Of a stretch of DNA of 64,000 bases, positions 1-64,000 are shown in pieces (positions within the stretch are counted from its first letter, which is position 1; each line of letters begins with the position of its first letter). Source of the DNA: a virus. The notes below the pieces were generated by a model. That model did not search any database, was not told the DNA's origin, and worked only from the letters and a program-made list of their open reading frames with translations. The position numbers and the translations under genes are program-made. The stretch covers positions 1 to 64,000 of IMG/VR virus record IMGVR_UViG_3300028400_000005; one strand, written 5' to 3'.

Positions 1-868
1 CCGGGTACGGGCGTGTGGGGATCGTCCAGACGCTGCGGGCGTTGCGGGTCGGGCCGTTGTAGGCGACGGCGGGGCGGTCGCTGCGGTGCGTCCCCCGGTC
101 CTGCCCGGGCACGATTGGCTCGCCGCGCTGGCTGCCCTCGCGCCGGAACGTCGCCCCCGCACCGCTGTGCCCGCCAACGGCGGTCTCGGCGATGGCGGCC
201 GCGTCGTAGTAGTAGCGGGGCGATTTGGTGAGCAGGAAAACGTACTCGTGCGCGCGGGTCGGGCGGTCGCGCACGCTCTCGGGGATCGCGTTAGGTTTTG
301 ACCAGATGATGTCCGAGCGCAGGTACCAGCCGTCGGCCTGCAAGGCCAGCGCCAGCCGCCAGGGGATGCCGGACAGGTCCTTGCGCTTGAGCCCCCCGAC
401 CGCCCCCGTGACGTAGGAGTCGCCGATGTTGAGCCAGAGGGTGCCGTCCTCGGCGAGGACGCGACGCGCCTCGCGGAACACCGCCACCATGTGCTCGACG
501 TAGAGGTCGGGCGTGGGCTCGAGCCCGAGCTGCCCCTGCCACGCCCCGCAGCGGGTGCAGAAGCGGCCGCCGTTCTGGGGCGCGCGGTTCTGCTCCAGGT
601 GGGTGCTGAGGCGGGATTTGCTGTTGCTGACCTCCTCGGGGAGCAGGTCCTGGCGCTTGCCGCGCTCCATCGGCCCCCACTCGTGGCGGCACTCGGGATC
701 TCCACCCCAGACGCCGGGCTCGAGGCCGTAGTCGCGCAACCCCCAGTAGGGCGGGCTGGTGACGATGCAATGCACCGCCCCGTCGGGCAGGAGGCGCAGC
801 TGCTCGAGGGCGTCGCCCTCGTACAGTTGGTAGCCCTCCGGGTAGGGCCATGAGTGGCGTGGCTTCAT
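1..868 (-). CDS. DNA methyltransferase (N4-C/N6-A, beta class), runs off the window start
   Basis: Not in the ORF track because it has no stop in the window. Translation from ATG 868 gives MKPRHSWPYPEGYQLYEGDALEQLRLLPDGAVHCIVTSPPYWGLRDYG, with the SPPY motif, then GTLWLNIGDSY, GWYLRSDIIWSKPN and HEYVFLL. Confidence 0.92.
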   Translation of the reverse strand, partial: MKPRHSWPYPEGYQLYEGDALEQLRLLPDGAVHCIVTSPPYWGLRDYGLEPGVWGGDPECRHEWGPMERGKRQDLLPEEVSNSKSRLSTHLEQNRAPQNGGRFCTRCGAWQGQLGLEPTPDLYVEHMVAVFREARRVLAEDGTLWLNIGDSYVTGAVGGLKRKDLSGIPWRLALALQADGWYLRSDIIWSKPNAIPESVRDRPTRAHEYVFLLTKSPRYYYDAAAIAETAVGGHSGAGATFRREGSQRGEPIVPGQDRGTHRSDRPAVAYNGPTRNARSVWTIPTRPYP

Positions 869-870
869 GC

Positions 871-904
871 GTCTACTATACCGGACAGGCGATTAAGCCC
901 GCAA
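871..904 (-). promoter_or_regulatory. Leaderless sigma70-type promoter (TTGCGG / TATAGT) with operator GTCT-N8-GGAC (871-886)
   Basis: The -10 box lies 6 nt before ATG 868 and the palindromic operator overlaps it. Confidence 0.75.
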
Positions 905-937
905 GCTGGGTTGTCCGTCCAGAAAGCCAGCCCCCGA

Positions 938-997
938 AACCTTACACCGGCGAGGCCTCGGCGTGTAAGGTTCGGGGGCGATAAGAGGGTTTATCGG
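938..997. repeat. Dispersed element copy 1: AACCTTACAC-N15-GTGTAAGGTT plus GCGATAA-N6-TTATCGG
   Basis: Seen directly. It shares an exact 20 bp (aggcctcggcgtgtaaggtt) with the copy at 33801-33859. Confidence 0.8.
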
Positions 998-1932
998 CCG
1001 CGGCCCGGGTAGTTGTTCCAAAGGCGCAGCATCAGGCGGCGGGGGAGACTGTGGCCGCCGGCATGGCGGTCGTAGGTTAGTCCGTCGAGGACGTAGTATT
1101 CCGGCGCGGCGTCGTACTCGAGGACGTACGGGGTCCGCGGCGCCGGTCCCCGCCCCGGCAGCCACTCCACCTCGCCGTCGTTCACCTGGAAGTCCACCCC
1201 CTCGGCGTACTCGACCACCTGGTCGTTCACGACGGCGCGGGCCCCCAGGATCCGGTGGATCCAGGTGTAGGTCAGGGTCTCCTTGCGGCCGCGGCGCATG
1301 CGCTGCTGGTAGCGGTAGGTCTCGTCCACCAGGATGAAGCGGTCGTGCGGGCCGGCGTTCCAGGCCGGGTTGGGGGTCTTCAGGTCTTCGAGGGTGTACG
1401 GGATGGAGGCGATCAGGTCGCCCGCCTGGACCTCGCCGCGGTCAGCGTAGATGCGCCGCTTCTGGGCGCTTTCGGCGTGCATGCGGCCCTGCACCGGGGC
1501 CCGGTAGCGCACCGTGTAGCGTTTGCCCGGCGCCGGCGCGCGGTTGGTGCTGGTGAAGCGGATGCGGCCGTTGGGGTCGAAGGTCACTTCGGTGTAGGGG
1601 GCGTAGATCGTGCCGTCCTCGTCCTGTACCTCGAGCAGGGCCACCACGCCCCCGCGCGTCATGCGCTCGCTCGAGCTGGCCTGGTCGAGGCCCCACACCG
1701 TCGGCTCGACGCGCACCAGGGTGTCCGTGTACTCCGCGTACTGCACCGGCTCCCAGGTGTACCCCACGCCGTGGCAGACGGGGCACTTCGGGTCGGGCCC
1801 GGCTCCGCGCTCGTCCTGGCAGGGGCACAGAGCCGCGCGGCGGTACACGACGCGGTAGGTGAGGTCGGAGTTGAGCAGGGTGTCGAACCACGCCGGCTCG
1901 ATCTCAGGGATGGGGAAGTGATCGTAGTCCAT
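991..1932 (-). CDS. Head completion / neck protein
   Basis: CPC...CPVC motif and position two genes after the capsid gene, as in SPO1/K-like head modules. Confidence 0.6.
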   Translation of the reverse strand: MDYDHFPIPEIEPAWFDTLLNSDLTYRVVYRRAALCPCQDERGAGPDPKCPVCHGVGYTWEPVQYAEYTDTLVRVEPTVWGLDQASSSERMTRGGVVALLEVQDEDGTIYAPYTEVTFDPNGRIRFTSTNRAPAPGKRYTVRYRAPVQGRMHAESAQKRRIYADRGEVQAGDLIASIPYTLEDLKTPNPAWNAGPHDRFILVDETYRYQQRMRRGRKETLTYTWIHRILGARAVVNDQVVEYAEGVDFQVNDGEVEWLPGRGPAPRTPYVLEYDAAPEYYVLDGLTYDRHAGGHSLPRRLMLRLWNNYPGRGR

Positions 1933-1935
1933 GGT

Positions 1936-2745
1936 CTACACCACCCCGAAGCGGACGCCCGACTTGCGCGCCCAGAAGGTCTTCTCCCAGGTGGCCAGCT
2001 CCTCGCTGTAACGCGCGATCAGGGCCTGGTACTTGAGGGAGTTGGGGGTGTTGGTCAGGCTCAGGGACTGCGAGAGGCCGTCCACGCTGACGTTGCGGGC
2101 GGTAACGCCGTCGGCGAAGTGCTTGTCGAGGCTCCCCGGGGTCAGCACCTCGAGCGCCGTCGCCTTCCCGAGGGCGTCGAGCAGGTCGTAGTCCTGACCC
2201 TGGAGGTCCTCTTCGGTGTAGCCCGCGCGGTAGAGGAAGTGCCAGCCGCCCGGGATCGGCCGGTTGAGGCCGATCAGGTTCATCATGATGCCGCTGAGCT
2301 GGGGAATCGCGTAGGTCAAGGTCTTCCCGACGTAGATGCGCACGGTCGCGCTGCGCTCGGGGTACACCCAGTCGCTCGGGAACACCGCGGGCCGCGGCAT
2401 GCCGGGCATCCACAGGCCCACGCGGTGGATCTCGACGATGGGCCCGACGGGCAGGCGCATGATGAAGTGGCGGTGGTCCTTGTTCTGGTCGCTGTGCCAG
2501 TCCACCCCCGGGAACCGCTCGTCAACGGTGAAGGCGTCCTCGTCGTCGAAGGGGTAGGTGCCCAGCTTGATCGTCTTGGGCTCGAGGCGGATGCCGTACT
2601 TGCGCTCGAAGGTCCGCACCACCGCCTTGACGCGCTGGGTGATGGTCTCGTCGGGCAGGGGGCGCCCCTGCGAGTCGAGCAAGGGCAGCCCGGGCAGGTA
2701 CCGGTCGCGGATGTATGCCGGGGTCAAAAGCGTCTCGAGGGGCAT
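1936..2745 (-). CDS. Head-tail adaptor / connector protein
   Basis: Position, YRAG and SVDGLSQS motifs typical of K/A511-like adaptors, and a late-promoter motif upstream. Confidence 0.65.
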   Translation of the reverse strand: MPLETLLTPAYIRDRYLPGLPLLDSQGRPLPDETITQRVKAVVRTFERKYGIRLEPKTIKLGTYPFDDEDAFTVDERFPGVDWHSDQNKDHRHFIMRLPVGPIVEIHRVGLWMPGMPRPAVFPSDWVYPERSATVRIYVGKTLTYAIPQLSGIMMNLIGLNRPIPGGWHFLYRAGYTEEDLQGQDYDLLDALGKATALEVLTPGSLDKHFADGVTARNVSVDGLSQSLSLTNTPNSLKYQALIARYSEELATWEKTFWARKSGVRFGVV

Positions 2746-2751
2746 GGGCGT

Positions 2752-2774
2752 ACCCTACCCCCCGAGACGGTCAC
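2752..2774 (-). promoter_or_regulatory. Late-promoter motif
   Basis: gtgACCGtctcgggggg-TAGGGT-6 nt-ATG 2745. Confidence 0.7.
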
Positions 2775-2782
2775 GCTGCGGG

Positions 2783-3211
2783 CTACTTGTTGTTGCTGGT
2801 GGCCTTCTTGGTGGTGGTCTTCTTGGGCCGGGGCTTCTTGGCGGCCGCCTTGGGGGCCTCGGCCGGGGCCGCCTCCGCCGGCGCTGGCTCGGCGGCTGGT
2901 TCCGCGGCCGTCTCGGTCGCGTCCCCCTCGGGCGGGGCCGCCTCGGTCGCGCCCTCCTTGGCCTCGCCTGCCGGCGTCGCCACCCGGATCTTCTCGCCGC
3001 TGAGGTCGCTGACGACCTCGTAGGGGGGCTCGGCGCGCACGAGCAGGTACCCCGTGACCCCCATGAAGGTCTTGATCGTCGCGTCGGGCACGGGCTCGGA
3101 GATCGCGCGCCCCTCGCGTTCCTCGAACTTCACGCCGTTGACCTGGTGGTGGCCGCTTTTGCGCACGGAATGCACCACGGCCGGGTGTTTTGCTTCGATG
3201 CGGTATTCCAT
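2783..3211 (-). CDS. Small virion-associated protein with an Ala/Glu/Pro linker and Lys-rich tail
   Basis: Start reassigned to MEYRIEAK (3211), which follows GGAG and a late-promoter-like motif. It lies immediately after the capsid gene. Confidence 0.6.
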   Translation of the reverse strand: MEYRIEAKHPAVVHSVRKSGHHQVNGVKFEEREGRAISEPVPDATIKTFMGVTGYLLVRAEPPYEVVSDLSGEKIRVATPAGEAKEGATEAAPPEGDATETAAEPAAEPAPAEAAPAEAPKAAAKKPRPKKTTTKKATSNNK

Positions 3212-3230
3212 ACGTCTCCAGAATAGCAGA

Positions 3231-3256
3231 AACGGCCGTCTGAGTAGACGGCCGTT
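3231..3256 (-). terminator. Hairpin after the capsid gene, overlapping a late-promoter motif (cagACGG-N10-TATTCT, 3220-3242)
   Basis: Perfect inverted repeat aacggccgtct-gagt-agacggccgtt. Confidence 0.6.
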
Positions 3257-3273
3257 CAAGCAAGCTACTGAGC

Positions 3274-4734
3274 TTACTTAAAGGGCTTCCAGGACGCCAG
3301 CGGCGAGACGAAGTTCTTGACGACGAAGTGGTGGTTGGGGATGGAGAGCTGCAGCGCGCCGTAGAGCAGCACCGCCCACGGGATCACGGCCTTGTTCGTG
3401 GGGTAGAGGGGGAACTGCGTGGCGGGCAGCAGCTGGATCCACGAGATGGACTCGGGATCGCGGTTGAGGAGGTAGAGCTTGGAGCTCCCGGGGATGTCCT
3501 CGTTCTTGTCCTCGAAGACCGTGTCGGCCGTGCGGTCCGCGTTCGCGGGGATGCGCTTGACCAGGCGGTACTCGCCGAGGTCGGGGGCCGAGGCCGGGTC
3601 CTGGGTGCTGCGGTAGATCGCGTAGCCGGTCTGCTTGCGGTCGGCGTTGGGGGTGATGGTGAGGGTGATGCTGCCGTCGGCGGCCACCGCACCCGAGACC
3701 GCGGTGCTGGGGATGCCCTCGACGCCGCGCTCGTCAATCGCGGCCACGACGTAGTAGTAGGTGCCCGCCTTGGCGGCATCGAAGCGGGAGCCGGCGCCGA
3801 CGTTGGCGGTGGCGCTGACGGTCGGCGCGCCCGGGGCGTCGTCGGGGACCCGGCCGTACTTGGCGAAGGCCGGCTTGGCGTTCTCGGGGCCCTCGATCCA
3901 GATGTCCTGCTCGGTGAAGACGTTGCCGTAGCTGGTGCGGATCGCCGTCACCGGAGCGCCCAGCTGGAGCGAGGCGGGGTTGTTGTCCAGGTTGACGCGG
4001 TAGGCGGGGTCGAGGTAGCGGTCCAGCGCCGCCTGGGTGATGGGGTCCATGTAGACGTGGGTCAGCTTCCCGAAGTTGCCCTCGCCCAGGACCTCCGCGA
4101 ACGAGGCGTAGATGGTGTCCACGATCGCGCCCACGTCGCTCGAGCCCTGTGCGTCCTTGATGTGCGAGCCACCGCGCCAGCCGCGCAGGATCGCCTCGAT
4201 GCCGTCGAACTGCATCGGGGCCACCGAGGCGTCGCCGTGGTACATGGACCAGTTGGCCGCGCGCGAGAGACGCAGGAGAGCGTTGGTGTTCTCGCGCGCC
4301 TTCAGGGGCACGATGGTCTTCTGCACCGAGGCGACGTGGGAGACCTGCGCCTGGGTCATGAGGTACTTCACGAAGGTGATCTGGCGCTCGTACTCGCCGA
4401 CCTCAGCACCGATGTCCCCGGTCTCGGAGTTGAAGGCGCCGCCAGGCTGGCCGCCGATGCTGGTCTGGACGGTGTACTCATGCACCGAGCTGCCGACCGG
4501 CTGGCGCTTCAGGGCCCGGAAGAGCTTGAAGCTCTCCTCCTTTTCGATCACCTTCTTGAGCGTGGTCTCGAGGCTTTCCACGCGCAGCCCGCCCACGCCG
4601 GTGAGCTGGCTGTGGTCCGTCTCGTAGGTCGAGGTCTGGATCGCCTTGGCGAACGCGTTCCAGTCCTCGAAAGTCTCGATGCCTCCGGCGGGGATGCCCG
4701 CGCCGCTGATGACTCCTTCTCCCAGTCCGTGCAT
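3274..4734 (-). CDS. Major capsid protein, Herelleviridae (K/A511/SPO1)-like
   Basis: FAKAIQTSTYETD..GGLRVESLE N-terminus, an Ig/FN3-like insertion and the C-terminal FEDKNEDIPG..LLP..AVLLYGALQL..VKN all resemble K-like capsid proteins. Confidence 0.9.
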   Translation of the reverse strand: MHGLGEGVISGAGIPAGGIETFEDWNAFAKAIQTSTYETDHSQLTGVGGLRVESLETTLKKVIEKEESFKLFRALKRQPVGSSVHEYTVQTSIGGQPGGAFNSETGDIGAEVGEYERQITFVKYLMTQAQVSHVASVQKTIVPLKARENTNALLRLSRAANWSMYHGDASVAPMQFDGIEAILRGWRGGSHIKDAQGSSDVGAIVDTIYASFAEVLGEGNFGKLTHVYMDPITQAALDRYLDPAYRVNLDNNPASLQLGAPVTAIRTSYGNVFTEQDIWIEGPENAKPAFAKYGRVPDDAPGAPTVSATANVGAGSRFDAAKAGTYYYVVAAIDERGVEGIPSTAVSGAVAADGSITLTITPNADRKQTGYAIYRSTQDPASAPDLGEYRLVKRIPANADRTADTVFEDKNEDIPGSSKLYLLNRDPESISWIQLLPATQFPLYPTNKAVIPWAVLLYGALQLSIPNHHFVVKNFVSPLASWKPFK

Positions 4735-4753
4735 TCGTTTCCTCCTCTTTGAC

Positions 4754-5464
4754 TTACTTCAGTTCGAGCTTGGCGCGCTCTTCGGCGGTCAGGCTGGACA
4801 GCATGCCTTCGGCGTCACCGCTGTGGTAGTAGTGTTCGACCTGGGCCATCCGCACCGGGTCGTCCACGACCTCAGCCGCCTTGGCGAAGATCTCTCGCAG
4901 GGAGTCCACCTGCTTGCGGGTGGGTACCGAGACGGTCTTCGACTTCGGGCGCCGGGGGGTCTCGTCGGTGAGGACCTGGTGCGCCTTGACCAGGACCCCC
5001 AGGCCGGCGTTCTGCTCGACGAGCGCCTTGACCAGGGTGGCGTTCTGGGCCTCGAGCTGCCGCACCCGCTCGGCCAGGGCGTCCAGCTTCGCCAGCTTGG
5101 CGTCAATCGCCTCCAGGAGCGGGGTGGCGTCTACGAAGCCGTCGGCCGCCTTGGCCATGGGCTCCTCGTCGCCGGTCGGGCCGGGGACCGGCACCGTGCC
5201 GTCCTCGCTTTCGCCCTTCGGGGCGTCGTCGTCCTGCTTCTCGCAGTCCTCTTCGCCCTCGGGGCAGTCGTCGTCGCCGTCCTTGTCGGGCCCGCCCTCG
5301 CCCACCTCGTCCTCGGTGGGTTCGGGATGGTCGAGGCCGGCGAAGTCCTCGTCGGGGTCTTCGCCGCCCTCGGCCGGGTCGAACTCCTGGGCCTTGGCCA
5401 GGAGTTCGGCGGCCCGCTCGAGCGCGGCTTCGCCTTCTTGGAGCATCTTTTCATGGTCGGCCAT
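4754..5464 (-). CDS. Capsid scaffolding protein (acidic, coiled coil)
   Basis: Lies between protease and capsid genes. Very acidic, with several x-K-A motifs. GGAGG precedes the second Met (5464). Confidence 0.7.
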   Translation of the reverse strand: MADHEKMLQEGEAALERAAELLAKAQEFDPAEGGEDPDEDFAGLDHPEPTEDEVGEGGPDKDGDDDCPEGEEDCEKQDDDAPKGESEDGTVPVPGPTGDEEPMAKAADGFVDATPLLEAIDAKLAKLDALAERVRQLEAQNATLVKALVEQNAGLGVLVKAHQVLTDETPRRPKSKTVSVPTRKQVDSLREIFAKAAEVVDDPVRMAQVEHYYHSGDAEGMLSSLTAEERAKLELK

Positions 5465-5492
5465 GTGCACCTCCGTCGTTTTTCACGCCCGC

Positions 5493-5515
5493 ACCCTAGC
5501 GGCGTTTGCCGTCAG
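5493..5515 (-). promoter_or_regulatory. Late-promoter motif for the scaffold-capsid operon
   Basis: ctgACGGcaaacgccgc-TAGGGT. Confidence 0.7.
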
Positions 5516-6422
5516 GCTGCATGCGGGTCGCTTCCAAAAGCAGGCGCTCGGTGTAAGCGCGCGCGGTCTCCGGGTCACAGCCCAGCTTCTGGAACGCCTG
5601 GGCGATCGCGGCGCGCCGCGGCGGCAGCTTGCGGCGCAGGATCGCGCGCAAGACCGTCCGGCTGGCGCGGTCGTACGCGGGCACGACCTTGCGGGGGTTG
5701 CGGTCCAGGCTCTCGGGCGTGAGCGCCTGCACGCCCTCCTTCGCGGCGCTGTCGGTGACGGGCACTCCGACCGTCAGCGCCTTGGCGAAGGTGCCCAGGT
5801 CCATGACCGTGACGCCGGCGCGTTCGCCCTCGGCGGGCTCGAGCTGCACGGCCTTGGCCAGGGGGCCGATCGGCTCGGTGGACACCGGGGGCAGCTCCGG
5901 GTGCTGCGCCCGCTGGGCGAAGCCCACGGAGAACCACTCAACCTGCGTGATGCGGCGGACCTCCCGCCCCTTGACGGTTACGCGCTTGGCCGCCTTGATC
6001 TGCCCGAAGACCGAGGGGTACCAGCGCTGCGGCGGGTCCATCTGGGTGATGGAGTGCCAGAACCAGTTGGCCCAGTCGCCCGAGCTCCCGGGGGGCGGCG
6101 GGGTCTTGTTGGAGAAGATCTCGCCCTTGACGAAGATCGAGCGCCCCTGGCGCTTGACCTCGAGGGGAAGGCCGATGACGTACTCCGGGCGCGCGCCGGT
6201 CCCGATGGGGTTCCCGAGCCAGGACCAATGATTGAGGTCCAGGTTCCCCTGCTCGAGGAAGAGCTTGCGCGAGCCCCAGAGCGCGTCGGCCGCCACGATG
6301 TCGCCCTCGCGGTCCACCACGCCGTCGCGGGAGGCCTCGAAGTACACCAGGCGCCGCCCCCCGACGTCGGCCGCCTTGGCCACGTACGGGAGGTGCACGA
6401 TGATCGCTGCGTCGTAGTCCAC
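5496..6422 (-). CDS. Prohead protease
   Basis: EAS..VDREGDIV, GNLDLNH, IGLP and YPSVFG motifs, and position upstream of scaffold and capsid. Confidence 0.8.
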   Translation of the reverse strand: MDYDAAIIVHLPYVAKAADVGGRRLVYFEASRDGVVDREGDIVAADALWGSRKLFLEQGNLDLNHWSWLGNPIGTGARPEYVIGLPLEVKRQGRSIFVKGEIFSNKTPPPPGSSGDWANWFWHSITQMDPPQRWYPSVFGQIKAAKRVTVKGREVRRITQVEWFSVGFAQRAQHPELPPVSTEPIGPLAKAVQLEPAEGERAGVTVMDLGTFAKALTVGVPVTDSAAKEGVQALTPESLDRNPRKVVPAYDRASRTVLRAILRRKLPPRRAAIAQAFQKLGCDPETARAYTERLLLEATRMQPDGKRR

Positions 6423-6428
6423 GCCGCC

Positions 6429-6451
6429 ACCCTAGAAGCGGCGGCGGTGTG
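6429..6451 (-). promoter_or_regulatory. Late-promoter motif
   Basis: cacACCGccgccgcttc-TAGGGT-6 nt-GTG 6422. Confidence 0.7.
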
Positions 6452-6477
6452 ACAGCGAGCTGGACTGGAACGAAAAC

Positions 6478-6509
6478 GACCCCCGCGGGCCTTACCCGCG
6501 GGGGCGTCG
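6478..6509 (-). terminator. Intrinsic terminator of the 7452-6527 operon
   Basis: ccccgcggg-cctta-cccgcgggg stem followed on the minus strand by a T-rich run. Confidence 0.6.
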
Positions 6510-6526
6510 CGTCGCTTCCTGTGCGC

Positions 6527-7141
6527 CTACGTCCGGGCGGGCTCCACCATCAGCTCGGGGGGCATCCGGTTGGGGGCGCGGACCCCGGACCAATGTGCGT
6601 AGCCAAACTCCTCCCAGATGCGCCCGAAGTGGCCCTCGCCGAAGTCCTGGACGCTGTAGCCGCAGATCACCGAGCGCTCGCCCACCGAGCACGGCACCTC
6701 CACCCCGGACTTGATCGAGAGGGCGTCGCGGTTGTCGTCCATGAAGACCCGCGCCAGCCAGAGGGGCACCTCGCCGGCGCGCTCGTGGATCTCCTTGGGC
6801 ACCGTCGCCGAAAGCACGCCGTACACGGTGAAGGGGTCCATCCCGTCAAGGGCCTGGTCGAGCGTGTCGCCCTTGCCGGCGAACTTGACGATGATCCGGC
6901 CACCGCTCGCCTTGAACTCGAGCTGCGCCGTCGCGACGTACCAGCGCTCGGTCGCCTCATCCGCGACGCCCCGGTCCCACGGGCCCCGCGTGTACAGGGC
7001 AGCCTGCACGCTGTCCAGCTTCAGCGGGAAGTCGTGCCGCGCCATGGCCGCGACCACGCGGCGGGTCCCCTCCATCTGGAGCGGGGTCTTCAGCACCACC
7101 ACGTCCTGCCGCTTCTCCCACATGCCGTTTTCGACCTTCAT
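6527..7141 (-). CDS. Hypothetical protein
   Basis: Coupled to the upstream gene (ATGA overlap) with a GAGG RBS. Confidence 0.65.
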   Translation of the reverse strand: MKVENGMWEKRQDVVVLKTPLQMEGTRRVVAAMARHDFPLKLDSVQAALYTRGPWDRGVADEATERWYVATAQLEFKASGGRIIVKFAGKGDTLDQALDGMDPFTVYGVLSATVPKEIHERAGEVPLWLARVFMDDNRDALSIKSGVEVPCSVGERSVICGYSVQDFGEGHFGRIWEEFGYAHWSGVRAPNRMPPELMVEPART

Positions 7142-7452
7142 ACCTCTCCCCCTTTCACCCAGCGCTGCAACCGCTCGGCGGCGCGCTCGATGTTGCTTCG
7201 CCCCACGGGGTTCGCGGAGTGGCTTACGATCCGGGGCAGCTCGCGCAGGTCATGGGCGACCACGTAGCGCTCGAGCCAGTTGATGAAGTCGTAGCCGGTC
7301 TCCCCTTCCCCGAGGTCGTGGTCGAGGCTGATCTCCTCTACCCCCTCGAGGCCGTGGCCCTCCACCCACGCCCGGAGCTCCGCGGCGGTACGGAACAACC
7401 GGTATCCCGGGGGTGGTGTGCGCAGGTCATCGAGGAACAGCCGTAGACTCAT
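7138..7452 (-). CDS. Cyclic-phosphate-processing receiver-like (cREC) domain protein
   Basis: LFLDDLR, ISLDHDLG, TGYD and HSANPVG motifs. Start at MSLRLF (7452) after GGAG. Confidence 0.8.
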   Translation of the reverse strand: MSLRLFLDDLRTPPPGYRLFRTAAELRAWVEGHGLEGVEEISLDHDLGEGETGYDFINWLERYVVAHDLRELPRIVSHSANPVGRSNIERAAERLQRWVKGGEV

Positions 7453-7470
7453 CGTGTCTCCCTTCTGCGC

Positions 7471-7504
7471 GTCCATTATACCGGACAGACGGGAAATCAT
7501 GCAA
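7471..7504 (-). promoter_or_regulatory. Promoter (TTGCAT / TATAAT) with operator GTCC-N8-GGAC (7471-7486)
   Basis: Seen directly. Confidence 0.8.
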
Positions 7505-7620
7505 GCATTTTGCGGCACCTTCCCCTTACCGGGTGTTGGCCGCGCCGGTTTTAGGGGGCATACAATCGGTGGGTCTGTACGTGCCGATGTACACGGCCTG
7601 CATCCGTGCTAACATGAGGC

Positions 7621-7648
7621 ATGCGCGATAATGTCTATTATCGCTTCG
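7621..7648. other. dif-like tyrosine recombinase site GCGATAA-TGTCTA-TTATCGC
   Basis: 7-bp arms around a 6-bp spacer. It resembles E. coli dif (tgcgcataatgtatattatg) and lies about 65 bp upstream of the recombinase gene. Confidence 0.7.
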
Positions 7649-7711
7649 TACACCAGGCTCCGGCCCCGGGTTTTCTCGCTCTCCTTCCACCTTGGCCCCT
7701 AGGGTGGTCAC

Positions 7712-8671
7712 ATGGCTAGAGGCGGTTACCGCGGCGAGGCGTTTCCATGGGGGGCGGTCAAGCCCGAGCGGCGAGCTGAGAAGGTGCGCGCGATGCTCGA
7801 GGCCGGCGACCGGGCCGGCCTGTGGGCCCTGGTCAAGCACCACCTCATGACCTGGGGGCGTGCGGGCGCGGCGACGAGCCCCCACACCCTGCGCACCTAC
7901 CGCACCGGGCTGAACAGCTTCCTCGACTACCTGGCCGAGCTCGGGCTCGAGGGGGAGCTGCTGGCCGAGGCGGTCCTCGATCCGTCGGAGGACCTGGGGG
8001 CTGAGTACCTGCGCCACCTGCAGCGTCACCACGCCCCCGCCACCGTGAACAACCGCCGGGCGGCGGCGCGGGCCTTCTACCGGGCGCTGCAATGGGCCCG
8101 GGCCACGCAGACCAACCCCTTCGACCTGGCCCCGACCGTGCGGGACCCGACGCCGCGCCACGAGAAGCGCCGCCCCTACGAGGACGACGAAATCAAGCGG
8201 TTGACCCGAGAAGCGGACCCGCACGAGCGGGTCATGGTGCTGCTCGGGGCCCAGGGCGGGCTGCGCATCTCGGAGGCGGCGCGGCTTCGCTGGGACGACG
8301 TGGACCTCGGGGCGAAGCGGATCACGATCCGGGACGGCAAGGGAGGGAAGACGGCGAGCGTCCTCATCCCCAAGGGGCTGCGCGCCGCGCTCCGCGCCCT
8401 TCGCAAGGCCGAACCCGAGGGCGAGTACGTGCTGCCCTGGCGTACGCCTGCGAGCATCCGGCGCCGGCTCAAAGCGCTGTGCGACCGGGCCGGCGTACGC
8501 TACAAGGGCTACCACGCCCTGCGGCACTACTGCGGCACCTACATCTACCAGCAGACGGGCGACCTGAACACGGCCGCCCGCCAGCTGCGGCACTCCCAGC
8601 TGCAGACGACCGCGATCTACGCAAAGTGGGCTGAGGAGATGGCGCGCGAGCTCCTGGACGGCTGGGACTAG
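7712..8671 (+). CDS. Tyrosine recombinase (XerC/D-like integrase or resolvase)
   Basis: Catalytic R (GLRISEA), K (GKGGK), HxxR (HALRH), H (LRHS) and Y (TTAIY). Confidence 0.95.
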   Translation: MARGGYRGEAFPWGAVKPERRAEKVRAMLEAGDRAGLWALVKHHLMTWGRAGAATSPHTLRTYRTGLNSFLDYLAELGLEGELLAEAVLDPSEDLGAEYLRHLQRHHAPATVNNRRAAARAFYRALQWARATQTNPFDLAPTVRDPTPRHEKRRPYEDDEIKRLTREADPHERVMVLLGAQGGLRISEAARLRWDDVDLGAKRITIRDGKGGKTASVLIPKGLRAALRALRKAEPEGEYVLPWRTPASIRRRLKALCDRAGVRYKGYHALRHYCGTYIYQQTGDLNTAARQLRHSQLQTTAIYAKWAEEMARELLDGWD

Positions 8672-8689
8672 GCCCGGCCACAAGGGAGC

Positions 8690-8714
8690 GGGCCGCCCCG
8701 CGGGGCGGCCCTTT
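8690..8714. terminator. Terminator hairpin between convergent genes
   Basis: gggccgcccc-gc-ggggcggccc-ttt. Confidence 0.7.
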
Positions 8715-8735
8715 GCGCAAGAACACCGTCGGCGT

Positions 8736-8948
8736 TCACGAGAAGGCGTCGAAGCTCTTGGCGTAGCGGTAGGGGTCGTCGAGCGGCGTGTTGCTCGACA
8801 CGTACGAGACACCGAAGCCCTTGGTGACCGGGTACTTCTTGAGCAGGCGGCTGCGCACCGTCTTGCGGTCGCCGTTGACGGGCACCACGGCCACCTTGGA
8901 ACCGTCCGAGGCCCGGGTCACCACGTAGTAGTCGTAGCTCTTGCTCAT
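8736..8948 (-). CDS. Small hypothetical protein (70 aa)
   Basis: Has its own promoter/operator and a GAGGGGG RBS. Confidence 0.7.
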   Translation of the reverse strand: MSKSYDYYVVTRASDGSKVAVVPVNGDRKTVRSRLLKKYPVTKGFGVSYVSSNTPLDDPYRYAKSFDAFS

Positions 8949-8968
8949 CTCGTACCCCCTCTCTGCAT

Positions 8969-9002
8969 GTCCAGTATACCAGACACCGGCCCCGTCCGCA
9001 AG
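8969..9002 (-). promoter_or_regulatory. Promoter (TTGCGG / TATACT) with operator GTCC-N8-AGAC (8969-8984)
   Basis: Seen directly. Confidence 0.8.
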
Positions 9003-9004
9003 CG

Positions 9005-9805
9005 TCAGTTCTGCAGCTTGTGGGCGGGGAACTCGAGCCCGTACTTCTTGACCCGCGGCGGGGCCTTGGGGAAGTCGGGGCCGATCTTGCCGCCGTTGGC
9101 GTGGAGGTGGTCGCTGACCTGCTTCATGTACGCCACGCCCTCACGCTTGACGGCCTCGCGCTCGTGCGCGGGCACCAGCTTCCGCAGGTTGTCGTCCTTG
9201 TAGAAGTTGTCGTGGGCGTGGTCGGCCCAGACGTTCTGCCAGGGGTGCCGCAGCTGCACCTCGAGCCGCTGCCCCTTGTGCCCGATGCCGTTGAAGTGCA
9301 CCGAGCGGTAGCCGTCGCGCGAGCCGTCGTGCACCTCGTGCTCCAGCACCTTGAGGTGGGGGTGGGGGTTGTCCATCAGGCTCTTGAGGCGGCGGTGGGC
9401 CTCCTCGAAGTGGGCCGGGTCGTGCACGGTCACGCGCAGGCCCACGGTATCGCCCAGGCGGTTGAAGTGGCGCGGCTGCTTGCCCGGGCGCCCCATCTTC
9501 TCCGCGACCTTGTACGGCTCCTTGATGCGGCCGCCGATCTGCACGTTCAGCCCCTGCAGCACCTTTTCCAGGTGCGCCTTGGCGCGGTCGTGGGCCTCTT
9601 CGGCGATCGGATGCAGGTGCTCGGAGATGTGCTGCTGGACTTCCGGCGCGGTGTGCGGCACCCAGCGGCGCCCGCTGGGGGTCTTCACCCGCACCATCAT
9701 CCGGCCGCTGGGAAGCACGCGCATGGCGCTCGCGCCCTGGGCCTTGGCGAGGAGCGAGAGGGCCAGCTCGACGAGCGAAAAGGAAGACGCTAGGGTGCGA
9801 TCCAT
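9005..9805 (-). CDS. RelA/SpoT-type small alarmone synthetase-like nucleotidyltransferase
   Basis: GRIK..K, D..GLRV, GYRSVH, EVQLR and WA..H motifs. Confidence 0.88.
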   Translation of the reverse strand: MDRTLASSFSLVELALSLLAKAQGASAMRVLPSGRMMVRVKTPSGRRWVPHTAPEVQQHISEHLHPIAEEAHDRAKAHLEKVLQGLNVQIGGRIKEPYKVAEKMGRPGKQPRHFNRLGDTVGLRVTVHDPAHFEEAHRRLKSLMDNPHPHLKVLEHEVHDGSRDGYRSVHFNGIGHKGQRLEVQLRHPWQNVWADHAHDNFYKDDNLRKLVPAHEREAVKREGVAYMKQVSDHLHANGGKIGPDFPKAPPRVKKYGLEFPAHKLQN

Positions 9806-9811
9806 GGCCGC

Positions 9812-9834
9812 ACCCTAGCGTCGGGGACGGTGGG
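9812..9834 (-). promoter_or_regulatory. Late-promoter motif
   Basis: cccACCGtccccgacgc-TAGGGT-6 nt-ATG 9805. Confidence 0.7.
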
Positions 9835-9837
9835 TCG

Positions 9838-10203
9838 TTACGCTCCGACGGCGTTGGCCGGCCCCATGTCGGGGTCGTAGAGCACGTAACCCTCGCCGGA
9901 CGGCCAGTAGCTGTGCCCCTGGTAACGCTCGCCCCAGAGCGTCTTCTGCTCGGCGTGGTGCAGCGCGGCCAGGAAGAGCGACCACTCGTCGGGGTAGAGC
10001 TGTTCGAGCCGGGCCACGGTCTCCGGCTCGTCGTGGGGGTGGGGGAGATGCACCGACGGCAGCGTCTCCGCGTCCGTTTCCCGGCGCAGCCAGCGCTTCA
10101 GCGGCCACCAGTACATGCCGTAGGCCTTGTAGCTGCCAGGATCCCGCTGGAGCAGCTGCACCACCCCGCTCAGGGCTTCACGGTCCACCTTGCGCTTGCT
10201 CAT
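9838..10203 (-). CDS. Hypothetical protein
   Basis: Coupled to the stop of the giant upstream gene. Confidence 0.7.
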   Translation of the reverse strand: MSKRKVDREALSGVVQLLQRDPGSYKAYGMYWWPLKRWLRRETDAETLPSVHLPHPHDEPETVARLEQLYPDEWSLFLAALHHAEQKTLWGERYQGHSYWPSGEGYVLYDPDMGPANAVGA

Positions 10204-13200
10204 CGCGTCCTCCCCGTCATTTTATGGTAAAGCTCCACGAGCGAGGCCTTCACCAGGTACTCGGCCTGCTCGGGGCGCGGTATCGCGCGCCAATGCCGCT
10301 TGCCCAGCACCCGCTCGGCGTAGAAGGGCAGCGCACCGAGGGCGTCGTAGCCCAGGTCGCGCTCGCCGTGGTGTTTCCGCCACAGCTCGATGTCCTCGGG
10401 GGTGTTGGTGAGCAGCCGCTCGCCCTCTTCAAGCGGGATGCCGGGCTTGGCGTACGAGGCGGTGCGGTGCTCGGGGACGCCCTCGCGGTTGACGACCCAG
10501 GCCCCGATGCCGCCCCGGTCCTGCTTGGCCCACTCCTTGAGCGCTTCCTGGATCCGGTCGTGGTGCCGGCGCACCACGTCGGGGTGCACCTTCTGCAAGC
10601 CGGTGACGCCCACGTGCCGCAGCCGCTGCGCCAGCTCCTGCCCCAGGGTTTCGTCGTCCACCCGCGGGCGCGCGAAGATGTTGCCCAGCTCGGCCACGTC
10701 CTCGATCTTGTAGCTCGAGGGCTTGGGCTCGGAGCCGTAGCGCTGCAGCGGCACCAGCGGGGCGATCTGCATCGTCTTGGTGACGGGGCTGACCGAGAGG
10801 ATGCGGAAGTGCCGCACGCCGCCGTCCTTGGTGTGCTGCTCGATGTGGCCGCCCTCCACGAAGACCTGGCCCGACGGGGCGATCACGAAGGGACGGCCCT
10901 CGCGGATCGCGTCCAGCTGGTCCTTGCTCACCTGCTCGTTGCGCTCGAGGTCGGACATGCGCGCCCGCCACTCGCCCTCGAGGCGCTTGAGCTTGCGGCT
11001 GCGCTCCTCCAGGCGCCGGTTCCACACGGCCACCTTCTCGGGGCTCCCCTCGGCGTGCGCCTTCTCCAGGTTGGCCTGCGCCTGAGCGACCAGGCCGCGC
11101 TGCTTCTGGACGGAGTGGTGCAGGATGCTCGCCTGCTGCAGCTTCTGGACGGTGGCCTGCCACGCGGCGGCCTTGGCCTCCTCGAGGCGCTTTTTCTTCT
11201 GCTTCTCCAGGATCGCCCGCACGTCGTCGGGGTTGTCGGCCGTCTGCATGAGCATCTGGGTGTAGGGGTCGTTCTCCGGGTCCATGGCGTCGGCGTTGCG
11301 GGCGCGCTCCTCGGTGCTGTTCCACAGGATGTCGGTCCAGCCCTTCTTACCGAGCATGGTGCCGTAGGTCATGGCGTCCACGGAGCCGCGCGCCAGCAGC
11401 ACGTGGTTGCGCACCTTCTCCTGGGTGTTGCCCTGCCGTACGGCGCGGCCCAGGCGCTGCCAGTAGGTGCCCGGGTCCCAGGGGATGTCCAGGTGCACCA
11501 TGTCGGTCGTGCCCGTCTGCAGGTTGAACCCCTCGCCGATGACCCCGGTGGAGCCGATGACCACGCGGATCTTGCCGGCCTTGTAGGCGGCCTCGATGTC
11601 GGCGCGGGCGGCCGAGCTCTTGGCCGTCTTCGAGGTGACGACGGCGATCTGGTCTTCGGGCACGCCCGCCTCGATGAGGTGCTGCTTAAGCCGGGCGTAG
11701 GCGTTGGTGCGGCTCTCCTCGAGGTGCTTGGCGACCAGCTTCCGCAGCTTGGCGGTGGTCATGCCCTCATGGGGGAGCTTGTTGCGCTTGGCGTACTCGC
11801 GCAGGGCGTCCTCGCCCATGTCCTCGGCGGGGTTCTCGTCCATGGACGACTGCCCCAGGTCCATGAACATGACCACCTTCCCGCCCTCGCTGAGCGCCTG
11901 TTTGGCGATCTCGCCCGCCTTCTGGAAGCGCGGGTTGGGCAGGTGCCCCAGGCGCTCGGGGTCGTAGACCGCGGGGTCGAGGGTGAGGAAACGCATGCGC
12001 GCCAGGTAGGAGAAGAAGTGCTCGTCGCCTTCGGCTTCGCGGTTGGCCGCGGCGTGCTGGGCGGCGGCGGCCAGGGCGCGGTACTCCGTGTGCTGCTCGG
12101 GGTGCATCTCGAAGATGTGCTCGTGGTCCTCGCGCTCGGGGATCTTGAGACCCACCTCCTGCGCGGTGCGCCGGAAGATGTAGCGGTTCATCAGTCCCCG
12201 AAGCTCCCCCAGGTTCTTGAACCCGAGGACGGCGGTCCGCACCTCCACGCCGCCGGGCGTGGCCACCAGGGCATTGCCGATGTCCGTGTAGCGGCTGATG
12301 AACGCCTCCGGGGTGGGCGCGATGCGGTCTACGGCGTCGGTGACGTAGCGCAGCATGTTGTAGACCTCGAGCGGCGAGTTTTTGGTCGGGGTGGCCGTGA
12401 GGGCGTAGATCCCGCTGCCGTCGTTGTGGTCGCGCACGTGCCGCGCCTTGATCAGCATGTCGAGCGCGCGCTGCGACTCCGAGCCGGCCCCCAAAAACTT
12501 CGGCGACTCGCCGAAGACCCGCGGCGCCGCATGCAGGTTCTTGTAGGCGTGGTGCTCGTCCGAGATGAGCGCGTCCACGCCCAGGTCCTCCCAATGCACC
12601 GCCCGCACCTGGTCGCCGAAGAGCTTGGCCGTGGCCTTCTCCATGGCCTGCTGCATCTTGCCCACCCAGTCGCGCTCGCTGCGCTTCTTGCGCTTGTCGT
12701 GCTGCGCCTCCTCGAACTCGCGGGCGCGCACCACGTCGTCCTTGACGTAGCGCTCGAGGGTTTCGGGCCGTACCGGGATGGCACCGAACTTGTCGCGGGT
12801 GATGAGCACGCGGGTGATGCTGGGGTCCGCGGCGAGGCGCGCGAGCTTGGTGGCCACGTCCTTCATTTTGTCCTCGCGCCAGACCTTCTTCTTGGGATCA
12901 AAGGTCTCGCCGATGACCATCACGTGGTCCCCGGGGACGCCCCGGGCCACGTCCGCCCGGGACAGGGCGCGCAGCGCCGCGCGGAAGCGCTCGGGCTCGA
13001 GCCCGCTGGCCTTCTCGGCGTCGTTCAGGTTGATGAGGTCGCGCTCCTTGAGCAGATCGTAGACCTTCTGCGCGTCCGCGGCGGTCTGCTCGTCGGTGCC
13101 CTCGGGGACGGCGAACTCGCCCGTGATGTACCAGCGGCCGCTACCGAGCTCGGCGTAGCTGTTGCGCCAGTTGCCCATCAGGCTCTTGGGCATGACGTGC

Positions 13201-16200
13201 ATGACCCGCTTGGCCCGGCCTTCGTGCTCGAGGAGCTGGGCTAGCGCGAGGCCGGCGTACGTCTTCCCGAGACCCACGTCGAGGGCCATGATCGAGTTGC
13301 CGGTGTCGAGGGCGTGCCGCACCGCCTCCGTCTGGAAGTCATGCAGCGGCGGACCCTTCCAGTCGGGGATGTCCAGCGCCTCGTTGCTGTACTTGGGCGG
13401 GATGTAGCTGTTGTAGGTGCGGTTGTAGCCCTCTTCGAGCTCTTCGCGGTAGTCGGAGCTGGCCGCCCACGCCTTGAACTGGTCGGCCCACTCCTGCTCC
13501 TGCTTGCGGGCCTCCTCGCGGTACTGCGCCTTGAGCGCGTCCAGCTCGGCGCGGGTCATGGTCCTCGTCTGCTCGGCCGTGAGGCGCCGCACCGGGGTGT
13601 CGAAGTTGAGGTACTTGACGAACTCCTTGACGTGGTCGGGGAGACTGTAGCCCTCGGCGTGCTCCACGATGAAGATGCCGGTGTCCGTACGCCGCACATT
13701 GTACTGGCCGCCCGGGTCCACGACCTCGCCGATGAAGTCGCGCACCACCTCCGGGCGCACGTAGTGGTCGCGGGCCGTGATCTCGACCTCCTCGAGGGGC
13801 TTGCGGGGCAGCTTCTCGCGGAACTTCTTGGCCTGGGCCCGCAGGATCTCGCGTTCGGTGTTCGAGAGGCCCGGGGCCTCGGCGGCCCGCTCCAGCGCCT
13901 CGGAGCGCTCGTACACGTCCCCGACGTAGAACTCGTCGTCGGGAATCCAGCGCCCCGACTCGTCCATGGCGTAGCCGTTCTCGGCCAGCCACTCCATGGC
14001 CTGCGTGGTGCCCCAGCCTTTCCCCGCCAGCACCGAGGCCAAGCGGGTGGGGGTGAGGCGCCGCTGCCGCGCAAGGTGCGCCGCGACGGCGTAGGGGTCG
14101 GTGTAGTCCACCCCCTCGCCGCGCTCGCCCGTGACCGGGTTGAGCAGGTGCTCGGCCACGTCGCCCTTGGGCGTGACGGCGCTGAGCAGGTGGGCGAGGC
14201 TGTGCCGGCGTTTGAGCTCGCCGGCCAAGTGTTGGTGGGGGTTGCCGTACTCCTCCAGGTAGCGCTTCAGGGACTCGACCACCGCCTTACGGCGCGCCTC
14301 GGCGTCGGCCGGGCTGCCGTTGTTGAGCACGTGCACGTACTCGCGCAGCTCGTCGGCGATGCTGACCGCGGCCGCGAGGCGCGGGTCCTCGCCCTGGATC
14401 GTGTGCCAGCGCCCGTTGCGGAAGACCAGGCGGCCGTCCTCGCTGACCGTCCCCTCCTCGACGCGGCCGCGCTCGAGGTTCGAGGCCGCGCTCGTGGCCC
14501 AGTCGCGGGCCGATGCGTACTCGTCCCCGTAGTGGCGCTCCAGCGCCGCCATGTCCGCCGGCTGTTCGTCGGTGGGGGCCTGGGCCAGGCGCTCGAGCAG
14601 CCCGGGCTCGAGCTCGCCCTCGATCTTCTTGTAGCCGTGGTACGTGGTCTCGCCGCTCCACGTCCCGAAGAGGTGGTCGTCGCGCAGGTGCAGCTTGCCG
14701 TCCAGGAAGTCGCGCGCGGCGTCCGTGAGCACGCCCGCCTTCTCCAGGGCCTCCTCGCCGTGGCGCTGCACCAGGCGCAGGAGGGTCATCCCCTCATCGT
14801 CCGGGCGCTTGCGCACCACCAGCACCACCGGGGGCACCCCCGAGTTGGACTCCTTGAAGACGCTGGAGGGGAGCTGGTAGGCCCCCAGGACCTCCGCCCG
14901 GGCCAAGAGGCGCCGGCGGAAGTCGCGGGTCGAGGGGTTCTCGACGGGTCCCGGGTTGATCAGGTGCACGCCCACGCCGCCGTCCTTGAGGCGGTCCAGG
15001 GAGGCGTCAATGAAATACTGCTCGGCCTTGGCGAGCCACGGCTTGCCCTTGCCGATCAGGCTGCCGCGGATGCCGTAGGGCGGGTTGGCGATCACCGCGT
15101 CGTAGGTGTGCTCCTGCCCTTCGCCCTGGTTGTACTCCTCGAAGGACAGGCCGGGGTAGACCTTGTGCCCCCGGGGCTCGTGCAGCAGCTTGCCGATCTT
15201 GCCCGATACCTCGGAGAGCTCGACGCCGGTCACGCGGGTGCCGTCGGGGGCGGTGTGCAGGAAGACGCCGTTGCCCATCGAGGGCTCGAGCGCGGTCTTG
15301 GGCTGGCCGGCCACGCGGTGCAGCAGGGCCCACATGGCGGCCGCCAGCGGCGCCGGGGTGTAGTGGGCGTTCAGGTCGCCCGTCAGGCCGCCCTCGCCGG
15401 TGTAGGCGGCCAGGACCTGGCGCTCCTCCTCGGTGGGCTCGCGCTTCTCGTCTTCCAGGCGCTCCAGCAGCTCCACGGCGCGCGCGTTGGCCTTGGTGCG
15501 CTGGGCAACCGTGGCCTTGGGCAGCAGCGCGAACCCGAACCGGGGAATACGCTTCAGGATCTCGCGCAGGGGGCGCGCGTAGTTGAGTCCGCGGCCTTCG
15601 GCTTCGGCCTGGGGCGGCTCCTCGGCGGCCGGCTCGGCCTCGGCCTCGGGCTCGGTCTCGGTCGGCTTGGCCTCGGGTTCGGGCTCCGGCTCGGCCTGGG
15701 GTTCGGCCGCTCCGGCTTCCGCCTCGGGCGCGGTCGGCTTGGCCTCGGGTTCGGGCTCCGAGGTGGCCTGGGGCTCGGGTTCGGTTTCCTGCCGGGGCGC
15801 GCTCGGGGCGCTTTCGGGTTCCTCGTCCACGCGGTGCCAGCGCCCGCCCTTGAGGCGGTACGTGTGGGCCCCGTCGGCGAAGACGACCGTCTTCTCGGCA
15901 CCCTCCCGCAGGTGCTGATCGGAAGGGTCGGCCGGCAGCTCCGCGGGGGCCGGTCCCGCGGTGTCGGGCACCGACGGCTCCACCTGCGGCGCGTTCTTGC
16001 CCTCCCAGCGCTCGCGCGGCACTTCATGGTAGAAGTGGTCGGTCAGGTTCTGGGCGAAGACCCGGGCGAACTGGGGGTCGCGTCCCCGCAGCTCGTAGCC
16101 GCGGATCGGGTCGTGCGTCGCCGTCTCCTCCAGCTCGAGGGCGCCGTCGGGAGCCACCTTGTACACCAGCTCGCCGTCGAGGTAGATGTCGCTCATTGGG

Positions 16201-17222
16201 TCGTCGGGGTCGGCGTGGCGGTAGTGGGTGAGGTACAGCCGCGGCGCGCCGTCCCGCCCCGGGTGGCGCTCGATGACCAGCGGCAGGAAGGGCGGGTTGG
16301 GGATGCGCAGGTGGTAGTCGCCGTCCTCGTCCCCCTCGCGCAGGACGTGCTCACGCAGGCCGGCCCGCTCCAGGAACTCCGCCACCGCCTTGGCGTCGGC
16401 GCTCTTCTGGCGGTCGGCGGGGGCGACGGCCGGCCCCGCGTCCTGTTCGGGCTCGGCCGGCTTGGGCGGCTCCAGCTCCCCGCGGCTGGCCAGGCGGGCC
16501 GCGGCCTCGACCTTCTTGGCGAGGGCGCCCGCCGTCTTGATCAGGTTCTCCGAGCCGTGGTCCACCCGTCCCCCGGCGTCGTAGGCGAAGCTGCTCGCGG
16601 CGTACAGGTCCTTCATCGCCGCCTGCAGCTTCACCAGCATGCGCTGCAGGCGCGACAACGGGTCGTTCCCGCGGGGCAGCTTGCGCGGGCGCAGCTTCTT
16701 GCGCTCCCACTTGGGGGCCGCGTTGGAGTCGAAAACGCGCTCCACCTCGCGCTCGAGCTCGTCCAGGGCGGCCTCGGGATCGCGGCGCAGGGTCGCTTCC
16801 CAGTCGTCCGGCGCCGGCCGCTCTTCGGGTTTGGCCTCGGGTTTGGCCTCGGTCTCGGTCGGCTTGGCCTCGGCCTCGGGCTTGGGGGCGGCGGCCTGCG
16901 GCTTCGGCTTCTGCGCGGCCTCCGCCTCGCCGTCCGCCTTCTCCCAGTACGTCTGCGTGTGAACCTTGCCGCTCTTCTCGCGCACCACCTTTTTGACCGG
17001 CTTGAGGTGCGCCTTGTCGTGCCGGCGGTCGAAGAGCGACGGCTGCTCGGGCTGGCGGCCCTGCCCGTCGAAGAGTGCGGGCTGGTCGGGGGGCGGCGCC
17101 TTGCGCCGGCGCGTCCCCGCAGAGCGCCGCGTGCGGCGCGCGGACCGGCTGGGGGCTGGAGGGAGGTTGAAGAGGGCCTGGGCCTGGGCTTTGATGAGGT
17201 CGTAAATCTCGCGTAGGGTCAT
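10200..17222 (-). CDS. Giant DarB-like polyvalent protein: N6-adenine methyltransferase plus SNF2 helicase (2340 aa)
   Basis: MTase motifs LEPSMGNG and NPPY. Helicase motifs DVGLGKT, DEHH, TATP, GEGFNLQ and QRLGRAVRQG. Pro/Glu linker repeats. Confidence 0.9.
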   Translation of the reverse strand: MTLREIYDLIKAQAQALFNLPPAPSRSARRTRRSAGTRRRKAPPPDQPALFDGQGRQPEQPSLFDRRHDKAHLKPVKKVVREKSGKVHTQTYWEKADGEAEAAQKPKPQAAAPKPEAEAKPTETEAKPEAKPEERPAPDDWEATLRRDPEAALDELEREVERVFDSNAAPKWERKKLRPRKLPRGNDPLSRLQRMLVKLQAAMKDLYAASSFAYDAGGRVDHGSENLIKTAGALAKKVEAAARLASRGELEPPKPAEPEQDAGPAVAPADRQKSADAKAVAEFLERAGLREHVLREGDEDGDYHLRIPNPPFLPLVIERHPGRDGAPRLYLTHYRHADPDDPMSDIYLDGELVYKVAPDGALELEETATHDPIRGYELRGRDPQFARVFAQNLTDHFYHEVPRERWEGKNAPQVEPSVPDTAGPAPAELPADPSDQHLREGAEKTVVFADGAHTYRLKGGRWHRVDEEPESAPSAPRQETEPEPQATSEPEPEAKPTAPEAEAGAAEPQAEPEPEPEAKPTETEPEAEAEPAAEEPPQAEAEGRGLNYARPLREILKRIPRFGFALLPKATVAQRTKANARAVELLERLEDEKREPTEEERQVLAAYTGEGGLTGDLNAHYTPAPLAAAMWALLHRVAGQPKTALEPSMGNGVFLHTAPDGTRVTGVELSEVSGKIGKLLHEPRGHKVYPGLSFEEYNQGEGQEHTYDAVIANPPYGIRGSLIGKGKPWLAKAEQYFIDASLDRLKDGGVGVHLINPGPVENPSTRDFRRRLLARAEVLGAYQLPSSVFKESNSGVPPVVLVVRKRPDDEGMTLLRLVQRHGEEALEKAGVLTDAARDFLDGKLHLRDDHLFGTWSGETTYHGYKKIEGELEPGLLERLAQAPTDEQPADMAALERHYGDEYASARDWATSAASNLERGRVEEGTVSEDGRLVFRNGRWHTIQGEDPRLAAAVSIADELREYVHVLNNGSPADAEARRKAVVESLKRYLEEYGNPHQHLAGELKRRHSLAHLLSAVTPKGDVAEHLLNPVTGERGEGVDYTDPYAVAAHLARQRRLTPTRLASVLAGKGWGTTQAMEWLAENGYAMDESGRWIPDDEFYVGDVYERSEALERAAEAPGLSNTEREILRAQAKKFREKLPRKPLEEVEITARDHYVRPEVVRDFIGEVVDPGGQYNVRRTDTGIFIVEHAEGYSLPDHVKEFVKYLNFDTPVRRLTAEQTRTMTRAELDALKAQYREEARKQEQEWADQFKAWAASSDYREELEEGYNRTYNSYIPPKYSNEALDIPDWKGPPLHDFQTEAVRHALDTGNSIMALDVGLGKTYAGLALAQLLEHEGRAKRVMHVMPKSLMGNWRNSYAELGSGRWYITGEFAVPEGTDEQTAADAQKVYDLLKERDLINLNDAEKASGLEPERFRAALRALSRADVARGVPGDHVMVIGETFDPKKKVWREDKMKDVATKLARLAADPSITRVLITRDKFGAIPVRPETLERYVKDDVVRAREFEEAQHDKRKKRSERDWVGKMQQAMEKATAKLFGDQVRAVHWEDLGVDALISDEHHAYKNLHAAPRVFGESPKFLGAGSESQRALDMLIKARHVRDHNDGSGIYALTATPTKNSPLEVYNMLRYVTDAVDRIAPTPEAFISRYTDIGNALVATPGGVEVRTAVLGFKNLGELRGLMNRYIFRRTAQEVGLKIPEREDHEHIFEMHPEQHTEYRALAAAAQHAAANREAEGDEHFFSYLARMRFLTLDPAVYDPERLGHLPNPRFQKAGEIAKQALSEGGKVVMFMDLGQSSMDENPAEDMGEDALREYAKRNKLPHEGMTTAKLRKLVAKHLEESRTNAYARLKQHLIEAGVPEDQIAVVTSKTAKSSAARADIEAAYKAGKIRVVIGSTGVIGEGFNLQTGTTDMVHLDIPWDPGTYWQRLGRAVRQGNTQEKVRNHVLLARGSVDAMTYGTMLGKKGWTDILWNSTEERARNADAMDPENDPYTQMLMQTADNPDDVRAILEKQKKKRLEEAKAAAWQATVQKLQQASILHHSVQKQRGLVAQAQANLEKAHAEGSPEKVAVWNRRLEERSRKLKRLEGEWRARMSDLERNEQVSKDQLDAIREGRPFVIAPSGQVFVEGGHIEQHTKDGGVRHFRILSVSPVTKTMQIAPLVPLQRYGSEPKPSSYKIEDVAELGNIFARPRVDDETLGQELAQRLRHVGVTGLQKVHPDVVRRHHDRIQEALKEWAKQDRGGIGAWVVNREGVPEHRTASYAKPGIPLEEGERLLTNTPEDIELWRKHHGERDLGYDALGALPFYAERVLGKRHWRAIPRPEQAEYLVKASLVELYHKMTGRTR

Positions 17223-17452
17223 TCGGTCGCCTCCACCGCGCGGGCCGTCCCGCGCTCGAGCACGTGGCTCAGGTACTCGTCTTCCAGCGCGCTTCCCCGC
17301 GGGGCGCGGATGCCGTCGGCGGCCGCGCGGGCGGCCTCCTCGTGGCGCTCGGCCACGCGACGGGCGGCACCGCGCGCTGCGGCCTCCTCCACGTGGGCGC
17401 GCGCGATCTCGGCGCTGATCTCGGCCAGCAAGCGCTTGGCGTCGTCCTTCAT
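17219..17452 (-). CDS. Small helical hypothetical protein, first gene of the DarB-like operon
   Basis: Late-promoter motif (ctgACCA-N10-TAAGGT, 17460-17482) 7 nt upstream of ATG 17452, and overlap with the next start. Confidence 0.6.
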   Translation of the reverse strand: MKDDAKRLLAEISAEIARAHVEEAAARGAARRVAERHEEAARAAADGIRAPRGSALEDEYLSHVLERGTARAVEATE

Positions 17453-17484
17453 GGTGCGCACCTTATCCGCCGTGGTGGTCAGTC

Positions 17485-20400
17485 CTACCCGAAAAGCGTT
17501 CCCTGCTGCGCCGCGGGGTTCGGCGCCGGCGGGGGCGGGGGCGTTGGATCGTCGTCGTCGTCGCGCTCAGGGCGGGACAGGCCGGCCAGCTGCAGCTGCA
17601 GCGCGAGGCCGGTGTCGTCCATGTGTTCGTACGGCCCCTGGAAGATCTGCCCCAGGAGGCGCTTGCGCTCGAGGCGTTCCAGGTTGGCGCGGTCGTGGTC
17701 GGTGTCCGTCATGAGGGTGTGGATCTCGATCGCCTTCTTCTGCCCGAGGCGGTCAATCCGCGCCGAGCGCTGCTCCCACGTCTTGTGCGTCATGGGCAGG
17801 TCGTAGTGCACCAGCCACTCGCCGCGGTGCTGCAGGTTCGCGCCGGTCGCGCCGGCGTCGGAGGCGACGATGATGTCCACCTCGCCGCGGTCGAAGCGCT
17901 GGCGGATGCGCGCCTTGTCCTGGGCGCTGTGCCCCCCGTGCAGGACGGCGACCTTGTGCCCGGCCCGCTCGAGGGCGGCGGCGATCTCGGCCACCGCCTT
18001 GCGGTTGTGGGCGAAGACCACGCCGCCCTTCCCGCGCCGCTGCTCCGCGAGCGAGAGCAGGTGCTGGATCTTGGCGTTGCGGTCGGCGGGGGCCTCGTTG
18101 ATCACGCGCGCCTTCGCGGCCTCATGCAGCACCCCGAGGCTGCGGTTGAGTTTCTGGGCGACCTGCTCGTGCTGGGCCTCGGGGACGCCCTCGAAGCTGC
18201 GGGGCGAAAGGGCCCGCAAGGCCTCCAGGTCCACGTCGCCGCGGTCGCGGGCGCGCACGGCGCGCTGGTAGGCGGCGCGCACCTCTTCCAGCTGCGCCCG
18301 CTGCTCCGGGTGCAGCGGGATCGGGGCGTGCCCGCTGGGGGTGTCGCCGCGGGTGCCGTCCGCGCCCCAGACGACGCGCTTGGTCGTCCCCGAGGGCACC
18401 ACGTCGTGGTAGACGTAGCGGTCGGCCAGCCGCTTCAGCGCCTCACGTGCGGTCAGCGCGTCCACGCCGTAGCGGCGCCGGAACTCGGCCGCGTCGCCGA
18501 AGCGCTTGGGGTCGAGCTTCTTGAGCCAGTCGCCGATCTCGGAGGCGTCGTTCTTGACCGGGCTCCCGGTCATCAGGGTGCCGTACGGCGACAGGCTCAT
18601 CGCGGTGTCGAGCACGGCCGTGAGCAGCGACTCCGCCTTGCCCTGGCGGTTCAGGGCGTCGTGGGCCTCGTCCACGGCGACGTAATGCAGGGGGATCCCG
18701 TGGGCCTCCAGGGCCTCACGCATGAGGCGCTGGCGCTCCGGCAGGTCGGCCTCGAGGAAGCGGTCCTTGAACGCCTCGAGGTCCTCCCCGTGGTGCTCCG
18801 CCATCAGCTTGAGCATGTCGTCGCGGAAGGCCTGGTGGGTAACGGCCACCATGTGCACGTCGGGGGTGGCGTAGGCGGCCCGGCGCTCTTCGTGCGTGGC
18901 CTCGCGCGCGTGCCAGCGGAAGCGGCCGGGCTCGAGCACCCGGGCCATCTCCTCGCCGAACTGGTCGCGCACGATCGAGGGCACCACGAACAGGCCCTTC
19001 TTGGCCTCGCCGCGGTGGTGGAGCTCGGTGAAGGCCCCGATCGCCACCGAGGTCTTGCCGCTCCCCGTCCCCAGGAAGGCGGCGAGCTTGCGGCCTTCGA
19101 TAATGGCCTTTATCGCCCGCTGCTGCTTCACGTACTTGGTGCCCTTGCCCATGGTCACGGGGTACATCTGCACCGGGCTCATGCCCGCGTGGACGCTGCC
19201 GGCAACCTCCGGCATGAGGGCCGCCAGCCGCTTCTCGACGGCGGGGGGCAGGGCGTGCCGCTCGAGGTGCGGCACCGGGGCCTCGGGCTCGACCGCCTCG
19301 TCGCCGGCGTTGGCGAAGAGGCTGGCCTGCGCCATGCGCGCGGCGCGCTCTTCCTCCTTCTTCTTGCGCCACGCCTCGAGCAGCGACCCCTTCCCGCCCA
19401 TGTACGCGAAGCGGCCGCCCTGACGCTCCCGCAGGCTGTGCTGCTGGCGGGCGATCTCGTCCTTGAAGCGGCGGTACCCCTCGGGGTCGCGCACCGCCCA
19501 CAGGTGCTCGCCCCAGCGGTTCGCCTCCTTCGACAGGCGTAGGGGCTGGCCGGTGAGCTTGGCGTGGTAGTGGGCGTAACGGCTCGCCAGCGACCCCCTC
19601 ATGTGCTCCTGCACCGCCTCGTAGGCGCGCTGCGGCCCGCCGATGCCCTCCACGAACTTGTTCCACTCGACGAGCTCCGCCTGGTCGCCCAGCGCTTCGG
19701 TGGCCACCCGCTGGCGGTCGCGGTGCCACTTCACCCAGTCCGGGTTCAAGGGGAGGTCGCTCGCCAGCCGGTCGGGGTAGGGGTTGCCCCGCAGGTTGGC
19801 CTTGCCGTCCTCGGTGAGGGTCACGCTGCCGTCGTCGTTTTCCACGTAGTCGCCGCGGCCCAGCCCCATCGCGCGCAAAGTCTCGGCGCGGAGGTCGGGG
19901 TCGGCGGCCACATGGTCACGGAACCGCAGCGTGATGGGGGCGTCGGGGTCTACGGGGGCCGGCTCTCCGAAGAGGCCGCCGTCCTGGGGCGCGCCCCACT
20001 TCTCCGGCATGGGGTGCTTGGCCTCGTACTCGGCCAGGGCCTTGCGCACCGCGTTCTTGCGCGCGGCCAGCTCCTCGGGGCTCTTGCCCAGGATCTCGGT
20101 CAGGTAGTAGTGCCGCAGCGCACGCTGGTCGCGGTGGTCGAGCTCGCCCAGGGGCTTGAGGGCCACCTGCGTGCGCGGATCGGCGAGCACGCTCAGGTAG
20201 AGGGCCTTGCGGACCTCCGGGGTGTCGCCCACCGTCTGGCCGTAGAAGTCGGCCTCCCCGGGGTGCTCGCGCTCCACGAAGTCACGGGCCAGGCCGCGCA
20301 GCCGCTCATGGAGCTCGGGGTGCTTCTCCTGCAGGCGGTCGTAGTCCACCGGGATCGGTACCCGGTACTCCTCGCCCTTGCGGTTCTTGCGCACCTCCTC

Positions 20401-22722
20401 GCCCGCCCACGTAGGCAGCAGCTCCTCCAGGTGGCGGTCGTACTCCTCCATCTTCTCCGGGGGCACCCAGTCACGGATGAAGCTGCTCGAGGTGAGCAGG
20501 CGCTTGACCTCCGCCGGGGTCCACCCGTCGGCCAGGCGGCTGGCCACGGCCTCCTCCAACCCCGCGCGCACGTCGTCGCGGAAGTTGGGAGCGCGGGCGA
20601 GGCGGCGGGCCTTGGGGGGCTCCTGCTGGTCGAAGGCGCTGGCCGGGTAGCGGGCGAAGCCCGCCGGCAGCCAGTCCTCTTCGTCGTGGCGGCCGGCCTT
20701 GATCGCCTTGACCCGCTCGGCGGTCTCGCGTTCGGCGGGGTCGGCGTCGGGGGTCAGCCGGTCCATGCCCTGCCGGTTGAGCCGCACCCTGAAGCGGTCG
20801 TCGTCCCACTCGTAGGTGTAGTCGCCAGGCTCCAGGCCCAGGGCGCGCAGGGCCGGGATCACGTCGCGGGCGCTCTTGGAGAACTCCAGCTCGAGGTGGT
20901 CGGCCGGGGGCTGGCTGAGGGCGAGGTTGAGCGCCGCGGACGCCTCCAGCTTCCCGAGGGCGGTACCGAGGTGCCGGTGGGCCTCTTCGAGCAGGCGCCG
21001 CTTCCGGCGCACCAGGTCCATGACCGCCGCGGCGTCGGTGGTCGAGGTGATCGCCGGGATCTCGATCGCACGCGCGGCCTCGAGGGCCTTGGTGCCCCGC
21101 TCCATCGCCTCCTTGAGCATGGGCTCGAGGGTGCGGTCGTGGTGTTCGGCCAGGGCCTTGCGGACCTTGTCCAGCTCCTCCTCGCTCAGACCCCGGCGCA
21201 GCGCGTGCGCCGTGAGCTTGACCCCCGCGTCGAGACCCAGGGCATCGAGGGCGAGCCGGTCCAGGGTGTCGCGCCCGAGGACCGCGAGCGCCACGTTGCT
21301 CAGGTGGGCGTAGGCCCCGGCGGCGTGGTGCTTGTACAGGGCCTTGCGCAACTCGCCGTAGCTCCACCCGGGCTCGGCCGCCCGGTTCACGGTGTCCAGG
21401 AAGCTGCGGGTCAGGTCTTCCTTCGCCAGGTCGTCCACCCGGGCCGCGATCTCGCGCGCCAGGTCGGGGTCCACCTCCTCCGTGTGCACGAGCAAGGGGC
21501 TGCCGTCTTCACGCGCGTGGGCCTCCTCGAGGGCGCGCACCTCTTCCTCGCTGGCGTCGGGGTCGTGACCCAGCAGCGCGCGCCGCTTGGCGCGTTGCAG
21601 CTTGCGCAGTTGGCGCGCCGCGGCAAGGAAGGCACGCACGTCCTCGGCGTGCTGGCGCAGCTCCTCCGGCGTGGGGGCCTCCGGCTTGGGGGCGGCCTCC
21701 TCGAGGGCGGCGCCCGCCTCCTGCGCGAGGGGCTGGGCCGCGCGCATGCGCTCCCGGGCGGCGAGCACCCGGGCCTGGACCTCTGGCGCGTACTGCGCGA
21801 GCCGCGCCTGGAACGCCTCTTCGGCCTCGCGCTCGAACTCGTCCTGCGTGAGGCCCCGCTCCTCGGCCAGCTGGCGCATGGAGCCCCCGTAACCGCGGCT
21901 GGCCACCGGAGCCGTCTCCGCCCCGGGGATCTCGTCGGGTTCGATCTGCCCCCGCTCGCCCAGAACCGCGCTGCGTAGGTCGGGGTCGCGCACCAGGTGC
22001 TTGAGGACCTGGCGCTCGATCCGCTTGACGGCCTGGGTCGCGGCGCGAACGTGGCGCGCGGTGGCCAGGCCGGCGGCCAGGGAGGCCGCGTCGCCCTCGC
22101 CGGCCGCCTGCTGCGCGATGGTGCGCAGTTGCTCACGGGTCTCGTCGTCGAGCATGCGCTCGAGGTGCGGGTTTCCGGTGATCCGGGCGGCCGCGGCGAG
22201 CGCGGCCCGGTGCGCGGCCTCGATGTGCTCCTGCAGCCGCTGGGCCAGCTCCTTGCGCCGCTGGCGCTCCTCGGGGGGCACGTCCGGCTTGGGAGCGCGC
22301 TCTTGCTGGCGGCCGCGTCCGATCCGCGTCAGGCGCAACCCGTGCAAACCCTTGGGCCCCGAGACGACGTGGGCCGATCCGTCGGGGTTGACCTTGATCT
22401 TGACGTGGACGTAGTCGGGGTGGTCGGGTCCGTGGGGCTTCAGCGTGATCCAGCGCTCGTTGGGCCCTAGGTCGCCCCCGTCCGCCTTGTGCACCAGCTC
22501 GGCGGGCTCGAGCCAAAACACCAGCGCGAAGCCGTTTTCGTCGTAAGCCAGGTAGTAGCCCTTGGCCAGCGCACCCTTGGCCCGGGCAATGGCGATCCGT
22601 ATCGCCTCTCCCTCGTCGTACCCCTCGCGAAGCAGCGCGTTGGCGATCCGCACCGCCCGGCGCCGCACGGGGGGCGCGAGGTGCTTCATGGCATCGGGAA
22701 AGCGTTCTGCGGTCCAGGGCAT
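17485..22722 (-). CDS. Large SNF2/SF2 helicase-domain polyvalent protein with a YdaT-like N-terminus
   Basis: GTGSGKT, DEAH, TGSP, GANLQ and QRSARIDRLGQ. Start reassigned to MPWTAERFP (22722) behind a late-promoter motif. Confidence 0.85.
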   Translation of the reverse strand: MPWTAERFPDAMKHLAPPVRRRAVRIANALLREGYDEGEAIRIAIARAKGALAKGYYLAYDENGFALVFWLEPAELVHKADGGDLGPNERWITLKPHGPDHPDYVHVKIKVNPDGSAHVVSGPKGLHGLRLTRIGRGRQQERAPKPDVPPEERQRRKELAQRLQEHIEAAHRAALAAAARITGNPHLERMLDDETREQLRTIAQQAAGEGDAASLAAGLATARHVRAATQAVKRIERQVLKHLVRDPDLRSAVLGERGQIEPDEIPGAETAPVASRGYGGSMRQLAEERGLTQDEFEREAEEAFQARLAQYAPEVQARVLAARERMRAAQPLAQEAGAALEEAAPKPEAPTPEELRQHAEDVRAFLAAARQLRKLQRAKRRALLGHDPDASEEEVRALEEAHAREDGSPLLVHTEEVDPDLAREIAARVDDLAKEDLTRSFLDTVNRAAEPGWSYGELRKALYKHHAAGAYAHLSNVALAVLGRDTLDRLALDALGLDAGVKLTAHALRRGLSEEELDKVRKALAEHHDRTLEPMLKEAMERGTKALEAARAIEIPAITSTTDAAAVMDLVRRKRRLLEEAHRHLGTALGKLEASAALNLALSQPPADHLELEFSKSARDVIPALRALGLEPGDYTYEWDDDRFRVRLNRQGMDRLTPDADPAERETAERVKAIKAGRHDEEDWLPAGFARYPASAFDQQEPPKARRLARAPNFRDDVRAGLEEAVASRLADGWTPAEVKRLLTSSSFIRDWVPPEKMEEYDRHLEELLPTWAGEEVRKNRKGEEYRVPIPVDYDRLQEKHPELHERLRGLARDFVEREHPGEADFYGQTVGDTPEVRKALYLSVLADPRTQVALKPLGELDHRDQRALRHYYLTEILGKSPEELAARKNAVRKALAEYEAKHPMPEKWGAPQDGGLFGEPAPVDPDAPITLRFRDHVAADPDLRAETLRAMGLGRGDYVENDDGSVTLTEDGKANLRGNPYPDRLASDLPLNPDWVKWHRDRQRVATEALGDQAELVEWNKFVEGIGGPQRAYEAVQEHMRGSLASRYAHYHAKLTGQPLRLSKEANRWGEHLWAVRDPEGYRRFKDEIARQQHSLRERQGGRFAYMGGKGSLLEAWRKKKEEERAARMAQASLFANAGDEAVEPEAPVPHLERHALPPAVEKRLAALMPEVAGSVHAGMSPVQMYPVTMGKGTKYVKQQRAIKAIIEGRKLAAFLGTGSGKTSVAIGAFTELHHRGEAKKGLFVVPSIVRDQFGEEMARVLEPGRFRWHAREATHEERRAAYATPDVHMVAVTHQAFRDDMLKLMAEHHGEDLEAFKDRFLEADLPERQRLMREALEAHGIPLHYVAVDEAHDALNRQGKAESLLTAVLDTAMSLSPYGTLMTGSPVKNDASEIGDWLKKLDPKRFGDAAEFRRRYGVDALTAREALKRLADRYVYHDVVPSGTTKRVVWGADGTRGDTPSGHAPIPLHPEQRAQLEEVRAAYQRAVRARDRGDVDLEALRALSPRSFEGVPEAQHEQVAQKLNRSLGVLHEAAKARVINEAPADRNAKIQHLLSLAEQRRGKGGVVFAHNRKAVAEIAAALERAGHKVAVLHGGHSAQDKARIRQRFDRGEVDIIVASDAGATGANLQHRGEWLVHYDLPMTHKTWEQRSARIDRLGQKKAIEIHTLMTDTDHDRANLERLERKRLLGQIFQGPYEHMDDTGLALQLQLAGLSRPERDDDDDPTPPPPPAPNPAAQQGTLFG

Positions 22723-22729
22723 CGCCCCC

Positions 22730-22752
22730 ACCGTAGCGGCGGGGGCGGTTGG
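22730..22752 (-). promoter_or_regulatory. Late-promoter motif
   Basis: ccaACCGcccccgccgc-TACGGT-7 nt-ATG 22722. Confidence 0.65.
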
Positions 22753-22781
22753 GGTGCGGGCCCGGTCGGGGCGTCGTCGCG

Positions 22782-23564
22782 CTACGGCTGCCCAGCCAGC
22801 AGCGAGGCCCAGAAGTCCGCGATCGGGATGCGCCGGGTGACCCGGCCCGAGCCGTCGCACACGTGGCACTTCACCTCTTCGGGCTCGGGCTGGTCGTAGC
22901 CGTGCTCGGACCAGAACCTACGTACGAGCTCGTTCACCTGCTCCACGGTGAGCCCGTGACGCTCCTTTGGGGGGTGGGCGGCGTAGAAGGCCTCCCACAG
23001 GGGATGCGCGACGATCCCCTGCCCCCGGCACTCGTCGCACCTGGACTTGGTGACGACGTGGGTGACGGTGCCGCCGTAGGCGTCCTCGACCGCGCCCTTG
23101 ACGGCTCGGACCGCGTCGTGCACGTCGCAGGCGTCTTCGTCGCGCGCTTGTCGCTCGAGCTCGGCCAGGGTCAGCCCATGCCGGCGCGCGAGCCAGTTGG
23201 CGAGTTTGCGGGGCATGGGGTTCCGGGTTTTTTCCGGGTCCACGAGCCCCGGGAGGTCGTCGAGGTCATAGGCGCCGAAAAAGTCCTCAAGCGGCTCGTT
23301 GAAGCTGGTCTCGCAACCGTACCCCACCTGGAGGTTCCAATCCACGAGCTCAGCGCAGCGGCCGCAGATCTTGTACGTGCTCCACTTGTGGCCGTCCTCG
23401 TCCAGAACGTCGTGGCGGTAGTAGGTGGCCTTCGGGGGAATCACGCCGCCGCACGAGCTGCACGTATGCTGCCGGCGCGCCTTCAGGCGCTGTTCCTTGT
23501 GGAGCCGTACGTCGCAGTTATCCGTGTAGACCGTCACAGTAGCCATCCGTGCCCCCCCCTTCAC
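22782..23564 (-). CDS. Zn-ribbon protein (several CxxC pairs)
   Basis: KARRQHTCSSC..KICGRC, CDEC.G.G and CHVCDGSG. Confidence 0.7.
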   Translation of the reverse strand: MKGGARMATVTVYTDNCDVRLHKEQRLKARRQHTCSSCGGVIPPKATYYRHDVLDEDGHKWSTYKICGRCAELVDWNLQVGYGCETSFNEPLEDFFGAYDLDDLPGLVDPEKTRNPMPRKLANWLARRHGLTLAELERQARDEDACDVHDAVRAVKGAVEDAYGGTVTHVVTKSRCDECRGQGIVAHPLWEAFYAAHPPKERHGLTVEQVNELVRRFWSEHGYDQPEPEEVKCHVCDGSGRVTRRIPIADFWASLLAGQP

Positions 23565-23926
23565 GCCAGCGGCCGCCTCGGATCGCGCCCCCCGGCCGAT
23601 TCGGCCAGCGCCTCCGCCATCATCCCGGCGGTTTTCAGCAGCATCGAGGCGAACCGCAGCGCCTTAACCCGCGTCTCATCGCACGGGTCGTCACCCCCGA
23701 GCTCGTCCGCGGCGTCCAAGAACGCTGCGGAGGCGCGCGTGTAGGCTTCGGCCGCCCCGCGCATGAAGATCTCCAGCGTGCCAAGGTGGTCGCCCAGAAC
23801 AACGCCGGCGGGCACGAGCTCAGCGGCCACGTCCACCAGCTTCTCGGCGACCTCCTGCTCCATGCCACCGTGCTTGAGAATGTTGACGAGCGACGCCTTG
23901 CTTGCGCTCCCCTGTTCGGTCGTCAC
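23561..23926 (-). CDS. Hypothetical protein
   Basis: Part of the chain of overlapping early genes. Confidence 0.6.
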   Translation of the reverse strand: MTTEQGSASKASLVNILKHGGMEQEVAEKLVDVAAELVPAGVVLGDHLGTLEIFMRGAAEAYTRASAAFLDAADELGGDDPCDETRVKALRFASMLLKTAGMMAEALAESAGGRDPRRPLA

Positions 23927-24936
23927 GCCACCACCTCCTCAGCCTCCGGGTACTCCTCGTACAGCCGCCCGTCCAGTTCCCGGCCGGCCGCCCTGCGACC
24001 GACGCGCGACATGACGACCGGGCGGTCGAGGTCGGCCGTCCCCCCGAGCTCCACCGGGACAACCTGACCGTCCACGTCGAGCAGGAAGGGCGTCCGCGAG
24101 GGTGCCTCCCCCGGGGCGAACTCGCCCCATTGCTTGAAGAAGAAGGCGGCGCCGTACCGGTGCGCCTGGGTGCGCAGGGACCGCACCCAGGCCGGATGCA
24201 TGGGGCGCGCGCCGCGGCCGGTCTCGCCCCCCACGATCACCCAGCTCACCCGTCCCGGGAGCTGCTGGCCCGGGCGGTCCAGTCGCTCCCCGGTCAGCAC
24301 GTTGTACAGACCGCCCCCGTCCCGGTCGTCGGCCTGCACGTGGTCCAGCCACAGGCTGCCCAGCAACGGCTCGGCGCTGACGAACCGCACGAGCGGCACC
24401 GGGCTGCGGATGCTGGCCAGGTCGAGGGCCCGCTGCGCGAACTCCTGCCGCCCCACCGACACGCCGAACCAGATTGAGGCGGCCCCAATCGGCGCGACGC
24501 GGTGCTCCAGGAACTCGTCGAACCAGGTCTCCAGGATGTCCCGCATGCGCCTGGACCGCTTGGTCAGCACCATGAAGCGGTGCGGCTTCTGACCGGCGTG
24601 GACGCGGTTCGCGTTAACCTGCTCCATAGTGTTCAGGATCCGCAGGATGGTGCGCGCGGGCAGGTCCTCATGGAAGAGGTCGCCCATCGAGCAGCAAAAC
24701 ACGGCCCGGGGCGCGCGCCACCGCGCGGGGACGCTCAGGCGGTCCTCCAGGAACTGCACTTCGGTAAACGGGCGGCCGTACTGCGCCGGGGCCCCCCTCC
24801 ACTCCCCCCGCTTCCAGGCGCGGTGCCGCTTCGTATGCAGGCGCTCGGCGTAGCAATGCTTGCACTCGGTGCTGACCTTGGTGCAGCCCACCACGGGGTT
24901 CCAGGTCTCCTCCGCCCATTCGATCTTCGTTGGCAT
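23923..24936 (-). CDS. Phage Gp37/Gp68 family (DUF5131) radical-SAM-like protein
   Basis: TKIEW..TWNP..GCTKVS.ECKHCYA, SMGDLFH, LTKR, FVSAEPLLG, WVIVGGE and FFFKQWG. Confidence 0.92.
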   Translation of the reverse strand: MPTKIEWAEETWNPVVGCTKVSTECKHCYAERLHTKRHRAWKRGEWRGAPAQYGRPFTEVQFLEDRLSVPARWRAPRAVFCCSMGDLFHEDLPARTILRILNTMEQVNANRVHAGQKPHRFMVLTKRSRRMRDILETWFDEFLEHRVAPIGAASIWFGVSVGRQEFAQRALDLASIRSPVPLVRFVSAEPLLGSLWLDHVQADDRDGGGLYNVLTGERLDRPGQQLPGRVSWVIVGGETGRGARPMHPAWVRSLRTQAHRYGAAFFFKQWGEFAPGEAPSRTPFLLDVDGQVVPVELGGTADLDRPVVMSRVGRRAAGRELDGRLYEEYPEAEEVVA

Positions 24937-24948
24937 GATGCCCCCCTT

Positions 24949-25203
24949 CTACCTTTCCGTCAGCGGGACCAACGCCGTGACCTTCCGGGTTTCGTAGTCC
25001 ACGTGTACGAAGTCGAGGGCGCTGAAGTGTTCCCGCACCACCTGCGCGATCCGGTCGAGAACGTCGGCCGTCGAGGCGTCGAACATGACCTGCTCGTCGT
25101 GCTCGTCCACGAGCGTGGGCACGTTCGTCACGATGAGGACGGGACCGCCGTCGGGCAGCTGCCACGCGTGCACCGTGCGCTCCTCGCGCAGGCTAGCGTG
25201 CAT
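24949..25203 (-). CDS. YgiT/MqsA-type ribbon-like small protein lacking the cysteines
   Basis: VLIVTNVPTLVDEHDEQVMFDAST resembles the I.NVPA.VC..CGE..F pattern. The start is uncertain (25203 or 25221). Confidence 0.45.
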   Translation of the reverse strand: MHASLREERTVHAWQLPDGGPVLIVTNVPTLVDEHDEQVMFDASTADVLDRIAQVVREHFSALDFVHVDYETRKVTALVPLTER

Positions 25204-25435
25204 CGCCCTGACCTCCCTCACCCGCCTCGGGAAACAGCTCCACCGTCACCACCGCGCGCATTCCGACGGCGAGCTCCCGCACCGCGCCTTCGTCCGTGGG
25301 GATGGTGGCGATCACGCGGTCGTGTTCGTCGGTCAGCACGAGCTCGGGGTCGCCGTTGCACCCCTCGATGACCTCGGACAGGCGCGCGGGGATGACGTAC
25401 GTGGTCGGGGTCGGTTTAGTCTTGGTCCTGGTCAC
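25193..25435 (-). CDS. Hypothetical protein
   Basis: GGAGGAG RBS before GTG (VTRTKTKP...), within the coupled gene chain. Confidence 0.5.
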   Translation of the reverse strand: MTRTKTKPTPTTYVIPARLSEVIEGCNGDPELVLTDEHDRVIATIPTDEGAVRELAVGMRAVVTVELFPEAGEGGQGDAR

Positions 25436-25709
25436 GCTGCTCCTCCTCCCGCTGCATGGCGACCCGCAGGCTGCGCAGGGCCGTCTCGGTCGCGCGCATC
25501 TGGCCGTAGGTGTCCGCGGCCAGCTCGCGCGCCACCGTGAGGGCTGACTGCACCTCCGGGCCCCGGGTTCCTTCCGTGGCCGCATCGGCGACCCGGATCG
25601 CGTCGAGCGCGCGCTCGATCGCTTCCTTACCGCGCGTGCGCAGCTCCTCCTCGGCCCGCAGCAGCATGCGGTGCGCGTCGGTGAAGCTGGTCGGTTCGTG
25701 CTTGGTCAT
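25416..25709 (-). CDS. Coiled-coil hypothetical protein
   Basis: MTKHEPTSF start behind GGAGGG. The longer ORF-track call is an overlap artefact. Confidence 0.6.
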   Translation of the reverse strand: MTKHEPTSFTDAHRMLLRAEEELRTRGKEAIERALDAIRVADAATEGTRGPEVQSALTVARELAADTYGQMRATETALRSLRVAMQREEEQRDQDQD

Positions 25710-26781
25710 CCCTGCCCTCCTTTCTGTCGCTGCTCTTTCGGCGGCTCCGCCGCGTACGCCACTCCACGTAGGCCCGCCACGCCTCCGGGGAACAGTAGCG
25801 GACGGGCGTGGCCTTCGGGTCGTCGGGCTGACGCACGGGCACCGTCTTGTGCCCGTAACGGCGCAGCCAGTTGTGGGTAGCGCCCACGCTCCACCCGTTC
25901 CGCTCGGCCTCCTCCGACACGTGCACCCAGCCCTCCGGTGGGCGCTCGAGGATGCCCGCCTCCCACCGCTCACGCCACTCCACGTAAGCCTGCCAAGACT
26001 CCGGCGGGCAGTAGCGGGAAGGAGCGACCCGCGCATCGGGCTGGCGCGCCAGCACCGTGGGGTGCCCATACCGGCGGAGCCAGTTCTGGACCGCGCCTGC
26101 GCTCCATCCCCTCCGCTCGGCCTCTTCCGACACGTGCACCCAGCCCTCCGGTGGGCGCTCGAGGATGTCCTTGTACTCGATGATCTGGGCGGCGTCCAGC
26201 GGTGCGTACCAGTTGACGCGCCGCCCGCCCGCGCGCGGATCGGGTGCCACGCGCGCCTGAATGCCCAGCGCCTTAGCGCGCGAGAGCACCGTCCGGGTGT
26301 GCAGCCCGGTGCGGCGCGCGATGTCGGCCAGCGACAGCCACCCCTCGGGGATGGAGCGCCGTCGCAGGTACGCCTGGAACAAATCGGGCTCGAAGTACAG
26401 CCGCCCCTTGTACTTCACCGCGCGCAGCTCCCCCCGGCGCGCCGCGGCGGTCAAGGTGTCCACGTGCTGCCCCGAAAGCTCCTGGGCCCGCTGGCTGGTG
26501 AGCCAGCGGGCGGGGCGCTTGGCCACGCGGGGCACGCCGTCGTTGTCCAGGTACTCCTTGGCCACTTCGGCGCGCACGTACGCGCACTTCCCGACTTTGC
26601 GGTAGTACGGGCATCGGGTGTAGTTGCGTTCCAGGCGCCACTCGCGGAACGCCGCGTGGCTGACCCCGGCTTCACGCAGCACCCATTGGACCGGTACGAA
26701 GATCCCGCTGCGGCGCCCGCACAGATCTTCCGGCGGAGCCGGGCACGGCTTCCGGCGACCATCGGACCGGCGGTCACGCAT
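25627..26781 (-). CDS. Multi-HTH (MerR/excisionase-like repeats) DNA-binding protein
   Basis: Repeated (G)W.S....A...G helical units and a 71-aa tandem duplication. The start is uncertain. Confidence 0.7.
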   Translation of the reverse strand: MRDRRSDGRRKPCPAPPEDLCGRRSGIFVPVQWVLREAGVSHAAFREWRLERNYTRCPYYRKVGKCAYVRAEVAKEYLDNDGVPRVAKRPARWLTSQRAQELSGQHVDTLTAAARRGELRAVKYKGRLYFEPDLFQAYLRRRSIPEGWLSLADIARRTGLHTRTVLSRAKALGIQARVAPDPRAGGRRVNWYAPLDAAQIIEYKDILERPPEGWVHVSEEAERRGWSAGAVQNWLRRYGHPTVLARQPDARVAPSRYCPPESWQAYVEWRERWEAGILERPPEGWVHVSEEAERNGWSVGATHNWLRRYGHKTVPVRQPDDPKATPVRYCSPEAWRAYVEWRTRRSRRKSSDRKEGRDDQARTDQLHRRAPHAAAGRGGAAHAR

Positions 26782-28072
26782 CGAAGAGCGGCTGCGAGCC
26801 GTCACGTCGCGCCACCTCCTCCCCCGCCTCGGCGGCCGTCACCAGGGCCTCCAGCCGGTCCAGGTCGTAGGCGTCCTCACTCGTCTTCGGGGGTATGAGG
26901 GCCGGGTCCACGGCCGCCAGCCGCCCGATCAGCTCGCGCCAGCGGGCCACGACCTTCTCGGCGGTCTGGACGGTGTGCGCGGCCATCTCCTCATCGGCAC
27001 GCTCCAGCAGCTCCTTGAGGCTGTCCGTGGCGCCGCCCGTCGCGTACGCGATCAGCCACGCACGCCCCGGGCGCTCCCGGTACGGGGTGCCCTGCGTGAC
27101 GGCGTAGTAGCGCTTGCGCCAGTCGTCGGGGTTGAACCCTCGTTCCACCCGCAGGAGCTGGGCGTCGCTGACCTCCAGACCCTCGTCTTCGTCGCCGGCG
27201 ATGAGGGTCGTCTCGCTCACGGGCGGCGGGGGTTCGAGCGTGAGCGCCTGCGCCTCCTGGGTCGCCGCCTGCACGATGGTCGAGAACACCCGGCTGGTGA
27301 GGCGCATGGCCTTCGGGTCCGGGGTGCTCATCCGCAGCCCCCAGATGGGTGCGTTGAACCGCCCACCGTCAGGGGTGGTTGTGTTCTCGATCTTGGTGTA
27401 GAGCTCGAAGGGAATGCCCGCGATGCGCCCCCGCGTGATCTGGGCCGTCTGGTTGATCATGCTCAGGATGTTCCGGGCTCCGCGCGAGCTGGTGGTGCGC
27501 AGGCGGTAGTACCCGTAGCCGTCCGGGAAAACGATCATGGGGCGGCCGTCCTCATCCCACTCGGCGAGCAGGAAGTAGACGAACGTGGCCACCTTGCACT
27601 CCCGTACGGTGCGCTCGTATTCGGGGGTGCCTTTGAGGTACACCTCCCGTTTGTTGGCCCCCCGGATCACGGTGATCTGCTTGTCGTCACCGTAGGCGGC
27701 GAGCTTGGTTGCCGTGTAGTACACGTAGCGCTGGTGAAAGAACAGCGACGGGCGGTCGAACGGAAACGTGATGATGAGCGACTTACCGCCGCGGCGCTTC
27801 AGCGCCTCCACCAGGCCTGGGGCGCGCTCCGCGCCGTGCACGATGATCTTGCCGTCGCGGGACACGCGCGGGCGGCCGTCGCCCGTGCGCTCCCCGAGGC
27901 TGATCGTCGCCATTGCGTCGAGGTGGTAAGCCACGTCCTGCACGTCCATGGCGTACTGGTCCAGGACCGTGGCGGGCTCGGGGGTGTAGGGCGGCAGCAC
28001 CAGGTCTGGCGCGCCGTCGTCCTGGGGCTCCGCCGGAACCGCGTGTACGAGCTCTCCTGCGATGGGTTTCAT
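26774..28072 (-). CDS. Gp3-like (recombination-associated) phage protein
   Basis: ISLGER, YYRLRTTS..RNI and IAGIPFEL pattern, with a GGAGG RBS. Confidence 0.55.
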   Translation of the reverse strand: MKPIAGELVHAVPAEPQDDGAPDLVLPPYTPEPATVLDQYAMDVQDVAYHLDAMATISLGERTGDGRPRVSRDGKIIVHGAERAPGLVEALKRRGGKSLIITFPFDRPSLFFHQRYVYYTATKLAAYGDDKQITVIRGANKREVYLKGTPEYERTVRECKVATFVYFLLAEWDEDGRPMIVFPDGYGYYRLRTTSSRGARNILSMINQTAQITRGRIAGIPFELYTKIENTTTPDGGRFNAPIWGLRMSTPDPKAMRLTSRVFSTIVQAATQEAQALTLEPPPPVSETTLIAGDEDEGLEVSDAQLLRVERGFNPDDWRKRYYAVTQGTPYRERPGRAWLIAYATGGATDSLKELLERADEEMAAHTVQTAEKVVARWRELIGRLAAVDPALIPPKTSEDAYDLDRLEALVTAAEAGEEVARRDGSQPLFDA

Positions 28073-28136
28073 ACGTCCTCCTTTCCGTTGGTCTGCGTGT
28101 GCTGGGGGTGGACGGTGGGGGCGCGGCCGGGCGGCG

Positions 28137-28487
28137 TCATGCGAGCATGCCCCGGCAACGGCGTCTCAGGCACCGCGCCAGCGACCGCAGCACCGACTCC
28201 CGGTCGCGCTGGCGGTTGGTCTTGCAGATACGCCCGTCGCGGGCCTCGGCCTCGCCGTAGTAGCCGAGCTCCGTGTCGTAGCGCACGAAGTGACGGCGGG
28301 AAAGCGCGCGCACCTCCGCCTCGTGCGGGTTGGTGCCGATCCGGGCGTCGGCGAAATCCTGCGCCAGCTCGCGCAGCTCCTCATGCGTTCCCCGGGCGCG
28401 GTAGGTCCAACCCTGTTCCGTGGACCACAGCACCAGGGTCGCGTCGTTCCGAGGGCCCGTAATGGCCCACCCGATCGCCAGACCCAT
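28137..28487 (-). CDS. Hypothetical protein
   Basis: MGLAIGW start overlapping the upstream stop. Confidence 0.55.
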   Translation of the reverse strand: MGLAIGWAITGPRNDATLVLWSTEQGWTYRARGTHEELRELAQDFADARIGTNPHEAEVRALSRRHFVRYDTELGYYGEAEARDGRICKTNRQRDRESVLRSLARCLRRRCRGMLA

Positions 28488-28912
28488 CACTCGACCTCCC
28501 CGAACCCGAAGTCGCGCTCCATCGTGCGGCGCTCCAGGTCCTTCTTCCATTGCTCCCAGACGTTGAGAGCGCGCTTGCGGGCCTTGGGCGCCTCGACGAA
28601 GCCCACGACCCGGATGGTGAGCAGGTCCTCCTCCGGGCGCTCGATGGCGACGCGGATGCCGCCCTGCCGCAGGCGCTCCACCAGCGCCTCGATCTGCTTC
28701 ACGCGCTCGGGGCCCTCCTCCCGGCGAACCACCAACCCGCCGGTGCTGTAGAGCATCCCCGCGTCGTGCTCCTCGAGCACATGCTCATAGGCCGCGAACT
28801 TGGCGAAACACTTCGGCCCCAGGGCCCCGATGCCGGGAATCTCCCGCCCCTGGCCCTTGAGCAAGCGCCCGCACGCGGCACAACGGTCTCCGGCTTTTCT
28901 GGGTGTCTTCAT
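28487..28912 (-). CDS. DUF6011-like Zn-finger protein, first gene of an early operon
   Basis: CAACGRLL..GIG.LGPKC, with GGAGG before ATG 28912. Confidence 0.65.
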   Translation of the reverse strand: MKTPRKAGDRCAACGRLLKGQGREIPGIGALGPKCFAKFAAYEHVLEEHDAGMLYSTGGLVVRREEGPERVKQIEALVERLRQGGIRVAIERPEEDLLTIRVVGFVEAPKARKRALNVWEQWKKDLERRTMERDFGFGEVE

Positions 28913-28927
28913 GGCAACCTCCCACGT

Positions 28928-28961
28928 GTCCAGTTTATCGGACACGCGAGAAAGCTGTCAA
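28928..28961 (-). promoter_or_regulatory. Promoter (TTGACA / TAAACT) with operator GTCC-N8-GGAC (28928-28943)
   Basis: Seen directly. It drives the 28912-22782 early operon. Confidence 0.8.
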
Positions 28962-28979
28962 GCTGTACACCCTGTCTGT

Positions 28980-30002
28980 CTACTTGCTGGCCGCGGCGAT
29001 CAGCGCCTGCAGCTTCTCCTCGAAGTCGGGGTCCGCCTCAGCGCCGCGGTCGGTCGGGGTGCCGGCGTGCGTGACCAGGATCCAGCGGCAACGGCAATGC
29101 GGGTGCAGCGGGATGGCCGCGTGTTCGACGGGGTCGCGGCGGCCGATCGGGTTCTTGCCCACCCATACGTCGAGCTTGGGGTCGCCCGGGCCTGGGTGCA
29201 CCACCGTGAACCGCCGACCATGCAGCGCCCGGCACTTGTCGCAGGCGTCCCGGGCGGCGCTCCACTCCACCAGAGCCCCCTCGGGCAGGGCGGCGATGAA
29301 GCCGGCCGAGCGGTTGCGCGCCGTCTCGGTGAGGGCGACGCGCCGCCAGTCCCGGTTGAGGACTCCGAAGCGGTCGGCAAGTGCCCGGGCCAGGTCTATG
29401 GGCTGGCGCCGGTCCTCCTCCCACGCGTAGATCGTCTGCAGGATGGCGTGCCGAGTCTGGTCGTCCAGGAAGCGCACGTGCTCGGCAGCGCGCGCCCGCG
29501 CGAACTCGATGCGCGCCGCGTGGCGCTCGCCCAGCAACCCCGTGTAGCGCTCGAGCATCACCTCGGGCCGCACTCGCAGGGCGTAACCGCCCTGCACCAA
29601 CCCGACGATGTAGCTCGCCACGGCGCGCTGCTGCGCGCGTGTCTCGAGCTTGCCCCGCCCGTACCACTCCTCGGTGATCACGCGTACGAGGTCCCGGTAA
29701 GCCTCCGGGGGCACGTCCCCGGGGGCGTAGCCGGCCAGGCGCTCCTGGAAGAGGCGCTGCGCGCGCTCAAGGGCGCGCCGGCGCGCCTCGGCCTGGCTCG
29801 CCTTGGCCAGGGTCTCGACGTGGTACGTGGACCGGATGAGGTCGGCCGGCAGGCTGGGCAGCCCGAGCACCCGGTGCAGGTCGCGGTGGACATGGTACAG
29901 GTACGTGGTCCCCAAAGCGGTCATGGACCGCTCGAGGGCTGCCACCAGCGGGTCGGGGTCCGGGCTCCAAACGTCGCGCTCGGAGGCGGCCGCGGGCCTC
30001 AT
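28980..30002 (-). CDS. MuF / SPP1 gp7-like head morphogenesis protein
   Basis: RDWRRVALTE, ACDKC and PLHPHCRC. Confidence 0.85.
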   Translation of the reverse strand: MRPAAASERDVWSPDPDPLVAALERSMTALGTTYLYHVHRDLHRVLGLPSLPADLIRSTYHVETLAKASQAEARRRALERAQRLFQERLAGYAPGDVPPEAYRDLVRVITEEWYGRGKLETRAQQRAVASYIVGLVQGGYALRVRPEVMLERYTGLLGERHAARIEFARARAAEHVRFLDDQTRHAILQTIYAWEEDRRQPIDLARALADRFGVLNRDWRRVALTETARNRSAGFIAALPEGALVEWSAARDACDKCRALHGRRFTVVHPGPGDPKLDVWVGKNPIGRRDPVEHAAIPLHPHCRCRWILVTHAGTPTDRGAEADPDFEEKLQALIAAASK

Positions 30003-30577
30003 GCCTCTCCCCCATCGGGCACCCGCACCAGGCGGCCCTTGCGGGCGATCTCGACCAGCGTGCGCAGCTCCCGGCTCCGTGCCTCCGGCAGCGGCTCGCC
30101 CATGACGACGCGCCCTCGGAGCCTCCCCTCACGCGCCAGTCGGACGAAGGTCTCGGCGGGGATGCGGGTCATCCCCCCGTAGTAGCTCCGGGGGATGTGG
30201 GCGAGGTAGGCGGCCTTTGCCTCCCGTGCCGATCGGAACCCCAGCATTACCTTGTCCTCGTCGTGCTCCCCGGTGTCGGGCCGGACCTGGTGCACCACGT
30301 AGACGTAGCGCGCGTTCTCGTAGGGGCCTACGTACACGTCGAGGTGATCCGGCCGCTTCTTGCCCGGCTCGCGGTCCACGCCTTCCGTGCCGCGGATGTA
30401 GCCGTAGTCGTAGCGCATGAGGGTCTTGCCCTCACGCCCGTTTTCGTCGCGCCACGGGCGGTACTGCCCCTTCTTGGCCTCGATGCTGATCTCCAGCCCG
30501 CGCCAGCGGCGCCGGCCGGCGAGTGGGTACCCCGTCGCGTGCGCCTTGGCGAGACGCACCACCAGACGCGGCATCAT
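29999..30577 (-). CDS. Phage inorganic pyrophosphatase (InPase) domain protein
   Basis: YDYGYIRGTEG.D, DHLDVYVGP, VVHQ and DEDKVMLGF. Confidence 0.8.
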   Translation of the reverse strand: MMPRLVVRLAKAHATGYPLAGRRRWRGLEISIEAKKGQYRPWRDENGREGKTLMRYDYGYIRGTEGVDREPGKKRPDHLDVYVGPYENARYVYVVHQVRPDTGEHDEDKVMLGFRSAREAKAAYLAHIPRSYYGGMTRIPAETFVRLAREGRLRGRVVMGEPLPEARSRELRTLVEIARKGRLVRVPDGGEA

Positions 30578-32412
30578 TCGACCTCCTCCGGCCAGTCCTC
30601 GATGGCCGTCACGCTCACGGCCTTGGCGGCCAGGTCCTCATCGCCGCGGCCCGGAGCCCTGGGGACATGGTGCTCGAGGGCCCACTCCTCCTCATCGGGT
30701 GACGCGGGGCCCTCCTCTCCCCCGGCACCTTCGGGCGGCGCGCCTTCGCCCTCCTCTTCCGCCGGGGGCATACCCTCCTGCTCGGCCCCCGGCGGCACCT
30801 CGCCCCCCTGCGGCTCCGGGGGAACGCCCTGCGCCTGAGCCTGCTCCTGCTGCTCCTGCTGCAGCGCGAGCTGGTACACCGAGAGCAGCGCCGGGTTCAT
30901 GGGCGCGTTCGCCAGGATCGGCGACTCGGGCTCGGACTCGCCGCGGCTGCGGCGGAACTCGCCCAGCGTGAGCATCTTCTCCTCGTCAGCCTTGGCGAGC
31001 TGCTGGTCCTGCTCGAGCCCCGTCCAGTAGAGCTCGACCTCCGGGTCCACCGTGTACAGGATCTCGTTCAGCGTCTGCCCCAGGAACTGCAGCAGGGGCC
31101 ACAGGCCCTTGTCCTTCGAGCTCGCCAGCCGCTCCTCGGTGTCGGAGCCTGAAAGCGTTGAGGGCCGGGCCGAAAACGACTCGAAGTTGATCTCCTCCGG
31201 GTCCATCCCGTAGAGCGCCGCCTTGATCGCTACCAGGAACGTCATCCAGCGGGCAAAGTACATTTCGTTGAAGTCCTGCCCGATGGGCACGAAGCTCACG
31301 CCCGCGTTCTGCGCGTCGCTGGAGATCATCACCGGCATCCGCCAGCGGTTGCTGAGACCGGTGACGTAGGCGTCCCACTCCATGCGGAACTGCTCGATGT
31401 CCTGCTCGTTGAAGTCCCCCCAGACCGTGAGGACGCCCTTGGGGATGGAGTTATGCGTGAAGCCGCGCAGGTTGAGCGTCAGGGCGTTGACGAAGCCGGT
31501 CACGATACGGATCAGGTCCTCCGGCTCGGGCTGCCCGTACCCGAGCGCCAGGGCCTCCGAGCGCGGCCGCCTGACGCGGTAGAGCAGGTCGTCGTGCGTG
31601 TACCACGCCTGGACGCGCCCCTCGTGCGCCAGGATCGCCACGACCTCGGTAGGGTCGGGGATGTCCAGGCCGTACCGCTGGTGCAGGCTGGGCGGCTCGC
31701 GGTCCGTGGCGCCGTAGTTGGGGTCCACCAGGTAGACCATCCCGCCGTCCACATGCACCCAGCCGTGCGTGCGACCCGACGGGGTGGGGATCAGCTCGAC
31801 CGGTGCCGCGTCGAGCGTGAGGGAGTCCTGAAGGTGTTTCGAGGTCCAGTCCCAGAGGTTGTCGCGCCGCAGCGCGCGGCGCTTGCGGGGGTCGAACTCC
31901 GCCCCCGCGTTGAGGACGTACTGCTCGAGCCACGAAATCCGCGCACGGTCTTCTGGGGTGGTCTTGCGGTGCCGGTCGCGGAAACGGATGCGGTACCCCG
32001 GCTTCCACTCTTGCAGCGAGGGGCGCAGGAAGCGCTGGACCTGCGAAATGCGGGTCCAGATCACGCTTTTCAGGACCGGGTCCTCGCGTACGATGCTGCG
32101 CAGCTGCGGCCAGTCCAGGCCCACGGGGCGCACCAGCCACACCGTGCGCGCGTTGGGGTCCTCGAGGTCGAGGGACACCCGCGCCATGCGCTGCAGTTTC
32201 TGGCCGGGGATCTCCTTCGGGGCGAAGGCCTGCGCCCACCGCATGACCTCGTTTACGGGTACAGCTTTCGCCATGGGGGCAAGCTCTCGGGCAGCCGCCG
32301 CAACGGCCTCGGCGCGTTCGTCGGCGGGCGCGTCCGGGGTCGCGGCCACGCGGGCCGCGCCCAGGTACTCCTTCGTGGGGTCGTACAGGCGGCGCGCCTT
32401 GGGCTTCTTCAT
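30574..32412 (-). CDS. Portal protein
   Basis: YGQPEPE, NLRGFTHNSIPKGVL, YGMDPEEINF and SKDKGLWPLL resemble K-like portals. Confidence 0.88.
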   Translation of the reverse strand: MKKPKARRLYDPTKEYLGAARVAATPDAPADERAEAVAAAARELAPMAKAVPVNEVMRWAQAFAPKEIPGQKLQRMARVSLDLEDPNARTVWLVRPVGLDWPQLRSIVREDPVLKSVIWTRISQVQRFLRPSLQEWKPGYRIRFRDRHRKTTPEDRARISWLEQYVLNAGAEFDPRKRRALRRDNLWDWTSKHLQDSLTLDAAPVELIPTPSGRTHGWVHVDGGMVYLVDPNYGATDREPPSLHQRYGLDIPDPTEVVAILAHEGRVQAWYTHDDLLYRVRRPRSEALALGYGQPEPEDLIRIVTGFVNALTLNLRGFTHNSIPKGVLTVWGDFNEQDIEQFRMEWDAYVTGLSNRWRMPVMISSDAQNAGVSFVPIGQDFNEMYFARWMTFLVAIKAALYGMDPEEINFESFSARPSTLSGSDTEERLASSKDKGLWPLLQFLGQTLNEILYTVDPEVELYWTGLEQDQQLAKADEEKMLTLGEFRRSRGESEPESPILANAPMNPALLSVYQLALQQEQQEQAQAQGVPPEPQGGEVPPGAEQEGMPPAEEEGEGAPPEGAGGEEGPASPDEEEWALEHHVPRAPGRGDEDLAAKAVSVTAIEDWPEEVE

Positions 32413-32419
32413 ACCGGAC

Positions 32420-32442
32420 ACCCTAGGTGCTGCGGCCGTCGG
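32420..32442 (-). promoter_or_regulatory. Late-promoter motif
   Basis: ccgACGGccgcagcacc-TAGGGT-7 nt-ATG 32412. Confidence 0.7.
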
Positions 32443-33033
32443 TCAACGCATCCGCACTACCGTGAGGACGTTGCCGGCGCGGTCCACGAACAGGCCGTAG
32501 CGCACACCGCTCACGACGACCGTCCAAACGCCCTCCGCGGGGGGCTGTGGGCGCACGCGCTCCGCCTCGGCCACGGTAGCCGGGATGGCGTCGCGCAGCA
32601 GCCCCTCCAGCTCCTCCTCCGCGGCGCGCAGGGAGCCGCGCCCACCGAGCACGCGCTGGCGGTAACGCACCACCGCATGCCGGGTCAGGCGCGCCGGCGG
32701 GACCACGATCCTGGGCTCGGGGGCAGGGGCATGCACCACCAGGGTGTGGCGGTCGCGCACGGCCACGACCTGCGCCACCCGGTTGGCGGGCAGCGTGTAC
32801 CGGCCCGAGTTGTGCACCTCCAGGACGGCCTCCGCGTCCCCGTCGTAGGGATGCAGGTCCATGCCCGCAATCGCGCCGTCGGCGTCGTAGAACGGCGTGG
32901 CCACCACACGGTCGTTGCCGCGCAGGGAAACCCGCGAGCGAAGCTCGAACGGGCCCATGCGGTAGGTGTACAAGCGCCCCCTGCCGCGGTGCGCTCGCGG
33001 GACTCCACGGACCTCGACGGGTACGGCGATCAT
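32443..33033 (-). CDS. Hypothetical protein
   Basis: MIAVPVEV start overlapping the upstream TGA. The C-terminal part contains LTRHAVVRY. Confidence 0.6.
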   Translation of the reverse strand: MIAVPVEVRGVPRAHRGRGRLYTYRMGPFELRSRVSLRGNDRVVATPFYDADGAIAGMDLHPYDGDAEAVLEVHNSGRYTLPANRVAQVVAVRDRHTLVVHAPAPEPRIVVPPARLTRHAVVRYRQRVLGGRGSLRAAEEELEGLLRDAIPATVAEAERVRPQPPAEGVWTVVVSGVRYGLFVDRAGNVLTVVRMR

Positions 33034-33545
33034 TGCGCCATCACCTCCAGGTAGCCCCGCTTGACCCCGTACGCCAGCGCCGGCTCGTGCGGCGCGACGA
33101 GCACGTCCACGGTGCGCCGCCACCGCGGCGCCATGGTGTCCCACACCACCGCCTCGACGACGGTGCCGTCCTCCATGACGACCTTCACCCGCGCGCCGCA
33201 GCCGAGCTGCCGGAACAGGTCGCGCGATACCGCCACCTGGGTCCAGGGACTCCGCGTCGGCCCGCACGCGGAGTATTCCGGGTCGTGGTCCGTCTGCGAG
33301 GGGACCGCCTGGTAAAAGCTAATGCGCCGGACCTCGATCCGGCGCGTCGGGTCGTCCACGTCGGGGGGCGTGGCGGGTGGCTCCGGGACGGGAACCAGGG
33401 TGATGACGGTCGTGCTGTCGCCCGCCGCCTTGGTCCTGTCCGGGACCATCGCGAGCAGGGCCGATAGGAACGAGAGAATGGACACGGCCAGCACGACCAG
33501 AACCAGGAGGGCCAGAAGTCGGAGGGTGTACAGTAGGTTGTCCAT
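33030..33545 (-). CDS. Membrane-anchored 3D-domain (MltA-like) cell-wall protein
   Basis: N-terminal TM helix, then FY...QTD, VAVSRD and DTM..R..TVDV. Confidence 0.75.
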   Translation of the reverse strand: MDNLLYTLRLLALLVLVVLAVSILSFLSALLAMVPDRTKAAGDSTTVITLVPVPEPPATPPDVDDPTRRIEVRRISFYQAVPSQTDHDPEYSACGPTRSPWTQVAVSRDLFRQLGCGARVKVVMEDGTVVEAVVWDTMAPRWRRTVDVLVAPHEPALAYGVKRGYLEVMAQ

Positions 33546-33581
33546 GATTCTAGACTAACGAGCAAGCATTCAAGCTGTCAA
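33540..33581 (-). promoter_or_regulatory. Leaderless promoter (TTGACA / TAGTCT) with operator GTCC-N8-AGAC (33540-33555)
   Basis: The operator spans the start codon at 33545. Confidence 0.7.
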
Positions 33582-33645
33582 GGTTGTCTGTCCGCTTCCT
33601 CTACCCCTCGCGTTTGGCCACCCACCACCGCCGCAGCTACGCTGG

Positions 33646-33788
33646 GGGTGTGGCAGGGGCCCTACCCCCCTACGCCGAACCCGTGGCTGGATACCACGTT
33701 GCCGCCTGGCTGACCCCCAGGCCGGATAGGCGCAGGGGCGAACGGGCCCCGCCAACCCTGTAAAGGCGGCCCGCCTTGCGGCGGGCCG
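33646..33788. ncRNA. Candidate structured non-coding RNA (nested stems followed by a terminator-like hairpin)
   Basis: Four mutually compatible helices in a gene-free interval (see findings). Confidence 0.4.
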
Positions 33789-33800
33789 TTCCGGCTGTGG

Positions 33801-33859
33801 CCTTACATGGGCTAGGCCTCGGCGTGTAAGGTTTCAGGGGCGATAATCGCCCTTATCAG
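33801..33859. repeat. Dispersed element copy 2: CCTTACAT-N15-GTGTAAGGTT plus GCGATAA-N6-TTATCAG
   Basis: Seen directly. Confidence 0.8.
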
Positions 33860-34296
33860 ACCAGGGACACCTCAATCACCGTCCACTCCCCCTCGGCCCA
33901 GGGCCGCTCGGACGCTTCGCGCAACGCCCGCGACTTGGGGCTCTCCCACAGGACCGGCTGCCCTTCGTCGTCAAGCGGGCGGCGGTCCACCACCCAGATC
34001 GGGGTTCGGCCGTTGCGCAAAAGCGCCAGCGCCACCGAGGACGCGGTCTGCTCCTCGACGGGGCCGATCACCTCGTACCCCTCCCCCTCCTGGCAGCGCA
34101 CCGCGACGTACTGGGCCGGCTCGGCGTCGAAGCCGGGCTCCAGGAGCTCGGAGCAGCCGCTCTCCCAGCGGTACAGGGGGCCGCGGGGGTACTCGAACAC
34201 ATGCCTCACCGGCGGGAGCTCGGGGTGAAAGCGAAGGCTCCGGCGCGTGAAAAAGACCCTCCCGCTTATCTTGCGTCTGTCTCGTTTGCCGTCCAC
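33856..34296 (-). CDS. Hypothetical protein
   Basis: Leaderless GTG behind a TTGACA / TAGATT promoter. Confidence 0.65.
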   Translation of the reverse strand: MDGKRDRRKISGRVFFTRRSLRFHPELPPVRHVFEYPRGPLYRWESGCSELLEPGFDAEPAQYVAVRCQEGEGYEVIGPVEEQTASSVALALLRNGRTPIWVVDRRPLDDEGQPVLWESPKSRALREASERPWAEGEWTVIEVSLV

Positions 34297-34302
34297 GCCT
34301 GC

Positions 34303-34385
34303 AATCTAGCCCAGCGCCTAGGCATCTGTCAACCCCCGTTGACAAACCGCTGCATCTGTGCGTAGGATGGTCTCGCAATGGAGAC
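34303..34385. promoter_or_regulatory. Back-to-back promoters (TGTCAA-cccccg-TTGACA) with operator GTCT-N8-AGAC at 34370-34385
   Basis: Rightward TTGACA / TAGGAT and leftward TTGACA / TAGATT. The operator covers ATG 34378. Confidence 0.75.
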
Positions 34386-34812
34386 AAACGTCAAAGCGTC
34401 GGAAAATAGTCGCACTCCAACTGCGGCGATTCGTGTTACCGGGGTCAGACCCGGCCCCGACCTGCAGATGCGCGTCGGCCCACACGCCGGCTTCACCGCC
34501 ATCGCACGGCGTGACCTGGGGCGCTACTACGCGCTGCTCGACCACGTGCGCGACGGCATGCGTGGGCGCTTCACCGCCGATGAACTCGACGCGCTCGCGG
34601 ACCACCTCACCGCGACGCCCATGTTGGACCTCCCCGAAGCGCTGGCCGTCGTGCCCCACATTCTACTGGAGGCCGCCGAACGCGGCCTGCTCGACGAAGG
34701 CCTAGCCGAGCGGGTGCGGCAACTGACCCACGCGGAGCGCTGGGCGCTCGTGGACGCGGCCGAGGTGGTGTCCTCCGGCACGGCCTCCTGGGCCGATCTA
34801 GGGATGGTCTGA
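34378..34812 (+). CDS. Putative DNA-binding protein, paralogue of 44221-44682
   Basis: Shared ARRDL.RYY..L....G.R.RF and RVR.L..AER.ALVDA motifs. Confidence 0.7.
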   Translation: METNVKASENSRTPTAAIRVTGVRPGPDLQMRVGPHAGFTAIARRDLGRYYALLDHVRDGMRGRFTADELDALADHLTATPMLDLPEALAVVPHILLEAAERGLLDEGLAERVRQLTHAERWALVDAAEVVSSGTASWADLGMV

Positions 34813-34814
34813 TC

Positions 34815-35822
34815 ATGGGCAGCCTCCACGACGGCCGAATCAAAAACTTCTGGTGGGGACCCAACGCCCTGGTAGACGACGGGCATCTCGAGCGCATGGG
34901 TCCCCACGCCGTTTCGGTGTACGTGGCGCTGCTGCGCTACTCGGACAACGACCGCCGCTCGTGGCCCAAGGTCGAAACCCTGGAGCGCCTGACCGGCATC
35001 TCTCGCGCCCAGGTCTACCGCGCGCTCGCGCGCCTCGAAGAGCTGGGCTACGTATCCCGCGAGCGTGACGGCCGGCGCAACGTCTACCATCTGCTGCAGC
35101 TCCCCACGGCATCCCCCGCCGACCCGCCCGTGAAACAGGTCTCAGGCAGAGACGTTTCCAGCGAAAAGGTCTCAGAGGGAGACCCTTCGGGGGAAAGGGT
35201 CTCAGACAGAGACAAAAAGGGTCTCAGACAGAGACGTGTAAGGTCTCAGACAGAGACGTATGGTGACACCGAGAGCGCGCGTCCTGGACGGGAAAAACTC
35301 CCCCAAAATGCAGGCCGAAGAAAACAAATAGAAAAAGACCTAGGGAAGAAAACAACACAAGAAGAAGAAGAAGAAGAAGCGGCCGCTCACGAAAATCTCA
35401 GAAAGGAACCGCCCCCCTACGCCTCGGTGTTCGCCACCCCGGCCGCGATGAAGGACGCGGTGTTGCATGCGGCGCTGCGCGGTGCCCCCGAGCGCCGCAT
35501 CCGTATGCTGGCGGACCTCGTCGAGGCTGGGGTGTGGGAAAAGTTGCGCGCGCTCGCGCGCGAAAACCGCCGCGGCGCGCGCGCGTGGCACGACTGGCTC
35601 GATCAGCTGTCGCGGCAGCTCGAGGGCCGGCCGGACGGCCTCGAGCGGCTGCGCCAGGCTCTCGAGGCGCTTACCCCGGACATCGAACGCCCCTTTGCGT
35701 GGGTGACGCGGTTCCTGAGCACCGAGGCCCCGACGCCGGCGCCTAAGCGGGCGCCGGCGCGGAACGCAGGCGTAGGCGACGGCGTGGAAGTGGACATGCG
35801 CGGTGTGTACATGGAGGACTGA
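34815..35822 (+). CDS. Replication initiator (N-terminal wHTH, internal iterons)
   Basis: SWPKVETLERLTGISRAQVYRALARLEELGYV HTH, followed by a DnaC-like gene. Confidence 0.85.
   Translation: MGSLHDGRIKNFWWGPNALVDDGHLERMGPHAVSVYVALLRYSDNDRRSWPKVETLERLTGISRAQVYRALARLEELGYVSRERDGRRNVYHLLQLPTASPADPPVKQVSGRDVSSEKVSEGDPSGERVSDRDKKGLRQRRVRSQTETYGDTESARPGREKLPQNAGRRKQIEKDLGKKTTQEEEEEEAAAHENLRKEPPPYASVFATPAAMKDAVLHAALRGAPERRIRMLADLVEAGVWEKLRALARENRRGARAWHDWLDQLSRQLEGRPDGLERLRQALEALTPDIERPFAWVTRFLSTEAPTPAPKRAPARNAGVGDGVEVDMRGVYMED
35138..35257 (+). repeat. Five iterons GGTCTCAGACAGAGAC followed by an A-rich tract: lambda-type origin
   Basis: Copies start at 35138, 35168, 35198, 35220 and 35242. The A-rich stretch is about 35290-35405. 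Confidence 0.85.
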
Positions 35823-35823
35823 C

Positions 35824-36615
35824 ATGGGCGACGCCCCGGAGAAGGATCAGGAGAACCCCTTTCTGGCGCTGGTCGAGGAAATCCGCTCGAAGAACCCGCC
35901 GGCGGCGCGGGTCGAGTCCGACCACGAGTGCTTCGACGGGATGGTCGAGGACGACAAGGGCCGCTGGGTGCCGTGCCCGGTGTGCAAGGCGCGGCGCGAC
36001 GAAGCCATGCTGCGCATGCGCCTCCAGTCGTCGGGGATCGCGGAGCGCTACCTCGACGTGGGCTGGGACGACCTCGAGATGCTGCCGCCCTTCCCGCTGG
36101 TGCGAAGCGTGGCCGAGCGCATCGGCGACCTGATCCACGCCGGCGAGTCCGCGGTGTTTACGGGGCCGGTGGGGACGGGCAAGACCCAGGCCGGGCTGCT
36201 CCTGGTGCGGGCTGCGGTGCGCGCCGGGTTCGAGGCGCGGGTCGTCAACGTCGGCTGGCTGGGGGTTGAGGTGCGCTCCACCTGGAACGGCGGTGAGGGC
36301 ATCACGGAAAACGAGGCCGTGCGCCTCATGGCTCAGCCCGACCTGCTGCTGCTCGACGACGTGGGGGCCGGCGAAACCCGCAACGCCGAGCTCGAGCGCC
36401 GCCTCCTCTACCTCGCCCTCGAGGCGCGGAACCAGAACCGGCGCCCGACGATCATCACGACCAACCTCGGGGTTGGGTCAAAATCGGCCTCGCGCGCCAC
36501 ATTGGAGCAGTACCTTGGAGGGCGGATATGGGACCGCCTCAAGCCGCTCCGGGTGGTGGCCTTCAAGCACGGGAAAAACTTCAGGGAGCGGGAGATTAGC
36601 GTATGGGCAAACTGA
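35824..36615 (+). CDS. DnaC/IstB-like AAA+ helicase loader
   Basis: CPVC, GPVGTGKT, LLLLDDVG and PTIITTN. Confidence 0.9.
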   Translation: MGDAPEKDQENPFLALVEEIRSKNPPAARVESDHECFDGMVEDDKGRWVPCPVCKARRDEAMLRMRLQSSGIAERYLDVGWDDLEMLPPFPLVRSVAERIGDLIHAGESAVFTGPVGTGKTQAGLLLVRAAVRAGFEARVVNVGWLGVEVRSTWNGGEGITENEAVRLMAQPDLLLLDDVGAGETRNAELERRLLYLALEARNQNRRPTIITTNLGVGSKSASRATLEQYLGGRIWDRLKPLRVVAFKHGKNFREREISVWAN

Positions 36616-38033
36616 GCTATGACGACCTGGTCGATCCGGCCCGCTGGGACGTGGTGGGCTACGAGATCGGCTTGGATGACCTGGGCGAGTTTGAACCCGA
36701 CGACATCGTGCGCAGCCGTCGCGCTCAGCTGCTGATGCGTCAGGAACGTTATGAAGAAGCGCTCCTCGAGCTCGACCGCGTAGAGGGACCTCCGGGATCG
36801 GGGTTGCGCCGGCTGGCGCGGCTGGGCCTTGGGCTCTACGAGCGGGTGCTGCAATCCGAACCCACGCCCGCGGAAACCCTGAACCCCATCGAGCTCGAGG
36901 AGCAGTTCTACTTCGCCTTTGCCCGGGCGGGTGCGGCCAGCCAGCTCGGCAAGCTGGACCTGGCGCTGCAGCACAACGCCGTGGCGGAGTTCATCGCCCG
37001 CACCCTGCGCATGGAGCGCCGTCTCCACGTCGTTCATGCGGACATCCTGCGCATTCGCAACCTGATGGGCGACCCCCAGCCCGAGGAAATGGCCGGACTC
37101 TACGCGATCATGGGGCGCTGGAACCGGCGCCTGAGCCTGTGGGGGCGGCGCACCCTCGTGGAGATGCACCTGGCGCGCGGGGACTACACCAGGGCGCACC
37201 GTGACGCTCGGGGCGATTCGGCCCTCGAGGCGTTCACCGGCATGCTGGCCTGCGACGGAACCGCGCGCCCCAGCAACGGCGATCACGGGGCCATCGCCAA
37301 CATCGCGCAAAGCGTTCTGGGCGGCCACTACCTGCCCGATGACGTTGCCTCGCAGCCGTACAGCGACTACGCCCGGGTGATCCGCGCCTACGGGCTGCTG
37401 CGCCGGGGGCATCCGACGGCCGCCATGCGCCACCTGGGACCCAAGCCCCCGGGCTTCCCCGACCAGCGCGTCTACTGGGGCGGGGTCGCGCTGCTGGCGC
37501 TGGCGCACGCCGGCAGCAGCGGACTTCCCCCGTTCGACCCCCTGTCCATCGCGGACGTAGTGCACGAGGGCGTGGCGAGGATGATCTCCACCGACGGAGT
37601 GGTGTGCGTGATGCGGCGGTACATGCCCGACGCCCTGGCCGCCCTGGCCGTGCATCCCGAGACCCACCCGCACCTGGCCGGCGGGCTGGCCGAAGTACCC
37701 CTGCTGGTCGGTGGGTGGGTGGAATACCGCGGCGACCGCGTCAAGGTCCCCCCCACCCTTGGCGAGGCTGCGATCTTGCGCGCGCTGGGCGTGTCCAACG
37801 GCCGCCTGCCTACGGTCCACGCCGCCCAGGAGTCACGCTACCGGTCGTACCTTGGGCGGATGGGGCTGTCCCCGGACGAAGTCGTGAACGTGGGCGTGCT
37901 CTACCGCCTAGCGCGCACCATGGAGGGCATCGCCAACGGCGACAACGTGCGAAGCGCCCGCGCGTGGCGGCGCGTCGCCGAAGAGCTGGCCTCCAAGGCC
38001 CCGGTCTTGCAGTCCTACGACACCGGGCACTAA
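36603..38033 (+). CDS. TPR-like alpha-solenoid protein, candidate peptide receptor/regulator
   Basis: TPR-like helices (RAQLLMRQERYEEAL, ARAGAASQLGKLDLAL, LVEMHLARGDYTRA, RAYGLLRRGHPTAA). Directly followed by a secreted-peptide gene. Confidence 0.7.
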   Translation: MGKLSYDDLVDPARWDVVGYEIGLDDLGEFEPDDIVRSRRAQLLMRQERYEEALLELDRVEGPPGSGLRRLARLGLGLYERVLQSEPTPAETLNPIELEEQFYFAFARAGAASQLGKLDLALQHNAVAEFIARTLRMERRLHVVHADILRIRNLMGDPQPEEMAGLYAIMGRWNRRLSLWGRRTLVEMHLARGDYTRAHRDARGDSALEAFTGMLACDGTARPSNGDHGAIANIAQSVLGGHYLPDDVASQPYSDYARVIRAYGLLRRGHPTAAMRHLGPKPPGFPDQRVYWGGVALLALAHAGSSGLPPFDPLSIADVVHEGVARMISTDGVVCVMRRYMPDALAALAVHPETHPHLAGGLAEVPLLVGGWVEYRGDRVKVPPTLGEAAILRALGVSNGRLPTVHAAQESRYRSYLGRMGLSPDEVVNVGVLYRLARTMEGIANGDNVRSARAWRRVAEELASKAPVLQSYDTGH

Positions 38034-38042
38034 GGTGCAGGC

Positions 38043-38141
38043 ATGAAAAAGTACAGAAAGTACCTCCCCGCGCTTTTGGTCCTCGGAATCCTGCTTTGGG
38101 CCGCCATCGCCAACGCTGACCCCTGTCCGGGTTGCGTGTAG
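38043..38141 (+). CDS. 32-aa secreted pro-peptide MKKYRKYLPALLVLGILLWAAIANA|DPCPGCV, candidate signalling peptide
   Basis: Read directly, below the ORF-track cutoff. Basic N-region, hydrophobic core, A-N-A cleavage site and an AAGG RBS. Starts 9 nt after the TPR stop. Confidence 0.85.
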   Translation: MKKYRKYLPALLVLGILLWAAIANADPCPGCV

Positions 38142-38150
38142 CGCCTCTGG

Positions 38151-38206
38151 GTGTTAGTCGAGTGTTACCAAAAGCCACCCATTCCCGGTAAGGGGCGCGG
38201 TAAAAT
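38151..38206 (+). promoter_or_regulatory. Putative activator-dependent leaderless promoter with a GTGTTA direct repeat
   Basis: TAAAAT at 38201-38206 lies 6 nt before ATG 38213 with no recognisable -35. GTGTTA occurs at 38151 and 38162, 11 bp apart. Confidence 0.5.
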
Positions 38207-38212
38207 CCGAAC

Positions 38213-38404
38213 ATGGCATTGACTATGAAAACACCCACTCAGCAGGAGGCCCGAAACCGGCTCATCAAGGCCACGGAGGGCGACCTGGACAGCGAAATCG
38301 CCGCGTTTTCGATCATCGCCAAAGCCAACGAAATCGGCCAGCTGCTCCAGCAGCTGGCCCCCGAGGCGCGCGAGACCGCGCGCGAGCTTCTAAGAGCCTT
38401 GTAG
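38213..38404 (+). CDS. Small helical protein (63 aa), candidate effector/antirepressor
   Basis: Has its own -10 box and lies just after the peptide gene. Confidence 0.6.
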   Translation: MALTMKTPTQQEARNRLIKATEGDLDSEIAAFSIIAKANEIGQLLQQLAPEARETARELLRAL

Positions 38405-38815
38405 CGTCTTCTGGCCCTTCGGGGCCGCACGCAAGGCCCGATCCAGGGCCGTGAGGATCACGCTGTTCTGCGTGATCTTTTCTTTGCGGGACTGGTTCAG
38501 CCGCTCCACCGTGTCGTGGAGGACCCGGACCAGCTCCACGGGCAGCCGTTGGCTGCGCACCGGGTCGTACGGACGCGGGTTACGCCAGTACCGGGGCAGC
38601 GCGTCCGGGCGGCGCCGCGCCTCCCGCAGGAAGGCGGCGAGCGCGCGCTCAACGTAGCCCTGGATCGTGAGCCCTTCGGCCATGGCCGCGATCTTCAGCT
38701 CCTGGTACATGTCGTCCGGCATTTTGTAGGACACGATCCGCCGCAACTGCTGTTTCGGGCCGACCGGCTTCGCGCTGTGCTCCATCAGCCCCTCGTACTG
38801 GTGTTTGTTGGGCAT
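38390..38815 (-). CDS. ParA partner with tandem ribbon-helix-helix-like domains
   Basis: IVSYKMPDDMYQELKIAA..TIQGYVERAL and SQRLPVEL..ITQNSVILTALD. Directly downstream of parA. Confidence 0.7.
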   Translation of the reverse strand: MPNKHQYEGLMEHSAKPVGPKQQLRRIVSYKMPDDMYQELKIAAMAEGLTIQGYVERALAAFLREARRRPDALPRYWRNPRPYDPVRSQRLPVELVRVLHDTVERLNQSRKEKITQNSVILTALDRALRAAPKGQKTLQGS

Positions 38816-38826
38816 GGCTCCTCCTG

Positions 38827-39624
38827 TTAGCGGCTGGGCACCAGCTCGGCCCGTTCCGCGACCCAGTCCCCCAGCGCCATGTAGTCAATCGCGCCCGGGG
38901 ACCGGGGCTTGTACTCGAAGATGGTCAGCCCGCGCTCCGGCGCTTCGGCGAGGTGGACGTTGCGCCGGATGTGACCGGCGTAGGTGGGCCCGTAGGCCTC
39001 CTGCAGGTCGGGCACGAGGTTGCGGGACAGACGTTCGCGTCGGTCGATCATCGTGGCCAGCACGCCCATCAGCGCCGGCGCGTAACCGAGGCGGTCGCGC
39101 ATGGCGCGCAGGCGCGTTCGCAGCCCCTCCACCCCGGCCCGGGTGGCCGCACCGGGGGCCACGGGCACGATGACGGCGTCGGCCGCGTAGAGGGCGAGCA
39201 GGCTGGCCAGGTTGACGGTGGGGCCCACGTCTATGATCACGAGCTGGTAGCGGTCGCTGACCTCCTTAAGCCGCTCGGCCAGGATCATGTGCCGGTCTTC
39301 GCGGCCGGCGATCTCGAGCTCGGCTTGGGCGATGCGGGGGTTGTTGGGGATGAGGTCGAGCCCGTCGCGCACGTTCAGGGTGATGAGCTCGTCGGCGGGG
39401 CGGTAGGTCGGGTCGAGCGGGTCCGAAAACACCAGCATCTCGTACATCCCCGCGCGGTCCTCCCCCTCCGTGGTGAACCCCAGGAACATGCCCGCCTGCC
39501 CCTGCGAGTCCATGTCCACGAGCAGCACCTTGCCTACGCGGTCGGCCAGGTAGGCCGCAAGGTTGACCGCGGTGGTGGTCTTCCCCACCCCGCCCTTTTC
39601 AGCAGCGATAGCCAGGACCATCAT
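38827..39624 (-). CDS. parA: ParA/Soj partition ATPase
   Basis: KGGVGKTT, VDMDSQG, IIDVGP and EAP..G..IFEY.P.S. Confidence 0.95.
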   Translation of the reverse strand: MMVLAIAAEKGGVGKTTTAVNLAAYLADRVGKVLLVDMDSQGQAGMFLGFTTEGEDRAGMYEMLVFSDPLDPTYRPADELITLNVRDGLDLIPNNPRIAQAELEIAGREDRHMILAERLKEVSDRYQLVIIDVGPTVNLASLLALYAADAVIVPVAPGAATRAGVEGLRTRLRAMRDRLGYAPALMGVLATMIDRRERLSRNLVPDLQEAYGPTYAGHIRRNVHLAEAPERGLTIFEYKPRSPGAIDYMALGDWVAERAELVPSR

Positions 39625-40262
39625 GACACCCGCTTAGGCCGCACCCACGTCACCACACCAATCACCTTGTCGCTCGGCTTGGGCGGCGGGGCCTCTTCGT
39701 CGTCGTACACGTAGCCGCCCTTGGTGGCCCACACGGCCTCGAGGCCGCTACCCAGCCGCTCGAGCACCACGAGGTCGCCCTCTTCGATCCGCTCGGTCGC
39801 CCGCACCCCCACCGGCTCGTTGAGCGGCAGACAGGCGATCCTGCCCGACGTGGGAACGAAGAGCAGGTCGCAGGGCAGCGCCGGCTCCTCGCGCCGCGCG
39901 GCGGGGCCCTGGGCGGACTCCCCCTCGAGGTAGACGGGCACCGTCACGGCGACCTTGGCCGCCGGTTCGCCGTTGGCGGGCGCCACCACGGCGAGCCCGG
40001 TCTCCTCCACGAACCCCTGGTAGTCCCCGTCCCACAGGAGGGCGACCAGGGTACGCAGCCGGGCCGGCGAGAGGGTGCGCACGGCTACGTCGGGCTGCGT
40101 GATCAGCGTATGCAGCGTCGGGCGCGACACGCGCTCGTAGATACCGGGTTCGCGCTCGGCCAGGTCCTGGCTAAGCGCGTCCACGTCCCGCAGGCTCAGC
40201 TTGCGGGCCTTCATCCGCTGGTGTATCGCGTCCGAAAGAGACTTGGTTTTGACTGCTCCCAC
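39621..40262 (-). CDS. CI-like repressor (HTH plus degenerate S24-like domain)
   Basis: N-terminal HTH (LSLRDV..VSRPTL), C-terminal EGDLVV and VIGVV, and divergent from a Cro-like gene. Confidence 0.7.
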   Translation of the reverse strand: MGAVKTKSLSDAIHQRMKARKLSLRDVDALSQDLAEREPGIYERVSRPTLHTLITQPDVAVRTLSPARLRTLVALLWDGDYQGFVEETGLAVVAPANGEPAAKVAVTVPVYLEGESAQGPAARREEPALPCDLLFVPTSGRIACLPLNEPVGVRATERIEEGDLVVLERLGSGLEAVWATKGGYVYDDEEAPPPKPSDKVIGVVTWVRPKRVS

Positions 40263-40312
40263 CTAACTCCACCCCCGTAAATGCGTGTGCCTCTTCCCTC
40301 CGTATAGTGCTT

Positions 40313-40401
40313 ATTGTAGTCCAGAATATTGGATAACGCAAATGGACAGACAGCACGGCTGGCCAGCTTGCCCCCTTGTCCGTCTGTCTGTAAAATGAGA
40401 C
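40313..40401. promoter_or_regulatory. Immunity switch: divergent promoters with two operators
   Basis: Leftward TTGCGT-17-TACAAT with GTCC-N8-GGAT (40319-40334) in the spacer. Rightward TTGCCC-17-TAAAAT with GTCT-N8-AGAC (40386-40401). Confidence 0.8.
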
Positions 40402-40403
40402 AC

Positions 40404-40607
40404 ATGGAGACGATCCGCCTCAGCGAAATCCACACGCGCCTGAGCGAGCTGTCCGGCGAGCAGATCCTCGAGCTCGCTCGCCGAACCGGCATCGGCCGCT
40501 CGACCCTGTACCAGTACCGCGCCAGCCCGGAGGCGCTGAAGCGGGCTCGAGGCTCCACCCTGCTGGCCATCCAGAGGGCCCTGGATGAGGTGCGCGATGC
40601 TGCCTAG
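40404..40607 (+). CDS. Cro-like HTH protein
   Basis: ILELARRTGIGRSTLYQY, leaderless start at 40404. Confidence 0.8.
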   Translation: METIRLSEIHTRLSELSGEQILELARRTGIGRSTLYQYRASPEALKRARGSTLLAIQRALDEVRDAA

Positions 40608-41250
40608 GGACCTGGACCCGTGGGGCGAGTGGCGCAACCCGGGCCTGAACCCCGACGTGGCCGAGTTCCTGGTGACCCACCGACCCACCTACGCGCAGTC
40701 GGTGGGTTTCATCCGAGCGGAGCGGCCGCGCGAGAACAATCATGAGGCCACCGCGTGGTGGAGCACCACCCCTGCCCGCGCGCACCTCATCAACGCGCTG
40801 CTGCGCCGGGGCGATCGCACCGTCGAGGCGGTCGAGCGGGAGCTGGGCATCCCCTCGTCCAAGATTTACTACTACCTGCGCGAGTTCCGCATGGCCTTCC
40901 AGCCCCGTCCGGGCTCGTCGGTGGTCATCATCGGCTACAGGGGCGAGTTCTACGAGGGGTGGGTGCTCAAGGACTACGGGAACGGCCGGGCGCGCCTGGT
41001 CGTGCCCGAGCACGGGGCGGTGGTCGAGGGCGAATGGAGCCGCACCAACCAGGCGTTCCGTTTGTCGCAGCCGTTACCGCGCACGGTGCCGCTTCGTGCC
41101 GCGGCGGAAAGCATGGGCGTCAAGGACTCCACGCTGCGCAAAGCCCTCAAGGCGCTGGGGGTGCCGGTCTACCAGCGGGCCCCTGTGCCGCTGCTCCAGC
41201 GCATGCTGCCTGAGCGAGCCCGCTACCTGGGAGGGCTATGGGGGAGCTAA
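40597..41250 (+). CDS. HTH-containing early protein
   Basis: TVEAVERELGIPSSKIYYY and LRAAAESMGVKDSTLRK helices. Confidence 0.65.
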   Translation: MLPRDLDPWGEWRNPGLNPDVAEFLVTHRPTYAQSVGFIRAERPRENNHEATAWWSTTPARAHLINALLRRGDRTVEAVERELGIPSSKIYYYLREFRMAFQPRPGSSVVIIGYRGEFYEGWVLKDYGNGRARLVVPEHGAVVEGEWSRTNQAFRLSQPLPRTVPLRAAAESMGVKDSTLRKALKALGVPVYQRAPVPLLQRMLPERARYLGGLWGS

Positions 41251-41453
41251 TCGCGCTCATCGAGCGGCTGGATCTGGCCAATGGGCTGCCCTACCTGCTG
41301 GCGGCGCGCGCCGGTGAGCTAGATAACCCGCCGTTGATCTGGCTCCTGTGGGAAGTGGAGGGCCTGGTCGAGGGGTCCAAGCTCACCGCGAAGGGTGAGA
41401 AGGTGGTGCACCACCTTCTCGGGCTGGCCGATGCCCTGGACATAGCCATCTGA
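41238..41453 (+). CDS. Hypothetical protein
   Basis: GGAGG RBS, coupled to the upstream gene. Confidence 0.55.
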   Translation: MGELIALIERLDLANGLPYLLAARAGELDNPPLIWLLWEVEGLVEGSKLTAKGEKVVHHLLGLADALDIAI

Positions 41454-41480
41454 GACGGACAAGCAAGCAAGGGAGACTGC

Positions 41481-41951
41481 ATGTACATTCAACGGGACAG
41501 ACGCACCGGGGAGCTGGGGCTCGTCCTGTGCGCTGCGGTGCTGGTGCTCACCCGCTACCGCTACGGGGGCGAGTATTGGCACATGGACATGAACGGCCTC
41601 GGCCTCGCGGCGCTTTGGCGGGCGCGGGAGCTGGAGCAGGCCGGCTACTACGTGCACCTCCGCCCAACCCGCACGGTGGTGCCCTCGCGCTGGCTGCTCG
41701 TAGCCCAGCTGCTGCTGGCGGCTTGGGTCGAGCGCGTCAGCGACCGAATCGGCCGGTGGGCAGAGGCCATATGGCACCGCAGCTGGAAGCACCACGTCCG
41801 GGCCGGCCGGCAGCTGGCACGCCGGGTCGCCTCGAGGTTGTGGCGGCGCGTGCGTGCGGCGGCCGGGGTGGCGCTTGGAGAACGACTCGAGCGCGCGGCG
41901 CCGAAACCGCGGGCATGGCCGCGGTACCGGAAGCCCTGGAAGCGGTGGTAG
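41481..41951 (+). CDS. Hypothetical basic protein
   Basis: GGGAG RBS. Confidence 0.55.
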   Translation: MYIQRDRRTGELGLVLCAAVLVLTRYRYGGEYWHMDMNGLGLAALWRARELEQAGYYVHLRPTRTVVPSRWLLVAQLLLAAWVERVSDRIGRWAEAIWHRSWKHHVRAGRQLARRVASRLWRRVRAAAGVALGERLERAAPKPRAWPRYRKPWKRW

Positions 41952-41974
41952 GGAAGAGGGACAGGCAAGCCAGC

Positions 41975-42008
41975 TTGACGGCTTTGTCAGCCGTCCGGTA
42001 TCCTAGAC
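41975..42008 (+). promoter_or_regulatory. Promoter (TTGACG / TATCCT) with operator GTCC-N8-AGAC (41993-42008)
   Basis: Seen directly. It drives the clamp operon. Confidence 0.8.
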
Positions 42009-42031
42009 ACGCAAGGCGAGGAGGTTAAGCC

Positions 42032-42286
42032 ATGAAGACACCCGAAGCAGTTCTCCAGCACGCACCCGCCGCCGCTCACGGCGCCGCGTCGGCGGCCGTG
42101 ACGCTCTTGCCGGCTGACGGCTGGCGCGCCGTCTATGAAGGCGGGGACGCGCGACCGTTGGTAGCTTGGCGCTTCGTCGGAGACCGCGGCGAGGGCATCG
42201 TGCTCAACGAAGCGGGGGAGACGGTAGCGGCCCCGATGCTCCCGGGGTTCAAACGCTACCTGTACGTCCAGCGGAGGAGCGCATGA
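42032..42286 (+). CDS. Hypothetical protein
   Basis: GAGGAGG RBS and the motif LLPADGWRAVY..PLVAW. Confidence 0.65.
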   Translation: MKTPEAVLQHAPAAAHGAASAAVTLLPADGWRAVYEGGDARPLVAWRFVGDRGEGIVLNEAGETVAAPMLPGFKRYLYVQRRSA

Positions 42287-43353
42287 AGTTCGCCCAGGCC
42301 GTCTCACTCCTGGCGGGCCTCGTGCCTACCCGCGCCAGCAACCCGGCGCTGGGCCACATCCACCTCGATACCAAAGACGGGGTGCTCGTCGGCCGCGCGT
42401 CCAACGGGGAAGTGGACCTCGAAATCATGACGACGGAGGCGGCCCTCGAGCTGGATCCGGGCGGGGTGCTGGTGCCCCCGGCGGGGTTTGCGCGGTTTGT
42501 CGCTAGCCTGAAAGAACCTGCGCTGGGATACGACCCCGAGACGCGCGAGCTGGTCGTCAGCGGCGGCGCAGCCTCGGCCCGTTTCCGCACCGGCCGCGCC
42601 GACGACTTCCCCGAGATGCGCGCCTTTGGGGGCGAGGTTCCGCGCGTGCGCATCCCTGCCGGCGAGCTTCGCCGGGCGCTGTCCGTGCGCTTCGCAAGCT
42701 CGGCCGAAGACTACCGCGCGATCTTCCGCGGGGTGCAGTTCGAGTTCCGCGAGAAAGGCTTCCGCACCGCGGCCTCGGACGGGTTCCGCCTCGCGGTCTA
42801 CGACTTCCCCGAAAGCGAGGGCGAGGTCGAACGCCTGTTCGTCATCGCCCGAAAGTCGCTCGACGTGCTGAGCAAGCTCCTTCCCGGGGACGAGTCGCCC
42901 GTAGAGGTGGCCGTCCAAGGCCCGCAGGTGCAGTTCGTGTGGGAAGGCGTGCGCCTGGTCCTCACGGCCATGGAGGGGCAGTTTCCCGACTACGAGCGGG
43001 TCGTGCCCAAGGAGATCACCCACACCATCGAAGCGCCGCGTGACGACCTCCTGACCGCGCTCAAGCGGCTGGCGCCGCTCACGGACCCGAACACGGCCCG
43101 GGTGGACGTGCGGTTCGAGGACGGGGCCGCCACACTCACCGCCGAGGGCGACTACGGTAAGGCCAACGACCGGGTGGAGCTCCTGGCGGTCCAGGGCGAA
43201 CCCGTCCTGCAGTCGTACAACCTGCATTACCTGCAGGAGGCGCTGCAGCACGTGGACACCGATCGTGCCACCCTCGAGCTCAGCGGTCCCGTGACCCCTG
43301 CGGTCATCCGCGGAGAAAGCACCTGGAGCATCGTGGTACCGCTGCGAACCTAG
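42283..43353 (+). CDS. dnaN: DNA polymerase III beta sliding clamp (phage-encoded)
   Basis: NPALGHI, DDFP, ASDGFRLA, EGQFPDYERVVP, YL.EAL and C-terminal VVPLR. Confidence 0.93.
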   Translation: MKFAQAVSLLAGLVPTRASNPALGHIHLDTKDGVLVGRASNGEVDLEIMTTEAALELDPGGVLVPPAGFARFVASLKEPALGYDPETRELVVSGGAASARFRTGRADDFPEMRAFGGEVPRVRIPAGELRRALSVRFASSAEDYRAIFRGVQFEFREKGFRTAASDGFRLAVYDFPESEGEVERLFVIARKSLDVLSKLLPGDESPVEVAVQGPQVQFVWEGVRLVLTAMEGQFPDYERVVPKEITHTIEAPRDDLLTALKRLAPLTDPNTARVDVRFEDGAATLTAEGDYGKANDRVELLAVQGEPVLQSYNLHYLQEALQHVDTDRATLELSGPVTPAVIRGESTWSIVVPLRT

Positions 43354-43459
43354 CGGTTAACCGGCCGTCCTACCCTCCTAGGGCGGTACCCCCGCGGTTC
43401 CTACCGTGGGGGTACCGTTTGTTACCGCTACCCATGTACCGCTCGAGGCCGGAAAAACT

Positions 43460-43482
43460 CCCACGGTATCGACGCGTACGGT
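43460..43482 (+). promoter_or_regulatory. Late-promoter motif
   Basis: cccACGGtatcgacgcg-TACGGT-7 nt-ATG 43490. Confidence 0.65.
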
Positions 43483-43489
43483 AGGTGCG

Positions 43490-44224
43490 ATGGGTGACCG
43501 TTCCGACGACTACATCCAGCTCCCCAACGGCGGGCGGGCGCTGCGCTGCAAGGCCACCCTCAAGAACGGCAAGCGCTGCTCCAACCCGGCCCGCAAGGGC
43601 TTCGAGGTCTGCTGGAAGCACGGCGCCGGATCGGGCAAGCGCGAAAAGGAGGGCACGCGTAAGCCCCCGGGCCGGCCGCCCGTGCATGGCCTCTACTCCA
43701 AGCACGGGCTCACCTCGATCCGGGAGCTGCGGGATCAGCTGCTCGAGCTCGGGGGAGAGCTCGACAACACCGACGCGGCGCTGGCCACCCTCAAGGCCAC
43801 CCTCGAGTGGCTGCTCAGCCTCGCGGACAACCAGAAGGACAAGGCGGAGAAGTTCGAGAAGCTGGCCGATACGCTCGCCGCGGCGGCCTCGGAGGCGAGG
43901 TCGTACGGCGACGTGGAAACGGCCGTCGAGCTGGGTCGGGACGTGCGCGCGGCCCTGCGGCTCGCCACCGAGCTGTCGTCCTGGACGGACCGCCTCGTCG
44001 AGGCCGCCCTCAAGGTGATCAACGCGGTCAAGCAGCGCGCCGAAACCCGGGCCAAGCTGGCCGAAACCAGGGCGCTCGAGCAGTTCGTCAAGCTGGCCGC
44101 GGGCGTCCGCGACATCGTTTGGGACCTGATGGACGAGGAAACCCTGAACGTCTTCGAGGACCGCTTGCGCCGGGAGCTGCTGGCCCCGAAGCGCCTGCAG
44201 CTCCCGGAACGCACGCAGGACTAG
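43490..44224 (+). CDS. Probable terminase small subunit (HGGxSTG-like N-terminus)
   Basis: RCKA..GKRCSNPA..VCWKHGA and HGLYS, a helical C-terminus and a late promoter. Confidence 0.7.
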   Translation: MGDRSDDYIQLPNGGRALRCKATLKNGKRCSNPARKGFEVCWKHGAGSGKREKEGTRKPPGRPPVHGLYSKHGLTSIRELRDQLLELGGELDNTDAALATLKATLEWLLSLADNQKDKAEKFEKLADTLAAAASEARSYGDVETAVELGRDVRAALRLATELSSWTDRLVEAALKVINAVKQRAETRAKLAETRALEQFVKLAAGVRDIVWDLMDEETLNVFEDRLRRELLAPKRLQLPERTQD

Positions 44225-44682
44225 CTCGAGCGCAGACCCAAACCGACCCAGCCCTCCTCGCCGCGTTGGTCACGCGGGAGCTCCAGGTACTGGCCGATCG
44301 CGTCCACCAGCGCGTAGCGCTCCGCCAGGCTCAGCTCCCGGACCCGCCGCAGCAGGCCCTCGCAGTCGTCCAGTCCGGCCTGCTCGCACAGGCGCTCGTG
44401 CTGCTCGGCCTCCTCGACCGTCGCCGGCACTAGGTAGATCAGCTCGGGAGCCTCCACGGACGCCATCGAGCTGAGGGCGTACGCCAGCGCCTCGAGCTCA
44501 GCAACGGAGAAGCGGTCGCGCAACCCGCGCATGGCGCGCTCGAGCATGGAGTAGTAGCGCGCGAGGTCGCGGCGCGCGATCTCAGTCGGGGTGGCGGAGC
44601 GCGCCCGCTGGACCAGGTCGGCCCCCGGACGCACGTCCGGGCTCAGCGACGTGTTAACCCGCAAGGCGTTTTTCATGGGCAT
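44221..44682 (-). CDS. Putative DNA-binding protein, paralogue of 34378-34812
   Basis: ARRDLARYY motif and a GGAGG RBS. Confidence 0.7.
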   Translation of the reverse strand: MPMKNALRVNTSLSPDVRPGADLVQRARSATPTEIARRDLARYYSMLERAMRGLRDRFSVAELEALAYALSSMASVEAPELIYLVPATVEEAEQHERLCEQAGLDDCEGLLRRVRELSLAERYALVDAIGQYLELPRDQRGEEGWVGLGLRSS

Positions 44683-44699
44683 TTCAGCACCTCCGCCGC

Positions 44700-44765
44700 C
44701 ATCCTAGCACGGTACGCGGACCGCGCGCAATAGGATTGCAAGGGTACGCGTACCGTGCTACAATA
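44700..44765. promoter_or_regulatory. Divergent promoters sharing a 14-bp inverted repeat
   Basis: TAGCACGGTACGCG (44705-44718) and CGCGTACCGTGCTA (44747-44760). Rightward TTGCAA-17-TACAAT, leftward TTGCGC / TAGGAT. Confidence 0.75.
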
Positions 44766-44784
44766 CGGGTGTGGGAGGTATGCG

Positions 44785-45459
44785 ATGAAGAAAGCGGAAA
44801 TGAGCGCGAAACTGTTGGCGGCCCTGAGCGAGCTCGGTGACTCCTTGGCCCCGCTGCACGTGATGCTTGGCAACGAGCTCGAGCCCCGCCCGGCCTACCT
44901 GTTCCTCGGCGAGGACGAGGTGGGGTTCCGGGTGGCGTACTCCGACGGTACGCCGGAGGCCGTCTGGAACGGCCGCGTCCGTGAGTGGTCGCTCCACCCG
45001 CGGCTCTCCGCGGACGCCCTGCGCCGGTTGGCCGAAGACGACCGCGTGCTGTCCCTGCTCGAGCGCGTGGCGGCCGGCCTCAGCGTGGAGTGGGACGGCA
45101 GCAACCGCGTGGGCCGCCTCTCGCCCGACGCCGCGGCCGCCGAGGAGGAGCTGGGCGACCTGCTCGAGCGCGAGTACGGGCTCGACGGCGACCTGGTGCC
45201 GTCCTACGACGCCGATGAGGTTGTCTGGGGCGTGAACGTGCCGTCGCGCGAAAAGCTCGCTGAGGTCTGGCCCCCGGAAAAATCCCTCGACGAGGCCGTG
45301 AGTGCGCTGGAAGAGCTGGCCCGGTCTGAGGGCTTTCTCGTCCGCGGCGACCTCGAGCGGGTGCTCCTGGACGCCCTGGAATCGCTGGGCGACGAAGACC
45401 CCGACGCCCTCACGGGCGAGCACCGGCGGGAGTACGAAGCGCGCTTCGCCGCGGCCTGA
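44785..45459 (+). CDS. Hypothetical acidic protein
   Basis: GGGAGG RBS, own promoter and terminator. Confidence 0.7.
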   Translation: MKKAEMSAKLLAALSELGDSLAPLHVMLGNELEPRPAYLFLGEDEVGFRVAYSDGTPEAVWNGRVREWSLHPRLSADALRRLAEDDRVLSLLERVAAGLSVEWDGSNRVGRLSPDAAAAEEELGDLLEREYGLDGDLVPSYDADEVVWGVNVPSREKLAEVWPPEKSLDEAVSALEELARSEGFLVRGDLERVLLDALESLGDEDPDALTGEHRREYEARFAAA

Positions 45460-45477
45460 TCCGGTCTCGACTCCTCA

Positions 45478-45503
45478 AAGGCCGCCCTGGGAAGGGCGGC
45501 CTT
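45478..45503 (+). terminator. Terminator hairpin
   Basis: aaggccgccct-ggga-agggcggcctt. Confidence 0.65.
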
Positions 45504-45804
45504 GCTCATGGGCCCGCCACCGGGACGGCTTTGTGCGCGTGTGGGGCGCAGCTTCCATTGTTCACCGGCCTTTACTAAAATCTATATCGGTACTCAAAAA
45601 TGTATCAAAAGCCAAAATACAAGAAGAGCAATCGTAAGGAAAATCAGACCCGTAAGCCCTGTCCAGACCGCCACCCTGGCCTCTTCGAGCGCGTGTCGCT
45701 CCTGCTGCAGATAGCGCGCCTGGTGGTGGCCCTCCTGCAACTCCTGCTGCGCTGATGGTCTGGTGTTACAGACCACGCAGCAAGCATGTTGGCTGGACCG
45801 TCTA

Positions 45805-45876
45805 ATATTCCCGCTAATAGAAATAAACGGGAATATCCCGGAACCTTACACCCCGAGGCCCTGCGGGTGTAAGGTT
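45805..45876. repeat. Dispersed element copy 3 (inverted): AACCTTACAC-N15-GTGTAAGGTT with adjacent ATATTCCCG-N14-CGGGAATAT
   Basis: Seen directly. The main palindrome is at 45842-45876. Confidence 0.75.
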
Positions 45877-45905
45877 CCCGCCCTGGGCGTCCCGGGCGGC
45901 CGCTT

Positions 45906-45928
45906 CTGACCGCCCCCGCGCCTAGCGT
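45906..45928 (+). promoter_or_regulatory. Late-promoter motif
   Basis: ctgACCGcccccgcgcc-TAGCGT-6 nt-ATG 45935. Confidence 0.7.
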
Positions 45929-45934
45929 GGGGGT

Positions 45935-46453
45935 ATGAGCCCTGCGCATCGCATCTACGCCGTGGACCCCGGGGGCACCACCGGGCACGCCGTCGTCGAA
46001 GGGGGAACCGTGCGTATGGCGGGCGCCGTCCCGCGCTCCGACGCCCTCGAGGTCCTGACGGCCGCCTTCGTGGACTACCGCCCGCACCTGGTGGTGCTCG
46101 AGGGCTGGGAGAATCAGGGCCGCCGCCCGAACATCCACGCCGCCTACGCCAATCAGGTCCTGGGGTACGTCAAGGCCCTAGCCCACGTCTACAAGGTGCC
46201 GCTCGTCGAGACCTACGCCTCGGTCTGGAAGCCCGCCATGCGGGCCGGCGCCATGGCGATCCCCGGGGACCGCTACGGGGTGCCGACGGTGCGCAAGGAA
46301 AGCCGGGCGCTCGCCCTGCGGCTCGCCCTCGAGCTCGGCGGCTGGCCGGCGGACACCTTCGAGGGCCTGCCCCGGCGCGACTGGCCGCACGTCATTGACG
46401 CGCTCGCCCTGGCCGTCTGGGGGTGGAAGTATGGCGCCCGCCCTCGAGCCTGA
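45935..46453 (+). CDS. RuvC-like Holliday junction resolvase
   Basis: YAVDPGGTTGHA, VVLEG and HVIDALALA. Confidence 0.85.
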   Translation: MSPAHRIYAVDPGGTTGHAVVEGGTVRMAGAVPRSDALEVLTAAFVDYRPHLVVLEGWENQGRRPNIHAAYANQVLGYVKALAHVYKVPLVETYASVWKPAMRAGAMAIPGDRYGVPTVRKESRALALRLALELGGWPADTFEGLPRRDWPHVIDALALAVWGWKYGARPRA

Positions 46454-48452
46454 GTTTGCACGCGCGGCGAGCGAGGTCCTGTTTCGCCCGCCGCCGGTCT
46501 TCAGCGCCGATGAGCTCGAGACCCTAGCCGGCTTCGCGCACGCGTCGGGGATCCGCCCCGAGGGGGTCGGGGGGCCGCGGTTCTCCCTCGAGGGGCGCCC
46601 CTACCTGGAAGCGCTGTACGGCGAGCGCCGGGACAAGCCGTTCACCCGGCTGGTGATCATGAAGGCCGCCCAGATGGGCCTCACCGTGAAGCTGCTGTAC
46701 CGCGCCGGCTGGCTCACCGCGGACGCGAACACCCGCTTCAACGTCGCCCTCATGTTCCCGACGCTCGAGGCCGTCCTCGACCTGCACAAGTCGCGTTTCC
46801 GGCCGATGATGCAGTCGTCGAGCAAGATGATGAAGCTGATCGGGGACGTGGACGCCGTGGGCCTGGTGCGCGTCGGGGTTTCCACGATGCGCTTCCGCGG
46901 CATGCGCTCGGGGATCGGGGTGGACTCCTTCCCGGCGGACGCCCTGCTCTTCGACGAGGTGCGCCTCATGGACCTGGCCACCATCGAGCGCACCTTCGTG
47001 CGCGTCTCGGCCTCGAGGTTCGAGTGGGAGGGCCGCCGCGGGCTGATCGAGCTGAACTCCACCGCCGGTTTCCCGGGCATGGACATAGACCGCTGGTTCC
47101 AGCGCTCGACCATGAACTACTGGCGGACGCCCTGCCCCAACCCCGCCTGCAAGCTCCACCACGAGGGGATCGTCATGCCCCTGCGCTGGCCGGACGTGGT
47201 GGGCCGGGACGGCTCGAGGCTCTACTACCAATGCCCCGAGTGCAAGACCGAGATCACCGACGACGTGCTGCTCAAGCACGGGTTCTACGTGCCCGAAAAC
47301 CCCGGCGCCGAATGGGAGGGCTACCAGTTTTCGCAGATCCTGCGGGGCAACCGCTACCTGCCCGAGCTGTGGGCGGCCTGGGAGCGTGGCGACAACCTGC
47401 CCGAGTTTTACAACTCGCGCCTCGGGCTGCCCTACCGCGACCCCGACGCCGTGCCGGCGCCGCGCGAGACCGTCGAGGCCTGCATGGACCCCGAGTACCG
47501 CTGGCCCGACCCCGAGGACCTGAAGGGGGAGTGGGTGGCCGTGGGCGTAGACCAGCGCGCCCCCGAAAAGCACGCCGTCGTCTACAAGCTGGGCCACGGG
47601 AGCACCTTCGACCTGGTGCACCTTGAGGTCCTGGAGGTCAGCGGTGAGGACGCCGTGCGCGCGCTCGAGCTCCTGGCCCGCCGCTGGCACGCCAAGATCG
47701 TGGTGATTGACGGCGAGCCCTCCTACGACCTGGCCGTCGGCCTCGCCCGCCGCCTGCCCAAGGGGGTGGTCTGGCTGGCGGACTACGCGGACTCGCCCCA
47801 CGCGATCACGTGGAAAGACGAGCGCACCCGCAAGGACATCCAGAAGTCCACCGGTGAGGTCAAGTACGAGTACCGGGTGCTGCTGGACCGCTACAAGGCC
47901 CTCGACTGGGCCCTCACGCAGTTTCAGCGGCGCCGCATCCGCGTGCCCGTGGACTTCTACGAGAAGCACCAGACCCGGCGCATCGGCGGGGTGGCGCAGA
48001 AGTGGCCGGTGGCGAAGGAGTACGTGACCCACCTCGAGAACATTGCCCGGGCCACCATCCCGGTCTACCGCACGCTGCCCACCGGCGAGCGCGTGCACTC
48101 CGGCGAGGTGCGCCAGATCTACCGCCACCTGGCCCTCGACCCCCACTTCGCCCACGCCCACGTCTACGCCCTCGTCGGGCTGGCCCGCCGGATGGGGGAC
48201 ACGACCATCCACATGGGGGCCGAGGCCTCGCTCAAGCCCCCGTCGCCGCTCGAGGCCGCCACCCCCCAAGGCCTGAGGCCGGGCGACCTGGCGCTCGAGC
48301 GTCAGCGGGCGCTCAGCCGCACCTGCGGGGTCTGCCGCTACTACTCCGCGCTGTCGGGGGGCAAGGGGCGGTGCAATCACCCCAGCAACGCCGCGATCAA
48401 CCTGCGGGTGGGCGAAAGCGACCCCCATTGCCCGCTGTGGCGGCGCAAGTAG
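46431..48452 (+). CDS. Terminase large subunit (GpA-like)
   Basis: IMKAAQMGLT Walker A, LLFDEV Walker B, Zn ribbons, FYNSRLGLPY and nuclease VGVD..VVIDG..DPHFAHA. Confidence 0.88.
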   Translation: MAPALEPEFARAASEVLFRPPPVFSADELETLAGFAHASGIRPEGVGGPRFSLEGRPYLEALYGERRDKPFTRLVIMKAAQMGLTVKLLYRAGWLTADANTRFNVALMFPTLEAVLDLHKSRFRPMMQSSSKMMKLIGDVDAVGLVRVGVSTMRFRGMRSGIGVDSFPADALLFDEVRLMDLATIERTFVRVSASRFEWEGRRGLIELNSTAGFPGMDIDRWFQRSTMNYWRTPCPNPACKLHHEGIVMPLRWPDVVGRDGSRLYYQCPECKTEITDDVLLKHGFYVPENPGAEWEGYQFSQILRGNRYLPELWAAWERGDNLPEFYNSRLGLPYRDPDAVPAPRETVEACMDPEYRWPDPEDLKGEWVAVGVDQRAPEKHAVVYKLGHGSTFDLVHLEVLEVSGEDAVRALELLARRWHAKIVVIDGEPSYDLAVGLARRLPKGVVWLADYADSPHAITWKDERTRKDIQKSTGEVKYEYRVLLDRYKALDWALTQFQRRRIRVPVDFYEKHQTRRIGGVAQKWPVAKEYVTHLENIARATIPVYRTLPTGERVHSGEVRQIYRHLALDPHFAHAHVYALVGLARRMGDTTIHMGAEASLKPPSPLEAATPQGLRPGDLALERQRALSRTCGVCRYYSALSGGKGRCNHPSNAAINLRVGESDPHCPLWRRK

Positions 48453-48458
48453 CCGAAC

Positions 48459-48500
48459 AGACGAACGCCCGGGCCAGCATACGAGCCCGGGCGTCTGTCT
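48459..48500. terminator. Bidirectional terminator hairpin between convergent operons
   Basis: acgcccggg...cccgggcgt. Confidence 0.6.
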
Positions 48501-48513
48501 AACCTACGTGCCG

Positions 48514-49314
48514 CTATGCGCCGGCCAGGTAGTCCTCGACCGGTCCGAAGAGCTCGTCGCCGGCCGCCTTGAGCTCGACGAGGGACGCGGCCCTCACCGT
48601 GTGGTCGGGCTCCACCGCGTCCACCATGCGCTCGCTGGCGTGCTTCTGCGCCTCGGGATCCAGGACCTCCGGGGCGTTGTCCCGCACCACCCGCACCACC
48701 TCGCCCAGGCCGGGCGGGGGGAGAAGGCCGCCCTCCTCGTCCCAGGTATGGGTGAGCGCGTGCCGCACCACGTCCAGCGTGGGACCGTCGTGCTGCTCGT
48801 AGTAGGCCCGCATGCGCTCCACGTCGCCCTGGATCGCGTACGCCTCGTTCGGGAAGCGCACATCCGTCACGGCCACCCGCCCGCCGGCGGCGAGCACCCG
48901 GCGCGCCTCGGTGAGGGCCGGGACCAGCCAGAGGCCCGGGTCAATGCTGCGGCCGATCTCGGTGCCCAGGTGCTGCAGCAGGCGCCGCTCCCGCGGGGCC
49001 TTGTTCGCGCCGAAGTAGGCGTAGTAGCGCTCGAGCACCATCGAGAGCGTGGGCTTGAGGTAGATCCCGACGATCTCCCGCGGCTCGGGGGCGCGGCCCT
49101 CGTCCTTGGCGACCTTCTTGGTGTACGCGGCCACCTGCTCCGCCAGCCCCGGCGTGACCATGGGCACCGTCAGCCCCTCGAGCACCAGCGCCAGACCCTT
49201 CAGGGGGTCGGCCAGGGCGATGCGGGTGTAGCCCCGAGGGGCCAGCACCATGCCGTAGAAGCTGTCCTTGCCCGCGCGCGCTTTGCCGGTGATGCCGATC
49301 AGTCTTGGTTTCAT
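48514..49314 (-). CDS. Deoxynucleoside monophosphate kinase
   Basis: IGITGKARAGKDS, ALADPLK, RRLLQHLGTE and VTDVRFPNE. Start reassigned to 49314. Confidence 0.88.
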   Translation of the reverse strand: MKPRLIGITGKARAGKDSFYGMVLAPRGYTRIALADPLKGLALVLEGLTVPMVTPGLAEQVAAYTKKVAKDEGRAPEPREIVGIYLKPTLSMVLERYYAYFGANKAPRERRLLQHLGTEIGRSIDPGLWLVPALTEARRVLAAGGRVAVTDVRFPNEAYAIQGDVERMRAYYEQHDGPTLDVVRHALTHTWDEEGGLLPPPGLGEVVRVVRDNAPEVLDPEAQKHASERMVDAVEPDHTVRAASLVELKAAGDELFGPVEDYLAGA

Positions 49315-49961
49315 GCGTTCCTCCCGTGCTGTCCGCGTTTGTTGCCGTACCCGAGCGGGTCGCGCCGCTCGCGGTAGTCCAGGGGTAGGCGCTCGAGCAG
49401 ACCGCGCAGCGCCTCCCAGCTGCCCGCCCGCAGCACCCACGGCTCCGTGAGGCTGCGGTTGTAGCGGTGCTCGATCAGGATCGGGGTGAGGCCGGCCTCG
49501 GCGAACTCGCGGGCCTCCCGGGGGCTGTCCTCGACCAGGATCGAGACCCCGAGGCGCGCGGCCACCTCCGCCTTGGTCTCGGGGCGCTCCACGTGATGCA
49601 CGGGGCGCATGGGGAAGCCGCGCTCGCGCAGCCACTCCAGGGTCACGTCCCGGGTGTGGGGCTTGCGCCGGGTGATGTAGGCGGTGAGCAGCTTGCGCCG
49701 CGCGAGCCATTGGGCGGCCTCGAGGGCGTGCGGCATGGGATGGGCTTCCCGGTAGGTCTCCGGGTCGCCGTAGATCTCCGAGAGGATCCGCTCCGCCTCC
49801 GGGGTCCGTACGCGCTCGGGGAACTCGGCCAGCACGTCGTCGTAGTGCTCGGGGTCCCAGTAGCGCACGTCCGCGGGCTCGAGCCCCAGCCGCTCCACTA
49901 GGCGCCGCATGACGACGGGGGTGAGGTTGGCGACCACGCCGTCGAGGTCGAGGGCGATCAT
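49311..49961 (-). CDS. HAD-family 5'(3')-nucleotidase-like protein
   Basis: DLDGVVAN, YITRR, TK, LVEDS and YN. Confidence 0.85.
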   Translation of the reverse strand: MIALDLDGVVANLTPVVMRRLVERLGLEPADVRYWDPEHYDDVLAEFPERVRTPEAERILSEIYGDPETYREAHPMPHALEAAQWLARRKLLTAYITRRKPHTRDVTLEWLRERGFPMRPVHHVERPETKAEVAARLGVSILVEDSPREAREFAEAGLTPILIEHRYNRSLTEPWVLRAGSWEALRGLLERLPLDYRERRDPLGYGNKRGQHGRNA

Positions 49962-50302
49962 GCCTGCACCCCCGAGGGGGCCGGCGCCGCCTGCGCGCCG
50001 TGGACGAGAACCAGGGCGGGGGTGGTGCCCATGCTCGAGGTCAGCCCGATCATGTCGGGGGCCAGCGCCCGCACCAGCTCGAGGTTTTCCATGACCAGCT
50101 CGTCGTAGGCCGCGGCGGCCCGGTAGAGGGCGTTCGTGTTGTTCAGGTGTTCCGAGCTGGGGTAGTTGGGATCGGCGTGGGCCTTCAGGAAGGTGCTACG
50201 GATGCCCAGGTAGGTACGGGCGCGCCGGCCCAGCTCCCGGACGATCCACGCTTCGGGGTAGAGGCCCAGGGCGGCTCGCAGCCGGTGGTACGCCTTCTTC
50301 AT
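49958..50302 (-). CDS. Hypothetical protein
   Basis: Coupled in the operon. Confidence 0.6.
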   Translation of the reverse strand: MKKAYHRLRAALGLYPEAWIVRELGRRARTYLGIRSTFLKAHADPNYPSSEHLNNTNALYRAAAAYDELVMENLELVRALAPDMIGLTSSMGTTPALVLVHGAQAAPAPSGVQA

Positions 50303-51759
50303 GCGGTCTCCTTTCGGGGCTCGAGCCCGTCCCCGTCTGCGAAGAACGGGAACATGGCCACGTAGCCGCGTTCACGGTGGAATACGTGCGCCTCGGCCGA
50401 GCGCAGGTTGGCGATGAAGCCCTTCTTGTGGTGCCAGGCGTCCGTCGCGGAGAGGGACGGCAGCACGCGCACGCGCACCCCGCCGTTCTCGGCGAGGGGC
50501 TGGAACGCCGCCTCGCTCTTCCGGTGCAGGTGCCCCACGTGCCACTCGCGGTAGCGGGTCTGCGACCAGTCCTCGGGGCGCTCGTTCGCCATGATGAGGG
50601 GCAGGTCGCGGTGCTTCTCCTCGTTGCCGTGGGTGTAGCCGATCAGCACCCGCCCCCAGCGCAGGTACTTGCGCGGGGTGGCGCCATTGTCCACGTGCAC
50701 GTCCTCCGTGGCGCGGTAGTAGGCCCGCAGCACCTCTCCGAGGTAGAAGGTGCGCTGGTGGTCGTGGTTGCCCGGCACCATGAGCAGCCGCACCGGGGCG
50801 ATGGCCCGGGCGCGGTCAATCAGGTCGGTAATGAGCAGGTCCACCACCCGCCGGAAGGCGGTCTGCCAGCGGGTGTCCACGTCCACCCGCGTGCCCTTCG
50901 TGGTGGTGTTGTCGAGGGTGTCTATGTGGAAAAGGTCGTTGCCCAGGGGGATGACGATCTCGTCCAGGGGGTAGAGGGCGGCCTGCTCGAGCAGGTACTC
51001 GACGGCCTCCTTCCACACCGCGATGGCCCGCTTGGTGTCGTAGGCGTTCCCCGTCTCCTCGGCCGCGGCCAGCTTGCCCACGTGCAGGTCGTAGACGCTG
51101 ATCTCGGCGAGGTACCCCGAGTTGCGCTCGAGCCGGCGGACGCGTACCGGGGGTTGCCCCGTGGGTCGGGGTACGGCCCGGGCGGCCAGGTCCTCGATCA
51201 GCCCCTCGAAGATGGCCTTGAGGTCCACGTCCCGCTTGCGCCGCAGCCAGACCTTGATCTGCCACAGGGGAGCCTTCTTGATCTCGCCCTCGTCTTCGAT
51301 GATGCCGCTCATGCGGCTGTCTTCCCACTCGAGGGACTTCTTGGTCTTGGCCCGCCCCATCTCCCAGGTGTTCACGACGTAGCGCTCGACCTCCCACACG
51401 TCGGGGTCCACCTGGGCGATCCGCAGCACGTCCTCGAGGCTGAGCGGCCGCTCGCCCTTGTAGGCCAGGGTCGCGTTGCCGGTGGCCGTCTCCTCGAAGC
51501 GCACGTCGGGGCGCTTGGGCTCCTGGACCTTGGGCGGCTCCGGGGGGCGCTTGGGGGCCGGCGCCGGCATGCCCTCGGGGGTGTAGGCGGTCACGAAGTG
51601 GTAGAGCTCCCGGGAGCGGTAGTAGGTGAGCTCGTGGCCGATGGAGGCCAGGTGGTTCTTCAGGTACTGGGGCCCGTGGCCCGGGTTGGCCTCGAGGTAG
51701 GCCCGGGCGGCGGCCTCGAGCTCGGGGGTGAGCCACTTGGGGCGCTTGGGTCCGGCCAC
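50299..51759 (-). CDS. Calcineurin-like metallophosphoesterase with an N-terminal extension
   Basis: DLHVG, GND, GNHD, THG and GHLH. Confidence 0.85.
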   Translation of the reverse strand: MAGPKRPKWLTPELEAAARAYLEANPGHGPQYLKNHLASIGHELTYYRSRELYHFVTAYTPEGMPAPAPKRPPEPPKVQEPKRPDVRFEETATGNATLAYKGERPLSLEDVLRIAQVDPDVWEVERYVVNTWEMGRAKTKKSLEWEDSRMSGIIEDEGEIKKAPLWQIKVWLRRKRDVDLKAIFEGLIEDLAARAVPRPTGQPPVRVRRLERNSGYLAEISVYDLHVGKLAAAEETGNAYDTKRAIAVWKEAVEYLLEQAALYPLDEIVIPLGNDLFHIDTLDNTTTKGTRVDVDTRWQTAFRRVVDLLITDLIDRARAIAPVRLLMVPGNHDHQRTFYLGEVLRAYYRATEDVHVDNGATPRKYLRWGRVLIGYTHGNEEKHRDLPLIMANERPEDWSQTRYREWHVGHLHRKSEAAFQPLAENGGVRVRVLPSLSATDAWHHKKGFIANLRSAEAHVFHRERGYVAMFPFFADGDGLEPRKETA

Positions 51760-52148
51760 TACCTACCCCCCAGGCGTGCGAAGGCGCGGAACACGTAGGT
51801 GCCTGCGGGGCGGTACTGGGCCTCGAGCCCCAGCGTCACGCGGGGGCCGTCCGCTAGGGCCTGCACCCCCACCCAGGAGCGCTCGAGCGCGCCCGGGTAG
51901 AAGGCTAGCTGGGGCATGAGGTAGGCGTCCACGTCCCAGCTCGAGCCCAGCCAGTAGTAGGCGTCCAGGCGCACGTAGTGGCCCGAGAACGGTGCGCGGT
52001 CGGCTGAGGGCTCCGTCGCGGCCGGCGCGGGGCCGCTCCACTCCCAACCGAGCTCCACGTCCCAGCCGGTCCAGCCGGTGCCGCCGGCGCCGGTGGCGAA
52101 GGCGAGTCCGGCGGCCAGCACCAGGGGAGCGATAAGGTGCTTTATCAT
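51759..52148 (-). CDS. Secreted beta-strand-rich protein (possible outer-membrane protein)
   Basis: Signal peptide MIKHLIAPLVLAAGLAFA and alternating aromatic strands. TAGAAT lies 7 nt upstream. Confidence 0.6.
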   Translation of the reverse strand: MIKHLIAPLVLAAGLAFATGAGGTGWTGWDVELGWEWSGPAPAATEPSADRAPFSGHYVRLDAYYWLGSSWDVDAYLMPQLAFYPGALERSWVGVQALADGPRVTLGLEAQYRPAGTYVFRAFARLGGR

Positions 52149-52304
52149 GCGTCTTATTCTACAGACGGGCACGGGTGGGGTAGAGAAAGGGCCTAACGGT
52201 TCAGTAACAGACCCGGGGAATAGCAGAGGCGGCGGGCTCGAGCCCGCCACCGGTCTACCTGCGCAATCCTCGCCGTCGGGGTCGCCGGCGCACCTGCCCC
52301 GCCC

Positions 52305-52577
52305 CTAGGTAGGCGGCGCGCCGGACTTCTCGAAAAAACCCGTGGCGTTGAAAAAAGCGACGACGGCGCGGATGACCATGCGCGCGATGATGTCGTAGCT
52401 GTCGCGGAAGGCCTCCGGGAGCATTTCCGGGGGGAAGAGCTCCCGCATCTGCGCCACCGCCTTGTCCTCCTTTGCCTTGCCCTTCTCACCGGTCCCCTCG
52501 GCGGTGAGCTCCACCAGGGTGACGGCGAGGCCGGCCGCCTGAATGATCGCCTGCAGGATCGAGAGCAGCTTCTTCAT
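52305..52577 (-). CDS. Small holin-like / lysis accessory protein
   Basis: Amphipathic MKKLLSILQAII.. and VAFFNATGFF. Follows the endolysin, with GGAGG and a late-promoter motif (ccgACCG-N10-TAGGGT, 52594-52616). Confidence 0.55.
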   Translation of the reverse strand: MKKLLSILQAIIQAAGLAVTLVELTAEGTGEKGKAKEDKAVAQMRELFPPEMLPEAFRDSYDIIARMVIRAVVAFFNATGFFEKSGAPPT

Positions 52578-52596
52578 CGTTACCTCCGCGGCCACC

Positions 52597-53328
52597 CTAG
52601 GCGCTGGGGCGGTCGGGGTCCTCCCACCACTTGCGCCAGTAGCTGATGCCGAAGTCGCGCTCGAGCTCGTAGCGCCGGCCGTGCACGGTGCCGCGGCCCA
52701 CGGCGATCGTGAGCTTGCGGCTCAGCACGTCGTCGCGCCAGCGGGGGTTGGCGCTGTCGGCCACCACCTGGGCCAGCAGCTTGAGGCGCTGCCACTCCAT
52801 GGGGTAGCGCGTCCCCGCCCCGAGGCGGCGCCGGTAGCGGCGGATGTGGTCGCGGCGCGGCGCGCCGTTCTGCACGGCGATGTCCACCCCGAGGGCGTAG
52901 GCGCGCTCGGTCGTGAACCCCAGGGCCTCCACGAGCCTCCGGCCGCGGTCCAGGTACGGCTGGGCGGCCTCGCGGAACGCCTGCTGGGTGCCGGGCAGCT
53001 CCTCGAGGCGGTGGAAGGCGTTGCGCCACTCCCACGTCGGCCGGCCGCGGCGGTCCAGGATACGCGCCCGGGCGAAATCCACGAGCGCCGCGTTGCCGCG
53101 CCGGGCGGCCTCGACGAACTCCTCGCCCATGATGCGGGCGGCCTGCTCGGGCTCGAGCTCGACGATGCGCGCCAGCACCGGGCCCAGCGTCCCCTGCCCG
53201 AGGTTCCATTGCAGCGGCCCCCAGGAGAGCACCTGGCCGTCGAAGTCGCCGGCCAGGTGCCCCCCCTCGAACGCGTGCACCATGCGGAGCACGCGGGTCT
53301 GGAGGGTGGGGTGGGGTTTGCGGTTCAT
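52597..53328 (-). CDS. Endolysin (lysozyme-like glycosidase)
   Basis: FEG..LAGDFDGQ.LSWGPLQWNLGQGTL, DIAVQNG and DV.SRK..I..G.G.VHG, next to the holin. Confidence 0.8.
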   Translation of the reverse strand: MNRKPHPTLQTRVLRMVHAFEGGHLAGDFDGQVLSWGPLQWNLGQGTLGPVLARIVELEPEQAARIMGEEFVEAARRGNAALVDFARARILDRRGRPTWEWRNAFHRLEELPGTQQAFREAAQPYLDRGRRLVEALGFTTERAYALGVDIAVQNGAPRRDHIRRYRRRLGAGTRYPMEWQRLKLLAQVVADSANPRWRDDVLSRKLTIAVGRGTVHGRRYELERDFGISYWRKWWEDPDRPSA

Positions 53329-53333
53329 GGACG

Positions 53334-53825
53334 TTAGAGCATGCCGATGACGCCGTAGTTGCCGCCGCCGGCAACGATCGGACCGGGCATTTCGCTCGGA
53401 TCGGCGGGCTCGAGCTGCAGGGTGAAGGCGATGTCGCCGATGGACGTGTCGGCCGTCGCGGGGGCGGTGATGACGAGGGTGTCGCCGGGGGCGAGGTACA
53501 CGTCCCCCATGGGGAAGTCGAACGCGCCGTCCGACTGCCCGGCGAGGAGGGCCGCCGCGATCGAGCCGCTGCCGCCCGAGATGTCGGCTACCCAGTCGGC
53601 CGCCGGGGGCAGGTCGGCGTAGAGCCGGTGGTTGCCGTTCGCGGGGATCTTGACGTGCTCGGCCGCCACGTAGATGAACAGGACGGCGTCGGCGGCGGGG
53701 GTGCCGGGTACGAAGACGCGAAGCTCGCTGGGGCCGCTGCCTAGGTCGGCGAGCTCCGACGCCTGCTCGAGCTGCTTGAGAAAGCGGGTGTTGGTACCGG
53801 GTAGGTGTCTGCGCTCCTTTGCCAT
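53334..53825 (-). CDS. Virion structural / tail-associated hypothetical protein
   Basis: Beta-rich sequence and a late-promoter motif (cttACCG-N10-TACGGT, 53832-53854). Confidence 0.6.
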   Translation of the reverse strand: MAKERRHLPGTNTRFLKQLEQASELADLGSGPSELRVFVPGTPAADAVLFIYVAAEHVKIPANGNHRLYADLPPAADWVADISGGSGSIAAALLAGQSDGAFDFPMGDVYLAPGDTLVITAPATADTSIGDIAFTLQLEPADPSEMPGPIVAGGGNYGVIGML

Positions 53826-53855
53826 GCCGCCACCGTAGAAACGGTGGCGGTAAGG

Positions 53856-54305
53856 CTACACGTCGGACCTGGGCGCGCGCTCGCGCAATAGGGACTCGAG
53901 CCGTTGCAGGATGGGGAGGTCGGGGTAGATGCGCTGCAGGTTCTCCAGGATGGACAGCGCCTCGGTGACGATCAGCATGCCCAGGCCCACGCCGGTGAAG
54001 AGGGCCCCCATGCCGATGCCGCGCTCGGCGAGGTTGATGGCGGCGAGCGCCGTCCCGTAGACCACGAGCTTGGCCCCCGTCTTGGTGGCCATGATGGCGC
54101 TGGTGATGTGGTGCCCGCGGTAGCGGGCGGCGATCACCCCCGTCAGAAAGTCGAGGGCCACGAGCGCCCCCAGGATGCCGTACGCCTCACGCCACGGCGA
54201 GTAGATCCAGATCACCAACCCCACGAGCAGCTTGACGATGAGGAGGTCGGTGAGGCGGCTCAGGATGTCGGCGATCGAGAGAAAGAAGGTCGTGAGGCGT
54301 TCCAT
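53856..54305 (-). CDS. Holin (phage holin family 4-like)
   Basis: LDFLTGVIAA, K and E.LSILENL, TM helices, and a late-promoter variant at 54312-54334. Confidence 0.85.
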   Translation of the reverse strand: MERLTTFFLSIADILSRLTDLLIVKLLVGLVIWIYSPWREAYGILGALVALDFLTGVIAARYRGHHITSAIMATKTGAKLVVYGTALAAINLAERGIGMGALFTGVGLGMLIVTEALSILENLQRIYPDLPILQRLESLLRERAPRSDV

Positions 54306-54338
54306 GCCCGCACCCTCGAACCCGTAGCCGTCAGACGG

Positions 54339-55208
54339 CTAGAGCGGGACCACCGTGGCGTTGGGGGCGGTGGTGGCGTAGGTGATGCGCAGACGGTCCC
54401 CGGGGGCGAGGTAGACCATGCCGGCCGTGACTCCGAGGTCGTAGTACGTCGCGCCGTCGCGGCTGAACTCGAGCAGGCTCGGGTCGCCGCCCTGCACGAT
54501 CACGGCCACGGGGTTGGTCCCGGGGTTCTGGTACTCGAAGGGGCTGGCGCCCACCGTGAGCGCAGAGGGGGCGGTGGCCGTGTCCGTGAGGGCGTAGCGG
54601 GCGTCGCCTTCGGCCTGGGTCAGGTACTGGGGGTGCGGGTCGGCGTCGGCGACGTGGGCGTCCAGCGCCGCCTGGTCGGCCTTGCCGTCGAGCTGGGTCT
54701 GGATGGGGCCGGTGACGCCGTCGAGGTAGCCGAGCTCGGTCGCGTCCACGCCCGCGGGCCAGTCGCTGATCTCGGCGAGGGGGTGGGTGTGGGCCTCCGG
54801 GGCGAAGGTGGTGGGCTTGTTCTGCACGTCGTCCCAGCCGATGCCGTCGCCGGCGGGGTCGGCCGTCGCCGCCCAGGACTCGAGCGTGTCCATGCGGTCC
54901 GAGAGCGACCCCACGGCGGCGTTCAGGGCGTCCAGGTCCACGGCCTCGAGGGCGCTCAGGCGCGCGTCCGCGTTGACGGCCTCGAGGGCGTCCAGGCGGG
55001 CTCCGATGTTCAGGGCCTCGAGGGCGGCCACCCGCGGGGCCAGGCCCCCGGTGCCGCCCAGCTCCTGCACCATGCGGTAGAGGATCGCGTCGTTGGTGAT
55101 CAGGTCCTGGAACTGCGGGTTCCAGGTGTCCGGGTGCGCGGGGTCGGTGGTCTCGAGCGCGCGTACGCGGTCGGTAAAGGTGCCGTTTTCGTTGCCGATC
55201 AGGTCCAT
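54339..55208 (-). CDS. Tail fibre / spike protein with 11-residue coiled-coil repeats
   Basis: RLDALEAVNAD repeats, WDDVQNKP.TF.P.AHTH and DPHPQY fibre motifs. Confidence 0.75.
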   Translation of the reverse strand: MDLIGNENGTFTDRVRALETTDPAHPDTWNPQFQDLITNDAILYRMVQELGGTGGLAPRVAALEALNIGARLDALEAVNADARLSALEAVDLDALNAAVGSLSDRMDTLESWAATADPAGDGIGWDDVQNKPTTFAPEAHTHPLAEISDWPAGVDATELGYLDGVTGPIQTQLDGKADQAALDAHVADADPHPQYLTQAEGDARYALTDTATAPSALTVGASPFEYQNPGTNPVAVIVQGGDPSLLEFSRDGATYYDLGVTAGMVYLAPGDRLRITYATTAPNATVVPL

Positions 55209-55216
55209 GGGTTCTC

Positions 55217-56236
55217 CTACTGCTGCTCAAGGGTGATGAGGAGGGTCGCGTCGAGGAAGATTTCCACGTGCCCCGAGGGGTGGTTGTCGCCGGGCCACTT
55301 GGTGTCACGGAAGGCGCGGACCCAGATCATGCGGCTGGGAAGAAGCGGGCTCACGGTGGTCGGGTCAATCTCAGCCTGGACGTGGTGGTCGGTCTTCGCG
55401 CCCTCGCCGGTGGAGCGGTTGACGATGGTCTGGGCCCCCGAGGTGGTGCTGGGTGCGCCTTCGTCCCCGGGGTCGTTCCAGCGGCTGACGACGCCCTTCG
55501 GGCTCGCGTTGCCGTCCACGTTCCACCAGGCCTGCGCCTTGTAGCGGAAGTCGCCCTGGTTGGACTGCGCGATGTACTTGTACCGCAGCATGAGCGGCAC
55601 GGCGTGCACCACCTTGAGGCCGTACATCATGGTCTGCAGTTGCCAGCGGTCGCTGACGCCGCTGTCGAACATGATGGCCGCCGCGCGCAGCTGCACGCTC
55701 AGGGGCTCCATGCGCCAGAGGTTCTTCCCGTTGCTGGTGCCGATCTTGGTCAGGATGATGTGGGTGCCGTTCCAGGACTTGAGCCAGCGCGAGCCCACGG
55801 CCGCGTCGGCGGGGGGATCGCTGGTGTAGACCGTGATCGCCAGGGTGGCCTGCTCGAGGGCGTCCAGCCTGGCGTCGGCGTTGACGGCCTCGAGGGTGGA
55901 CACGCGGGAACCCAGGGTGATGATGGACTGCTCCACGGTCCCCAGGCGGGCGTCGGCGTTGACGGCCTCGAGCGCGTCCAGGCGCGGCCCGGCGCCGATG
56001 CTTTCGAGGGCGTCGAGGCGAGAGCCGGCGTTCACCGCCTCGAGCGCGCTCACGCGGCCGGGCAGGGCCAGCACCCCCGCCGCCTCGATGATGTCCAGGC
56101 GCTTCTTGAGCACCGCGTCGTTCGTCACCAGCTGCAGCAGCTGGGGGTTGATCGTCGAGGGGTGCACGGGGTCGGTCGTCTGGATCTCGTAGAGGTCCAG
56201 CGCGATGGTCCCGTTGGGGTCGCCGGTGAGTGCCAT
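55217..56236 (-). CDS. Tail fibre protein, N-terminal paralogue of 54339-55208
   Basis: Shared TTDP.HP...NPQ...L.TNDA.L and coiled repeats, with a late-promoter motif at 56243-56265. Confidence 0.75.
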   Translation of the reverse strand: MALTGDPNGTIALDLYEIQTTDPVHPSTINPQLLQLVTNDAVLKKRLDIIEAAGVLALPGRVSALEAVNAGSRLDALESIGAGPRLDALEAVNADARLGTVEQSIITLGSRVSTLEAVNADARLDALEQATLAITVYTSDPPADAAVGSRWLKSWNGTHIILTKIGTSNGKNLWRMEPLSVQLRAAAIMFDSGVSDRWQLQTMMYGLKVVHAVPLMLRYKYIAQSNQGDFRYKAQAWWNVDGNASPKGVVSRWNDPGDEGAPSTTSGAQTIVNRSTGEGAKTDHHVQAEIDPTTVSPLLPSRMIWVRAFRDTKWPGDNHPSGHVEIFLDATLLITLEQQ

Positions 56237-56261
56237 GACTGCACCCTAGGCGTGGGCGCGG

Positions 56262-56987
56262 TCAGGCGGAGTTGAGCACCCAGTTGCCGTTGAGGATGCG
56301 CGTACCGTCGAGCGGGATGGTGCTCGAGCCCATGACCTCGTAGTGGGGGAGGGTGCCGGCGGGGCGGAAGCGGTCCACGATGGAACGCACCACGGCGAGG
56401 TCGTAGGGGCCGCCCTCGAGCCGCACGATCAGCACCCCGAGGTAATACTTCAGGTTCTCGTACGGCCCGCCGGGGTTGAAGCGCACGCTCCCGTCCCAGG
56501 TCTGCACGCCGTCCCAGCGGCGGATGGTGTACCCGCCCTTGGTCTCCACCGTGGTCCAGTCGAAGACGGTGGCCGTGGTGCCCGGGAAGGCGCGCTCGAT
56601 GGCCTGTTCGATGGCCTCCGGGGTGGTGCGCGGCAGGCGCAGCTCGCCCAGGATGCGCTCGCGCAGGGTCTCGTCGGTCTCCCCGGGGAAGCGGGGCTCG
56701 AGCCCGTAGAGGCGCGCGTGGAAGTCCAGCCACTCCCACGTCGCCAGCTGCACGTCGAGCTGGCCGAGGGCGCTCAGGTCCACCCGCTGCAGGCCGGCGT
56801 CGAGCGCGTCCATGAGGTCCGCGGTGACGCCGCGCAGCGGCAGCCAGGGGGGCAGGCGCCAGACCCTCCCCGAGCTCGCGCCGCCGTCCGCCGCCCCCGT
56901 GGGGGGCTGCAGGGGCAGGGTGACGACCACATGGTCCTGTCCGGGACCCGTGAGGGGGTTGGGGTCGGGGTTGAAGGTCTGCGCCAT
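56262..56987 (-). CDS. Baseplate wedge protein (P2 gpI-like)
   Basis: WLDFHARLYGL..FPGETDE.LRERI and RFRPAGT, with a late-promoter motif at 56994-57016. Confidence 0.8.
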   Translation of the reverse strand: MAQTFNPDPNPLTGPGQDHVVVTLPLQPPTGAADGGASSGRVWRLPPWLPLRGVTADLMDALDAGLQRVDLSALGQLDVQLATWEWLDFHARLYGLEPRFPGETDETLRERILGELRLPRTTPEAIEQAIERAFPGTTATVFDWTTVETKGGYTIRRWDGVQTWDGSVRFNPGGPYENLKYYLGVLIVRLEGGPYDLAVVRSIVDRFRPAGTLPHYEVMGSSTIPLDGTRILNGNWVLNSA

Positions 56988-57013
56988 GTCCGTACCCTAG
57001 CGTCCGTGACCGG

Positions 57014-59254
57014 CTACATGTACTGGTAGCCGTCGGCCGGAGCGTCGCCCGAGGGTCCGTCCTCGAGGTTGCTCAGCTCCACGTGCAGGTACACCTCGTC
57101 CACGTTGGGCACCAGCGGGAACGAGAACTCGTGGATGGTCTGCGGGTTCAGGGACTCGAGCACGCTCCCGATCTGGTTCCCGTCCTTGTCGGTGACGAAG
57201 AGCAGCACCCCCTCCGGGCGGCTGAGCTCCACCTCGACGTGGGCCGTGAACGTCTGCGGGTCGTAGTTGCGGGTCACGCGGACGATGTGCCCGCCGGCGT
57301 ACCCTTCCTGCAGGGCGGCGATGAAGTCGGGCTCGAGGTCGGCGTAGTAGCTCGCCTGCTTCTGGGCGCGGTCGAAGGTGAACCCGAACGGCTCGGCCAG
57401 CGGGTAGATGCGGTCGCGGTAGACGTAGATCACCCCGGACTCGTAGACGCGGGTGAAGAAGTCGCCCTCGAGCGCGCGCAGCTGCTGGGCCAGCGCGTCG
57501 AGGTACTGGGTGCGGGTGACGTAGCTGGGGTCGCGGATGGCCGGGTAGCTGGTGAGGTCGTTGAAGTAGGTGCTGTCCCCCAGGTCGTAGGTCTCCTGCA
57601 GGGCCGAGGTCACGGCGTAGGAGTAGACCGCGGTGAGGAAGCTGTCCTTGAGCGAGCTCAGGGCGGCGGCGTCGAGCTGGGGGTCGTAGCTGAACTTGAA
57701 GAGGCTCACGCCCACGTCGTAGAGCTCGCGGTAGCCGTCGGCGCGGCCGGTGTCGTAGACCGTGGTCACGGCGCCGTTGCGCTCGCCCTCGAGGTAGGTG
57801 GTGTAAGCGGCGTCGTCGAGGCCGGCCGTGTTGTCCGCGTCGTAGCTGTACGCGGGGTACTGGGCGGCGATGTAGTCGAGGAAGAAGCGCAGACCGGCGA
57901 TCTTGCCCGTGGCTTGCATCTTGTCCTTGTACGGCGCGGCCTGGTCGCGGTACTGGGTCTGGTACCCGGCGTCCCCGGGCTCGAGCGCGGGGTCCACGCT
58001 CACGCGCCAGTCATAGCCGTCCGCGAGGCCCTGGTCGTAGATCTCCTGCGCGGCTCGAGCGAAGCCGGCCTCGTAGACGTGCTTGGCGACGGCGTCCGCC
58101 TGGCCGGAGGTGGTGCTGGTCGGCCAGGCCGTCGCCCCCTCGGGGAGGCCGCCGGTGATCTCCGCGTCGTGGGCGGCCTGGTAGACCTCGCCGTAGGCGC
58201 GGTCGTACCCCGCGGCGTCGCCGTCCCCCTGGATCTGGGCGATGAAGCTCGACTTGAGCCCCGAGAGGTAGGTCCCGTCCTGGCTGGTGGTGTCGTAGGT
58301 GAACGCGGGGTAGGCGCCGTACACGTCGTGGTAAGCCCCGACGCCGCCCGCCTGGTACACCTCGTCGGCCGCCGGCACCGCAAGGTTCTTGTAGTAGTTG
58401 GGGTCGGTGTTGGCGCCGTCGTAGGGCGACGCGCCCTTGGCGACCATGGCGTCGAGGAAGCGCTTGGACGTGTCAATGCTCGAGCGGTCGGCGATGGCCT
58501 GCACCATGGCCTGACGGGTGGCGTCGGTGTCCCAGTCGGGGCCCGCCAGCACCGCGGCCGAGTCGAAGCCGTAGGGGTCGGCGAGCGGGTAGATGGCCTG
58601 CGCGAAGGCGAGACGGCCGTCCGCGACCCCGGTCTGGTAGCTGCCGCCCATCACATCGTCGGTGGGGGAGGCGTACGTGGAGAGCGCTGTGGTGGCCACG
58701 TCGCCGTCGTAGTCGCGGGCGTACTTGGTCATGCCGGCCCGCACCACGATCCGGTAGAGGCCGTCCTGCCGGGGGAAGTCCATGGTCAGGGTCTTGGAGC
58801 CGGTGCCGTCCGCCCCGTCGCCGGCGGTGATGAGCCCGGTCTCGTTGCCGTTGGCGTCGAGGCCCTTGAGGAACATGCTGATGGACCCCGGCTTGTCCAG
58901 GACCACGGTCAGCCGGGACGTGTCGGCGTCGAGCGGGGTGACCTCGAGGCTGAGCACCGCGGGCTCGAGCGCCGCCACCAGGCCCGCCCGCAGCGAGAGG
59001 GCCTTGCGCAGCGCCACGGCGGGGTAGAGGGTGGGCTGCGTCGGCGGCGATGCGTAGAGCCACGCCAGCTTCGCCACCCCGTCGCCGGTGAGGTGGCGAA
59101 AGGCCAGGTGGAAGGTGGTGCCCGTCCCGTCGTCCATGAGGCCGGGCGTGCTGGCGTTGCGCCAGTAGCGCGCCTGCGTCCGCACGCGCGGGCTGGCGAA
59201 CGGGCGCTGCGCGAGCAGGTCGGCGTCGGTCAGGTTCTGGCTCCAGAGAGGCAT
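57014..59254 (-). CDS. Large virion (baseplate/tail) protein with a Tyr/Asp/Ala-rich helical repeat core
   Basis: Position in the tail module, AAGGAG RBS and recurring Y..G..DGY-type units. Confidence 0.65.
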   Translation of the reverse strand: MPLWSQNLTDADLLAQRPFASPRVRTQARYWRNASTPGLMDDGTGTTFHLAFRHLTGDGVAKLAWLYASPPTQPTLYPAVALRKALSLRAGLVAALEPAVLSLEVTPLDADTSRLTVVLDKPGSISMFLKGLDANGNETGLITAGDGADGTGSKTLTMDFPRQDGLYRIVVRAGMTKYARDYDGDVATTALSTYASPTDDVMGGSYQTGVADGRLAFAQAIYPLADPYGFDSAAVLAGPDWDTDATRQAMVQAIADRSSIDTSKRFLDAMVAKGASPYDGANTDPNYYKNLAVPAADEVYQAGGVGAYHDVYGAYPAFTYDTTSQDGTYLSGLKSSFIAQIQGDGDAAGYDRAYGEVYQAAHDAEITGGLPEGATAWPTSTTSGQADAVAKHVYEAGFARAAQEIYDQGLADGYDWRVSVDPALEPGDAGYQTQYRDQAAPYKDKMQATGKIAGLRFFLDYIAAQYPAYSYDADNTAGLDDAAYTTYLEGERNGAVTTVYDTGRADGYRELYDVGVSLFKFSYDPQLDAAALSSLKDSFLTAVYSYAVTSALQETYDLGDSTYFNDLTSYPAIRDPSYVTRTQYLDALAQQLRALEGDFFTRVYESGVIYVYRDRIYPLAEPFGFTFDRAQKQASYYADLEPDFIAALQEGYAGGHIVRVTRNYDPQTFTAHVEVELSRPEGVLLFVTDKDGNQIGSVLESLNPQTIHEFSFPLVPNVDEVYLHVELSNLEDGPSGDAPADGYQYM

Positions 59255-59264
59255 GCGCTACTCC

Positions 59265-61406
59265 TTACGGCTCCGTGTGGAAGCAGACGCTCCAGGGGCT
59301 GTTCCCGTCGGCTCGGCTGATGAAGGTCACCAGGTCCTCCGAGCCGTCGCTGTTGGCGTAGCTGTTGCCGGCCGCCACGTCCTTCGTCGGCCGCATGACG
59401 GTCCGCTCGAGGGGCAGGCTGAAGCGGTAGGGCCGGTCCATCCAGGCCGGGAAGCGCCCCTGCACGTCGGGCTCGAACTCGAGCGTGGGGGCGGACTTGG
59501 CGGTGGTGTACCGCTTCCGGGTGCCGCTGAACCAGCCGGGGAGCGGCGAGAGCTGCCATACCTGCCCCGCCTCCACGCTGGCGAGCGCCACGTCCACCCC
59601 GAGGGGGAGGCAGGCGCCGTAGGCCCACTTACCGTTGCTGCTGTTCTCGGTGGACTCCGTAGGCGCGACCTCGTAGAGCTGGGGGTTGGGGCTGCTGTCG
59701 CCCGGGGAGCGGGTGACCATCATCAGCCCTTCCCCGAAGGCGCTCGTGCCGCTCGTGGGGGTGTCGCCCACCTCGAACTCGAGCCACAGGCTGAGGCTCA
59801 TGTGCACCGCGGCGTTGTTGGGGGCGATGGTGAAGTCGGCGCCGGTCACGTTGAGCACGGTCGAGCCCTGGACCCAGGCGGTGTCGTCGCTCAGGTCGCG
59901 GCAGACCACCGGCCCGAGCATGCGCGCGCCGGTGCCGATGGGGCTGCGCACCGTCGGCACGCCGCGGTAGCTTTGGGTCTTCACGTTGGTGGGAGGCACG
60001 AGCAGGTAGTAGCCGGGGGCAAGGTCCAGGTTCAGGTCCTCGGCGAGCAGCGACCCCGAGCTGCTGCTGCCGTCGCCGACCATGGGAACGTCGGCCACCT
60101 TCTGCTCGTAGACCAGGTCGCCGTTCGTGAGGCTGACCTTGTAGAGGCGGAAGGTGTAGGTGTTCGAGTAGCTGCCGTACACCAGGTCGAGCCGCGCCTG
60201 CGTGAGCTTGCGGTTCTGCCCCTCGACCTTGAAGAGCAGCCCGACGTGCTGGGGGGCGCGGGTGAGGCTCGTGACGTTGCTCGCGTCGGCCTCGAGCCAG
60301 CGCGCGCGCTCGCGGCGCTCGGGGATCGTGGTGGGCGCGGCGGGGAAGACGCTTTTGTCCACCCGGTCGGCGTGGATGTGGATGGTGCTCGAGCCCGCCT
60401 GCGCGCTGCGCAGGAAGAAACCGCGGTGGTCGCCGTTGGAGGCGAGCAGCACGCTGAGGTCGGCACCGTAGGAGTAGTGCTTGACCACCGCGTAGGTGGG
60501 CAGGTGCTCGTTGACCACGCCGATCTGCTGGAGGCCGTCGTCGCGGAAGGCGTTGAAGAGGTGGCCGAAGAGCTGGGTGGGCCGCCAGTAGCTCGTCGAG
60601 GAGGGGACGCTCGATTCGTAGTTGAGGTAGGGCGGCAGGAGCAGCACCCGCGGCCGGTAGGCGTCCTGGATGGGCAGCGGGCGCATGTAGCCGTGGGCGT
60701 AGCCCGCCCCGTCGAGGAAGCGGAACTCGAACAGCGGGCCGTCGAGGTTGGGCCCCTGCACGCCGAAGGCGTCGGGGGTCACGATGTACTCGATCTGGTC
60801 AATGCGCAGAATGACGTTCTTGGCGTAGATGAGGGCGTGCGTCGCCACTTCGGCGACACCGCTCAGGGCGTCGGGGTGGCTCCAGAGGGTGGTGTAGGAC
60901 TGGCCCACGGTGTAGCTCGAGCCCCAGGCCGGATCTTTGAGGCTGGCGGCGCGGGTGGAGCTGGTGATCTGGGAGGGATTGGTGCTGACGGCCCCCTCGA
61001 CCACGTGCATCTCGATGTCCGTGAAGGCGCCGGTGGTGGCCCCGTCGGCGCGGTAGACCGGGGTGAAGGTGATGCGGAACGCCTTGAGGCCGGGCAGGTA
61101 GAAGAGCAGCGGCCAGCGGTGCCGGCCGTCCTGCGTGGGGTAGACGTAGGCCTTGCCGGCGAGGTTGTCCACCCAGTCCACCGCGGTCACGTTGGTCACC
61201 GAGGACGGCGCCGTCACGCTGCCGTCGGGGCGGACCGCGATGGGGCTCGCCTCGGTGTCGGTGGCCTGCTGGGCGGTGAAGCGGTAGCCGCCCTGGATGC
61301 TGACTTTACCGGTCCCCCACCCGAGGGTGTCGAAGGCGGTCTTGTACTGGTCGGCCAGCTGACCGATCGTGAAGGGGGATGCGAGGTTGGCGGAATACTT
61401 GGGCAT
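59265..61406 (-). CDS. Tail/baseplate beta-rich protein, candidate receptor-binding protein
   Basis: Position and composition. Confidence 0.6.
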   Translation of the reverse strand: MPKYSANLASPFTIGQLADQYKTAFDTLGWGTGKVSIQGGYRFTAQQATDTEASPIAVRPDGSVTAPSSVTNVTAVDWVDNLAGKAYVYPTQDGRHRWPLLFYLPGLKAFRITFTPVYRADGATTGAFTDIEMHVVEGAVSTNPSQITSSTRAASLKDPAWGSSYTVGQSYTTLWSHPDALSGVAEVATHALIYAKNVILRIDQIEYIVTPDAFGVQGPNLDGPLFEFRFLDGAGYAHGYMRPLPIQDAYRPRVLLLPPYLNYESSVPSSTSYWRPTQLFGHLFNAFRDDGLQQIGVVNEHLPTYAVVKHYSYGADLSVLLASNGDHRGFFLRSAQAGSSTIHIHADRVDKSVFPAAPTTIPERRERARWLEADASNVTSLTRAPQHVGLLFKVEGQNRKLTQARLDLVYGSYSNTYTFRLYKVSLTNGDLVYEQKVADVPMVGDGSSSSGSLLAEDLNLDLAPGYYLLVPPTNVKTQSYRGVPTVRSPIGTGARMLGPVVCRDLSDDTAWVQGSTVLNVTGADFTIAPNNAAVHMSLSLWLEFEVGDTPTSGTSAFGEGLMMVTRSPGDSSPNPQLYEVAPTESTENSSNGKWAYGACLPLGVDVALASVEAGQVWQLSPLPGWFSGTRKRYTTAKSAPTLEFEPDVQGRFPAWMDRPYRFSLPLERTVMRPTKDVAAGNSYANSDGSEDLVTFISRADGNSPWSVCFHTEP

Positions 61407-61415
61407 GGGTCTCTC

Positions 61416-63386
61416 CTAGGGCTTGACGAGGAGCAGGTGCGCCTCGGCCTGGTTCGAGTAGATCGTCTGCCGCCAGACGAAGACGTAACGGTTGCCGTCC
61501 TCGGCGAGCCAGCTGTCGCCCAGGTTGGCCGAGAAGGCCGCGTCGCGCGCGAGGTAGACGTTGGCGAGGCGGCCGCGGTTGGAGGCTACGCTGTCCGAAC
61601 GGGCGACGTGGGTCTCGGTGAGGGCCATTCGGTCGAGCAGCCGCGTGCCCAGCGCGACCTCGTAGTAGGGCACCGCAGGCTGGCCGGCGTCGTAGGCGTT
61701 GTTCCACCCGGGCGGGGTGTGGAAGTTGGGACCCCAGGCCAGCTGGTAGGACTTCGCCAGCGGCCCGGTGGCGGCCACGACGTAGCCCACGCGGTCGTCG
61801 GGGACGAGCAGCCCCCAGCGCGCCCAGGCGCTACCGTCGTCGGCCGACGAGGGGGGGTCCAGGAAGTCCGCGATGACGACGGGGGCTTTGTACGCGCCGG
61901 CCTGGTAGAAGGCCAGCGCCAGCCCCTGCGCGTTGCCGATGGCGTCAATGAAGAGGTCCTCGTCCTGGGTCATGGCCAGCGTGATCGCGCCCAGGCTTGC
62001 ATGCGGCCGCACGTACGAGGTCGAGGCGGTCGAGCTTTGGCTGTTGTCGAAGATGTCGCCGTTGGCCCCGCCGTACCACTTCAGCGCCACGGCGTCGCCG
62101 TGCTCGAAGCCGGAAGCGGCCACCGTGGTGGCGACCTTGAGCTTGAAGGAGGGGGCGCCGGCGTCCACGACGCGCCACGCCAGCGCCTTGTTGTGGCCGG
62201 CCCCGGAAGTGGCGTTGGTGTCCGCGCGAAGCAGCCCCCCGATGGGCTTGTGCCGCACCCACACTCCGTGCACCTCGAACTTGAGGTGCGACGTGTAGTT
62301 GGAGTAGCGCACCACCGAGAAATACTGCACGCCCAGCCCCGGCTCGCGCGGCTCGAGGAGGAGGAGCAGGGGGTGCTGCGCGTTCCCTGCGTACCACTCG
62401 GGAACGATGACCGCGGTTTGGTCGGAGCTGGTCGAGACGGGAGAGCTCCAGTTCCGGCGCGTGTGGTCGTAGAGGGAGACCCCCGTCCAGTCGGGGCGGG
62501 CGTCCAGCTTGAACGCCACCGCGCTTCCCGGGAGCGCCAGCGCGAGCATGGAGGCGTAGTTGTTGGTGCTGTCGATCGTCTCGTCCACAGCCACCGGGGT
62601 CGGCAGGGGGTGGTAGACCCAGAAGCGCGGGGGCTGCCAGGCGGTCGCGGTCGCGCCCTTCTCCAGCTGCGGGAAGGCGAGGCGCAGGCCCCGCTCACGC
62701 TGGGTCCCGTCCCACGATCCGCGGCCGCCCAGGTGGATGTACACGACGCCGCTCGAGCCCGTGGTGAAGGTGATGACCTTGCGCGCCCACACCCCGAGGC
62801 CCGCGGTCAGCCCGTCGGCGTCCTGGAAGAGGTCGTAGGCGGCCGTGCCGCTGCTCCCGGTGCCCGCGTCCACGTACAGGCTCCAGTCGGCGCTGCCCAG
62901 CTTCTTGTAGTAGAAGCTGAACGTGTAGGTGGTGTTGGGCTCGAGGCCAAACTCCCACCAGAGCACGTTGTCGTTGTTGTAGTTCCACAGGTCGGCCGAG
63001 CCGCCCTTGTACCAGGCGGGCGGCGCCGGCTCGCTGGGCAGGTCGGCGGTCGCCCCGTAGTTTTCTCCGATCAGGCGCACGCTGTAGGCCTTGCGCGGCG
63101 TCCAGTTCTTCGCCGCGCCCGGGGTGGGGTCGAACCCGCTGGTGCGGTCGAAGACGGTCAGGGAGAAGTTGGCGGGCCCGACCGCGAAGAAGGTGTGGTC
63201 GGGGTGGTCGAGCAGGTTGGGGCTGCCGTTGTCCAGGTCGGTGTCGCTGGGGAAGTAGGCGCTTTGCAGACCCACGCCGGCCGCGACCTCGAGCAGGCGG
63301 CTGGTGAACACCTCGGCGGGGTCGCCGTAGGTGTCGTCCGGCGACTTCTTGAAGGGAGCGGGTACGTACTTCGACGACTGGGGCAT
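61416..63386 (-). CDS. Tail protein with a carbohydrate-binding-module-like domain
   Basis: NLL..., LEPNTTYTFSFY, W.RKVITFTT and PQLEKGATATAWQP. Confidence 0.7.
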   Translation of the reverse strand: MPQSSKYVPAPFKKSPDDTYGDPAEVFTSRLLEVAAGVGLQSAYFPSDTDLDNGSPNLLDHPDHTFFAVGPANFSLTVFDRTSGFDPTPGAAKNWTPRKAYSVRLIGENYGATADLPSEPAPPAWYKGGSADLWNYNNDNVLWWEFGLEPNTTYTFSFYYKKLGSADWSLYVDAGTGSSGTAAYDLFQDADGLTAGLGVWARKVITFTTGSSGVVYIHLGGRGSWDGTQRERGLRLAFPQLEKGATATAWQPPRFWVYHPLPTPVAVDETIDSTNNYASMLALALPGSAVAFKLDARPDWTGVSLYDHTRRNWSSPVSTSSDQTAVIVPEWYAGNAQHPLLLLLEPREPGLGVQYFSVVRYSNYTSHLKFEVHGVWVRHKPIGGLLRADTNATSGAGHNKALAWRVVDAGAPSFKLKVATTVAASGFEHGDAVALKWYGGANGDIFDNSQSSTASTSYVRPHASLGAITLAMTQDEDLFIDAIGNAQGLALAFYQAGAYKAPVVIADFLDPPSSADDGSAWARWGLLVPDDRVGYVVAATGPLAKSYQLAWGPNFHTPPGWNNAYDAGQPAVPYYEVALGTRLLDRMALTETHVARSDSVASNRGRLANVYLARDAAFSANLGDSWLAEDGNRYVFVWRQTIYSNQAEAHLLLVKP

Positions 63387-63395
63387 GGCGTCTCC

Positions 63396-64000
63396 TTAGC
63401 TGGTGCTACCCTCGAGCACGCCCACCACGGCGCGCTCGCCGGGGGCGACGGGCACGTCGGCCGCGGGTTCGATGAGGGTGATCTCGCGCACGTCGGGATG
63501 GGCCACGGTGAGGGCGGCGATGAGGTTTTCCCGGCTCAGCTTCTGCCCGATCTGCAGGTCGCGCACGTGCTGGCGGGCGGCCTCGTAGCAGGCGGCCAGG
63601 GCCTCGTCGCTGCCGTCCACCTGGAAGCGGATGTCCACGTACTTCGGTGCCGCGGCGATGACCTCGAGGGACACCCCGGCGGGGCGTCCGGCGTCGAGCG
63701 CGGTGCGCAGGTAGTCCACCATCTCGGGGGTGACGCTGGCCGAGCCGTTGTCCACGTACAGGCGCACCACCGCCGGCGGGAGGCTGGGGTCGCGGGTGAT
63801 GTCGCGCGCGAGCACCTGGGTTACGCGCTCGCCCGCGGGGCTGGTGGCCTCGAGCGCGGCGGCCTCGAGGGACTGCAGGGTACCCTTCTGCAGGCCGGTA
63901 AAGAAGCGGGCGAAGCGGGCGATCTGGTCTTCGAGGGCTTCCTCGTCACGGCCGCCTACGGCGGGCTGGGGGTTGGTCACCTGCTCCACGCCCGGGATGA
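63396..64000 (-). CDS. Baseplate J-like protein (C-terminal part, begins beyond the window)
   Basis: VTNP....GGRDEE, GT..SLEAAALE, V.LYVDNG and RPAGV. Confidence 0.88.
   Translation of the reverse strand, partial: IPGVEQVTNPQPAVGGRDEEALEDQIARFARFFTGLQKGTLQSLEAAALEATSPAGERVTQVLARDITRDPSLPPAVVRLYVDNGSASVTPEMVDYLRTALDAGRPAGVSLEVIAAAPKYVDIRFQVDGSDEALAACYEAARQHVRDLQIGQKLSRENLIAALTVAHPDVREITLIEPAADVPVAPGERAVVGVLEGSTS

Follow-up and report, generated by a model that had tools for sequence, protein, structure and literature searches.

A candidate RRNPP/arbitrium-type peptide-receptor module on a Lalka-like plasmid-prophage of a putative Deinococcota host

Could a phage outside the Bacillota communicate through a secreted peptide? 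Arbitrium and RRNPP quorum sensing are viewed as particular to Bacillota and the mobile elements that these carry, and the surveys of RRNPP systems consulted make no mention of Deinococcus or Thermus. The locus studied here, in a 64,000-nucleotide stretch of viral DNA (IMG/VR record IMGVR_UViG_3300028400_000005; hereafter the window), raises this question with a gene for a 476-aa TPR protein that is followed by a 32-aa ORF with a signal peptide. An earlier note, made from the sequence alone, had read the pair as an RRNPP-like communication system, and its coordinates for both ORFs and the 9-nt spacing between them were exact (Table 1). That reading is supported by the TPR fold, by the pairing of the two genes in 3/3 related loci and by a controlled complex prediction. 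On balance, we lean towards an RRNPP/arbitrium-type peptide-receptor signalling module on a Lalka-like (Thermus-phage-like) plasmid-prophage, from a hydrothermal vent, with a Deinococcota host.

Table 1. Features of the candidate signalling locus and its surroundings in the window.
Feature	Coordinates	Strand	Basis
Sigma-70-like promoter, TTGACA-18-TAGGAT	34339..34368	+	10/12 matches
Tightly packed genes upstream of the receptor	34378..36615	+	HTH_36, phrog_270, phrog_50, IstB_IS21
Replication initiator O-like protein	34815-35822	+	Family matches
DnaC-like helicase loader	35803-36615	+	Family matches
476-aa ORF, candidate peptide receptor, cytoplasmic TPR superhelix	36603..38033	+	AF2 model, structure search, family profile
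32-aa propeptide ORF	38043..38141	+	Begins 9 nt past the receptor stop
Sec-type signal peptide, residues 1-25 of the propeptide	38043..38117	+	Sequence; crude signal rule
Candidate mature signal DPCPGCV and stop codon	38118..38141	+	[D/G]PCxxC tail shared by 4 loci plus one more variant
Candidate regulator-binding region, GTGTTA twice, 11 bp apart (38151, 38162)	38151..38191	.	Motif search
-10 box TAAAAT without -35 box	38201..38206	+	Sequence
63-aa ORF in AimX position	38213..38404	+	Coding-like GC3, QL22 similarity
10-bp GC-rich hairpin with T-rich tail	38336..38359	-	Terminator prediction
Convergent operon: RHH protein, ParA, CI/LexA-like protein	38390..40262	-	AAA_31 2.9e-37, phrog_164, Arc/CopG-like
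RHH protein	38390-38815	-	Arc/CopG-like
ParA	38827-39624	-	AAA_31
213-aa CI/LexA-like protein	39621-40262	-	Convergent operon member
Divergent promoter TTGCCC-17-TAAAAT and Cro-like HTH gene	40368..40607	+	HTH_7, HTH_26 matches

The ATG of the 476-aa ORF lies within a 13-nt overlap with the end of the DnaC-like gene, and the product carries no signal peptide. The TPR-like helices noticed earlier were borne out by an AlphaFold2 model (pLDDT 94, pTM 0.91), in which the protein forms a TPR superhelix: residues 1-30 are short acidic helices, residues ~30-355 are TPR-like helix pairs, and residues ~365-476 make up a conserved beta-hairpin with helices. RRNPP receptors were among the top structural matches of this model. 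In a search of 48,161 chains that is independent of Foldseek (VIA), the top rows included NprR-NprX (4gpk; Z 12.8, 275 residues aligned, covering model residues 29-464, rmsd 8 A), RapI (Z 11.5), AimR of SPbeta (Z 11.5, 288 aligned), the Rap of phage phi105 with its peptide (Z 11.1), phAimR (Z 10.8) and ComR (Z 9.7); scores of 11-13 are common to many unrelated TPR proteins, and the tool itself warns that Z below ~13 says little for helical repeats. Foldseek returned generic TPR proteins only. No sequence homology to the Rap, Rgg, NprR, PlcR, PrgX or AimR families and no AimR-type sequence match were found. Membership of the RRNPP family was likewise not seen in Pfam, where the protein and all 55 aligned members gave weak generic TPR matches only; NCBIfam, PHROGs and PADLOC gave no match, and the receptor profile matched only consensus or designed TPRs and MamA among PDB sequences. 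A vent variant of the gene, 3% diverged, has 33 of its 40 listed differences at third codon positions, which points to purifying selection in nature.

RRNPP(A) receptors carry an N-terminal HTH, Rap excepted. The earlier note had seen none in this protein, and indeed no HTH family was matched at its N-terminus (Pfam; 55 aligned members). The suggestion that the C-terminal ~120 aa might be a winged helix found no support: residues ~360-476, compared with six Trans_reg_C domains of the same assembly, gave an hhalign probability of 1.7%, and the domain folded alone (three sequences) reached pLDDT 56, and its best Z in a structure search, 4.0, is meaningless. By protein language model and by Atlas structure, the neighbours of the receptor are Deinococcota and Actinomycetota TPR proteins with BTAD, Trans_reg_C, GerE or PF27103 (YTH3_C) domains. 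The Atlas leads for the C-terminus, PF27103 included, are weak, a literature search on YTH3 turned up nothing relevant, and BTAD, Trans_reg_C and GerE domains were not detected in the receptor with the libraries used. Because no DNA-binding domain was detected anywhere in the receptor, its output step is one that we infer. The same pair could have a Rap-like output, in which the receptor sequesters or inhibits a phage or host protein and the peptide frees this partner, which might be the CI-like repressor, ParA/RHH or a host regulator, held through the conserved N-terminal PxxWD segment or the C-terminal domain. We give this alternative a minor but real chance: it agrees with the lack of a detectable HTH or other DNA-binding domain, with the Rap proteins, one of them from a phage, among the best structural matches, and with the residues conserved outside the groove at both ends of the receptor (P12, D16, R412, N429 and W455).

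Turning to the small ORF, the 9-nt gap that precedes it contains a Shine-Dalgarno-like GGTG-AGG, and its GC content by codon position (0.55/0.42/0.76) is coding-like. Its product has a charged n-region (K2, K3, R5, K6) and a 15-residue hydrophobic core, followed by A-N-A ahead of D26. Cleavage is predicted after A25, leaving DPCPGCV; an alternative cleavage after A23 also satisfies the -3/-1 rule and would leave a 9-mer. The signal traits described in the earlier note were found, and the mature peptide, 7 residues in that note, could have 7 or 9. The whole assembly contains 23,497 ORFs of 25-100 aa, of which 165 pass the crude rule for a signal-like sequence (0.7%), 10 end in PCxxC plus 0-2 residues, and a single one combines both traits, namely the 32-aa ORF itself. 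Two other identities for the peptides were considered and rejected: a lipoprotein, as a lipobox Cys follows the signal in 0/4, and a RiPP, as neither a maturase nor an exporter lies nearby.

The receptor belongs to a family, undescribed so far, of ~67 sequence cluster representatives, all named members of which are Deinococcus. About 60 members are known only from Logan, ENA or JGI, and the comparison of loci covers the window and three plasmids, from Deinococcus sp. QL22, Deinococcus sp. KNUC1210 and D. aquaticus (n=4 independent loci). The plasmid homologues share ~25% identity with the window protein and match the family profile with E values of 1e-91 to 1e-154. The earlier note had set beforehand, as a refutation test, whether receptor homologues lack a downstream propeptide gene; even at this identity the gene was present in 3/3 plasmid loci. 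A second refuting condition of that note, the lack of a TPR fold, did not hold either. In each, an ORF that overlaps the receptor stop or begins at most 30 nt from it passes both the signal and the PCxxC tests, with the tails DPCLGC, DPCPWCRP and GPCGGC. The Cys pair is invariant among all peptides seen. The plasmid peptides carry long Pro-rich spacers, and in a Logan variant of the D. aquaticus peptide the tail is retained, with indels in the Pro-rich linker; linker length is free to vary from 0 to ~50 residues, and conservation is restricted to the tail. Elsewhere, tblastn found no homologue of the family in 50,697 phage records, the genome, metagenome and viral scans yielded no relative, and a word-index search returned almost nothing beyond the query itself.

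Given the background of 1/23,497 and the recurrence in plasmids, the receptor/propeptide arrangement is more than chance. One could still argue that the two genes are neighbours by accident or that the small ORF is untranslated, with the TPR protein as an unrelated phage scaffold or regulator, and the absence of this ORF from most annotations would suit such a view. However, the composite ORF recurs beside receptors of ~25% identity, which brings the chance reading close to refuted, and the coding-like GC3 speaks against an untranslated ORF, as does a Shine-Dalgarno-like motif or else a start that overlaps the stop of the receptor gene. We attach almost no credence to this explanation.

The complex predicted for the receptor and the 32-aa precursor reached an ipSAE of 0.69, against 0.03 for the best control; the same mark is attained by 58/80 solved complexes and by 2/110 mismatched pairs. 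In the complex runs, at least 78% of contacts agree and the partner pLDDT is at least 55. The CPGCV tail is predicted to sit in the TPR groove, facing family-invariant residues, with the lowest-error contacts pairing residues 28-32 of the peptide with 42-48, 71-75, 102-107, 140-147 and 176-180 of the receptor; the modelled partner was the uncleaved precursor, and its hydrophobic signal likewise touches the groove. At the interface, conservation exceeds that at other TPR positions (permutation p 0.0013): position 140 is R in 54/55 sequences, position 147 is E or D in 52/55, and Y256 is almost invariant across the family alignment. A pocket Cys occupies position 102 in 24/55 sequences. This prediction, with its controls, supports the idea put forward earlier that the peptide may be the ligand of the receptor.

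The gene pairing and the predicted binding of the tail need neither export nor re-import. It is thus conceivable that no cell-to-cell signalling takes place, and that the small product acts in the envelope or membrane, or remains anchored by its uncleaved signal, while the TPR protein binds its tail in the producing cell as a chaperone, an export feedback sensor or a partner-switch regulator. The long Pro-rich spacers of the plasmid homologues could span the envelope. Moreover, hosts of the Deinococcota clade have an S-layer and an outer membrane, hence two membranes, so a secreted peptide must pass extra layers both ways, which counts against signalling. We nevertheless judge this explanation improbable: the cargo of the window ORF is only 7-9 residues past a textbook A-x-A site, the tail alone is conserved behind a linker of variable length, as in Phr and AimP propeptides, and the placement at a lysis-lysogeny switch fits arbitrium. 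A further alternative starts from the cysteines themselves, since CPGC is similar to redox-active or metal-binding CxxC motifs and the Cys pair never varies. The secreted peptide would then be an effector (redox-active, metal-binding or antimicrobial), and the TPR protein its regulator or immunity factor. This we consider very unlikely, as the neighbourhood contains neither a maturation enzyme nor a dedicated exporter or membrane protein of the immunity type, 7 residues are very small for a bacteriocin, and the TPR protein is cytoplasmic and itself predicted to bind the tail.

Returning to the favoured signalling module, the region downstream of the peptide gene offers a possible site of output. 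In 4/4 loci, the interval from the peptide gene to the next promoter contains repeated short motifs. In the window, the GTGTTA pair overlaps an inverted repeat, TTACC-N17-GGTAA (38165-38191), and the combined pattern, which was defined post hoc, has 1 match against 0.02 expected. The equivalent place in the other loci holds a 7-mer repeat 31 bp apart (L002), an 11-mer in tandem (L003) and a 13-mer repeat 33 bp apart with GTG-type words every 11 bp by eye (L004). The promoter that follows has no -35 box, just as had been noted: CCATTC, 17 nt upstream of the TAAAAT box, has 0/6 matches to TTGACA. The position of the repeats just upstream of a -35-less promoter, in 4/4 loci, suggests that an activator binds there, which speaks against a Rap-like output. 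Since its ATG is 6 nt past the TAAAAT box, the mRNA of the 63-aa ORF would be leaderless; the same TAAAAT-N-ATG layout is found at the cro-like gene, which is probably leaderless from its ATG at 40404. The 63-aa ORF has a coding-like GC content by codon position (0.62/0.42/0.80) and weakly resembles (BLASTP E 0.013) a 66-aa ORF that occupies the equivalent place in the plasmid of Deinococcus sp. QL22; a convincing counterpart is absent in 2/3 plasmids, and no protein family was matched, including in PADLOC and NCBIfam. Its transcript would extend antisense into the RHH-parA-repressor operon. The hairpin that falls within the 63-aa ORF has no T-run on the + strand and is likely the terminator of this convergent operon. 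Both this hairpin and the missing counterparts weigh against the signalling reading.

Upstream, the packed run starts with a 144-aa protein of no assigned function, and its gene ends overlap or lie 2 nt apart. The sigma-70-like promoter is the likely start of an orf144-repO-dnaC-receptor-propeptide run, and no + strand terminator is predicted between it and 38141, save a weak site at 34409. The cassette was correctly placed by the earlier note at the end of the replication operon, at the 3' end of the orf144-repO-dnaC run; this operon may be under repressor control, in which case the signal would be produced upon lytic entry. The 213-aa CI/LexA-like protein shows a weak S24-region similarity to the LexA-like regulator of Lalka27b (E 0.025). 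The order receptor, peptide, small ORF, convergent HTH/CI-like gene and divergent Cro-like gene is common to the window and the QL22 plasmid. The D. aquaticus plasmid keeps this order, but the small ORF at that place is not convincing; the peptide gene of the KNUC1210 plasmid is followed by a MalT-like STAND ATPase-TPR protein.

The affiliation with Deinococcota phages also holds: the portal is 73% identical to that of Thermus Lalka phages, and the named members of the receptor family are all Deinococcus. The closely related Lalka phages lack the receptor-peptide cassette, and no Lalka-type portal was found in the three Deinococcus plasmids. Among 400 genomes of the bin's own phylum, a profile search revealed no member of the family; because this large phylum yielded no other family member, the assembly bin is no pointer to a Deinococcota host. 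The contig has no terminal repeat, no CRISPR-spacer-like match was found elsewhere in the assembly, and none of the public runs listed as containing the sequence is an RNA data set.

How does this module compare with known systems? Like arbitrium, it has a phage-borne cytoplasmic TPR receptor and, immediately behind it, a short propeptide with a Sec signal and a conserved part made up of the last few C-terminal residues; AimR structures rank with the best fold matches (Z 11.5 and 10.8). In Bacillus, ~75% of arbitrium systems are reported to have the 'extended arbitrium' layout, aimR-aimP-aimX / aimC / aimL (bioRxiv 10.1101/2025.11.23.689978). The window resembles it in its small ORF or transcript, its convergent repressor-type gene (AimC) and its divergent Cro-like gene (AimL). 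In contrast to AimR, the receptor has no sequence similarity to that family and no N-terminal HTH, and it bears an additional conserved domain at its C-terminus; the peptide has a PCxxC core instead of the arbitrium hexapeptide xxxxGG/GA, the hosts are diderm Deinococcota rather than Bacillus, and the repressor operon of the window also contains parA and an RHH gene, in keeping with a plasmid-prophage. Rap-Phr systems, including the phage Raps of phi105 and phi3T, share a TPR receptor without a DNA-binding domain, a propeptide gene just downstream and often overlapping, a variable pro-region with the active part at the C-terminus, and a common presence on mobile elements; however, the N-terminal three-helix bundle of Rap is not recognisable here and there is no sequence homology. 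NprR-NprX of the Bacillus cereus group is the best structural match and also holds its peptide in the TPR groove, but NprR has an N-terminal HTH that this receptor lacks, the rmsd is 8 A and there is no sequence relationship. Finally, the Deinococcota and Actinomycetota TPR neighbours of the receptor are BTAD/SARP and MalT-like regulators with OmpR/SARP- or LuxR-type output, and no pairing of such regulators with genes for secreted propeptides is known. Taken together, the module is probably an RRNPP-like variant outside Bacillota.

Whereas the TPR fold, the conserved pairing of the two genes, the modelled interface and the gene order were obtained in silico, we infer secretion, re-import, the sign of regulation and the receptor's route to output. 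The 32-aa product would be exported by Sec and cut by signal peptidase, which would release a peptide of 7-9 residues with a PCPGCV end; relatives with longer pro-regions would require extra trimming. The more cells are infected or carry the element, the more peptide would accumulate; it would then be taken up again and occupy the concave groove of the 476-aa TPR protein in the cytoplasm, with the conserved tail anchored by the invariant R140, E/D147 and Y256 and the two x positions read by variable pocket residues. The peptide-free receptor would most likely activate the -35-less promoter at 38201, producing the 63-aa product and the antisense transcript into the RHH-parA-repressor operon, which might push the element away from stable carriage. 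Bound peptide would shut off this output, and lysogeny or plasmid maintenance would be favoured. It is tempting to speculate, as a rather doubtful extension, that the invariant Cys-x-x-Cys makes a redox- or metal-gated viral signal, cyclised by a disulfide outside and reduced or metal-loaded inside, where many receptors have the pocket Cys at position 102, so that one molecule would report both carrier density and oxidative or metal stress to the lysis-lysogeny/plasmid-maintenance switch in phages of extremophilic, diderm Deinococcota. To our knowledge, no arbitrium or other RRNPP system uses such logic.

The same pair is found in Deinococcus plasmids, and the locus is therefore a strong candidate for virus "chemical talk" outside the Gram-positive bacteria known for such systems. 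The logic and layout are the same here, with an unrelated receptor sequence, an extra putative output domain and a two-cysteine peptide core, and the setting is the phage-plasmids of Deinococcota, outer-membrane bacteria that include thermophiles and radiation-resistant species. Relatives have culturable carriers in D. aquaticus, Deinococcus sp. KNUC1210 and Deinococcus sp. QL22, and the related Lalka phages have Thermus hosts. If our reading is true, the signal would be very small (7-9 residues) and readily synthesised. Viral communication would then reach a distant phylum, and the TPR-plus-propeptide design may have arisen or spread much more widely than believed.

The layout proposed in the earlier note, a 476-aa receptor ORF, a 9-nt gap, a 32-aa propeptide ORF, a promoter lacking a -35 element and a 63-aa ORF, matches the sequence in both order and coordinates. 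The propeptide carries 4 basic residues within its first 6, a 15-residue hydrophobic core and A-N-A, followed directly by the cysteine-containing tail. A cut two residues earlier, after A-I-A, fits the -3/-1 rule equally well, so the mature peptide may have 7 or 9 residues. In this 70% GC DNA, both the 32-aa and the 63-aa ORFs are low in GC at the second codon position and high at the third, like real genes.

Features of the receptor-propeptide cassette and related elements in the window
Feature	Position	Strand	Detail
Promoter TTGACA-18-TAGGAT	34339-34368	+	heads gap-free run orf144, repO-like, dnaC-like, receptor, propeptide
Receptor ORF, 476 aa	36603-38033	+	start 13 nt ahead of DnaC-like gene stop
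Propeptide ORF, 32 aa	38043-38141	+	9 nt 3' of receptor stop; GGTG-AGG stretch before start; tail DPCPGCV
-10 box TAAAAT	38201-38206	+	no -35-like sequence 17 nt upstream; 6 nt ahead of ATG at 38213
63-aa ORF	38213-38404	+	coding-like GC by codon position
GC hairpin, 10 bp	38336-38359	-	T-rich tail
Cro-like gene	40368-40607	+	promoter TTGCCC-17-TAAAAT ending at 40396; in-frame ATG at 40404
~27-bp element, copy 1	942-968		intergenic
~27-bp element, copy 2	33803-33829		intergenic
~27-bp element, copy 3	45846-45872		intergenic

The pairing of receptor and peptide genes is conserved outside the window. A tblastn search identified three Deinococcus plasmid proteins that are about 25% identical to the window receptor and match the receptor-family profile at E values of 1e-91 to 1e-154. 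The earlier note had suggested looking for a short signal-peptide ORF behind receptor homologues, and one with a PCxxC tail lies directly 3' of the receptor gene in all three plasmids, its ATG overlapping the receptor stop in QL22. These ORFs begin with a basic, hydrophobic, A-x-A signal and end in DPCLGC in Deinococcus sp. KNUC1210 (49 aa, unannotated), DPCPWCRP in Deinococcus sp. QL22 (48 aa, unannotated) and GPCGGC in D. aquaticus (81 aa). The spacer between signal and tail varies from 0 to about 50 residues and is often Pro-rich, and among Logan sequences a variant of the D. aquaticus peptide shows indels in this linker and an identical tail. Similarly, the Phr and AimP propeptides combine a variable pro-region with a conserved C-terminal core and two or three variable positions. 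We also derived two crude criteria from the window peptide, namely a signal-like N-terminus and an end consisting of PCxxC plus 0-2 residues. Among the 23,497 ORFs of 25-100 aa in the assembly, 165 have such an N-terminus and 10 such an end; the window propeptide is the single one with both, and all three plasmid ORFs share the combination. In addition, the QL22 plasmid (NZ_CP097156.1) carries two copies of the receptor gene, at 3308-4765 and 97724-99181, whose identical profile scores place the cassette inside a large duplication.

The receptor belongs to a family that existing profiles hardly capture: Pfam returned TPR matches only, all below threshold, and PHROGs, NCBIfam and PADLOC gave no match. 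When 1.84 billion cluster representatives were searched exhaustively with HMMER, 67 relatives came up, 48 of them at E up to 1e-10. Almost all measure 440-520 aa, and every named one is from Deinococcus (D. ruber, D. peraridilitoris, D. cavernae, D. rufus, sp. QL22 and sp. KNUC1210), with D. aquaticus added by the plasmid search. The AlphaFold2 model, built from a 55-sequence alignment (pLDDT 94, pTM 0.91), shows helix pairs stacked into a superhelix as far as about residue 355; a beta-hairpin and five helices come after it. Foldseek with this model found generic eukaryotic TPR scaffolds only, at low TM. An exhaustive structural aligner ranked NprR with NprX first (Z 12.8) and placed RapI, AimR of SPbeta, the phage phi105 Rap with its peptide, phAimR and ComR among the first 36 hits, where unrelated TPR proteins with the same Z are mixed in. 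Thus the predicted structure bears out the TPR-like helices that the earlier note had pointed out; it fits an RRNPP receptor, yet the fold alone does not single out this group.

In a controlled complex prediction, the receptor alignment was combined with the uncleaved 32-aa precursor. The best of three runs scored 0.69 and the best of three controls 0.03; the mark applied here is attained in 58 of the 80 solved complexes and in 2 of the 110 mismatched pairs. The runs share at least 78% of their contacts, with a partner pLDDT of at least 55. The lowest-error contacts join C28-P-G-C-V32 of the peptide to receptor residues 42-48, 71-75, 102-107, 140-147 and 176-180 on the concave face, and the uncleaved signal also sits in the groove. 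The predicted interface is more conserved than the other TPR positions (permutation p 0.0013) and includes R140 (54/55 members), E/D147 (52/55) and Y256, while the neighbouring pocket positions 48, 75, 106 and 143 are among the most variable. The model therefore supports binding of the peptide tail by the receptor, and we consider it quite probable that the two genes encode a cognate binding pair. As a separate observation, pocket position 102, which touches the last peptide residue in the predicted complex, is Cys in 24 of the 55 aligned members and Phe in the window protein (codon 36906-36908); such a Cys opposite a CxxC ligand may point to disulfide or metal chemistry.

The N-terminal 30 residues of the receptor form short acidic helices carrying a conserved PxxWD motif, in agreement with the proposed lack of an N-terminal HTH, and no DNA-binding domain was found in the protein. 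The C-terminal domain is conserved (PLLxG, LPGRxG, R412, VNxG and W455). The suggestion that it is a winged-helix output domain of the OmpR/SARP type gained no support: compared by hhalign with six Trans_reg_C domains from this assembly, it reached a probability of only 1.7%. Atlas neighbours offered weak leads only, to Trans_reg_C, BTAD and PF27103 (YTH3_C, Pfam 38.1). A 481-aa Deinococcota cluster in the ESM Atlas lies near the receptor (score 0.87, 177 shared features) and has PF27103 in 88% of its members, so that the newer Pfam release may already model this domain; folded alone, the domain gave a model too poor for structure search. The output may thus act on transcription by way of a domain that is not recognised, or work as in Rap, by binding another protein.

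The plasmid receptor genes have their own upstream intergenic region. Downstream, the window and QL22 share the order small ORF, convergent HTH/CI-like gene and divergent Cro-like HTH gene, with RHH and parA preceding the CI-like gene in the window. The window 63-aa ORF can be aligned over its full length with the 66-aa ORF that QL22 has in this position (E 0.013), which is only suggestive of relatedness. The D. aquaticus plasmid keeps the order without a convincing small ORF, and a hairpin with a 23-bp stem occupies its place. In KNUC1210, a 993-aa MalT-like STAND ATPase-TPR protein (6435-9416 of the locus) lies 3' of the propeptide instead of the small ORF; its C-terminal stretch looks winged-helix-like by eye, and it may be an alternative output partner.

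The hairpin at 38336-38359 has the appearance of a terminator for the repressor operon. On the + strand it lacks a T-run, so transcription from 38201 could extend antisense into RHH-parA-cI. The layout of TAAAAT followed by an ATG is common to this promoter and the Cro-like gene, which is probably leaderless. At all four loci, the stretch from the peptide stop to the following promoter holds short repeats: two GTGTTA words at a distance of 11 bp that overlap TTACC-N17-GGTAA (window); a perfect tandem 11-mer containing GTTAC (QL22); a 13-mer 33 bp apart, within which four GTG-type words read at 11-bp spacing (D. aquaticus); and a 7-mer 31 bp apart (KNUC1210). They are plausible candidate regulator sites, their patterns having been defined after seeing them. 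TTACM-N17-KGTAA has four matches against 0.01 expected, one at 38165 and one in each copy of the ~27-bp element listed in the table, which reads TTACA(C)...GAGGCC...(G)TGTAA. In the 33803 copy a predicted hairpin (-18.9 kcal/mol, z -3.0) precedes UUU, so these three copies resemble terminators or structured elements more than operator sites for the TPR protein.

The window takes up the first 64 kb of a contig of 79,030 bp, which is the largest among the 702 contigs of the assembly. The encoded proteins are a portal, a minor head protein, giant DarB-like (2340 aa) and helicase proteins, a sliding clamp, a replication initiator, a DnaC-like loader, ParA, an RHH protein and CI/LexA-like and Cro-like proteins. 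The portal is 73% identical to those of the Thermus thermophilus myoviruses Lalka27b, Lalka8 and Lalka27a; together with the ParA/RHH partition genes, this points to a Lalka-like myovirus that is likely a plasmid-prophage. The cassette has no equivalent in the Lalka genomes. By its tetranucleotide composition the contig is an outlier (third of 77), and a profile search of 400 genomes (254 genera) of the phylum to which its bin is assigned found no other receptor-family member; hence a host assignment based on the bin is doubtful, and the contig may be mis-binned. The element's DNA is present in hydrothermal-vent metagenomes of more than one study. A variant about 3% diverged, on a 28-kb contig (depth 121) from another study's vent metagenome, spans 36500-38500 with 59 substitutions and, at 37802, a deletion of 3 nt, and a third run holds a 380-nt piece over 37916-38295 (receptor 3' end, peptide gene and promoter) with 3 differences only. 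In the receptor gene of the variant, 33 of the 40 differences listed fall at third codon positions and the one 3-nt deletion is in frame; this excess shows that the gene is under purifying selection.

In about 75% of Bacillus arbitrium systems, aimR-aimP-aimX is accompanied by a convergent repressor gene, aimC, and a cro-like gene, aimL, with AimX being a small antirepressor (Kabel et al., bioRxiv 10.1101/2025.11.23.689978). The downstream order of the window and QL22 resembles this extended arrangement. Like RRNPP and arbitrium systems, the module has a cytoplasmic TPR sensor, an adjoining propeptide with a predicted export signal and a C-terminal core, and a phage-switch position; in contrast, the receptor lacks sequence homology to RRNPP proteins and an N-terminal HTH, and its probable host lies outside the Bacillota. 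The RRNPP surveys consulted make no mention of Deinococcus or Thermus. Thus, by its architecture, the module looks RRNPP/arbitrium-like in function and, judged from sequence, is a variant distinct from AimR, Rap and NprR rather than a member of any of them. On balance, we lean towards a secreted-peptide/receptor signalling module that would control the life-cycle switch of the element.
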